Source: Candidatus Saccharimonadota bacterium (lineage in GTDB: Bacteria; Patescibacteriota; Gracilibacteria; Absconditabacterales; Absconditicoccaceae). Taken from it: a stretch of 32,000 nt of DNA. Location: the NCBI GenBank assembly GCA_965231145.1, contig OZ246420.1:1-32000 (forward strand), in the 5' to 3' direction. The notes under the pieces were generated by a model that was not told where the DNA came from, searched no databases, and saw only the letters and a program-made list of their open reading frames with translations. The translations under genes were made by a program, and so were the position numbers. Positions 1-32,000 of the stretch are shown here, one piece after another (position 1 is the stretch's first letter; the number at the start of each line of letters is the position of its first letter).

Positions 1-233
1 AGTAACCAAAAAGGTCTAGCCGATTTTAGTGCATACGGACTGACTTGTTATTCATGTATTGACTACGAAAGAATCTCACCTGCGCACTTCGCGACTCCGG
101 TTCGATCCTCTTCAATTGATTATTCACTCACTCTCAACGAGAGGAGGCGCGGAAAAATCGGCGAGTGTATATAAAATATATTCACATTCTTAGTTTTTTT
201 TCAAAAAGAAAAAGGCTAGTGATATACACTACG

Positions 234-373
234 CCTCCGAGTGGAGGTAGCGTTATAGCATCAGTGTCCTAAGACACGATATAGATGAAGCGTTGACCGC
301 ATATATATCGTGTTTTATGGATGCTTTTGCTACCTCCAATTTCATATCAGTCCTTTTTGGTAAAAGGCGCTGA
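234..373 (+). ncRNA. Candidate structured RNA of unknown class: a long multi-helix hairpin plus a second hairpin
   Basis: No frame is open here even with UGA as sense. Nested complementary segments are GGAGGTAGC 243-251 / GCTACCTCC 329-337, AGCATC 257-262 / GATGCT 320-325, ACACGATATA 274-283 / TATATCGTGT 304-313, and an apical GCG 290-292 / CGC 298-300. A second hairpin is CCTTTT 352-357 / AAAAGG 362-367. CCTCC 234-238 can alternatively pair with GGAGG 243-247. I recognise no known RNA family, and the strand is uncertain. Confidence 0.3.
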
Positions 374-544
374 TGGTAGTTCGACGCATACGCCGAAGCT
401 ATTTTTGTTTTATAGTTCTTTTTGTTTGTTTTTGGTTTTGTTGTATCTTTAGTATATGGGGTTTATAGTAATTTGCAATACACTGGGGGCAAAATCCGCT
501 AATAGTCCGTTAGCACAATTTCTCACAAATATTGTATAATATAA

Positions 545-620
545 AAAGCAATTAGACATTAGCAGTTAGATTATAGCATGAGAATATGCTAACATCTAAA
601 ATCTATCATCTAATTGCTAC
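545..620. repeat. Palindromic element built from 7-bp repeats (copy R1): five forward heptads, a 6-nt spacer, five inverted heptads
   Basis: The forward heptads are AAAGCAA TTAGACA TTAGCAG TTAGATT ATAGCAT, followed by the spacer GAGAAT. The second arm, read on the opposite strand, is TTAGCAT TTAGATG ATAGATT TTAGATG GTAGCAA. The whole element folds as a ~35-bp imperfect hairpin. An extended -10 box TGTATAAT (533-540) lies just upstream. A related copy is at 30465-30539. Confidence 0.6.
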
Positions 621-634
621 TACGTAAGTATGTG

Positions 635-1072
635 TTATTGGGTTGATATGCCTCCTGAAACGTCAGTAGAGCTACCAGCATATGAACATCCTGCTATCTG
701 CGCGAGAGCGTCAAATGTTTGTTCTCCTTCGTATTTTTGTCCCTGATAAATCCATGTTGGATATCCTTTTACACCTGCTATGTTACACTTTACAGCGTCG
801 GTTGTACATTCGATATAGTCTATCTTAGAAAATGATGTACCAAACATTTCTTTCTGCGCCTTACAGTGAGGACACCGACTTGCTCCATACATCTTTACTC
901 CCTTGTCTGTCAGACACTGGGCAAGAGCATCGACCTGAGCAGGACTTACTGCTGGAGCAGCCTCCTTTGAATTGGCTTTTACGATCCAGATAAGAGCGCC
1001 TATGAAGAGGGCAGCAAGAACAACAATGAGTATGATATTGTTGTTTTTCTTTTTATGAGAGTGTCTCAACAT
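635..1072 (-). CDS. Membrane-anchored thioredoxin-fold protein with a CPHC motif, resembling the Trx-like domain fused to bacterial VKOR
   Basis: The track ORF is 635..1075 with a GTG start, and the first ATG is at 1072. It has an N-terminal TM helix (IILIVVLAALFIGALIWIV). The domain reads KMYGAS-x-CPHCKAQKEMFG ... GVKGYPTW, where x is a CGG codon (875-877) at the conserved Trp of WCxxC. The stop is TAA. Confidence 0.8.
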   Translation of the reverse strand: MLRHSHKKKNNNIILIVVLAALFIGALIWIVKANSKEAAPAVSPAQVDALAQCLTDKGVKMYGASRCPHCKAQKEMFGTSFSKIDYIECTTDAVKCNIAGVKGYPTWIYQGQKYEGEQTFDALAQIAGCSYAGSSTDVSGGISTQ

Positions 1073-1195
1073 CACTGGGGATGAGAAAAAATAAATGGAG
1101 TCTTACTATATCCAAAACCTTATCAAAAACAAATATAAAAAATCGACCTTCTGGATTGCTCCAGCAAAGGTCGAATCGCTCTCTGGCGATATAGT

Positions 1196-1570
1196 TTAGA
1201 AAAGATTGAGCACCACCCTCACCAGAAGATAAGAGAAGATAGCAATAACGATACCGATGATAGCAGAGACAATAGTTCCTGTTGCTTTTTTCATGATGGA
1301 TTCGTCTCCGCGACCTGAAATAAGCTTAATTCCGGCTATCACAATCACCACCATACACACAAGACCTACTGCAATCCAGAGATACGTATTAATAGTTTGC
1401 AAGAGAAACACCAACTCAAATGGATCGCTCGATACCTCAGACTGTCCTTGCATAGCATTATTAAGATCTTGATATCACTGGCTTTCCGGCAGAGTAACGT
1501 TTAAATTGACAGCAGAAGAAAAGCCAAACAAGATAAGAGAAGTAACTCCAAGAAGTAGATATTTTTTCAT
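1196..1570 (-). CDS. Secreted T4SS-pilin-like (TrbC/VirB2-like, PF18895-type) small membrane protein, copy 1
   Basis: Track ORFs 1196..1453 and 1475..1786 share a frame and are separated only by TGA (1472-1474). Read through from ATG 1570, the protein is 124 aa. It has a signal peptide (MKKYLLLGVTSLILFGFSSA) and then two hydrophobic helices around LISGRGDESIMKKATGTIVSAIIGIVIA. The stop is TAA. Confidence 0.7.
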
Positions 1571-1584
1571 ACAGATATATAAGA

Positions 1585-2049
1585 TTAGATAGTAGACCTG
1601 GTAATAGATTGGATAAGATTGACGATGGCTATGGCTCAAAGAGCAAGAACAATACCCACTGCGATCTTGATTAAATTGTCTGTTGCTTTCTTTTCCTTTG
1701 CTTGATCGCCTTGCGAGAGGATAAACTGTATACCAACATAGATACCCATACTCACACCAAGAATCGCCGCCATCCTTAAAAGCCATTTAATAGTGCTCAC
1801 GAGGAGAGAGCCTGACGATCAGATACCAATACCAACGCCAAGTCCTCCACCACCATCGATAAGTTTGCCTCATACATCTTCCTTACTGCTTCCCACGTCT
1901 ACGACGGTTTCATTGTCTTTTGATTGCTGAAACGTTTGCTCTAAGAAGTCTTCTCCAAAGCTAAATGATCTGATGCTAAAAACGAAAAACAAAAAATAGA
2001 AAATAAAAAATCATATTTTGCGATAATTATATTTTCTATTTTTTATCAT
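1585..2049 (-). CDS. T4SS-pilin-like small membrane protein, copy 2 (absent from the standard-code track)
   Basis: I translated this by hand. The 154-aa frame is open from ATG 2047-2049 to TAA 1585-1587 and contains 4 in-frame TGA codons. It has an N-terminal anchor (GFFIFYFLFFVFSI), a Gly-rich linker, and a C-terminal pilin-type module STIKWLLRMAAILGVSMGIYVGIQFILSQGDQAKEKKATDNLIKIAVGIVLALGAIAIVNLI. That module is paralogous to the 1196..1570 gene. Confidence 0.7.
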
Positions 2050-2070
2050 CTATGGTCTCTGTTGTATCAA

Positions 2071-2487
2071 TTAAATCTGATCTAAGAGCGCTTCTGCTGC
2101 CTGGTCTTCCGCAGCATCACTTTGAGCTTCCTGTTGCTTAATGTTTTCTACCTGCTTCACATAACCCATTTCCTGCCACTTCATGAGATACTTTTTCTTT
2201 ATTTCAACTTTCTTTTCTTCATATTTCTTTTCTATCTCTTCGAGTTTCTGTTTTTCTCTCGTGAGAATATCTTCCAATTTTGCTATCTGCTCATCATTCA
2301 TGAGCGGCAAAAGATTGAACCAGCTTTGCTTTTCCTCAGCTTTCTCTATCGATCTCGACTGGAGGAGCATGGTGATAAGCTGTGGTTTCTTTTCAACAAA
2401 CTGATCGGGAATGATATATTGTGCTGCAAGATCCCGAACAGCCTGTGGAAGGCTTTTTTGTATCAATTGGATGTTTGTTGTAGCCAT
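2071..2487 (-). CDS. Hypothetical protein, Lys/Glu-rich with a probable coiled coil
   Basis: This is a 138-aa ORF from ATG to TAA. It sits 3 nt downstream of the previous gene in the pilT-pilin gene string. It contains a charged heptad-like segment (KLEDILTREKQKLEEIEKKYEEKKVEIKKKY). I recognise no family. Confidence 0.55.
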   Translation of the reverse strand: MATTNIQLIQKSLPQAVRDLAAQYIIPDQFVEKKPQLITMLLQSRSIEKAEEKQSWFNLLPLMNDEQIAKLEDILTREKQKLEEIEKKYEEKKVEIKKKYLMKWQEMGYVKQVENIKQQEAQSDAAEDQAAEALLDQI

Positions 2488-2490
2488 GCT

Positions 2491-2682
2491 TTAAGACATT
2501 TTTTGGATAAAGTTTTCTAAGTCGCGATCTGCCGCAAGAGAGGAAGATTTTTTTTCATTATCTGACTTTTGCTGGATCGTAGCGATCTTTTTATATGATT
2601 GCAATGCTTTCTTTTTCATTTCTCTTATCTTTTTAAGAGATGTGTGCCCACTTCCTGTGGGTGCGCTAAAGATTTCTGTCAT
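2491..2682 (-). CDS. Hypothetical small basic protein
   Basis: This is a 63-aa ORF. Its ATG (2680-2682) overlaps the pilT TAA stop (2682-2684) by one base, giving the TAATG coupling arrangement. I recognise no family. Confidence 0.45.
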   Translation of the reverse strand: MTEIFSAPTGSGHTSLKKIREMKKKALQSYKKIATIQQKSDNEKKSSSLAADRDLENFIQKMS

Positions 2683-3764
2683 TATTTTTGTGATGGGTCA
2701 CCCATGATAAATCCTAGAGCGCTTGGATCAACAATTCCCTTGTCGATAAGTCTCTGTGCATATTGCTTCATAGAGATCATACCATGTGTATTGTTTGTTT
2801 CGATAATATTATCGATCTGAGAGATAGCGCGCTTCGCAATGTTATTTTTTGTTGCAAGCGTGTTAATCATAAGTTCATAGACTCCAACTCTCGACTTCCC
2901 GTCTGCACTTTTCACAAGAAATTGAGAAAGAACGCAATTGAGAGCATCTGAAAGTCTACTTGCGATACTGTCCTGAATCTCAGGAGAAAAGAATGAGATG
3001 AATCTGTTCACCGTAAGCGATGCAGATGAGGTATGTAGTGTAGAGAATACTAAGTGTCCGGTTTCAGCAAGAGCGATAGCCGCTTCTGCTGTTTCCTTAT
3101 CACGAATTTCTCCGACGAAGATCACGTTTGGATCTTCACGCATCGTTGCCCTGAGGGCGTTCAGGAATGACCACGTATCATGACCAACCTCTCTTTGAGA
3201 AATAATAGACTTCTGAGGCTTAAAGACAAATTCAATTGGGTCTTCGATGGTGATGATATTTTCCGATCTTGTTACGTTGATGTGCTCTATCATTGAAATG
3301 ATCGATGTTGATTTACCAGACCCTGTCGGACCTGTAACGAGGATAAGTCCGGTCTTCTTTGAAAGGATTTTCTGCTTAATTGTATCTGCCATATCAGCAA
3401 ACATGAGATCACTTACCTGTTTTGCAACAGAGTTGATCTTTCTCATGACGATACCGATTTTTCCAAGCTTGAAGTATGCATTGACTCTGTAAGGAGTTCC
3501 ATCCATAGAAATATATGAAAAGTCTGCTTCTTTATCACCTACAAATTTTTCATACGCTTTCTGGTTTCACTTCATGAGATGCTTCACCATGATCTCTACA
3601 TACTCTTCAGCGATCTTATTTGTCTTGTCGTACTTCTGGATCTCTCCATTGACACGAAAAGCAATATACTCGTCAGATCAGATGTGAATATCAGAAACCG
3701 CTTCATTCGAAGAAATTTGCGAAAGAATTGCCTCGATATTCACTTCTTTTTCGAAATTTACCAT
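2682..3764 (-). CDS. pilT: Type IV pilus retraction ATPase PilT
   Basis: Track ORF 2682..3506 extends upstream through two in-frame TGA codons (3567-3569, 3678-3680) to ATG 3762-3764, giving 360 aa. Motifs seen are Walker A (LVTGPTGSGKSTS), the Asp box (IITIEDPIEF), Walker B (VIFVGEIRD) and the His box (GHLVFSTLHT). The N-terminal SDIHI-G-SDEYIAFRVNG matches the PilT N-domain. Confidence 0.9.
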
Positions 3765-3838
3765 CGACGTACTTTAGAGAATAAACATACTTTAGTATAT
3801 CTTTTTCTCAAAAATATGTCAAAAAAGTTCTATAGCAT

Positions 3839-4282
3839 CTATTTACTCCAAATTTTTGCTATTCACAGAGTTAGAAAAGTAAGTATAGTATGTGTAAGTG
3901 TTTGGATACGAGCTATCTTGTGTAGCATTTTAGCGTTTTGGTCGAGTCTTTTCTTCTTTTCTCCAGAAAATATCTCTTTTTGGAGGAGTTTTTCTATGTA
4001 TTTCATGTTTTCCTGGAGTTTTGGAAACTGCTCATGGTAGCTTTTTGTTGGTTTTGTGAAAATAGCTTTCTTGTCATGATAGAGCAATGAAAGCGTATTT
4101 TTATAGTCATAGATACGCTCTTTTTCTGTGAGAATGGTTTTTGCCATCTGATAAAAAATGCTGTCTACATCATATGTAAAAGCCTTTTCTACCTTTCTTT
4201 TGTCCGCTGAGATTGTCGAGAGGATCAACATCAAAACAATAATAACAATAACGTAGATACTAATTAAGATAATTCACCACAT
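3839..4282 (-). CDS. Hypothetical membrane-anchored protein
   Basis: Track ORF 3863..4234 ends at a TGA and starts internally. Read with UGA as sense, it runs from ATG 4280-4282 (MWGIILISIYVIVIIVLMLIL, a TM anchor) to TAG 3839-3841, giving 147 aa. I recognise no family. Confidence 0.5.
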
Positions 4283-4292
4283 GGTGCTTACT

Positions 4293-5555
4293 TTAGCGCA
4301 AATAAAACATCGGAACAACATCTTTTACTACATCAATAATCTTTCATTCTTTCTCAATAACCGGCACGAATTCTCTCCAAAAAATAGGAATCTTTTCGTT
4401 GAGCATCCGCTTCTTTACCCTTTTTCCCTTATAGATATCTCCTGACTTACTATAGCGAATTACTCATCCCTTCCACAGGGGATTGTTTTTTATTTTCATA
4501 CTATCAAAATAAAGGTATTTCTCTTTTCATGTTATCTTCAGGATCTCATCATTTTTATACTCCCGGAAATCTTTTTTCCCATTGATTGCGTAGAGCTTAC
4601 CATGCGAATGAAAGAAGAAAACTCCTGCGAGAAACTTATATCCATCGTTACTGGTATTACTAAAGCGTGTCCATTCTGCAAGAGTTTTTTGTGATACATG
4701 TTTGTATATACCAAGCTGCTGAAAGAGAAATATCCAATCTGTTTCTGTATACTCATTTACTCTTCGTGGAGATCTTTGTGTTATTTGATAGCTGAATGAT
4801 GCTCCTCGATTGGGATGCGTGGGCCTTTGGACTATAGCTAAGTGATCATTATTTCTTTCAATGTCCATGCGCTCGATTTGCCTATAGATAAGCGCCCAGC
4901 TTTCGTACCATTTATTTTGGGGAGAAAGCACACTCATTTGAGGAAAGATATCATTTCTCAATGCGTTTCTTATCGTAAGAGAAGAATTTTTATTGGTTGG
5001 ATCGAGAAAATATGGCATGTTGTGTACATCGCAAAGCTCTTGAATATATCGCTTCTGTAAGCTGATAAGCGGACGTAAGCGAAACAAACCATCTGAATAA
5101 TCACGAAAGGTCATGTTACCTAAGCCATGAAGGCTTGTTCCGCGAAGAATATTCATAAAAGATGTTTCTATGCGATCGTCAAGATGGTGTCCTGTTACGA
5201 TATAGATACTTTTTTCTTTTTTCGCAACTTCTTTGAAAAATCTCATTCTCAGATCACGCAAGATAGTCTCTTTATGTCACTGACGAGGCTTATTGGTATT
5301 ATAATAGATATGATAGTTTTCATATAACTTAAATATTTTCTGTAGCTCCTTATCTGACTCTTTTCTTTGTCCATGATGAAAATGAGCAATGATAAGAAGC
5401 TGCTGATCCCAACCTTTTTGACGATAAAAATCCTGGAGAACAGCAAAAGCAAGGCTACTATCGGGTCCACCCGACAGACCTATGATAAGCTTAGTTGGAC
5501 TTATAAGCAGCTTATCAAGTTCTGAAAATATTTTGTCTTTTTCAGGAAAATGCAT
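4293..5555 (-). CDS. tilS: tRNA(Ile)-lysidine synthase TilS
   Basis: Track ORFs 5277..5555 and 4527..5261 share a frame and are split by TGA. The TGA at 4527-4529 is also read through, to TAA 4293-4295, giving 420 aa. Motifs seen are the PP-loop (GLSGGPDSS), TGHHLDDRIETSFMNILRG, and a TilS C-terminal domain (KGKRVKK-x-MLNEKIPIFWREFVPVI). Confidence 0.9.
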
Positions 5556-5649
5556 ACTATTACACAGTAGAAGGTTTATAAAATAGAAAGTTTATACACA
5601 TTTGAATAGTTTATTGCTATTGTAATATTTAGTTATTGAAAACAAACCA

Positions 5650-6129
5650 ATGAGAGATTATGGATGGAAGATTAAGATATGAGACTTGTTAAGATCTCCT
5701 GGAAAGGAGGATGAAATTGTGTTTGAAAAAAAATTTATACCAGATATGAAAGAGCTGACAGAGGATGGTATTTCTGGAAGAATCATAGTAAAAGCTCTTG
5801 ATCGTTATTCTATCCTACTGACGATAGAAAATATTCGTGCGGCGGTAGAAGATGTTTCAGATATCTCAGCAACTCCTTATATTCGTCAGATTGAAAATCC
5901 TCTTTATGAAGCGCTTTTTATTGTTCCTCATGAGGAAAGAAAGAAAACAAAAGGAGACGATGAAAGCATCGAGCATTTTATCATCAATGAAAAAGATGAG
6001 TCTATAGACATTACTGAATCTATATATAATGCATTGGTTGCTATGGAACCTTTAGTGAAAAAAACTGATGATGAGAAAATGTCAGATAGTGAAGAGAATG
6101 TGGAAAACGAATACGATCAGTATGTCTAA
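5650..6129 (+). CDS. YceD/DUF177-like protein
   Basis: Track ORF 5686..6129 has a TTG start. It extends through an in-frame TGA (5680-5682) to ATG 5650. The N-terminus is MRDYGWKIKIGDLLRSPGKE, and the C-terminal part has an ESIDITESIYNALVAMEPL-type segment typical of DUF177. It has an acidic tail and a TAA stop. Confidence 0.6.
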
Positions 6130-6174
6130 TTTCACATTTCAACATTTTTTCACAGTAAACAATATTATAGTATT

Positions 6175-6195
6175 ATAGCTTGGTAAGCTATTTTG
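6175..6195 (+). terminator. Intrinsic terminator between two convergent genes
   Basis: The stem is ATAGCTT / AAGCTAT with a GGT loop, followed by TTTTG. It lies between the yceD-like stop (6129) and the K+ channel stop (6247). Confidence 0.5.
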
Positions 6196-6246
6196 ACACT
6201 TTTAGACATTTCATGAAAGTTTTTCCTTTATTGTTATTATTAATTT

Positions 6247-7095
6247 TTAATATTTATCTAATATATAACTATTAAGAGGTGATGTTGATGAAAGTTTTTC
6301 TCAACACATACGACAGTACTGTGCATCAGTTTCATGAGGAGAGGATTGACATCTATCACAAATAGCGTCTCACATTTTTTCTTTGTTTATCAACTTTACA
6401 ACATCGAGAAAAGTAACGATAGAGACAGATGATATGATTGCTAAGAATATTGGTCCAAGAATAATAACAAGACCTCAGACTATTTTCCCTAAGAGAGTCA
6501 TCGGAAAGATGTCTCCATAACCAACTGTCGACATAGTCACCAGCGCCCACCACATACTACTTGGTATGTCGGTGAATCACGGATTGGTTGCTCATTCGAT
6601 AGCATACATAAGAAAAGAACCGACTAACCAGCAAAGTAGAAAGAATATACCAGCAATCTTGTACTTATAGGTGTTCTTTTTGAGTGCTTTCCAGAAGTTT
6701 GTAAGGAAAGTGAAGTACTTACCGAGCCTAAATATCCTACAAATTCTGGTAATTCTTAAAACCTTAAGATATCCTACTGCGAGGTATCCATGAAACCCAA
6801 ACGCGATAATGAAAGGAACAGATGCTATTATATCGAAGATATTGAACACATTAGAAAAAAAAGATCTCTTCCATCCTGAAAGATGTGCACGAATAAGAAG
6901 ATCGATCAAAAAAATAAACGAAAGGATAAGTTCAACGATCAATATGGTCTCCGAGAAAGAGTATTCAATGCTCTTTATGGATCCTATGATCATGAAAATA
7001 ATAGCTAAAATAGTCATACTTCGCATGAAAGTATTAGCTACATAACCTCGTTTTTCGTCTCTCGGATAATCAATAAAGAGTTTTTCTTTCTGCAT
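6247..7095 (-). CDS. Voltage-gated (6TM, Kv-type) potassium channel with a C-terminal CxxC...CxxC tail
   Basis: Track ORF 6592..7152 ends at a TGA. Read through five in-frame TGA codons, it reaches TAA 6247-6249. It has an S4 voltage sensor ([17 protein letters not shown]) with Arg at every third residue, encoded by AGA/AGG. The selectivity filter is TMSTVGYGD. The tail reads [20 protein letters not shown]. The start is taken at ATG 7093-7095, and a TTG at 7152 is an alternative. Confidence 0.85.
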
Positions 7096-7386
7096 GCGGT
7101 ATGATAGAATATAGACTATACTGAGTATAGCGTTATCCGCAGAGAAGCGCAAAAATACACATTGACTTAAATATTTTGCGATATATAATAAATCTATTGA
7201 AAGTTGGTATAACTATTCTTACTATTCTAACTAATTATACTACACCGCCATGAAAATGATTTTTTCATTTTCTGGATGAAGTAGTTTATATAAAGTCACT
7301 TGAGAAACAGATATTTCAATGTTAATGAGAAATATATGTTTTCGAAAGCGACGTGGTGAATACTTTAGTTTGTAAAAAACCAAAAA

Positions 7387-7602
7387 ATGAATCATCCTCA
7401 TGACGTAAAAATGTGTGGTACGGTGACAGTATGACCAAAATGACAGGTAGTTATACCGAAAGAAGTGAGAGACATATTAGATATTAAACCAGGCGATAGC
7501 CTTGTCGTAATAATAAAAGCTGACAAAGCAGTATGAATGATAAAATCGGAAGATATACCAGCTATGATAGATTATATTCAGTCAGAAATGGAGAAATGCT
7601 AA
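7387..7602 (+). CDS. AbrB/MazE/SpoVT-family DNA-binding protein
   Basis: I translated this by hand. It is 71 aa from ATG to TAA, with three in-frame TGA codons. The motif GTVTV-G-PK-G-QVVIPKEVRDILDIKPGDSLVVI matches the swapped-hairpin AbrB-type signature, and two of the TGA codons fall on its conserved Gly residues. It is absent from the standard-code track. Confidence 0.8.
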
Positions 7603-7606
7603 AAGA

Positions 7607-7663
7607 AAATCTTTCCCGCTCATACTAAGTGAGCGTACCTCCTTTACAAAGGAGGCTTCTACA
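7607..7663 (+). repeat. Double-hairpin intergenic repeat, copy A: a variable hairpin followed by an anti-SD/SD hairpin
   Basis: The element begins AAATCTT. Hairpin 1 is CGCTCA tactaag TGAGCG. Hairpin 2 is CCTCCTTT aca AAGGAGG, followed by CTTCTACAG. The same architecture and orientation occur at 16761-16817 and 30403-30460. Confidence 0.6.
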
Positions 7664-7698
7664 GATAATTAGTAATTTAGTTTTTGATACACGAAAAG

Positions 7699-9507
7699 AT
7701 GAAAAAAAGAAATAAGATAATATATGGTTCTTTGCTCGTTATCCTTATAGGGATGGGTATTGCTCTGAGTCAAAAGAAAGTTGACAATACCGCGGAAACA
7801 GAGAAGCAGAAGTTTTTTATCGTGACACAGGCGATCGGAAAAGAAGCACAATGATCTATTAAAAAAACTGCGACAGTGCAGGCTGCGAGTGATATCACTA
7901 TCACTGCTCAGATTGCAGGCCGCGTCAATAGTACCAATGTTGCGATCGGGCAAAAAGTAAATCAAAAACAACTTCTTATCTCCTTGGTAGATAGCGCAGG
8001 AACATATACGCTCAACGCACAGAGAGCAAGCCTTTCAGTGCAGTCTGCGGCAAATGCATTTACTGTCAATCAGCAGAACCTTGAGAAACAAATTCAAGAT
8101 GCGACACTTTCTTATCAGAAAACAACAGTATCGAGCGATAATAGTATTTTAGCAAATAGCAATAGCAGCGCTCAGTTACAGGTAAAACAGCTTGAGCAAA
8201 ATCTTGCAAAAGCTCGTATAGATTATGATATTAAAATCAAAAATGACGAACAAACACTTCAAAATTATCTCACTACGGCTAAAAATGTTTATAGTGATGT
8301 GACAAATCTCATGCTTGATGTGATAGACCAAGCAGACAAATTTCTCGGATATAGTCTTATCAATAGTCATCTCAATAATGGCTTTGAAATATATATTGGA
8401 GTCAAAGACGACAATACAAAATATCTCGCAGAACAAAAACTTGCAGAACTCATGAGGCAGAAAGACACACTCCAAGCTCTAGGCAACAATATCACATTGC
8501 AGAATATTACTGACTATCTTTCACAATATAAAAAGATCGTCGATACGATCAATGAAATGACAACTGCTATGAAAAATGTACTTAATGCAACAATTGTATG
8601 AGGAACACTTTCACAAGCAGGTCTGGATGGTTATATCTCAAGTTTCTGAGCACTTCAGTCAAAGGCGAGTGGTATATCTTCATCGATTACTACACAGGTA
8701 AATAGCATCAATTCATTTGTTACAACCTATAAGGACAACCAAAATTCTTTGAAAAAACAGATTGAACTTCTTGAAACCCAGGTGGACGTGACTACGAAAC
8801 AGATCGAAGAGTGAAGTAAAAACGCTTCATATAATCTCGAACAAAGTAAAAATAATCTTAATTTTCTCTCTAACACGAGAGATACTAATCTCAATAGTTT
8901 GCGTAACTCTCTCAGTCAGGCTCAGGTTGCTTATCAAGAGGCTCAATTGGCTCTTAGTAAGTTGTCTATCGTCGCTCCTATCCCAGGCATTATCGGTGAA
9001 GTGCTTGTAGACAAAGGACAAGATGTTTCTCCAGGTACGCCACTTATAAAAATGGTATCAGAAGGAAAAGAAATTATGATAAGGGCTACAGCAAATGAAA
9101 AAGAGTATGTTATGCTTGGACAAGATGTAGAGATTGTAGCAGAATGAAAGAGTTTTTCATGAACAGTTACAGAAATAGGGTCAGTTACTGATGACACAGG
9201 AAATTATGTTATAAAAGTAAGAATAAGTGATGATGCTGATATTGATATAGGAAGCTTTGTCGATGTGATGATACCTCTTCAACAATGAAACAGCGTCATT
9301 CCACTGAAGTCGGTAAATATCGTAGACAATAACAGATGACAAATATTTTTATGGAACGGAGCGTCTATCGAAATGAAAACGATTTCACTAGGAAGTGTAT
9401 ATGGTGATGGTATCGAAGTGACAGAAGAGCTTCCGGAAGATTCAGAACTTATCATTTCTGATATTAGTAATTATGATCCAGAAAAAATGATACTTGAAAA
9501 AAAATAA
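7699..9507 (+). CDS. Efflux periplasmic adaptor / membrane fusion protein (HlyD/RND MFP family), long form
   Basis: Track ORFs 7876..8601 and 8899..9147 share a frame. Read through the in-frame TGA codons from ATG 7699 to TAA 9505-9507, the protein is 602 aa. It has an N-terminal TM anchor (IIYGSLLVILIGMGIAL). Lipoyl-like motifs are IAGRVNSTNVAIGQKVNQKQLLISL and IVAPIPGIIGEVLVDKGQDVSPGTPLIKM. A long Gln/Asn-rich coiled-coil hairpin lies between them. Confidence 0.85.
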
Positions 9508-9530
9508 TGTTTACCTTTTAGAAACTGGTT

Positions 9531-12500
9531 ATGAGAGAAACAGTAAAACAGCATATTGAGAAAATAGAAAATACATGGTTTTGATGGTGGGTGAAAAATT
9601 ATAAAGTATCATTTCTTCTGATAGCACTACTTATCGGTTATGGTACTTTTTCGCTTATACGTATTCCAAAGGAGTCGACACCAGACATTCCTTTTGGTAT
9701 TGTTCAAATAACGACTATCTATCCTGGAGCAAATCCTGTAGATATAGACAGCATTATTACGCAAAAAATCGAAGACGAGATAGAAAATATGCAGGAAATA
9801 GATGCCATGGATTCGAGGTCGTCTCTTGGTGTATCAAATATTACACTGACACTTAAAAGTAGTGTTGACACGAAAGCATTCATTAGCGATATAAAAACGA
9901 AGATAGATAACATCCCTTTTGTGGATGATATAAAAGATCCGGTCGTCTCAGAGATATCAAGTGACAATACCGTTCTCTTTCAGATGATTGCATATGCCCC
10001 GAAAAAAGATTTTACGCTCAATCAAGTAAGATCTCTGGGTATGAATCTGAAAAAAGAAATCAAAGGGAAGGAGTGAATAGTAGACGTTACTATCGGTGGT
10101 GTAGCAGATGATTCTGATTATGATCTTTCTGTGCTTCTTAATGATCAAGCGTTGGAAAATTATAATCTTAGTATCGCCCAAGTAGTAAACGCGATAAGAG
10201 GATACAACCAAAACCTGCCACTCGGAAATCATGAGCTTGGAGAGTTCTCGTATGATTATAGGATAGATAATGAAATCTCATCACTAGACGAACTAAGTAA
10301 TATTCCTATCGCTATAAACGGAGGAAACGACTATATAAGTCTTTCTGATATCACAACCATACGCAGGGACTATAAGAGTTCTGCGGTTGTGTGGTGAGGT
10401 GTTTATAACTCATCAGATAACTATGCAGTATCGGTAACGATTTTTAAAGAAAAAAATACGAATGTTTTTAGTAGTGCAAAAAAAGCGAAAGCTTTCATAG
10501 AAAAAACACTGAAGAAGCCAATCTATACATGACTTTCATTTGAATACACAATGGATTTGTCAGATGTAATTATCGATGACTATAAATCGCTTGGGTCAAA
10601 TGCTGTCAGCTCAGTACTTCTTGTTTTGGCTATTACGGCGCTTTTCATTGGACTAAGGCAGTCACTCATCGCAACGCTTGGTATGATCATTGCATTCTTC
10701 ATCACATTTATCGTGCTGGATCTGATGGGAATGACACTGAATTTTTTGACAAACTTTAGTCTTATCTTGGCGTTCTGATCCGGCATCGACACGGTTATCG
10801 TCTTCATTGAAGCTGCGCGTGAAAACATGAAAAGAGGATATAATCCTAAAAGCGCAATACTCCTTGCGGTCAACACATATAAAACACCGAACATCAATAC
10901 ATCTCTGATCAACCTCGTAGTGTTTATACCAATGCTTGTACTTCCAGGAGTAACAGGAAAATTTCTTTCATATATTCCTATCACCATCTTTACGACTCTC
11001 TTGGGAAGTCTTTTCTTGGCGTTGACGGTAAATAATGCGATGTTTACAAAGCTCAATAAGAAGCGGAACTATTACTATGAAGAAGATGAAACATCGGAGA
11101 TGATCATTAGCGACGTAGAAAGAGAACTGCTTGAAGAAGAGAGAAAGTGAAAAGAAGTAAGAAAGAGAACAACAGAACCGTGGTTTGAAAAGATGCTCGA
11201 CAAGTATCTTACAGCGCCATATATTCATATATTGAAAAAGACGATCGATCGTAAGAGTTGGAGAAAAATATCTATCTGGGCTCCGATTGCTATCCTTATC
11301 GCCACATTCATTTTTCTTTCGCCAAATATTGGATTTAAGCTTTTCCCTTCGGGAGATAATCCATTTATCACCTATGCTATTGAAGGAAAACAGTGACAAA
11401 CAACCGAATCTATGGCTATGGCTGTTTCATGAATAGATAGAGCGATTGCTTCGATCCCAGAACTAAAGAGTTATGAGATTACGATTAACAAACATGTTGT
11501 AGATCTGTCGATTATCCTCACGAAAAAAGATGAGAGAAAGAGAGATAGCTTTGCGGTCGAAGAAGACATTAAGAAGAGACTTGTATATCTAAAAGAGGAA
11601 GGATATAAGGTGGAAGGTAAAGTACAAGCGGGAGGTCCTCCAGTCGGTAAAGCAGTTGGTATAAAACTTGTTGCAGAAAATACCGATCAGCTTACAACAC
11701 TGAAACAAGTGAGTCAGGACTTTGAAACATATCTTCGTTCATTAACTGGAACGATAAATGTAGGAAACTCAAGTACTAATACTCCATGACAATTCTCGGT
11801 AAAATTTGATAAGGCAAAACTTGCGCAGCTTGGACTGACTCCACAAGACTTTCAGTCAGAGCTCTATGCGGCGCTCAATGGAACAAAAGCCGGAACGATA
11901 CAGATAGAAAATATCGAAAGAGATATCGTCGTAAAAGTGGCTTCCTTTGATCAAAGTTTTTCTCCAGAGCATATGAGAAACTTTGTGGTGCAGACCAGGA
12001 AGGGAGAGATGGCCTTGTCGGCTGTTGGAGAGGTAAGTATAGATCCGTCACTTGCTTCTATTAGCAGGGTGGATGGAGATGTTACTATTACGGTTGACTC
12101 AGATCTTGAGTCAGGACTTGCGCCTACAGCCTTTCAGCCAAAACTTATTGAATACGCAGAAAAGTATGAGTTTCCTCAGTGAATATCTTATAAGGAAAGT
12201 GGAGAAAACCAGGAAAATGCTGAGCTTATCCAGGCTACCATCATGGCGTTCTTCGTTGCTCTATTCTTGGCATTTGCTATCTTGGTGTATCAGTTTAACT
12301 CATTTAGTAAGCCGATGATAGTGCTCTATAGTATTATCACAGCGTTACTCTGAGCAAACATCGGACTCTATGTGACAGGTAATCCATACAGTATGTCATT
12401 TGGTATCGGATTTATCTCGCTTATCGGAGTGATCGTCAATACTGCGATCTTCTTAGTAGACAGGATCAATGAAAATCTGAAGAACGGCGTATCGATCGAA

Positions 12501-12740
12501 AGAGCAATTGTTGAAGCTGGAACGGTCAGATTTAAACCGATCGTTATTAGTACTGTTACGACAATCCTTGGTATCGGTTCAGTAGTGACGCAGGATGAGT
12601 TCTACGCAGGACTTGGATGGACCGTTATCTTTGGACTTTTGTTCTCATCGGTTATTACGCTTATCGCTATCCCAAATCTTTTCTATGCAGTCTATAAAAG
12701 AAAAGAGGCTCGCGCGCAAAGAGAAGCGCTGAGCGAATAA
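9531..12740 (+). CDS. RND family efflux transporter (AcrB/AcrD/AcrF-type inner membrane pump)
   Basis: Seven track ORFs (9591, 10131, 10551, 10827, 11193, 11937, 12372) all lie in the frame of ATG 9531 and are separated only by TGA, with about 11 in-frame TGA codons in total. Merged, the protein is 1069 aa with the two-fold RND repeat. Matching segments include LILAF-G-SGIDTVIVFIEAA (AcrB: LAIGLLVDDAIVVVEN) and GFISLIGVIVNTAIFLVDRINE. The stop is TAA. Confidence 0.92.
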
Positions 12741-12755
12741 TGATTATTATTCAAT

Positions 12756-12783
12756 AAAAAACGCCGCATAGTCGGCGTTTTTC
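12756..12783. terminator. Bidirectional intrinsic terminator between the RND gene and the photolyase gene
   Basis: The stem is ACGCCG / CGGCGT with a 6-nt loop, flanked by an A-run upstream and a T-run downstream. It lies between the convergent stops at 12740 (+) and 12786 (-). Confidence 0.7.
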
Positions 12784-12785
12784 TT

Positions 12786-14117
12786 TTACTGTTTTGCGTA
12801 CATTGCTTTCGCCCTTTTGCTTCGCTCATAGTGGTCAACGATAGGCTTCGCATATCAGAGGTCATTTTCGAGAGGATTGTGAATTTTCTTTGGATCAATG
12901 TTGCGAAGCTCAGGTATTCGCTTTTTGATATACTCACACTGTGGATCAAATCTTTCCGACTGCAATAGAGGAGAAAATATTCTTAATGGCTTTGGATCCG
13001 CTCCTACGCTCGCTGCTCGCTGTCGATTTCCTATATTTACATTTTCATCGTAATCTAAGAGATAATTTGCAAAGTGTTCTTCTCCCCGACGCCAGTCTAT
13101 CATAAGATCTTTCGTGAGGAATGATGCAACAACCATACGCACACGATTGTGCATCCAGTTTTCTGCCTTCAATTGTCTCATGCCGGCGTCAACCAGAGGA
13201 TATCACGTTTTTCACTCTTTTCGGGCGTCAAAATGTTTTTTGTTATTGTCCCAAGCTAGTTTTCTGCGCTTTTCTAAGAACTCAATTGCTCTGGTTTCGG
13301 GAAAATAAAACATGATATGGTTCCAAAATTCACGCCACGCGAGTTCACTAATAAATACGCTTTCTTGTCCTGCGGTATTTTTCACTGCTTTATACACTTC
13401 TCTGATGCTGAGGAGTCCAAATCTAATATAAGGCGAGAGCCTTGACGATCAGTCTATCGCAGGAAAATTTCTGGTTTCGTGGTAGCGAGAAAAATCGAAT
13501 TCATGAAGCCTTTCGTGCGCAGTAGTAACATCTCGAATAGTATTTTTTTTATAGGAAAGTTTTTTGAAGATGGAGTCGAGAGGAACCATTTCTACCTTAG
13601 GAGAGCTGATCTGAGAAGGCGCCTTATGTATAACAATCTCTTTTGTGGCAAGTTGTTTTTGCCACAGCTTGAAAAAAGGTGTGAATACTTTTCTTTGCGG
13701 AACCTTTTCTAGCGGTACCAGAAAAAAGTCATCGTGAGACGAATGATAGATCTGATTTTTTTTACATCGATCTTGTATGAATGCATCTCTCATGAGAGAT
13801 CATGAACCATAGCTTTTGTTGTAGTAGAGAGCTTCTGCTTTGTGCTCAGTGATAAGCTCAGGGATAATCTTTTTAGGATCTCCATAGCAGACCATAAGGT
13901 ACGATCATCTTTCGCGAAGCTCCTTATCAAGTTCTGTTACCGCATCTACAAGAAATCACACTCTGCTATCATTTTCAGGAAAATGAGAAAGTATGGTTTC
14001 ATCGAAAATAAATACCGGAATTATTTCTTTTGAGTATTTCAATGCCTCAAGCAAACCTGAGTTGTCTGTAAGTCTGAGGTCCTGACGAAACACAAACAAT
14101 GAGCGAGCGTACGTCAT
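12786..14117 (-). CDS. phrB: Deoxyribodipyrimidine photolyase (class I CPD photolyase/cryptochrome family)
   Basis: Four same-frame track ORFs (12855, 13212, 13449, 13956) are joined across TGA codons, giving 443 aa from ATG 14115-14117 to TAA 12786-12788. Matches to E. coli Phr include FISELAWREFW, KE-G-KT-G-YPLVDAGMRQL, NWMHNRVRMVVASFLTKDL and ASVGADPKPLRIFSP. The conserved WQW, AW and W-LPEL Trp residues are encoded by CGA. Confidence 0.9.
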
Positions 14118-14119
14118 AT

Positions 14120-15241
14120 TTATTTTACGAAATGAGGTAATGTAATGACTTTCTGGTTTTTTCCTGCTCGCCATTTTTCTGTTGGCTCCTGCATAAACGG
14201 AGAAGGAACAAGATATGTGGTGTTATGATGACGGAAAAGAAATTTGATAACACGAAGAAGAAATCGTTTGCAGATGAGCAATATAATTTTAAGAGGATTT
14301 TTTGTCTTTCCAACTTGAAGCCAGTAAGATAGAGCCATAGATCCTGCAACTTTCCAGATGTTATATAAGACAGAAGGATATGGAACGTAATATCCCATGT
14401 CATGAAACATCATTCGAATCTTTGTATCATGAGGTATAGCAGTGAGTGGAAGCCATCCGATGTTTCTGATAACGCTATGGCACCATACTATATCTGGCTT
14501 GAAATCTTTTATTTTCTTGCGGAGTTTTCGCCATGTAGCTATATTGAAAAATGTTTTTATGAGACCCGCATACGATAGTTTTTTTGCGCTTCAAAATTTC
14601 TCAACCACAAAACCATGCTGCTCTAAGAGCTTTGTTGCTTCATCGATAAACACTTCAACTCATCAGATTCTTATAGAAAAATCACTCACCATGAGGATGC
14701 GTTTTGCGTGTCCCGCAAGGCTTTTCACCTGTGAAATCCAAGCGTCTGTACTATATGCAGCGAGTCCTAGTTGCTCAGGTCCAATAGGAAATTCATGTTT
14801 CGCCTTGTTGTTTTTGATGATGGTTGATACCAAAGAAAATAATTTTTCTTCGTGAGTTTCTCCAGAGGCTTTTGTTGCGTCGAGCTCATCTATGACAAAA
14901 GGTGCGATACCTCACTTCTTAAATCCGATGACCGGAACTCATGAGCGAAGAGCTTCGAGCGCGCTTAAACCAAATGTCTCTATGACACGAGAAGGCATGA
15001 GACAATAGTCTGCATCAATTAGTTTTTCTTTAATCAACTTGTTATCTGTTCGTCAGTGAAAAAACACATTATTTGGCAAAAGCTCTGAAAGGGCCTCTAC
15101 TGTATTGCTATAGCCTCCTGCGCCATACACATCGAGTGTCCAGTTAGTTATTCACTTTGCATACAAACTAGGAAAAACATCGAGGATGAGGTCGATGCCT
15201 TTTTCGTATTCGAGTCTACCGAAGAAGATAAATTTTGTCAT
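14120..15241 (-). CDS. GT-B fold (GT4-like) glycosyltransferase with its two Rossmann domains in swapped order
   Basis: I translated this by hand. The frame is continuous over 373 aa from ATG 15239-15241 to TAA 14120-14122, with 7 in-frame TGA codons. Residues 1-~115 form the Glycos_transf_1-type C-domain (KFIFFGRLEYEKGIDLIL ... PSRVIETFGLSALEALRS-G-VPVIG, with the ExxxxxxxE motif). The rest resembles a GT4 N-domain (KRILMVSDFSIRI-GG-VEVFIDEATKLLEQHGF ... KPDIVWCHS ... MFHD) and ends in a linker-like KVITLPHFV. Confidence 0.8.
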
Positions 15242-15360
15242 TGAAAGATACTATATATAAAGCCTATTATCTTACAATTACAATTACAAATATATATTTT
15301 TTGCTAAAATTTAATATTTCATTACAATAGAAGAATGAGCTTTACTTGTTTTGGGTTGCC

Positions 15361-16032
15361 ATGAAAAATACTGCTGGTAGAAAAATAATAACTGCCGCTC
15401 CTTATTCAACATCGACCATTCAGCAATATTTGAAAGATAGGGCTGCTTTTGAGGCATGGCAAACTTTGAATGATCAAGGGAAAAAGAAGTCAGAAAATGA
15501 CTGATTTCAGAAGGAAAACAACAAAGAAGCATCAATAAATACACTAAAAGACGGAGATATAGATATTATCATCAGCGGATGTCCACAAGGGCATCAGGTA
15601 TTTTCTCTTATAGAAAATGAAGCGACAGAATATAGTCATTTCTTACAAAACTACGACCACACTTTATATCCAGAGCAGGGGCAGAAATATATTCATCACA
15701 ATAAATATCATGGTTGAGACGAAATATTTATTGCTATGCAGTCGCTAGAAAAAGGAGATAGAAAGTGATGATACGCATGAATAACCTTAAGACTACACAA
15801 CTGATATAAACTTAAACTAGCTTATGAAAAGGCTTTCATGGAAGCTGTGTTTGATCAGTTGGTTGGTGGTGAGAAAGATACGAGTAAATTCTTTGGGAAA
15901 ACAGAAAATGGTCTTATACAGCGAAGAACCGATGATAAAACACATATTCTAAGCATATTAAAAGCTTTTAAGAAGCGGCTTCTTGCGGAAATTAATACAG
16001 GAGAATATTCTTCTTATTTCGAGAAAATATAA
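15361..16032 (+). CDS. Hypothetical protein with no recognisable family
   Basis: The frame is open over 223 aa from ATG 15361 to TAA 16030-16032 when TGA is sense (6 in-frame TGA, one CGA, one CGG). Only the last 64 aa appear in the standard track (15838..16032). A frame this long that is free of TAA/TAG is unlikely by chance in AT-rich DNA. Confidence 0.55.
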
Positions 16033-16035
16033 TAG

Positions 16036-16710
16036 TTACTTCCACAGTCAAATAACAAATTCTCATTTGATGATGAGCTCTTTTTTCGTAATTTTTTCTT
16101 TCATCTCTTGTATGGTTCACATCAGCTTTTGGTCGAACATCTTGCTTATCTCGCGAGCGACAAATATTTTTCCGTCGTATCCGAGCTCTTCGAGCTCATC
16201 AAATAATTTTTCTACTCTATGTACTGACTCATAGAAGAAACATGGTGTATTTGAAACTGTTTCGATCATCATTTTTAATATGGTTTGTCTTCCCTTTTTC
16301 GTTGGGATGAAGCCAAAGTATGCAAAAGTACTTGTGTCGGTATAGGCGCTTACTATGGCAGGAATAAGCGCTGTTGCTCATGGAAGAACTTCAAAGGGCA
16401 GGTTGTTTTCCCGCGCCATCTTAATGAGATTTTTTCCTGGATCAGATAAGCCTGGCGTGCCTGCTTCGCTGGTAACAACCGCATCGTTTTCCTTGAGAAG
16501 ATTTACATAGTGATTGAGTTTTCACTGATCAGTAAAACTTGTGAGAGGAAAAAATTGCTTTCACGTCAGAGAGATCTCATACATGTTCATGAGTTTTTTT
16601 GTTGTCGCTGTGTCTTCACAGAAAAAAATATTCACTTCTTTAAGAAGTCTGAGACCACGAACAGTTATATCTTCTTTGTTTCCTATGGGAGTAGGAACGA
16701 AATAGAGCAT
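16036..16710 (-). CDS. rsmI: 16S rRNA (cytidine1402-2'-O)-methyltransferase RsmI
   Basis: I translated this by hand. It is 224 aa from ATG 16708-16710 to TAA 16036-16038, with 6 in-frame TGA codons. Motifs seen are MLYFVPTPIGNKEDITVRGLRLLKEV, FCEDT, EAGTPGLSDPG, VLP-G-ATALIPA, FYESVHR and AREISKMF. It is absent from the standard-code track, where only spurious opposite-strand ORFs are listed. Confidence 0.9.
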
Positions 16711-16760
16711 ACTAACTTATTTAATTCTAAATTTTAATTCGAATTGAGCGAGTTATTTCT

Positions 16761-16817
16761 AAATCCTGCGTCCCAAGTATTGCTGGGACACCTCCTTTGC
16801 AAAAGGATGCTTCCATT
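16761..16817 (+). repeat. Double-hairpin intergenic repeat, copy B
   Basis: The element begins AAATCCTGC. Hairpin 1 is GTCCCA agtattgc TGGGAC. Hairpin 2 is CCTCCTTT gca AAAGGATG (one mismatch), followed by CTTCCATTG. It lies in the divergent region between rsmI (-) and dedA (+). Confidence 0.55.
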
Positions 16818-16908
16818 GCGAATTGTTTGTAAGTATAGTTTTTCTCGTTGTTTTCACAAGCGGTATACGTATACGTGAATGTTATTATTTCTTATTCATG
16901 TAGACAAA

Positions 16909-17544
16909 ATGATACAGCAGATAGTTGATTGGCTTTTATGGCTTGTGCGTGAAGTGGGATATCCAGGTGTTGCTCTCTCTATGTTCATAGAAAGTTTCTT
17001 TGCGCCGATTCCTTCAGAGGCAATCATGCCTCTTGCAGGATGGCTTGCTGCAGAAGGAAGTATGCAAATATGGGCGCTGGCTCTTATAGGAGGGGTCGCA
17101 AGTTATCTTGGAACATTGCCATTCTATTTTCTTGGGTACTGGGGAAATAGACAGAAGATTAACCGTTGGGTCGGAAAATACGGTAAGTGGTTCTTCATTA
17201 AGCCGGAAGAAATCGATACAGCATTTGATTGGTTTCAGAAATATGGAAAAGGATTTGTCTTTCTCGGACGCCTAGTGCCTATTGTTCGTACTGTTATCTC
17301 GTTTCCCGCAGGAGCGATAAAGATGAAGTTTCTTCCGTTTACGCTTCTTACATTAGCTGGTTCTATTCTCTGGAGCTGACTCCTTGCAACAGCAGGATAC
17401 TATCTTGGAGCAAACTGGGATCAGGTAGGAGCGTTTATGGGTAAGTATGAACATGTTGTCTTAGCTATTGTTTCCGTATGTATCGTTGCGTACATTGTCT
17501 ATCTATTCTGGAACAGAGGAAATAAGAAAAAAAAGGCCGGATAA
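16909..17544 (+). CDS. DedA/SNARE-associated family membrane protein, paralog 1
   Basis: Track ORF 16879..17379 continues through the TGA at 17377-17379 to TAA 17542-17544. DedA-type segments are FIESFFAPIPSEAIMPLAG and GRLVPIVRTVISFPAGA. The start is taken at ATG 16909 (MIQQIVDW), and ATG 16879 is an alternative. Confidence 0.85.
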
Positions 17545-17559
17545 ACCAGCCTTTTTTAT
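17527..17559. terminator. Bidirectional intrinsic terminator overlapping two convergent stop codons
   Basis: The sequence is AAAAGGCCGG ataaa CCAGCCTTTT, a 10-bp stem with one mismatch, flanked by an A-run and a T-run. The dedA TAA (17542-17544) lies in the loop, and the minus-gene TAA (17556-17558) lies in the T-tract. Confidence 0.65.
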
Positions 17560-17873
17560 TTTGTGCATATACAATAAGTAATATCGTGAAAGATATGACC
17601 GTTTCTTTTCTCATGAGACTGCTTTGTTATGATGTAGCCTATATGAGCAGATTTGTTTACTTTTTTTGCAAACCCTTCTAGGTTCTGCATTATCACATAG
17701 TGTATTGCATAACCCAGGTCGTGGGTGGAAGGAACGGTGATGGTTTCTTTTGAGTCGCTAATTTTCCATCCCTCGGTGTTTTCTACCCATCCTTCTATGA
17801 TTGCTTTAGGCTCTTTTACAAAAAGCTTGCCTATGAGAGCGGTGAATGTTTGGTATAGTTGTGAGTCTTTCAT
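17556..17873 (-). CDS. Hypothetical protein
   Basis: The track ORF is 17556..17897 with a TTG start, and the first ATG is at 17871-17873 (MKDSQLYQTF...). The stop is TAA. I recognise no family. Confidence 0.45.
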   Translation of the reverse strand: MKDSQLYQTFTALIGKLFVKEPKAIIEGWVENTEGWKISDSKETITVPSTHDLGYAIHYVIMQNLEGFAKKVNKSAHIGYIITKQSHEKRNGHIFHDITYCICTK

Positions 17874-18243
17874 ATTGAGTGTTGTTGGTTGGAACAATGG
17901 TATGGAAGTGTCTATAAAGAGTCAATCACAAAGAATCCCTTGTTATTTACTGGGTTTTCGGTATACTACGGGTGATTGATGAACCAAAACAGCTGAAAAG
18001 CTATACTACAAAAGCGAAATAGTCGCTATCGTGATCATCTAGTGGGCAAACATAGATTTGCCATATAACTACCAAGTCTTCGGTCACTCTCTCTACTATT
18101 TTCTCTTAGAAGGAGCTTGGTTTATCGGTCATATTACGTGTTGAAATGAGAAGGCGCGAAAATGAGAAAATGTCATAGGTACATTTTTGTATTTTCTTTC
18201 TTTTTTTGCTCATTTCCACTTTTTATCGTTTGATTATTTTTGT

Positions 18244-20046
18244 ATGACACTATTTAAAGATTTTGGCCTGAAACCAGGCATTATGAAAGCAATTGAAAAA
18301 GCTGGCTATACTGAGCCAACACAAATCCAAGCAGAGGTGTGGGAGGCCGCAAAAAGCGGCCAAAACATTGTTGGGCAGTCACAAACAGGGACAGGAAAAA
18401 CAACAGCATTTCTTCTTCCTCTTCTTGAAAAGGCTGACCCAAGAAAGCGTCATCCACAAGTGCTTATCGTAGCTCCTACTCGTGAACTTGTAGAGCAAAT
18501 TCGCGCAGACATTATGAAGCTTACTGAATTCTACACTATGAGATCTCTCGTGCTTATGGGAGGAAAGAAGCGCGAATGGCAAAAGGAAGATCTTGCTCGT
18601 GGACCTCAGTTCATCGTAGCAACCCCAGGAAGACTTATAGAGTTTATGGAGGAAGGATTTCTCGATCCTACACAAATAGAATATTTTGTTCTCGACGAAG
18701 TCGATAGAATGCTTGATATGGGATTTATCGATGATGTGGATCGGATCTGGGATCAGTTAACAAACCTGAAGCAGACGATGACATTTTCTGCAACTATTAA
18801 CAATGAAATTAAAGACGTGATCACAAAGCATTGTACAGATTTTATTAATATTAAAATCTCTGCAACTGTTACGGTAGACGCCATCGACCATACATATATT
18901 GATCTTCCTCTTGCTGATAAGTTTCCAACACTTATGCATCTTCTTGATGAACATAAGTGACAGAAGACTATCATTTTCGCACAGACAAAGAGAAATACAG
19001 AGGTGATTACCAATGAGCTTAAGAAGCACGGATATACATCTGCATATCTCAATGGAGATCTCGATCAGCGCCAGCGTACAAGAGCGCTTGATGCGTTTAA
19101 AAAAGGCATCTGTAAAGTGCTCGTAACAACTGACGTTGCAGCTCGCGGACTCAATATGGATAATGTTGAGCTTGTAGTAAATTTCGAGGTTCCTCGTGAG
19201 CCGGAAAGTTACATCCACCGTATTGGTCGTACAGGTCGTGCAGGGGCAACCGGTAAAGCACTCATGCTTGTTGCACCAGATGAGAAACATCTTATTTACG
19301 AAATAGAAAAAACACAAAAAATAAAGCTTGAAAAGTCTTCAGCTCATGGAGCAAAAGAAGATACAGAAGGAAAGTTTTCTCGTGTACAGCTTGATAAACC
19401 ACTTCCGCCATCAGACAAGAAAAGAAGAATGATGGAAAGAAGAGAAAGAAATGCGGCTGGAGGAAGAAATTGGGGAAATAAATTTGGTGCTTCAAGGTCT
19501 GAAAACAGAGGTGGATACGGTGACCGCGGAGGTAGATCGTTCGGTTCAAGAGATGGCGCAGCTCCAAGAAGCAATGAAGATCGTCCAGCAAGAACATATG
19601 CTCCGAGAGACGCATCAGCACCAAGAACATTCAATAGAGCGCCATCTACAGGAGAGAGAGCAGAGAGCAGAGAACAGAGTTATTCTGCGCCAAGGGCGCC
19701 AAGATCATTTGGTTCAAGAGATGGTGCGGCTCCAAGAAGAGAGCGTCCAAGGCGTGATGAGGCGTGGACTTCAAGAAATTTTGGCAATACAGTAGGCGGA
19801 TACGATGTAGACGCTACTCGCGAGCAAAGATATTTTGGAGAGTCAAAGTTTCTCGGAAGAAAGGCTGCTGACAGAGCAGGGAGAGAGTTTGATCCACATA
19901 AAGGACGTCCAGCGAGACCACAAAGACCTGGTGATAACTTCATCGGTGCTGATCGCGGACCAAGAGCTCCAAGAACGTCAGCTCCAAGAGGAGCTGGTTC
20001 AAGATCTACTGCTCCAAGGCCAAGAGCTCCAAGAAGAGAAGCTTAA
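18244..20046 (+). CDS. DEAD-box ATP-dependent RNA helicase with a long Arg/Gly/Pro-rich C-terminal tail
   Basis: Track ORFs 18187..18960 and 19003..20046 share a frame and are joined across the TGA at 18958-18960 (LLDEHK-G-QKTIIF). The gene runs from ATG 18244 and encodes 600 aa. Motifs seen are the Q motif (GYTEPTQIQ), motif I (GQSQTGTGKT), Ia (PTRELV), TPGR, DEVD, SAT and HRIGRTGRAG. The tail contains two copies of RSFGSRDGAAPR. Confidence 0.92.
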
Positions 20047-20080
20047 TCCATTATTGATGAATAATTACTCATTAATAACA

Positions 20081-20106
20081 AACTCTGTCGTAAGGCAGAG
20101 TTTTTT
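20081..20106 (+). terminator. Intrinsic terminator of the helicase gene
   Basis: The stem is AACTCTG / CAGAGTT with an 8-nt loop, followed by TTTTTT. It starts 35 nt after the TAA. Confidence 0.7.
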
Positions 20107-20112
20107 CGAATA

Positions 20113-20140
20113 CAAAAAATCTGCTGGAGAAGGCAGATTT
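20113..20140 (-). terminator. Intrinsic terminator downstream of tRNA-Cys
   Basis: On the minus strand the stem is AAATCTGC / GCAGATTT with an 8-nt loop, followed by TTTTTTG. It lies 35 nt downstream of the tRNA 3' end. Confidence 0.55.
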
Positions 20141-20174
20141 CTTATTATTATACAATGTGTTCATTTCGTGTTAA

Positions 20175-20247
20175 GGCACCAGTGGGATTCGAACCCACGA
20201 TCGAAGGCTTTGCAGGCCCCGCCATTAGACCGCTCTGGCATAGTGCC
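20175..20247 (-). tRNA. tRNA-Cys (anticodon GCA)
   Basis: The reverse complement reads GGCACTATGCCAGAGCGGTCTAATGGCGGGGCCTGCAAAGCCTTCGATCGTGGGTTCGAATCCCACTGGTGCC. The acceptor stem is GGCACTA / TGGTGCC. The anticodon loop is CT-GCA-AA. The T-arm contains GGTTCGAATCC. It is 73 nt long and CCA is not encoded. Confidence 0.9.
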
Positions 20248-20348
20248 ACATATTCAATTGGTAATTATCAATTTTAATTACGAATTATAATGTGTGTCCT
20301 AGAGGATACGGATTTGGTTTGTGTTATCAATGTTTTGTCTTGTTTGTT

Positions 20349-20383
20349 TAAAAATCCCCCGACAGATGATTTGACCGAGGGAT
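20349..20383 (-). terminator. Intrinsic terminator of the CofE-like gene
   Basis: On the minus strand the stem is ATCCCTCG ... CGGGGGAT (8 bp including one G-U pair, which would be a C-A mismatch on the plus strand), followed by TTTTT. It starts 9 nt after the TAA at 20392-20394. Confidence 0.6.
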
Positions 20384-20391
20384 TAGATTGT

Positions 20392-21129
20392 TTATTGTTG
20401 TCTTCTGACGATGACGATCGGTGTCATCTCGTCGTTTTGGCCCATAGGATTGTCGAGGAGGACGAGGCGTACTGTCGCTTTGTCGACGGGCATAGATTTT
20501 GACATTCATAGAACCTCGACATTTATGTTGTTGCCATCGATAATGGCTGCAGGAATTCAATATTTATCTTCGATGTGCTGACAGAACTGGTCAGGCTTTC
20601 CTGGTCAAATCATAGCAAACTCGTCAAATGGTGCCATGGCATCCGGATTAAATCCGTCTATTTCTGAGATCCTATGTCCAGCAATGCGATAAAAATCTCC
20701 GCGTCTTCAGAATAGTCTTGTAAATCCTCCGATGATCATCGCAAAAAATACCCTGAGCCATCCGGCCTGCATGATCGCTACCTGCATCTTGCGCGGATGA
20801 GAATAGCCGATGTCGCCTTTGTGTTTTGTTACTCATTTTACCACGAGCTTTGCGAGCCACCCTGGCTGTATAACTGATTCGTGCACAACTCTTCCTTGCG
20901 AGATTGTCACCACTTTTTCGGAAATTGCAATCCGGTCTCCAGCCTTGATGAGAGGAAGGACATACTTTTCTATGAGCGGATCAAACTCTTCTTTGATGTG
21001 AATCATGTGTGTTTTCACGCAGATTCTTTCGTATTTTGTGTTATGTATTTCTTTTAAAGACATATCGAATGAAATGTTAAATTCTAAATCTTGAATTTTA
21101 AATATAATATTGTATTTATCATTCAGCAT
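20392..21129 (-). CDS. CofE-like (F420-0:gamma-glutamyl ligase family, PF01996-type) protein
   Basis: Track ORF 20833..21129 ends at a TGA. I read it by hand through 6 in-frame TGA codons to TAA 20392-20394. Family-type segments are GDRIAISEKVVTISQGR and, near the C-terminus, LLDNPMGQNDEMTPIVIVR. An internal ATG at 21061-21063 is an equally plausible start. Confidence 0.7.
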
Positions 21130-21152
21130 TTAGTGTTTCGGATGGAGAGCCA

Positions 21153-22169
21153 TTAGATCTTCCGCTGTTTCTTATCTTCCTTTAGCTTATATGCTTTGTA
21201 CAAAAATTTATTTCCGATGATATCATAGCTTCCGGTAAGCTCGTATTTTACACCTCACATGGACTCCTTAAAATGACTTACCGTCACTAATTCGTGTTTT
21301 GGATAGCCTGTTGGAGCTCCACCCATAAGGTCAAATATCTGATAGCCCTCTTGTTTTGCCCGTTTAATAACCTCCCACTTGAGAAAGTTATTTGCTCCTA
21401 TGTTTCCTGCTTTTCTGTCGGTTGCTCCGTACAGATAGATGATTGCGTGAGCGCTCTTATCAAGAAGGTAGATGCTTCCGCTGACGATCTCTCCGCTCGG
21501 AGTTTTTACTAGCATGAGTGTCCCAGCCTTTTGTTTGATGCAGTAGTCTCTGAGAGCATGATACATTGGCTTTGTCAGTACAAAAAAGCTTTTCTTTGAG
21601 GCTGTGCCAGTCCAGATTTTATAGAACTCATCCCATTCTTCGAGCGTGGCGGTTGTCATCTGGAGGTGGTGTCTCTGAGCCTTCTTTATGGCTTGTTTAC
21701 AGTTTGAAGTCACGTCATTCCAGAGCTCATCCTCCTTTTTTCTGAGGTCTATCATGATGGTGCTGTTTGGTAAATTTTCTTTGAACCCTACCTCCAAATT
21801 GAAAAGCTCACGCATCTCCTGCTGAGTAATATTGCGCTTCAGTCTGATGGCTTTTAACACTGTTTCATTTTTATTAATCTTGCATGGAAACCCATCAAAT
21901 GGATCGATAATCCCAAGCTGGAAGAAAAGATCTTCTTTGTTTTTCAGAAATTGCTCTTTAATGTTTTCGATGTCTTTCTTGAGTTGCTCGTGTTTGTCCT
22001 GTATTTCAACTCCTAGTACCTGATACCACTTAAATTTCCATGGCCCTACCTTCTTGTCTCTGATAACGCCAAAATGGCGCTTCCCAAGTAGCTCTACTTC
22101 AAATGTCGGCTTTCTGTACACATCTTTCGTAAGGTCGTATCGAAGCTGTGATTGATAGAAGTTATACAT
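21153..22169 (-). CDS. FemAB/MurM-family peptidoglycan peptide-bridge aminoacyltransferase
   Basis: Track ORF 21255..22190 has a TTG start and ends at a TGA. It continues to TAA 21153-21155 (FKESM-GG-VKYELTGSYD). The start is taken at ATG 22167-22169. The N-terminal motif is FYQSQL-x-YDLTK, where x is CGA at the conserved Trp of FLQSxxW. Core segments are IYLYGATD and GANNFLKWEVIKRAKQEGYQIFDLMG. Confidence 0.85.
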
Positions 22170-22340
22170 TGCGCGTTGCGCCTGTTGCAAGTTAAAAGTT
22201 TATAAATTCAAAAACCGATTATAGATTTTCGATAATTGATATTCGAACATCGAATAGCTTTGGGTATATGATAGTCATTACTGATTGTATTTCAACGCCG
22301 GATCTGTACAATTTCAGCATTTATTATTTACCGTTTTTCT

Positions 22341-22631
22341 ATGTCAGACAAGAAACACCTTGAGATATCTGGAGAGCTGTACGACGCTATCCAGCAACTG
22401 AAAGAGATATTCGCTCAGATGAGCGGAAAACCAATCGAAAGCGATGAAGATGTGCTTTCTATCCTCGTATCTGGATTTATCGATAGCGTGATGCACGAGC
22501 AGCAAGGAGGAGATGAAGAGGCAGAAGCAGCTCACGATCATAAGCACGGAGGACATCATCATGGGCATCATCACCATGGAAAAGATGAGTGTTGTGGGGG
22601 AAAGGGTGAAGACTGTGCTTGCAAGTGCTAA
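22341..22631 (+). CDS. Small acidic protein with a His-rich and Cys-rich C-terminal tail, a putative metal-binding protein
   Basis: This is a 96-aa ORF from ATG to TAA, followed by a strong terminator. The tail reads HDHKHGGHHHGHHHHGKDECCGGKGEDCACKC. I do not recognise the N-terminal ~55 aa. Confidence 0.6.
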   Translation: MSDKKHLEISGELYDAIQQLKEIFAQMSGKPIESDEDVLSILVSGFIDSVMHEQQGGDEEAEAAHDHKHGGHHHGHHHHGKDECCGGKGEDCACKC

Positions 22632-22652
22632 ACATTCATTACTCAATAGAAG

Positions 22653-22677
22653 AACTCTCAGCCATGAGAGTTTTTTT
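22653..22677 (+). terminator. Intrinsic terminator
   Basis: The stem is AACTCTCA / TGAGAGTT with a GCCA loop, followed by TTTTTTT. Confidence 0.75.
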
Positions 22678-22707
22678 GTATCAAAAAACTCGGCAGAGTG
22701 CCAACTA

Positions 22708-23193
22708 TTAACTTATAAGCTTATCAATATACAACACGCCATCGAGGTGATCGATCTCATGTTGGATGATCGTTGCATTATAGTCAGAAAATTTATCAGT
22801 ATGTTTCTTGCCATTGAGATCTAGCCAAGTAACCTTGATCGACTGATGTCTGAGGACGTCTCCCGAGAGCTTTGGAAGCGAAAGACATGCCTCTTCTGAG
22901 ACTATCATTTTATCAGATTTGCTAATTATTTCTGGATTTATCATAACAGTATCGCCGACTCTTTTCAGTCTTTTTCCGTCGTCTTTCCAGAAACTTACAG
23001 CAATCATCCTTGTATTTTCGCCTATCTGAGGGGCGGCGAGCCCGGCTCCTTCGTACTCGTACATGAGTTCTAAGAGGGCTTTCCCAAACTCCTTTGTCTC
23101 CTTTGTAATCTTGCTTACTGGAGCGTTTTTTGCTCTGAGAATAGGATTGTTTGCTCCTGTCTCAAGAGGGTATTTTTTGCTCAGCGTACTCAT
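22708..23193 (-). CDS. def: Peptide deformylase
   Basis: The track ORF is 22708..23271. Motifs seen are GAGLAAPQIG, EACLSLP (the EGCLS motif) and QHEIDHLDG. The start is taken at ATG 23191-23193 (MSTLSKKYPL), and an upstream ATG at 23271 is possible. The stop is TAA. Confidence 0.9.
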   Translation of the reverse strand: MSTLSKKYPLETGANNPILRAKNAPVSKITKETKEFGKALLELMYEYEGAGLAAPQIGENTRMIAVSFWKDDGKRLKRVGDTVMINPEIISKSDKMIVSEEACLSLPKLSGDVLRHQSIKVTWLDLNGKKHTDKFSDYNATIIQHEIDHLDGVLYIDKLIS

Positions 23194-23303
23194 GGGTAAA
23201 ATATGCGAAATAATAAATGAAAATGGCTTTCTTTCTTTGAATCTCGGTGATTTATGGTGTAAACCCCGCATTTCCTGCCTAAAGCAAGCATACAGATTTG
23301 TTC

Positions 23304-23331
23304 TTGAATATCAAACCTGAAATCCTATACT
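23304..23331 (+). promoter_or_regulatory. Candidate sigma70-type promoter for tRNA-Ser
   Basis: The -35 box is TTGAAT (23304-23309), followed by a 16-nt spacer and the -10 box TATACT (23326-23331). It lies about 55 nt upstream of the tRNA. Confidence 0.4.
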
Positions 23332-23385
23332 TTGAAACTGTCGCTCGTTACAGAGCGGCTGAAAAACATTCAACCCAAGTTGAGT

Positions 23386-23475
23386 GGAGAGATGGCAGAG
23401 CGGTTGAATGCGACTGTCTTGAAAACAGTTGTCCTTTTGCGAGGACCGTGGGTTCGAATCCCTCTCTCTCCGCCA
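23386..23475 (+). tRNA. tRNA-Ser (anticodon UGA, reads UCA/UCN), class II with a long variable arm and encoded CCA
   Basis: The sequence is GGAGAGATGGCAGAGCGGTTGAATGCGACTGTCTTGAAAACAGTTGTCCTTTTGCGAGGACCGTGGGTTCGAATCCCTCTCTCTCCGCCA. It closely parallels E. coli tRNA-Ser(UGA). The anticodon loop is CT-TGA-AA. There is one U-U mismatch in the T stem. Confidence 0.92.
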
Positions 23476-23570
23476 TTTATACTCTTATCGTTTCTATGCC
23501 CATATATCCCTCCAAAAAGGTAAACAGAGCATGAAAAACAACAAAGAATATTGGAAAATTCCTTATTACA

Positions 23571-24632
23571 TTGGTAAATCTTGTAGTATTCAATTATCTG
23601 ATCATTTACGCGGATAAGTTCCAACTTGCGGTACAGACATCTCCAGTGAAAGCTTCTTTCACGAATGTCATGCCTACGGCAAGCGCGGATATAAACGCGC
23701 AGTCTATCATTTTTGATAACAATGATCTTGGTGGCAACCTTACCTATATCGTAAGATCGGGTGACACTATCGAATCTATTGCTGCAGATCTGAATACGAC
23801 AGTAGACAATATTAAGAAAGTAAATAATCTGAAGGGTAACGATCTACGTGCCGGACAAAAATTGACTATCAGTCAATTGCCAGGTATCATTGTTACCATG
23901 CAGGAAGATATAGCGCTCGGAGATTTCATTAGCGCATACGATCTCAGTGAGGTCGATATTAAAACGCTCAACAACATCGCGGACTCAAGAAAGATTATCC
24001 ATAAAGGATGAGAGCTCTTCATTCCTATTAGCGAAAAAGATGCTCAGGACAAAGGTCTCATAGAGAAGCCTGAACCGATTGTTGCACAGCAAAAACCAGA
24101 CGTACCAACAACAAAGCCAGATACAAAGCCAACATCAACAACTACCAATACTCCTGTAACAGCAGCAACCGTTGCCCCATCTCCTAAAAAGGTAGTAGCA
24201 ACAGTAAGTCAGATTGTCGCGTCAGAATGAACAAGTACCATTACCTATAAGAAAGGAACAATCCTTGCAACATGGTACCAAAAAACGACAACAGAAGACG
24301 GATTTGCGGCAGGTTATTGTACAGCCTATGCTGCTCAGAGAAGACCAGATATCTTCAAGAGTGATGTGACATTCCGTGGAAATGCTAAGGAGCGGAAAGC
24401 AAATGCAAAAAGAGCTGGATATACTGTAACTAATACACCATCGAAAGGAGCTATTGTTGTCTACCAACCCGGCCAAGGATGAGCATCTTCATATGGTCAC
24501 GTAGCTATCGTAGAAAATGTAGACGAAGAAAAGGGTCTTATGACTATTTCAGATATGAATGGTCCTGCTGGAAGAGGCGTGGTAACAACTCGTATTGTTC
24601 CATATGGCGAATGAGAAAGTTATATTCCATAA
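23571..24632 (+). CDS. Secreted peptidoglycan hydrolase with LysM repeat(s) and a C-terminal CHAP domain
   Basis: Track ORF 23571..24011 has a TTG start. It continues through 4 in-frame TGA codons to TAA 24630-24632. It has a LysM domain (YIVRSGDTIESIAADLNTTVDNIKKVNNLKGNDLRAGQKLTI), a Pro/Thr/Lys linker and a CHAP domain (AAGYCTAYAA ... GNAKE-x-KANAKRAGY ... YGHVAIVE, with x = CGG). The true start is ambiguous (see findings). Confidence 0.85.
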
Positions 24633-24689
24633 TCGGTAGTCGTTTTTACAGGAAACGATTGTAAACATATGCTAAATGCATACAATGAA

Positions 24690-24714
24690 CTCGACAGCGG
24701 TGTCGGGTTTTTTT
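24690..24714 (+). terminator. Intrinsic terminator
   Basis: The stem is CTCGACA / TGTCGGG with a GCGG loop, followed by TTTTTTT. Confidence 0.7.
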
Positions 24715-24843
24715 GACCCCAAATCTTTGACACATTTTAGATTTCTTTTCGTATTAGATAGTATGCTTATGAGATGAAGAAAATCTTCAAGTAAATATAG
24801 AATTCAAAAGATGCACTTTAGTAACAACATTTTCGGAGGCAAA

Positions 24844-27800
24844 ATGTCCTGGCTCAAGCAATTTTGGACATGGCTCACAACCGGTATCGTTCGAAAGACT
24901 ATTCTTTTTGGCTTTTTGGCCGTGGTTCTTATCGGAGCTCTCTGGTTTTATGTCGCGGTGATTAGTACGCTTCCAGATCTCAATGATATTAGTAAATGAT
25001 TTTCACAGACAACAATTATTACCGATAGAAATGGAGAGACTCTTTATAAGCTCTATGACGAAAATAGGGTATATGTAGGGTATGATCAAATGTCTCCCCA
25101 TGTTATTAATGCGATCGTTGCTGCGGAAGACCAGGACTTTTGGACCAACCAGGGATTTGACTATAACGGACTTTTGAGAGCAGTCTGGGCAACTATCAAA
25201 AATGGGACGCTCAGTGGGCCTGGAGGTTCAACAATTACGCAGCAGCTCATCAAGCTTTTGCTTCTTTCAAACGAAAAAACGCTCACAAGAAAAGCGAAAG
25301 AGATTATCCTCGCAACAAAACTTGATGATTACTTTCAGGCAGAGATCAGTAAAGAAAAACCAGACCTCTCTTCATCAGAGCGCAAAAAAGAAGTTAAGAA
25401 GCACATCGTGGAGATGTATCTCAACTATATCTTTCTTGGAAACAACTCTAATGGTGTAGAGGCGGCATCGAAAACATACTTTGGGAAGTCGGCTAAAGAT
25501 ATAGATATCCTGGAGTCTGCGATTCTTGCATCTATGGCACAGCGTCCTTCTACCGTAAATCCATATAGAAATGTTGGTCAGCTTATGGGGCGCTTTACAG
25601 TAACACTTGATGGTGATGCTGTTGATGCCACAACCGGAGTTATCATGCAAAAAGTAGTGGAAAGGATGATCAGCAATATCAATGACTCATCAAAATCTGT
25701 AAGCAAGTCAGCAGGAGGGTTTATGAGTTACGTAGAAAAAATAGGAGATTTTAGTCTAGAGATAGAAGGACAAGACTATGATGTTATCTTCACGCCGGGA
25801 AGAAAAGATTACACCCTTTCAAGAATGTATGAAGATGGGTACATCGATGCACAGCAAGCAAAAGATGCGTTTATCGAGGGTCTTACTTATCAGTTTAAAA
25901 GCGCAAGGATAGATATCAAAGCTCCTCACTTTGTCTTCTGGATTATCGAATGGCTCAAGAGTGAGGGTTATACAGAGGAGCAACTAACAAAAGGAGGTCT
26001 GACCATCAAAACAACGCTTGATCTCAAGGCTCAGGATATAGCAGAGAAAAGTATTTCTGATAATATAAGCACTATCAATGGATATGGAGCGAATAATAGC
26101 TCTATGCTTTATCTCGATAGTCTCAATGGTGATGTGCTTGCTTACGTGGGTTCAGCAGACTATAACAATGAAGAGATCGCAGGAAAGGTCGATATGGTGC
26201 AACAACTCAGACAACCCGGTTCTTCTATCAAACCGCTTGTCTACGCATACGGATTTATGAATCTTCCGCTCACTATAGATACTCCGATCTACGATATTCC
26301 ATTTAAGATTGGTAATGATGCTCCAAACAATAATGATGGACTTGTAGAGGGTGTGTTGCCCCTCAGAAAGGCGCTTGGACACTCAAGAAATATCCCGGCA
26401 ATCAAGATGTACTTCGCTGCAGGAGGACAAGATAAGCTTATACCCTTTTTCAATAAGCTTGGTATTGATTCTTATGATTCAAAGAAAGATTATGGATATC
26501 CGCTCTCTATCGGAGCAGGAGAGCTCAAGATGATGGAACTCGCACACGCATATACACAACTAAGTTCTATCAATGGAGCTCCAGCAAAGATTAATCCCAT
26601 CTTGGAGATCAAAGGGCAAGGAGGAAATATTCTCTACCAGAAATCACAGGAACAGGAAAAACTTCAGGAGAAGCTTATTCCGGGGGGAGTAGGTTATCTC
26701 ATGTGGAAAATGCTGACAACGGAAGAAAATCTTCCTGCAGCTTGGGTCGCAAATTTTAGGGTGTCATGACTGCTCTATGCTAACAAGTCGGGTACGACAG
26801 ATATGAAAGATCCAAAAACAGGAAAAAAATTACCAAGAGATGGTTGGCTCGTAGGATATACTCCATCGAAGGTGGCCGTGTTTTGGGCTGGAAATACCCA
26901 GGGAAATCCTATGAATGTGAATGCATATGGAGGATGGGTAAATGGAAAAACATTTAGGCAGTTCTTTACACAGCTTCGCAGAGATGATCTTATCCAGTCA
27001 GAAAATGTATCACCCATAGAAGTCAAAGATGTGACGATCTCAAAGATCTCAGGGAAGCTTGCTAGTGATAGTACACCAGAGGAACAAAAAATTGTGACGC
27101 AGGCATATCTTTCAACAACACCTACCGATGTTGATACGACTACAACCGCTATTCAAATTGATAAGGCATGTATGGGTAAAATCTCGGACGTCACTCCAAG
27201 AGAAGATATTGTTAAAGGATATCTGATCAAACCAACAAGTTTCATGCCAAATAATATGGATGTCGATGATATTACGAACTGGTGGAAAGAGAAAATGACG
27301 CAGCCTGTGAGTGGAGAAGTTCAAGAAACGCTGACGAATATATTTCTCGAAGAGCCGACAGAAGTGTGTGCCAATAGACCGTCCCTTGGTGTGCAGGATG
27401 ACAGTGTTGTAATTACCCTCAAACAACCCCATGGCGATGGAAAGGCGGCGCAGACGTTTAGTGTCTGGTATGATATCACGACAGCGGCTCCACTTTCAAA
27501 AGTAAGGATCATGCTTGATAATCAGGATGTCGGTGATTTCGCTTATGCCAGCGCATGAACAAGAGTAAATGATATCAAGAAAGTAACAGCCTCTGTTCCT
27601 CTCAGCGCAGAAACACATACGCTTACTGTTATAGCAACAGACAACACGTGAAGATATAATAAGAAGAGTATCACTATCCGTGGCGTGAGTGAAGATATTG
27701 TAGCTCCATATCTCTTTGCGGATACGATGACAGTAAGACCAAGGGCTGATGGACAATACGACGTCGTTATGCTCTTTGTCGATGATCTCTCGGCTATCAA

Positions 27801-27966
27801 GTCAGGAAAGATATTTATGACTGACGGTACGCTCATCCATAGCTTCAATGGCAACATCGCTACCTATAAGGTGAAAATACCGCAAGTACTACGTTATGAA
27901 GTAAGCGATGTCTATGGCAATATAGTGAAGAATGAAATTGATCTCACGAAATATATAGTAGAGTAA
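24844..27966 (+). CDS. Bifunctional class A penicillin-binding protein (PBP1A-type transglycosylase/transpeptidase) with a long C-terminal extension
   Basis: Track ORFs 24811, 25090, 26803 and 27685 share a frame and are joined across 4 TGA codons. GT51 motifs are AAEDQDFW, GGSTITQQL and RKAKEIILA. Transpeptidase motifs are SSIKP (SxxK), HSRN (SxN) and KSGTT (KTG). An N-terminal TM helix is present. A GGAGG lies 5 nt upstream of ATG 24844, and ATG 24811 is an alternative start. The stop is TAA. Confidence 0.92.
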
Positions 27967-27967
27967 T

Positions 27968-28007
27968 AAAAAAGAGGGCTCTCGCATCAGCGGTTCCTCT
28001 TTTTTAT
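27968..28007. terminator. Candidate bidirectional terminator between PBP1A and dnaX
   Basis: The stem is AAAGAGG / CCTCTTT around an 18-nt loop, flanked by an A-run and a T-run, between convergent TAA stops. Confidence 0.5.
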
Positions 28008-28017
28008 TTTATGATTC

Positions 28018-29478
28018 TTATAAGAGAGATGAGAAATATTCGTCTTTAGACTGATATTTGAGTGCTGCATTTACTGATCTTTTGAGGAGAGAGCTTAGAG
28101 CATCTTCAATCGCTTTGAGGTTTTCTGGCTTTTGTAAAATGCTCAGTTGTATCTTTTGTAGTACGACAAAGTAAATTGTGTCGTGTTCTTGGCGATCGAT
28201 GAGACAAAATGATTTAATGAGACCCCTCAAAGACACCTTGTCGATGCTATTGGCTAATGCACTAAGAAGCTGATCGTTGCTGTAGTCAACGATCTCGCTA
28301 TTGGCTGCTAGCTGCGGGCTACTAGTCTCAGATTTTGAGTCTTCAGTCAATGTTTTTTCTTTATCTACATCTGTGTTTTGTGTTTTGGATTCTGCATCCG
28401 TTGGAAGCTCTGACTTTTGAGTTTTGAATTCAGAGTTAGTTAGTGATTTTTTTTTTACCTGCTGAGAAGCAGTGTCGAATGTGCGTGGATGAAAATACTT
28501 GTAGAGCTCTGATTTGATGATGATGTAAGGCTGCGGAAACGCTTTTAAACTGATGTTGATGTTCTTTAAAATGTCAGCGAGAGAGAGCATCGTAGGCGCG
28601 TCTTCGTTCATGTGTTCCTCGATATAGAGGAGAAGCTGTTTGATGAAGTTTTGTACATCAGTTCCACCTTCCTGCAGATCGTCCACTATCTTAAACAACG
28701 TTTCTTCATCTTCTTTTTGCATCGCTTCGACGAAGTTTTTGATCAATGTTTCTGGTGCAACTCCAAGAAATTGTGAGACATGTTCTTCGGTGATATCACC
28801 AAGGATCGATACCTGATCAAGATATTTGATAGCATCGCGAGCGCATCCTTCTGCCATCTTTGCAATGGTAAGAAGCGCGTCTTTGTGAAACGAAAGTTCT
28901 TCCAGTTTGCATATATGTTCGAGGTGAGTCTTTAGTTCCTGGGTTGGTATTTTCTTAAAGTTGAAAATCTGGCAGCGAGAGATAATGGTCTCAGGCACCT
29001 TGTGTATTTCTGTCGTCGCTAAGATAAACACAAGATATACTGGTGGCTCTTCCATGATCTTGAGGAGCGCATTGAAGGCGCCTTTTGAGAGCATATGTAC
29101 TTCGTCTATAATATAGACTTTCTTACGCAGATGCGCTGGTGGATAAGGCGCCTTGTCTATGACCTCTTCTCTGATGTTATCAACGCCAGTATGCGATGCC
29201 GCATCGATTTCCACGAAATCGATAGACTTATTTTGGTTGATAACAACGCAGTTTTCGCACTCATTACAAGGGTTTCCCTCTTTGAGATTTAAGCAGTTCA
29301 GCGCCTTTGCAAAAATACGCGCTACAGAAGTCTTCCCGGTCCCGCGCGGCCCATAAAAAAGATAGTTATTGTTGCTCATACTTTCCTGTTGGATCTTCGC
29401 CTGCAGAATATCAACGATATGAGTCTGGTTTACTATCTGTCCGAAGGTTTGTGGACGGTATTTTAAATATAATGACAT
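28018..29478 (-). CDS. dnaX: DNA polymerase III subunit gamma/tau (DnaX)
   Basis: This is an uninterrupted 486-aa ORF. Motifs seen are LKYRPQTF, Walker A (GPRGTGKTS), a zinc module (CLNLKEGNPCNECENC), Walker B (IIDEVHML) and sensor 1/SRC (ISRCQIF). An A10 run lies at codons 341-344 (see findings). Confidence 0.92.
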   Translation of the reverse strand: MSLYLKYRPQTFGQIVNQTHIVDILQAKIQQESMSNNNYLFYGPRGTGKTSVARIFAKALNCLNLKEGNPCNECENCVVINQNKSIDFVEIDAASHTGVDNIREEVIDKAPYPPAHLRKKVYIIDEVHMLSKGAFNALLKIMEEPPVYLVFILATTEIHKVPETIISRCQIFNFKKIPTQELKTHLEHICKLEELSFHKDALLTIAKMAEGCARDAIKYLDQVSILGDITEEHVSQFLGVAPETLIKNFVEAMQKEDEETLFKIVDDLQEGGTDVQNFIKQLLLYIEEHMNEDAPTMLSLADILKNINISLKAFPQPYIIIKSELYKYFHPRTFDTASQQVKKKSLTNSEFKTQKSELPTDAESKTQNTDVDKEKTLTEDSKSETSSPQLAANSEIVDYSNDQLLSALANSIDKVSLRGLIKSFCLIDRQEHDTIYFVVLQKIQLSILQKPENLKAIEDALSSLLKRSVNAALKYQSKDEYFSSLL

Positions 29479-29574
29479 ATATTGATCATGAACTGATAAA
29501 GTGAGGATTCCATTTCCTATATACTATGAGAATAGGGAAAAAGCAGCGAAAGGGAAGCATAATTATTTCTTATC

Positions 29575-29602
29575 TTGCAAGCTTGAACTCCTTCCGTATC
29601 AT
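29575..29602 (+). promoter_or_regulatory. Candidate sigma70-type promoter for dedA paralog 2
   Basis: The -35 box is TTGCAA (29575-29580), followed by a 16-nt spacer and the -10 box TATCAT (29597-29602). It ends 28 nt upstream of ATG 29631. Confidence 0.35.
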
Positions 29603-29630
29603 ATAAACTCATTTATCATCCACCCATCAT

Positions 29631-30404
29631 ATGCATATTTTTGTCCGTATCATTCGTCTTATTCTTAAAATAGTTTTTTTCACGTTGTCGTTTGGACTGA
29701 TAGCGATAGCGATCTTTTATCCATCCCTTCTCAAAGAGTTTATTCAATGGTTACAGGGGGTGGTCCATCTTATCGGACGATGGAATTATCCACTGTCGTT
29801 TGGGCTTGGGTTCATCGAATCGGTACCGCTCCTTGGGATGACGGTGCCAGGGCAGAATGCCCTTTTCGTGATCGGAGGATTTGTTGCGCAACAGCACTGG
29901 GGCGTGTTGATATGTATCGTAGCGACGGCGATTATTTTGGGAGATGTTGTCGGTTATGTTTTAGGAAAATATCAGTGAGTTTGATTTATCGAAAGATATG
30001 GAAAATACTTTGGTATGGGGAAAACAGAGCTTCACTATATTTGAAGAGCGCTTGATAAGTATGGCGCGTGGGCGATCGTGCTCAGTAAATGGAATGGTTA
30101 TGCACGCGGTATTATCCCATTTATTGCAGGGACAAGCAAGATGGGGTGGGGAAGATTTATGTTATTCAATTTCATAGGCTCTGCCGTTTATGCTATCATA
30201 CTTATTACGCTTGCAAAGATATTTGTAGGATATTATGAGATCATTATCCCGTATATTCGCTGGATTATGCTGGGAATCTTGCTAATTGCAGGTTTATATA
30301 TGTGGTTTTTCAAAAGAGACTCTCTCAAAAGATATATTCGCGCGAAAGAAAAGGAGCTTGAAGAAGCGGAAAATGTGTTAACAGAAGTGGAACATAAGCT
30401 TTAA
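29631..30404 (+). CDS. DedA/SNARE-associated family membrane protein, paralog 2
   Basis: Track ORFs 29631..29978 and 30078..30404 share a frame and are joined across three TGA codons, giving 257 aa. DedA-type segments are GFIESVPLLGMTVPGQ and KWNGYARGIIPFIAGTSKM. The stop is TAA. Confidence 0.85.
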
Positions 30405-30460
30405 ATCCTCCGTCCACATTGTGGTGTGGACACCTCCTTTGCAAAAGGAGGCTTCTATAG
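30403..30460 (+). repeat. Double-hairpin intergenic repeat, copy C
   Basis: The element begins AAATCCTCC and overlaps the dedA stop. Hairpin 1 is GTCCACA ttgtgg TGTGGAC. Hairpin 2 is CCTCCTTT gca AAAGGAGG, followed by CTTCTATAG. It is the closest match to copy B, and the changes in hairpin 1 are compensatory. Confidence 0.6.
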
Positions 30461-30464
30461 TGTT

Positions 30465-30539
30465 TTAGCAGTTAGCAATTAGCATATAGCAGGTAGCAAA
30501 TAAAATGCTATTTGCCATCCGCTATAATCTATCTGCTTT
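30465..30539. repeat. Palindromic element built from 7-bp repeats (copy R2)
   Basis: The forward heptads are TTAGCAG TTAGCAA TTAGCAT ATAGCAG GTAGCAA, followed by the spacer ATAAA. The second arm, read on the opposite strand, is ATAGCAT ATGGCAA ATAGCGG ATAGATT AAAGCAG. The architecture matches 545-620. It lies immediately upstream of rsuA. Confidence 0.6.
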
Positions 30540-30552
30540 TAATTATAATAAG

Positions 30553-31269
30553 ATGATAGTAAGACTTGATAAGTATTTAGCAATGCTCGGATTGGTTTCT
30601 CGTCGCGATGCTGCAAAGGCAGTGAAGAGCGGGAGTATTTTGGTCGATGGCGAGATTGCGACGAAAAGTGATATGAAGATCGGTGAATGACAAACTATTT
30701 CTTTTTATGGTCAACAGATAGAGGTCAAAGAGCATGTGTATGTATTGCTGCACAAGCCAGCATGATATGTATGTTCAGAGCTTGATGAGGGCGGGCATCA
30801 TTCGTATAAGATGTTGCTGCAAGATTGTCCTTATGCGCCCATGCTTCACGTCGCTGGGAGATTAGACCGAGATACAGAGTGATTGGTTTTCTGCACAAAC
30901 GATGGTAATTTTACGCATGAAATTATTTCGCCAAAAAAGAAAGAAGAAAAAGAATATTATGTCGAACTTGCGTTGCCGATATCGGACGAAGATATTGCAA
31001 AGTTTGAAACATGAATACATATCAATGATGCGGAGGGTGAATTTACTTGTATGCCTGCAAAAGTAAAAAGAGTGTCTGAAAATAGTATTCTTTTGACCAT
31101 TCATGAAGGTAAGTATCATCAGGTGAAACGTATGGCGCAGGCTGTGAATAATGAGGTAATATATTTGAGGCGCGAGAGAATTGGGTCGTGGATGTTAGAG
31201 GGATTGGAGAAGTGAGAGTGGAAATATATTCAAATTCAAAAATCAGAGAGCAAAGAGCAGAATGTATAA
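30553..31269 (+). CDS. rsuA: Pseudouridine synthase of the RsuA/RluB family with an N-terminal S4 domain
   Basis: Track ORF 30505..30690 continues through 5 in-frame TGA codons to TAA 31267-31269. The start is taken at ATG 30553. Motifs seen are MIVRLDKYLAMLGLVSRRDAAKAVKSGSILVDG (S4), the catalytic GRLD-x-DTE-G-LVFCTNDG, and EGKYHQVKRM. Confidence 0.88.
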
Positions 31270-31295
31270 GGAATAATCATTGATCTATGTAAAAT

Positions 31296-31322
31296 AAAAA
31301 AGACGCCCCTCAGCGTCTTTTT
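31296..31322. terminator. Bidirectional intrinsic terminator
   Basis: The stem is AGACGC / GCGTCT with a 6-nt loop, flanked by an A-run and a T-run. It lies between the convergent stops at 31269 (+) and 31334 (-). Confidence 0.7.
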
Positions 31323-31333
31323 CTGTAGTCATG

Positions 31334-32000
31334 TTAATGTGTAAATCCACATAGCTGTCGGTATTGGCGAGCAACTGAGTGGTTGACTGCGCATGTTTCA
31401 AGCATTTGTTGTGCTGCTTGTACAGACGGGAAGTCTTTGTTGATGATCGTCCCGTTGCTACGATTGATCTTTACATAGTTGTTGTATCTTCGTATACCGT
31501 AACGCTTGCCGTTTGGCGCAACAAATACGAGGCGGTTTTGATAGTCGAGGTAGTTGAGTATTCACTGCAATGTGCGGGCGTGTCTTTCTGAGACAACATT
31601 GGTACTGTTTCCTCTGCTAAATGAGAAGATCTGATTGTTTTGCCGGATGGTATACAGCCTTCCATTGAGCGTATAGTAGGTGTCGAGATAGGTGAAGCTG
31701 TTGCTTGTCCACTGAGTTGTGTTGTTTGTTCCCTTAAATACTCTTATGACTTCCTGAGTAAGGAAGTAGAGATATGCGAACTTAGTCCTTTCTGTCGTGC
31801 TCAGTGAGCTATCACGATATCTCTGCCACATGTCTGATGAGACGTTTTGGAGTGAAGCCCTTAGTTTTACCTTTGTATTTGCTCCTTCATCGAACCACAG
31901 ATGGTAAATGAGACCGGTGAAACTTCTATTGAACTCAGCTCTTTGCTGACGACTTGGGATAAAAATGTTTCCCCAATTGTTTCTTTGTTCGTCTAAAAAT
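31334..32000 (-). CDS. Hypothetical protein, partial (the 5' end lies beyond the window)
   Basis: Track ORF 31562..31831 ends at a TGA. I read it by hand through to TAA 31334-31336. The frame stays open upstream to the window edge, with no TAA/TAG over 222 codons. It contains two CGA codons. I recognise no family. Confidence 0.5.

Follow-up and report, generated by a model that had tools for sequence, protein, structure and literature searches.

Codon CGG, together with CGA, is very probably read as tryptophan, and UGA as glycine, in the genome from which the DNA analyzed here derives (the window, a single stretch of 32,000 nucleotides). A CGG at positions 875-877 most likely encodes the conserved active-site Trp of a thioredoxin (Trx)-like protein, and we place the probability of this reading, which is based on sequence comparison, at about 0.9. 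In the proposed scheme both CGA and CGG would have moved from Arg to Trp and UGA would be read as Gly, with Arg left to AGA, AGG, CGU and CGC only. If CGA and CGG have moved in this manner, it follows that the CGG at 875-877 would supply the conserved Trp of the W-C-x-x-C motif. A first-pass annotation of the window had proposed that CGG is read as Trp, and the proposal is now supported by the Trp found at the corresponding positions of VKOR-associated Trx domains and CHAP domains, by the fact that all 48 aligned orthologous codons are CGA, TGG or CGG, and by its agreement with a published code (PMC8629427).

The site of interest lies in a Trx-like protein gene on the minus strand (635..1072), a 145-residue open reading frame (ORF) that contains no in-frame TGA and one CGG, and whose product is identical to a database protein (P0001). 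The minus strand from 863 to 892 reads atg tat gga gca agt CGG tgt cct cac tgt and is followed by aag; the codons around 875-877 translate as KMYGAS-CGG-CPHCKAQKEMFG, and the annotated placement of an in-frame CGG immediately ahead of the WCxxC cysteines agrees with this sequence. The CPHC redox active-site motif itself occupies 863..874 on the minus strand (TGT CCT CAC TGT), and in our alignment (A1) neither its two Cys columns nor its His column varies, while the CGG before the motif is read as Trp (W-C-P-H-C) on the evidence of homologue and orthologue alignments. The protein consists of a basic amino terminus, one hydrophobic or transmembrane helix and a thioredoxin-like domain. In the PDB, Synechococcus VKOR gives the best matches, through its Trx-like domains (3kp9, 3kp8 and 4nv2; E = 4.4e-19 for 4nv2/3kp9), in an alignment that spans CPHC, the ECx(n)C pair and YPTW. 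The VKOR-Trx motif given in the annotation, MYGAYWCPHCQDQKELFG, is correct, and 3kp9 and 4nv2 place W opposite the CGG codon. The score against the Pfam Thioredoxin family is 20 bits, under the cut-off of 23.5. The protein and the Synechococcus VKOR Trx domain (PDB 3KP9, 3KP8, 4NV2) share the pattern MYGA-x-W-CPHC-x-QKE-x-FG, a second Cys pair and YPTW; in contrast to Synechococcus VKOR, the protein here is standalone, with a single amino-terminal transmembrane helix and without a fused VKOR membrane domain. No VKOR membrane domain is present in the 145 residues, nor was a VKOR gene seen among the window ORFs, eight of which were scanned against Pfam. A standalone layout is typical of the CPR and DPANN homologues recovered. 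The product is a putative extracytoplasmic, membrane-anchored Trx-like protein of the VKOR-associated type.

Among 74 homologues retrieved through a word index, the residue preceding CxxC is W in 57, R in 12, F in two, Y in two and T in one. All 12 of the R-bearing homologues fall within the 20 closest matches (63-99% identity), and some equally close relatives carry W. At the nucleotide level, four of six related genomes have CGA before CPHC, one has CGG and one has TGG; CGG is also found in three additional contigs that do not differ from the window at the Trx site. In every relative for which DNA was fetched, AGA, AGG, CGT and CGC are entirely absent from the R position. A further 78 motif matches, in the remaining loci fetched, have TGG; most are from other CPR and DPANN genomes. 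In a broader sample of 150 representatives (clusters at 50% identity) with 159 motif instances, W occurs in 115, R in 10 and K in three, the rest being mixed. Arg or Lys, whose frequent occurrence before CxxC would by the annotation's own terms have counted against its claim, is thus not common there in this family; the column is predominantly Trp, though not invariant. Two of the R-bearing representatives show YPTR in place of the family YPTW, which suggests that these two may also be recoded. A TGA at the Trp position of another locus (L009) was a spurious, out-of-frame regular-expression match and was discarded. Some members of the Trx-like family (P0210-P0228) are long proteins, of up to 951 residues, with two to five tandem Trx-like domains, and these multi-domain members carry N, K, F or Y before CxxC more often than W.

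CGG is rare in frame, as the annotation had claimed: the 9168 codons of 27 confident genes include 14 (15.3 per 10,000), and the two other frames of the same genes contain 80 and 93 CGG triplets. Besides the Trx site, the annotation had listed six in-frame occurrences, all of which are real; the list was incomplete by seven (2434, 4563, 11064, 20932, 21360, 24393 and 31643). Orthologous positions in seven related genomes are available for 12 of the 14 sites. A LysM-CHAP hydrolase has a CGG within its CHAP domain (24393..24395, plus strand; GNAKE-x-KANAKRAGY), where both orthologous codons are TGG and all four PDB CHAP domains aligned have W (GNANNW, GDAADW). This site is a second deeply conserved Trp position. 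In a conserved hypothetical protein (LPQAV-x-DLAAQ; 2434..2436, minus strand), the orthologous codons are TGG in four cases and CGG in two. TilS contains two sites on the minus strand: RVKK-x-MLNEKIP at 4407..4409, with five CGA and one TGG among the orthologues, and KKDF-x-EYKND at 4563..4565, with two TGG, two CGA and one CGG. The 4407 column is Ile in a weak PDB alignment (3a2k), the carboxy-terminal part of which is too weak for use. An RND transporter (LNKK-x-NYYY; 11064..11066, plus strand) has one orthologue, which reads TGG. An F420-ligase-like or CofE-like protein (KAGD-x-IAISEK; Pfam PF01996; 20932..20934, minus strand) has CGG in three orthologues and CGA in one, and a PDB search with this protein gave no match.

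Three further sites lie in columns that vary among distant homologues and are informative through close relatives only. In a photolyase (DWR-x-GEE; 13086..13088, minus strand), the orthologous codons are TGG and CGA, and the PDB column contains W (2e0i), R (1owl) and E (1dnp). In RsmI (IKMA-x-ENNLPF; 16411..16413, minus strand), the orthologues read TGG twice, CGA once and CGG once. The annotation had singled out this site as the one that does not favor Trp, in a variable column; solved RsmI structures do differ at this column (R, I, H), and the orthologous codons do not count against Trp. In a DEAD-box helicase (DDVD-x-IWDQL; 18742..18744, plus strand), three orthologues have CGA and one has CGG, at a PDB column occupied by A, A, D, K and K. 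A FemAB-family transferase on the minus strand contributes two sites, one internal (WEVIK-x-AKQEGY; 21360..21362; orthologues CGA three times, CGG once) and one in its carboxy-terminal tail (KKQ-x-KI-stop; 21162..21164; CGA three times, TGG once). Distant FemAB homologues show an uninformative mixture of W, R, D and Y and probably come from recoded genomes themselves. The remaining two sites, in hypothetical proteins at 15976..15978 (AFKK-x-LLAE, plus strand) and 31643..31645 (RLYTI-x-QNNQIF, minus strand), had no orthologue in the seven related genomes and are therefore uninformative.

Window-wide evidence comes from a codon-by-codon comparison of the 27 window genes with their orthologues in the seven related genomes (L001, L084-L092), at 66-73% mean protein identity. 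In this comparison TGA was translated as Gly, and CGA and CGG were masked as X and hence exerted no pull on the alignment. The 48 codons aligned with window CGG comprise 15 TGG and 33 CGA or CGG (23 CGA, 10 CGG), with no ordinary Arg codon and no other codon. Window CGA has 71 aligned codons, of which 15 are TGG, 41 CGA or CGG and 15 other codons, again with no ordinary Arg codon. Window TGG, with 324 aligned codons, pairs with TGG in 162 cases and with CGA or CGG in 138 (92 CGA, 46 CGG), with one ordinary Arg codon and 23 others. The AGA, AGG, CGT and CGC codons of the window, with 1029 aligned codons, pair with ordinary Arg codons in 791 cases, with TGG in two, with CGA or CGG in none and with other codons in 236. 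CGT is paired with CGC in 112 cases, and none of 372 CGT or CGC codons lies opposite CGA or CGG. If CGG acted as an ordinary Arg codon, the probability that 12 sites would lack any Arg-codon partner is approximately 0.23^12, or roughly 2e-8. Thus, by these pairings, TGG, CGA and CGG form one synonymous set and AGA, AGG, CGT and CGC another. The possibility that CGG columns are Arg-like, raised by the annotation as a check on its own claim, finds no support, as not one of the 48 codons aligned to the 12 window sites is AGA, AGG, CGT or CGC.

The reading of the other two codons is consistent with this picture. Under the standard bacterial code the ORFs of the window are short, and the total length contained in ORFs of at least 100 residues doubles when TGA is read through. 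Among 253 codons aligned with TGA, 111 are GGN and 76 are TGA, and TGA occurs at conserved Gly positions of the photolyase (KE-G-KT-G-YP) and of RsmI (LP-G-A), all of which points to UGA as a sense codon for Gly. Of the 27 gene models, 26 end in TAA and one in TAG. CGA likewise occupies conserved Trp positions and does not behave as a synonym of the Arg codons. In particular, two CGA codons flank a CAA at 13017..13025 on the minus strand, in the conserved W-Q-W of the photolyase (GN-z-Q-z-AAS), where four PDB photolyases have W at both positions. In total, four photolyase CGA codons lie opposite W in each of the four PDB photolyases shown (GN-W-Q-W-AAS, A-W-KEGKTGYP, IKK-W-IPEL).

Most Absconditabacterales carry genes for tRNA(UCG) and tRNA(CCG), lack tRNA(ACG) and contain a tRNA(GCG)-Arg, and their CGR-reading tRNAs fit charging with tryptophan, having G73 and no A20 (PMC8629427). 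By extension from that work, tRNA(UCG), tRNA(CCG) or both would decode CGR after loss of the Arg identity element A20, and would carry Trp identity (G73, A1:U72) such that TrpRS charges them. No CGG-reading tRNA is present in the window, which contains only tRNA-Cys-GCA and tRNA-Ser-UGA, or in 13 loci from the strain and its relatives (170 kb from relatives), and the supplements of a 2026 NAR paper hold no searchable Absconditabacterales tRNA entries. Metagenomes were scanned with a pattern combining a Trp-like acceptor stem and a YCG anticodon, in which the acceptor stem and G73 are imposed by the pattern, and three matches were obtained (L095, L096 and L097). L097 (Ga0210019_1003629), a TGA-recoded contig of 14 kb and GC 0.35, encodes a tRNA(UCG) at 7771-7843 (plus strand) with A1:U72, G73 and U20 rather than A20; U20 and the genomic context are the only features here that the pattern did not impose. 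A TrpRS gene lies 2.5 kb away on the same contig (10328-11497, minus strand), and CGA is frequent in its ORFs (for example, SP-z-z-QAYY). This tRNA illustrates the published mechanism, on a contig that is not demonstrably of the window's lineage.

The other two matches are separate cases. L095, a 2.9-kb soil contig of GC 0.66, contains at 2576-2649 (minus strand) an Escherichia coli-type tRNA-Trp-like body (AGGGGCGTAGCTCAGTTGGTAGAGC..., G73, U20) with anticodon CCG, which is odd in that CGG should be a common Arg codon in a high-GC genome. L096 (ERZ779877; GC 0.27, standard stops) contains at 2934-3007 (plus strand) a tRNA with anticodon CCG, U20 and G73 whose acceptor stem resembles that of tRNA-Trp, and may belong to one of the Firmicute lineages in which CGG is Trp.

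Other readings of the CGG codons must be weighed against reassignment to Trp. The most durable is that reassignment is ambiguous or incomplete, with CGG translated mostly as Trp and partly as Arg, or read by inefficient wobble of a single tRNA(UCG), resulting in mixed products. Among the 10 published Absconditabacterales genomes the CGG call is missing ('?') in five and Arg in one, and the authors of that survey note that ambiguous translation is not excludable without experiments (PMC8629427); the usage of CGG among relatives, from 3 to 59 per 10,000, could be read in the same way. We nevertheless regard mixed decoding as very unlikely, since CGG occurs at Trp positions critical to function (the CHAP GNAxxW motif and the active site of the Trx-like protein), is never found opposite an Arg codon, and in most of the genomes has climbed back to 15-59 per 10,000, a level that would be costly if a sizeable share were misread.

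Retention of the standard code is exceedingly improbable. CGG would then be Arg, the active site would be the variant R-C-P-H-C, and the alternation of CGG with TGG would reflect frequent C-to-T transitions at CpG. This explanation can draw on the database translations of 12 close homologues, which give R, on R in 10 of the 159 representative motif instances, and on Arg at two CGG-aligned columns, those of E. coli RsmI and A. nidulans photolyase. The R translations at the Trx site, however, come only from CGG or CGA. An Arg CGG should also exchange with the dominant synonymous codons, yet AGA, AGG, CGT and CGC make up none of its 48 partners, and the 112 exchanges between CGT and CGC are accompanied by none between CGT or CGC (372 codons) and CGA or CGG. 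Arg-to-Trp replacement at 12 separate conserved sites is implausible, and the occurrence of CGA at invariant photolyase tryptophans is likewise at odds with an Arg reading.

The last alternative is C-to-U RNA editing, which would turn CGG into UGG in the mRNA and thereby yield Trp at the CGG sites with the code and the tRNAs unchanged; mRNA editing of this CGG-to-UGG kind is not known in bacteria. It can hardly be credited here, because CGA readily takes the place of CGG or TGG at a given site, occupies invariant tryptophans and would be edited to UGA, which is read here as Gly and not Trp, so that editing cannot explain the data, and because related genomes encode tRNA(UCG) and tRNA(CCG) with Trp identity features (PMC8629427), as the contig L097 does for tRNA(UCG).

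With CGG and CGA taken as Trp codons, their usage in the lineage can be compared. Per 10,000 codons, the window contains 15.3 CGG, 26.2 CGA and 115.6 TGG, and the seven relatives contain 3-59, 39-78 and 67-105, respectively. The combined share of CGA and CGG among Trp codons is 26% for the window and 34-63% for the seven relatives, in some of which the two outnumber TGG; at 26-63%, it exceeds that of all but one published genome. The relative with the most CGG, represented by a single measured locus (L087), is also the most GC-rich (GC 0.45). The rise of CGA and CGG to major Trp codons in some lineages is a modest addition to the 2021 work, in which the CGR reassignment was described as being at an 'early stage' (PMC8629427). 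In this sub-lineage the reassignment has gone well beyond that stage. It is tempting, though speculative and on balance unlikely, to go further and propose that Trp codons are actively leaving the UGN box and that CGR as Trp is an adaptive escape from the ambiguity created by UGA reassignment and not a neutral codon capture. Under such a model UGG, as the neighbor of a UGA read as Gly, would be open to misreading by tRNA-Gly(UCA) through U34 wobble.

Sense-codon reassignments are very rare in bacteria, and the window displays one clearly, down to single active-site residues. There is also a practical consequence. Public databases place Arg at every CGA and CGG, and have thereby introduced a false R into the WCxxC motif of 12 of the 74 Trx-like homologues. 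Since translation follows the standard code, annotation, family profiles and structure prediction will be systematically wrong at Trp for the phylum. The gene calls for the loci and proteins examined here (L084-L092, P0001-P0020 and P0077-P0083) are often made with the standard code, with CGA and CGG given as R and genes split at TGA; in L087, for instance, the genes for TilS and an RND pump are split in this way.

Two other features of the window deserve mention. In a glycosyltransferase ORF at 14120-15241 (minus strand), the order of the Pfam domains is swapped, Glycos_transf_1 covering residues 3-149 and Glyco_transf_4 residues 193-301. Glycos_transf_1 normally forms the carboxy-terminal half of such enzymes and Glyco_transf_4 the amino-terminal half. 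The swapped order is also seen in a relative (L089, 7456-8613), and the ORF could encode a GT-B enzyme that is circularly permuted, or correspond to two split genes. The DEAD-box helicase (18241-20046, plus strand) has, from about 19400, a low-complexity tail of approximately 200 residues rich in Arg, Gly, Pro and Ser, in which a RSFGSRDGAAPR unit recurs; 40 AGA and 13 CGT codons are present in the ORF that encloses the helicase (18043-20046).

Three known systems bear comparison with the window. In plant mitochondria, CGG also appears in the DNA at conserved Trp positions, and the apparent assignment of CGG to Trp was later explained by C-to-U RNA editing. The window differs in that CGA behaves in the same manner as CGG, and editing to a UGA read as Gly fails to explain this. 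Closer in kind are Anaerococcus and the RFN20 Bacilli (Onthovivens), in which CGG, having become rare in their low-GC genomes, is also Trp; in these Firmicutes, unlike in the window, CGA is still an Arg codon, no tRNA(UCG) is present, UGA terminates translation and CGG remains extremely rare, below 6 per 10,000 (PMC8629427; PMC13092985).

The closest parallel is the code of the Absconditabacterales (candidate division SR1), for which Shulgina and Eddy (eLife 2021; PMC8629427), using Codetta, predicted UGA as Gly and CGA and CGG as Trp. [quoted passage not shown] The window probably derives from a bacterium of the Absconditabacteria (SR1) type; it encodes a DnaX whose named matches are to SR1, Absconditabacterales, Absconditicoccaceae and one Gracilibacteria, all at 44-47% identity, and whose closest relatives are at 70-74% identity. 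The window differs from the published genomes in its GC content of 0.39, just over their range, and in its 15 CGG per 10,000, with up to 59 in its relatives, against fewer than 7. It is similar to them in its low to moderate GC content, in the use of AGA as the main Arg codon, in having CGG rarer than CGA, and in all three inferred assignments, UGA as Gly and CGA and CGG as Trp. Thus, the reassignment of CGG and CGA to Trp has been known for the Absconditabacteria/SR1 since 2021, and the scientific gain beyond that study is small; the combination of meanings inferred for the window is the published one.

What the first reader, a model, noticed from the sequence alone, without database searches (positions are those of the whole stretch)
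12918..13223. CGA codons occupy four invariant Trp positions of photolyase, evidence for CGA Arg->Trp reassignment
Four CGA codons in the photolyase gene (minus strand) align with conserved Trp residues of E. coli Phr:
- Codons 13023-13025 and 13017-13019 read GN-CGA-Q-CGA-AAS, where E. coli and most class I photolyases have GGWQWAAS. That motif includes the electron-transfer Trp next to FAD.
- Codon 13221-13223 reads DA-CGA-KEGKTGYP, against E. coli AWQEGKTGYP.
- Codon 12918-12920 reads YIKK-CGA-IPELR, against E. coli FIRQWLPELR.

Four Trp-to-Arg substitutions in one enzyme, all at the same rare codon, are implausible. Conserved Arg positions elsewhere use other codons: CGT in HRIGRTGR and PTRELV of the helicase, AGA/AGG in the Kv S4 helix, and CGC in GPRGTGKT and SRC of DnaX.

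To my recollection, a computational genetic-code screen (Shulgina and Eddy, 2021) reported CGA/CGG->Trp in a clade of Absconditabacterales that also uses UGA=Gly. This window looks like a member or relative of that clade.

Other CGA codons are not diagnostic. One is in RsuA (GRLD-x-DTEG, 30868-30870), two are in tilS and five are in the glycosyltransferase.
Basis: partly seen in the sequence, partly recalled or inferred. Interest (0 to 1): 0.85.

Follow-up and report, generated by a model that had tools for sequence, protein, structure and literature searches.

The report
CGA/CGG read as tryptophan (SR1)
This DNA comes from an uncultured SR1 (Absconditabacteria) bacterium that very probably reads the usual arginine codons CGA and CGG as tryptophan and the stop codon UGA as glycine; this altered genetic code was already predicted for the whole group in 2021, so the finding is correct but not new.

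Summary

- **Gene and sites.** The photolyase gene (minus strand, 14117..12786, intact only if TGA is sense) has CGA at exactly the four stated positions.
- **Trp columns.** Three of the four fall in columns that are 100% Trp in 80 out-of-clade homologues. The fourth flagged site (12918-12920) is Tyr/His in those homologues.
- **Arg control.** Fifteen conserved Arg columns use only AGA, AGG, CGT or CGC.
- **Codon comparison.** I compared 15 genes with seven relatives. The window's CGA/CGG pair with TGG, CGA or CGG 58 times and with another Arg codon once. Its TGG pairs with CGA/CGG 60 times and never with another Arg codon. Its other Arg codons never pair with TGG.
- **Outside the photolyase.** CGG replaces the Trp of the thioredoxin WCPHC motif and a conserved CHAP-domain Trp.
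- **Taxonomy.** Named relatives are SR1/Absconditabacterales.
- **Prior work.** Shulgina and Eddy (2021) predicted CGA+CGG->Trp for this whole clade.
- **tRNA.** I found a tRNA(UCG) with Trp-type identity features on other TGA=Gly metagenome contigs, but not in this genome.

Novelty: already known. Translation has not been tested experimentally.

The parts
12786..14117 (-). Class I CPD photolyase gene (443 codons plus TAA). It contains 7 TGA (Gly), 7 CGA, 1 CGG and 6 TGG codons.
   Evidence: E 1e-81 to solved photolyases; Pfam PF00875 + PF03441 homologues. Read with CGR=Trp its Trp content is 3.2%, against 2.8% in out-of-clade homologues; counting TGG only it is 1.4%.
13023..13025 (-). CGA, aa365: first W of the GGWQW motif. 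It aligns to W390 of the A. nidulans enzyme, the FAD-proximal Trp of the electron-transfer triad.
   Evidence: alignment. The column is Trp 80/80 outside the clade. Relatives have CGG, CGA, CGA, TGG, TGG, CGA, TGG. The triad numbering is from memory.
13017..13019 (-). CGA, aa367: second W of GGWQW.
   Evidence: The column is Trp 80/80 outside the clade. Relatives have TGG, TGG, CGA, TGG, TGG, CGA, CGA.
13221..13223 (-). CGA, aa299: the W of the A-W-x-x-G-x-T-G-Y-P motif.
   Evidence: The column is Trp 80/80 outside the clade. Relatives have CGA, TGG, CGA, TGG, TGG, CGA, CGA.
13533..13535 (-).
   Evidence: The column is Trp 80/80 outside the clade. Relatives have CGG, CGA, CGA, TGG, TGG, TGG, CGA.
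12918..12920 (-). CGA, aa400 (YIKK-x-IPELR): an aromatic column, not an invariant Trp.
   Evidence: It aligns to Trp in 2e0i and A. nidulans, but the column is Tyr 77 / His 3 in the 80 nearest out-of-clade homologues. Relatives have TGG, CGA, TAT, TAT, TAT, CGA, CGG.
13086..13088 (-). CGG, aa344 (DWR-x-GE).
   Evidence: The column is Trp 46, Leu 15, Met 12 outside the clade. It is Trp in 2e0i and Arg in A. nidulans. Relatives have TGG, TGG, CGA, TAT, TTG, CGA, CGG.
13767..13769 (-). CGA, aa117: a clade-specific site, hydrophobic or polar outside the clade.
   Evidence: Outside the clade the column is Phe 25, Ile 20, Gln 11, Lys 10. Relatives have CGG, CTT, CGA, TAT, TAT, TGG.
12822..12824 (-). 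CGA, aa432: a clade-specific site, Met outside the clade.
   Evidence: Outside the clade the column is Met 76/80. Inside the clade it is W 18 and 'R' 9. Relatives have TGG, CGA, TGG, AAT, CAA, CGA, CAA.
875..877 (-). CGG in the thioredoxin-like protein: the W of the WCPHC active-site motif.
   Evidence: Query YGAS-x-CPHC aligns to YGAYWCPHC of the Synechococcus VKOR thioredoxin domain (3kp9/4nv2). Coordinates.
24393..24395 (+). CGG in the LysM-CHAP peptidoglycan hydrolase, at a conserved CHAP-domain Trp.
   Evidence: It aligns to Trp in 2lrj (GNANNW) and 9eum (GDAADW). All three syntenic relatives have TGG.
14120..15241 (-). Glycosyltransferase gene with five CGA codons (15050-15052, 14528-14530, 14414-14416, 14264-14266, 14168-14170).
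   Evidence: At three of the five sites the relatives have only TGG/CGA/CGG; a fourth is mixed. At 14264-14266 the relatives have TTC, TTT, CTA and, in L189, AGG, which is the single Arg pairing in the matrix.
22140..22142 (-). CGA in the FemAB-family gene (YQSQL-x-YDL). A further CGG lies at 21360-21362.
   Evidence: For the CGA, relatives have CGA, TGG, CGA. The CGG at 21360-21362 aligns to Tyr of S. aureus FemX (6snr).
16411..16413 (-). CGG in RsmI.
   Evidence: It aligns to Arg in E. coli RsmI, but within the clade the column is Asn 70, 'R' 16, Trp 13, Tyr 13. The closest relative has TGG and the others CGA.
24892..24894 (+). CGA in the N-terminal membrane segment of PBP1A.
   Evidence: All three relatives have TGG at this site.
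30868..30870 (+). CGA in RsuA (GRLD-x-DTEG), in a variable column.
   Evidence: No relative locus covers this gene.

Best explanation
The window comes from a member of the Absconditabacteria (candidate division SR1). This clade uses a doubly altered genetic code: UGA means glycine, and the arginine codons CGA and CGG mean tryptophan. CGU, CGC, AGA and AGG remain arginine.

**Mechanism (from the literature, partly re-observed here).**
- The clade has no tRNA(ACG), so no inosine-bearing tRNA-Arg reads CGA.
- CGU and CGC are read by tRNA-Arg(GCG).
- CGA and CGG are read by tRNA(UCG) and tRNA(CCG).
- These two tRNAs have lost the arginine identity element A20. They carry tryptophan identity features (G73, and A1-U72 or G1.U72), so TrpRS should charge them.

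**Consequences.**
- Because one U34 tRNA reads both CGA and CGG, the two codons changed meaning together.
- CGA, CGG and UGG are therefore synonymous, and drift among them produces the TGG/CGA/CGG mosaic seen at invariant Trp sites.
- The photolyase shows the effect so clearly because it is Trp-rich and its Trp residues are functionally fixed.

**Shown here:** the codon-level equivalence of CGA/CGG with TGG, their separation from the other Arg codons, TGA=Gly, and the clade assignment.

**Inferred:** which tRNA decodes these codons in this genome, how it is charged, and what the ribosome actually inserts.
For: 1. **Photolyase columns.** Four CGA codons lie in columns that are 100% Trp in 80 out-of-clade homologues. 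The other six such columns are TGG. Fifteen conserved Arg columns use AGA x9, AGG x1, CGT x4 and CGC x1, never CGA/CGG.

2. **W/R mosaics in relatives.** Forty close relatives carry 1-9 'R' at those ten Trp columns in their database translations. In the seven relatives whose DNA I fetched, the codon there is always CGA or CGG, never AGA/AGG/CGT/CGC.

3. **Codon-pair matrix over 15 genes and seven relatives.**
   - Window CGA pairs with TGG 18, CGA 18, CGG 4, other Arg 1.
   - Window CGG pairs with TGG 7, CGA 9, CGG 2, other Arg 0.
   - Window TGG pairs with TGG 81, CGA 44, CGG 16, other Arg 0.
   - Window AGA/AGG/CGT/CGC pair with other Arg 388, Lys/His 65, TGG 0, CGA 0, CGG 1.

4. **Out-of-clade checks in other genes.** CGG stands at the W of WCPHC, at a CHAP-domain Trp and at a FemX Tyr.

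5. **TGA=Gly.** TGA stands at the Gly positions of EGKTGYP, and the genes are open only with TGA as sense.

6. **Clade.** Named relatives include Ca. Vampirococcus lugosii, 'Candidatus Absconditabacterales bacterium', SR1 bacterium RAAC1_SR1_1 and 'Candidatus Absconditabacteria bacterium'. The NCBI assemblies GCA_030429145.1 and GCA_039809345.1 are fully syntenic.

7. **Literature.** CGA and CGG->Trp is predicted for all Absconditabacteria, with tRNA(ACG) absent and tRNA(GCG), (UCG), (CCG) and (CCA) present. Published usage is CGA 13-41, CGG 1-6 (24 in one genome) and UGG 44-75 per 10,000 codons (PMC8629427; restated in PMC13092985). The window has CGA 26, CGG 15 and TGG 116 per 10,000.

8. 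**tRNA.** A metagenome scan found a tRNA(UCG) family with A1-U72 or G1.U72, G73, C/U at position 20 and anticodon loop CUUCGGA. It sits on nine low-GC contigs that read TGA as Gly. One copy lies 20 nt upstream of tRNA-Trp(CCA).
Against: - **No decoding tRNA from this genome.** The window and its syntenic relatives carry only tRNA-Cys(GCA) and tRNA-Ser(UGA). The tRNA(UCG) genes I found are from other metagenomes and are linked to this window only by clade.
- **Biased tRNA search.** My pattern required a non-A at position 20, so it cannot exclude an additional canonical tRNA-Arg(UCG).
- **Imperfect columns.** One glycosyltransferase CGA pairs with AGG in L189. At one FemAB column the window and L188 have AGA where L003 and L004 have CGA. 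A similar channel column lies in an ambiguous alignment.
- **Uninformative sites.** Several CGA/CGG codons (TilS, RsuA, hypothetical proteins) lie in unconserved or uncovered positions and say nothing either way.
- **No direct evidence.** There are no protein-level data, so ambiguous Trp/Arg decoding cannot be ruled out.
Confidence: 0.93

Rival explanations
1. Ambiguous or transitional decoding. CGA/CGG are read partly as Trp and partly as Arg, for example through mischarging of the tRNA(UCG) or competition with a residual tRNA-Arg. Proteins would then be statistical mixtures at these sites.
For: In a few columns CGA/CGG in one genome faces AGA/AGG in another: glycosyltransferase 14264-14266 versus AGG in L189, and a FemAB column that is AGA in the window and L188 but CGA in L003 and L004. 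Shulgina and Eddy state that only experiments can exclude ambiguous translation. My tRNA search could not see A20-bearing tRNAs.
Against: CGA sits at the FAD-proximal Trp of the electron-transfer chain and in the WCPHC active site. Substantial Arg insertion there should be harmful. Even so, CGA/CGG make up 46-59% of Trp-type codons in relatives' loci. There are 118 TGG/CGR interchanges against 2 pairings between CGR and another Arg codon.
Confidence: 0.05
2. C-to-U RNA editing restores Trp codons in the mRNA. This is how CGG was once misread as a Trp codon in plant mitochondria. On this view the genetic code itself is unchanged.
For: CGG edited to UGG would give Trp, and the genomic signature at CGG sites would look the same. 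No tool result here supports editing; the plant-mitochondria precedent is from established knowledge.
Against: Most sites are CGA (24 against 14 CGG). Editing CGA gives UGA, which this organism reads as Gly, not Trp. Reaching UGG from CGA would need two different edits. Trp-type tRNA(UCG) genes exist on code-25 contigs, and these decode CGA directly.
Confidence: 0.01
3. Genuine Trp-to-Arg substitutions in a decaying or functionally shifted photolyase, with the standard meaning of CGA retained.
For: None beyond the literal standard-code translation.
Against: The gene is intact and keeps its conserved Arg, Gly and FAD-binding motifs. The same pattern occurs in at least nine other genes. Real Arg substitutions would mostly use AGA, the dominant Arg codon (182 against 24), but 0 of 60 non-TGG codons opposite the window's TGG are AGA/AGG/CGT/CGC.
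Confidence: 0.01

Closest known systems
CGA and CGG -> Trp reassignment in Absconditabacteria (SR1), on top of UGA -> Gly (NCBI translation table 25); Shulgina and Eddy, eLife 2021 (PMC8629427)
   Same: - The same two codons, the same new meaning and the same clade.
- The same low-GC background (window 39%; published 0.26-0.38 for the reassigned clades).
- AGA is the dominant Arg codon.
- CGA usage (26 per 10,000) falls within the published range.
- tRNA(UCG) genes with G73 and no A20 occur on code-25 contigs.
   Different: - Nothing in kind.
- In degree, CGG is commoner here (15 per 10,000) than in all but one published genome (<7). In the 9-21 kb loci of relatives, CGA+CGG make up about half of Trp-type codons, whereas the paper describes an early stage with rare reassigned codons. 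My counts cover whole ORFs of small loci that include a Trp-rich gene, not Pfam-aligned columns of whole genomes, so the comparison is rough.
CGG -> Trp in Anaerococcus and in an RFN20 Bacilli clade (Onthovivens); CGG -> Gln in Peptacetobacter (same paper; PMC13092985)
   Same: An arginine CGN codon is captured by a tRNA with non-Arg identity in a low-GC genome.
   Different: In those Firmicutes only CGG changes. CGA stays Arg because it is read by tRNA-Arg(ICG), and tRNA(UCG) is absent. Here both CGA and CGG change, which fits a lineage that has no tRNA(ACG) and decodes with a U34 tRNA.
UGA -> Trp with tandem tRNA-Trp(UCA)/tRNA-Trp(CCA) in Mycoplasma (translation table 4)
   Same: An extra Trp codon is served by an extra tRNA. 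On one SR1-type contig (L133) the extra tRNA sits directly upstream of tRNA-Trp(CCA).
   Different: That case is stop-codon capture, and the anticodon differs from CCA at one position. Here a sense codon is taken from another amino acid and the anticodon differs from CCA at two or three positions. The tRNA(UCG) is no closer in sequence to the neighbouring tRNA-Trp(CCA) (58-62%) than to unrelated tRNAs.
Apparent CGG = Trp in plant mitochondria, later explained by C-to-U RNA editing
   Same: The same genomic signature: CGG at conserved Trp positions.
   Different: Editing cannot explain CGA sites in an organism where UGA is Gly.

Membership tests
Absconditabacteria-type genetic code (UGA=Gly, CGA/CGG=Trp) | UGA is a sense codon placed at conserved Gly positions. 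| tested here: met
   Genes are open only with TGA as sense. TGA stands at both Gly residues of EGKTGYP and at other Gly positions of the photolyase alignment. There are 90 in-frame TGA codons in 27 ORFs.
Absconditabacteria-type genetic code (UGA=Gly, CGA/CGG=Trp) | CGA falls at conserved Trp/aromatic columns, not at Arg/Lys columns. | tested here: met
   Four CGA codons lie in columns that are 80/80 Trp, and none in the 15 conserved Arg columns. The codon-pair matrix gives TGG/CGA/CGG 40, Phe/Tyr 4 and other Arg 1.
Absconditabacteria-type genetic code (UGA=Gly, CGA/CGG=Trp) | CGG behaves the same way as CGA. | tested here: met
   CGG stands at the W of WCPHC and at a CHAP-domain Trp. The matrix gives TGG/CGA/CGG 18 and other Arg 0. 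There are only 14 CGG codons, so this rests on fewer sites than CGA.
Absconditabacteria-type genetic code (UGA=Gly, CGA/CGG=Trp) | CGU, CGC, AGA and AGG keep the Arg meaning. | tested here: met
   Conserved Arg columns of the photolyase use only these codons. They pair 388 times with Arg codons, 65 with Lys/His and 0 with TGG. The helicase, channel and DnaX Arg motifs also use them.
Absconditabacteria-type genetic code (UGA=Gly, CGA/CGG=Trp) | tRNA(UCG) and tRNA(CCG) with Trp identity (G73, no A20, A/G1:U72) are present in the same genome. | not testable with these tools
   The window and syntenic loci hold only tRNA-Cys and tRNA-Ser. The source contigs (Logan ERR4405439/ERR4405440) do not extend beyond the window. 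A Trp-type tRNA(UCG) was found on nine other TGA=Gly contigs, which supports the feature for the clade only. tRNA(CCG) was not searched for.
Absconditabacteria-type genetic code (UGA=Gly, CGA/CGG=Trp) | tRNA-Arg(ACG) and any Arg-type tRNA(UCG) are absent. | not testable with these tools
   This needs the whole genome. Absence is published for the clade. My tRNA pattern excluded A20 by design.
Absconditabacteria (SR1) as a taxon | The closest relatives of several proteins are named SR1/Absconditabacterales, and gene order is shared with them. | tested here: met
   Nine of the ten organism-named RsmI hits are SR1/Absconditabacterales; one is labelled Gracilibacteria. Photolyase relatives include Ca. 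Vampirococcus lugosii and an Absconditabacterales MAG. Synteny with GCA_030429145.1 and GCA_039809345.1 is complete. No rRNA or marker-gene phylogeny was made.
Class I CPD photolyase (PF00875 + PF03441) | Full-length match to solved CPD photolyases, with the FAD-binding domain and the Trp electron-transfer triad. | tested here: met
   E is 1e-81 to 2e0i and 1owl over residues 6-441. The triad positions correspond to aa365 (CGA), aa342 (TGG) and aa289 (TGG) by the A. nidulans alignment. The triad residue numbers are from memory.

The most novel reading that the evidence does not exclude
In the sub-lineage that contains this window, the reassignment may have passed the 'rare codon' stage described in 2021.

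- CGA/CGG supply about a quarter of Trp codons in the window.
- They supply about half in the syntenic loci of relatives.
- In some related photolyases they supply 8-9 of the 10 invariant Trp positions.

One possible driver is selection to move Trp out of the UGN box. There, the tRNA-Gly(UCA) that reads UGA could also misread UGG by U34 wobble. If so, CGA would be on its way to replacing UGG as the main Trp codon.
Probability: 0.2. Interest if true: 0.55.

Novelty: already known. Interest (0 to 1): 0.3.

Why it matters
Sense-codon reassignments in free-living bacteria are very rare. This one is still supported only by computation, so an independent rediscovery from raw sequence has some value as corroboration. 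It comes with clean codon-level statistics from genomes that, judging by their assembly accessions, probably post-date the 2021 survey.

The practical consequence is larger. NCBI translation table 25 does not include CGA/CGG=Trp, so public protein sequences of these organisms carry Arg where the cell very probably inserts Trp.
- In this window that affects about a quarter of all Trp positions.
- The affected residues include the FAD-proximal electron-transfer Trp of the photolyase and the Trp of a thioredoxin WCxxC motif.
- Many other database entries are translated with table 4 and show Trp at Gly positions.

Structure prediction, motif searches and heterologous expression of SR1 genes will be wrong unless these codons are recoded.

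Tried and rejected
1. **Extending the window to find the tRNA.** The only contigs carrying the window's DnaX (Logan ERR4405439_27672, 26 kb, and ERR4405440_320200, 5 kb) end inside the window.

2. **The genome-contig scan.** I spent it on the photolyase with Trp written at the CGR sites. The back-translated patterns assumed TGG, so it returned mostly non-SR1 photolyases. Only L010 (Absconditabacteria bacterium Bin6Zod) was useful.

3. **Published supplements.** Those of PMC13092985 and PMC8629427 hold no SR1 tRNA sequences.

4. **The search of protein representatives.** The third homologous-protein search was not used. I judged the chance too low that it would reach the FtsW-linked tRNA(UCG) of the closest genome (GCA_030429145.1).

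5. **RsmI CGG as a counter-example.** It aligns to Arg in E. coli. I rejected it as a counter-example because the column is Asn/Tyr/Trp/'R' within the clade and TGG in the closest relative.

6. **Origin of the tRNA(UCG).** Pairwise identities do not separate a tRNA-Trp origin from a tRNA-Arg origin.

7. **Pseudogene, RNA editing and true Arg substitution.** All were considered and rejected; see the rival explanations.
Full report
**1. What is in the sequence**

The window is 39% G+C. Under the standard bacterial code its genes are broken into short ORFs. When only TAA and TAG are treated as stops, long genes appear.

The photolyase gene lies on the minus strand from 14117 to 12786 (443 codons plus TAA). 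It has 7 in-frame TGA codons, 7 CGA, 1 CGG and 6 TGG. TGA stands at both glycines of the EGKTGYP motif and at other Gly positions in the alignment to solved photolyases, so TGA means Gly here.

- 13221-13223
- 13023-13025
- 13017-13019
- 12918-12920

**2. The photolyase columns**

All four sites align to Trp in the solved photolyases 2e0i and 1owl/1tez (E about 1e-81). By the A. nidulans alignment, aa365 (13023-13025) corresponds to W390, the FAD-proximal member of the Trp electron-transfer triad. The other two triad positions (aa342, aa289) are TGG. The triad numbering is from memory.

I aligned the 120 best database homologues.
- In 80 of them, ten columns are 100% Trp.
- In the other 40, the same ten columns are mosaics of W and R, with 1 to 9 'R' per protein.

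The window has CGA in four of these ten columns (aa195, 299, 365, 367) and TGG in the other six.

The fourth flagged site, aa400, lies in a column that is Tyr 77 / His 3 in the 80 out-of-clade sequences and Tyr/Trp/'R' in the 40. It is aromatic rather than invariant Trp.

The single CGG (aa344, 13086-13088) lies in a column that is Trp in 46 of 80.

As a control, I took the 16 columns that are at least 90% Arg in the out-of-clade set. In 15 of them the window uses AGA x9, AGG x1, CGT x4 and CGC x1, never CGA or CGG. The remaining column is Gln throughout the clade.

Read with CGR=Trp, the protein has 3.2% Trp, against 2.8% in the out-of-clade set. Counting TGG alone it has 1.4%.

**3. Codon-level comparison with relatives**

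I fetched the DNA of seven relatives:
- L003, a JGI metagenome contig
- L004, GCA_039809345.1
- L005, an ENA scaffold
- L006, Ca. Vampirococcus lugosii GCA_018420025.1
- L010, Candidatus Absconditabacteria bacterium Bin6Zod
- L188, GCA_030429145.1, on a 936,577-bp contig
- L189, Logan ERR7015365

L003, L004, L188 and L189 share the window's gene order. That order runs PBP1A, LysM-CHAP, Pdf, FemAB, helicase, DedA, RsmI, glycosyltransferase, photolyase, AcrB-like, MFP, channel, TilS.

Wherever the database translations show 'R' in a Trp column, the codon is CGA or CGG.

I counted codon pairs at well-aligned columns of 15 genes: no gap within five columns, and at least four identities among the ten neighbours.

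| Window codon | TGG | CGA | CGG | other Arg | Lys/His | Phe/Tyr | aliphatic |
|---|---|---|---|---|---|---|---|
| CGA | 18 | 18 | 4 | 1 | 0 | 4 | 4 |
| CGG | 7 | 9 | 2 | 0 | 0 | 1 | 3 |
| TGG | 81 | 44 | 16 | 0 | 0 | 12 | 6 |
| AGA/AGG/CGT/CGC | 0 | 0 | 1 | 388 | 65 | 3 | 22 |

With only the first three to four relatives, the contrast already gave Fisher p about 1e-32.

AGA is by far the commonest Arg codon (182 against 24 CGA). Genuine Trp-to-Arg changes would therefore mostly be AGA. None is.

At the four flagged sites the relatives show TGG, CGA and CGG intermixed. This is the pattern of synonymous drift. It does not fit the refuting scenario of TGG in all relatives and a decayed gene here.

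**4. Other genes, judged against proteins outside the clade**

- CGG at 875-877 is the W of the WCPHC active site of a thioredoxin-like protein (YGAYWCPHC in 3kp9/4nv2).
- CGG at 24393-24395 is a conserved CHAP-domain Trp (2lrj, 9eum), and it is TGG in three relatives.
- CGG at 21360-21362 aligns to Tyr in S. aureus FemX.
- CGG at 16411-16413 in RsmI aligns to Arg of the E. coli enzyme. Within 120 clade members that column is Asn 70, 'R' 16, Trp 13, Tyr 13, and the closest relative has TGG. It is not a counter-example.

Some sites remain uninformative because nothing conserved aligns to them. These are five in TilS, RsuA 30868-30870, DedA 29778-29780 and several in hypothetical proteins.

Three columns are not tidy.
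- One glycosyltransferase CGA (14264-14266) faces AGG in L189 and Phe/Leu codons in the others.
- One FemAB column is AGA in the window and L188 but CGA in L003 and L004.
- A similar channel column lies in an ambiguous alignment.

**5. Codon usage**

In 27 ORFs (9,195 codons) the window has TGG 107, CGA 24, CGG 14, AGA 182, AGG 41, CGT 64, CGC 52 and TGA 90. Per 10,000 codons that is CGA 26, CGG 15 and TGG 116.

The published values for Absconditabacterales are CGA 13-41, CGG 1-6 (24 in one genome) and UGG 44-75, measured in Pfam-aligned columns.

**6. Identity of the organism**

- Nine of the ten organism-named RsmI hits are SR1/Absconditabacterales, and one is labelled Gracilibacteria. They include the complete genome of SR1 bacterium RAAC1_SR1_1 at 63%.
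- Photolyase relatives with W/R mosaics include Ca. Vampirococcus lugosii and an Absconditabacterales MAG.
- The nearest sequences are L189 (RsmI 93%, AcrB-like 87%) and L188 (RsmI 82%, CofE-like 88%).
- The window itself matches Logan contigs from runs ERR4405439 and ERR4405440.

**7. What is already known**

Shulgina and Eddy (eLife 2021, PMC8629427) predicted with Codetta that CGA and CGG both mean Trp in Absconditabacteria, on top of UGA=Gly. They considered the entire clade reassigned.

They also reported the following for the clade:
- It lacks tRNA(ACG).
- It uses tRNA-Arg(GCG) for CGU and CGC.
- It has tRNA(UCG) and tRNA(CCG), classified as Trp acceptors by G73 and the lack of A20, with A/G1:U72 as supporting evidence.

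A 2026 paper restates this (PMC13092985).

**8. The tRNA**

Neither the window nor the syntenic loci contain a CGR-decoding tRNA. They hold only tRNA-Cys(GCA) and tRNA-Ser(UGA).

I scanned the JGI metagenome collection with a pattern for a class-I tRNA that has anticodon UCG and a non-A at position 20. The pattern was validated on E. coli and B. subtilis tRNA-Trp geometry and rejected an E. coli tRNA-Arg.

Most of the 120 hits are organellar-type tRNA-Arg. Nine contigs carry one family: L124, L128, L133, L137, L140, L150, L177, L178 and L181. Its features are:
- acceptor stem AGGGG.../...CCCCU or GGGUGG.../...CCGCCU, that is A1-U72 or G1.U72
- discriminator G73
- C or U at position 20
- anticodon loop CUUCGGA

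These contigs are 26-36% G+C. For eight of the nine, the longest ORF opens only when TGA is sense; in L133 only the second-longest ORF lengthens. TGA stands at Gly in the ABC signature, Walker A and GTPase G1 motifs. They also show CGG opposite TGG in FtsW/RodA.

On L133 the tRNA(UCG) lies 20 nt upstream of tRNA-Trp(CCA). On four contigs it follows FtsW/RodA.

This reproduces the published tRNA picture for the clade, with three limits:
- The genes are not from this genome.
- The pattern could not have found an A20-bearing tRNA.
- The sequence does not reveal whether the tRNA descends from tRNA-Trp or tRNA-Arg.

**9. Mechanism and rivals**

The best-supported mechanism is a split of the CGN box.
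- CGY is read by tRNA-Arg(GCG) as Arg.
- CGR is read by Trp-charged tRNA(UCG)/(CCG).
- The split is possible because the lineage has no inosine-bearing tRNA-Arg(ICG).
- Low G+C had probably already made CGR codons rare.

The rivals fare as follows.
- C-to-U RNA editing would explain CGG but not CGA, because UGA is Gly here.
- Real Arg substitutions and pseudogenisation are excluded by the codon specificity and the intact gene.
- Partial or ambiguous decoding cannot be excluded without proteomics. It is unlikely to be large, given CGA at catalytic Trp positions.

**10. Verdict**

The feature is already known; this is another genome of a clade for which it was published. Interest is modest.

The most novel reading still open concerns how far the reassignment has gone. 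In this sub-lineage CGA/CGG make up about 26% of Trp-type codons in the window and 46-59% in relatives' loci. They occupy up to 9 of the 10 invariant photolyase Trp positions in some relatives. These are later stages than the 'rare codon' state described in 2021. My samples are small and include a Trp-rich gene, so this needs genome-wide counts.

Noticed in passing
Relatives L003, L004, L005, L188, L189 (whole loci); proteins P0073, P0085, P0097, P0103, P0113, P0118: In relatives' loci, CGA+CGG make up 46-59% of Trp-type codons (for example L003: TGG 28, CGA 34, CGG 7). Some related photolyases have 'R' at 9 of the 10 invariant Trp columns. This is more than the <37 (CGA) and <7 (CGG) per 10,000 codons reported in 2021, and suggests lineages where CGA rivals UGG as the Trp codon.
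   Followed up: partly
Database homologues of RsmI (P0135-P0254), aligned to window 16036-16710: Many public translations of SR1 RsmI show G/W mixtures at invariant Gly columns (for example G 66 / W 53 at aa10). Those entries were evidently translated with table 4 (TGA=Trp) instead of table 25. Together with R at Trp sites, public SR1 proteins carry two kinds of systematic mistranslation.
   Followed up: partly
L133:2064-2230 (+); L128, L181, L140, L178: The Trp-type tRNA(UCG) lies 20 nt upstream of tRNA-Trp(CCA) on L133. On four other TGA=Gly contigs it follows FtsW/RodA, on three of them with a conserved 287-aa hypothetical protein in between. Despite the tandem position it is only 58-62% identical to the tRNA-Trp(CCA).
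   Followed up: partly
window 13767-13769, 12918-12920, 12822-12824 (photolyase aa117, 400, 432): At these three CGA sites, out-of-clade homologues have Phe/Ile, Tyr and Met, while clade members have TGG/CGA/CGG. These are therefore clade-specific gains of Trp rather than leftover Arg codons. As deposited, the clade's photolyases already average 3.3% Trp against 2.8% outside.
   Followed up: partly
FemAB gene, window about 22059-22061 (GVI-R-DKK, AGA); channel gene about 6862-6864 (GWK-R-SFF, AGA): The window (and L188, for FemAB) has AGA where the more distant relatives L003 and L004 have CGA/CGG. Either these are real Arg/Trp differences or, for the channel, the alignment is locally shifted. 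They are the only columns of this type.
   Followed up: partly
window 20174-20247 (-) tRNA-Cys(GCA); 23386-23475 (+) tRNA-Ser(UGA): The tRNA-Ser gene encodes its 3' CCA. The tRNA-Cys gene does not, although its orthologues in L003 and L004 do. The Trp-type tRNA(UCG) genes on other contigs also lack an encoded CCA.
   Followed up: no
window 19500-20046 (+), C-terminal third of the DEAD-box helicase: There is a long Arg/Gly/Ser/Pro-rich low-complexity tail (RGG-like repeats such as SFGSRDGAAPR, which occurs twice). This gene alone holds 40 AGA codons and only one CGG.
   Followed up: no
whole window: Stop-codon usage is extremely skewed: TAA 26, TAG 1 in the 27 ORFs. TGA (90 codons) supplies about 15% of Gly codons.
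   Followed up: no
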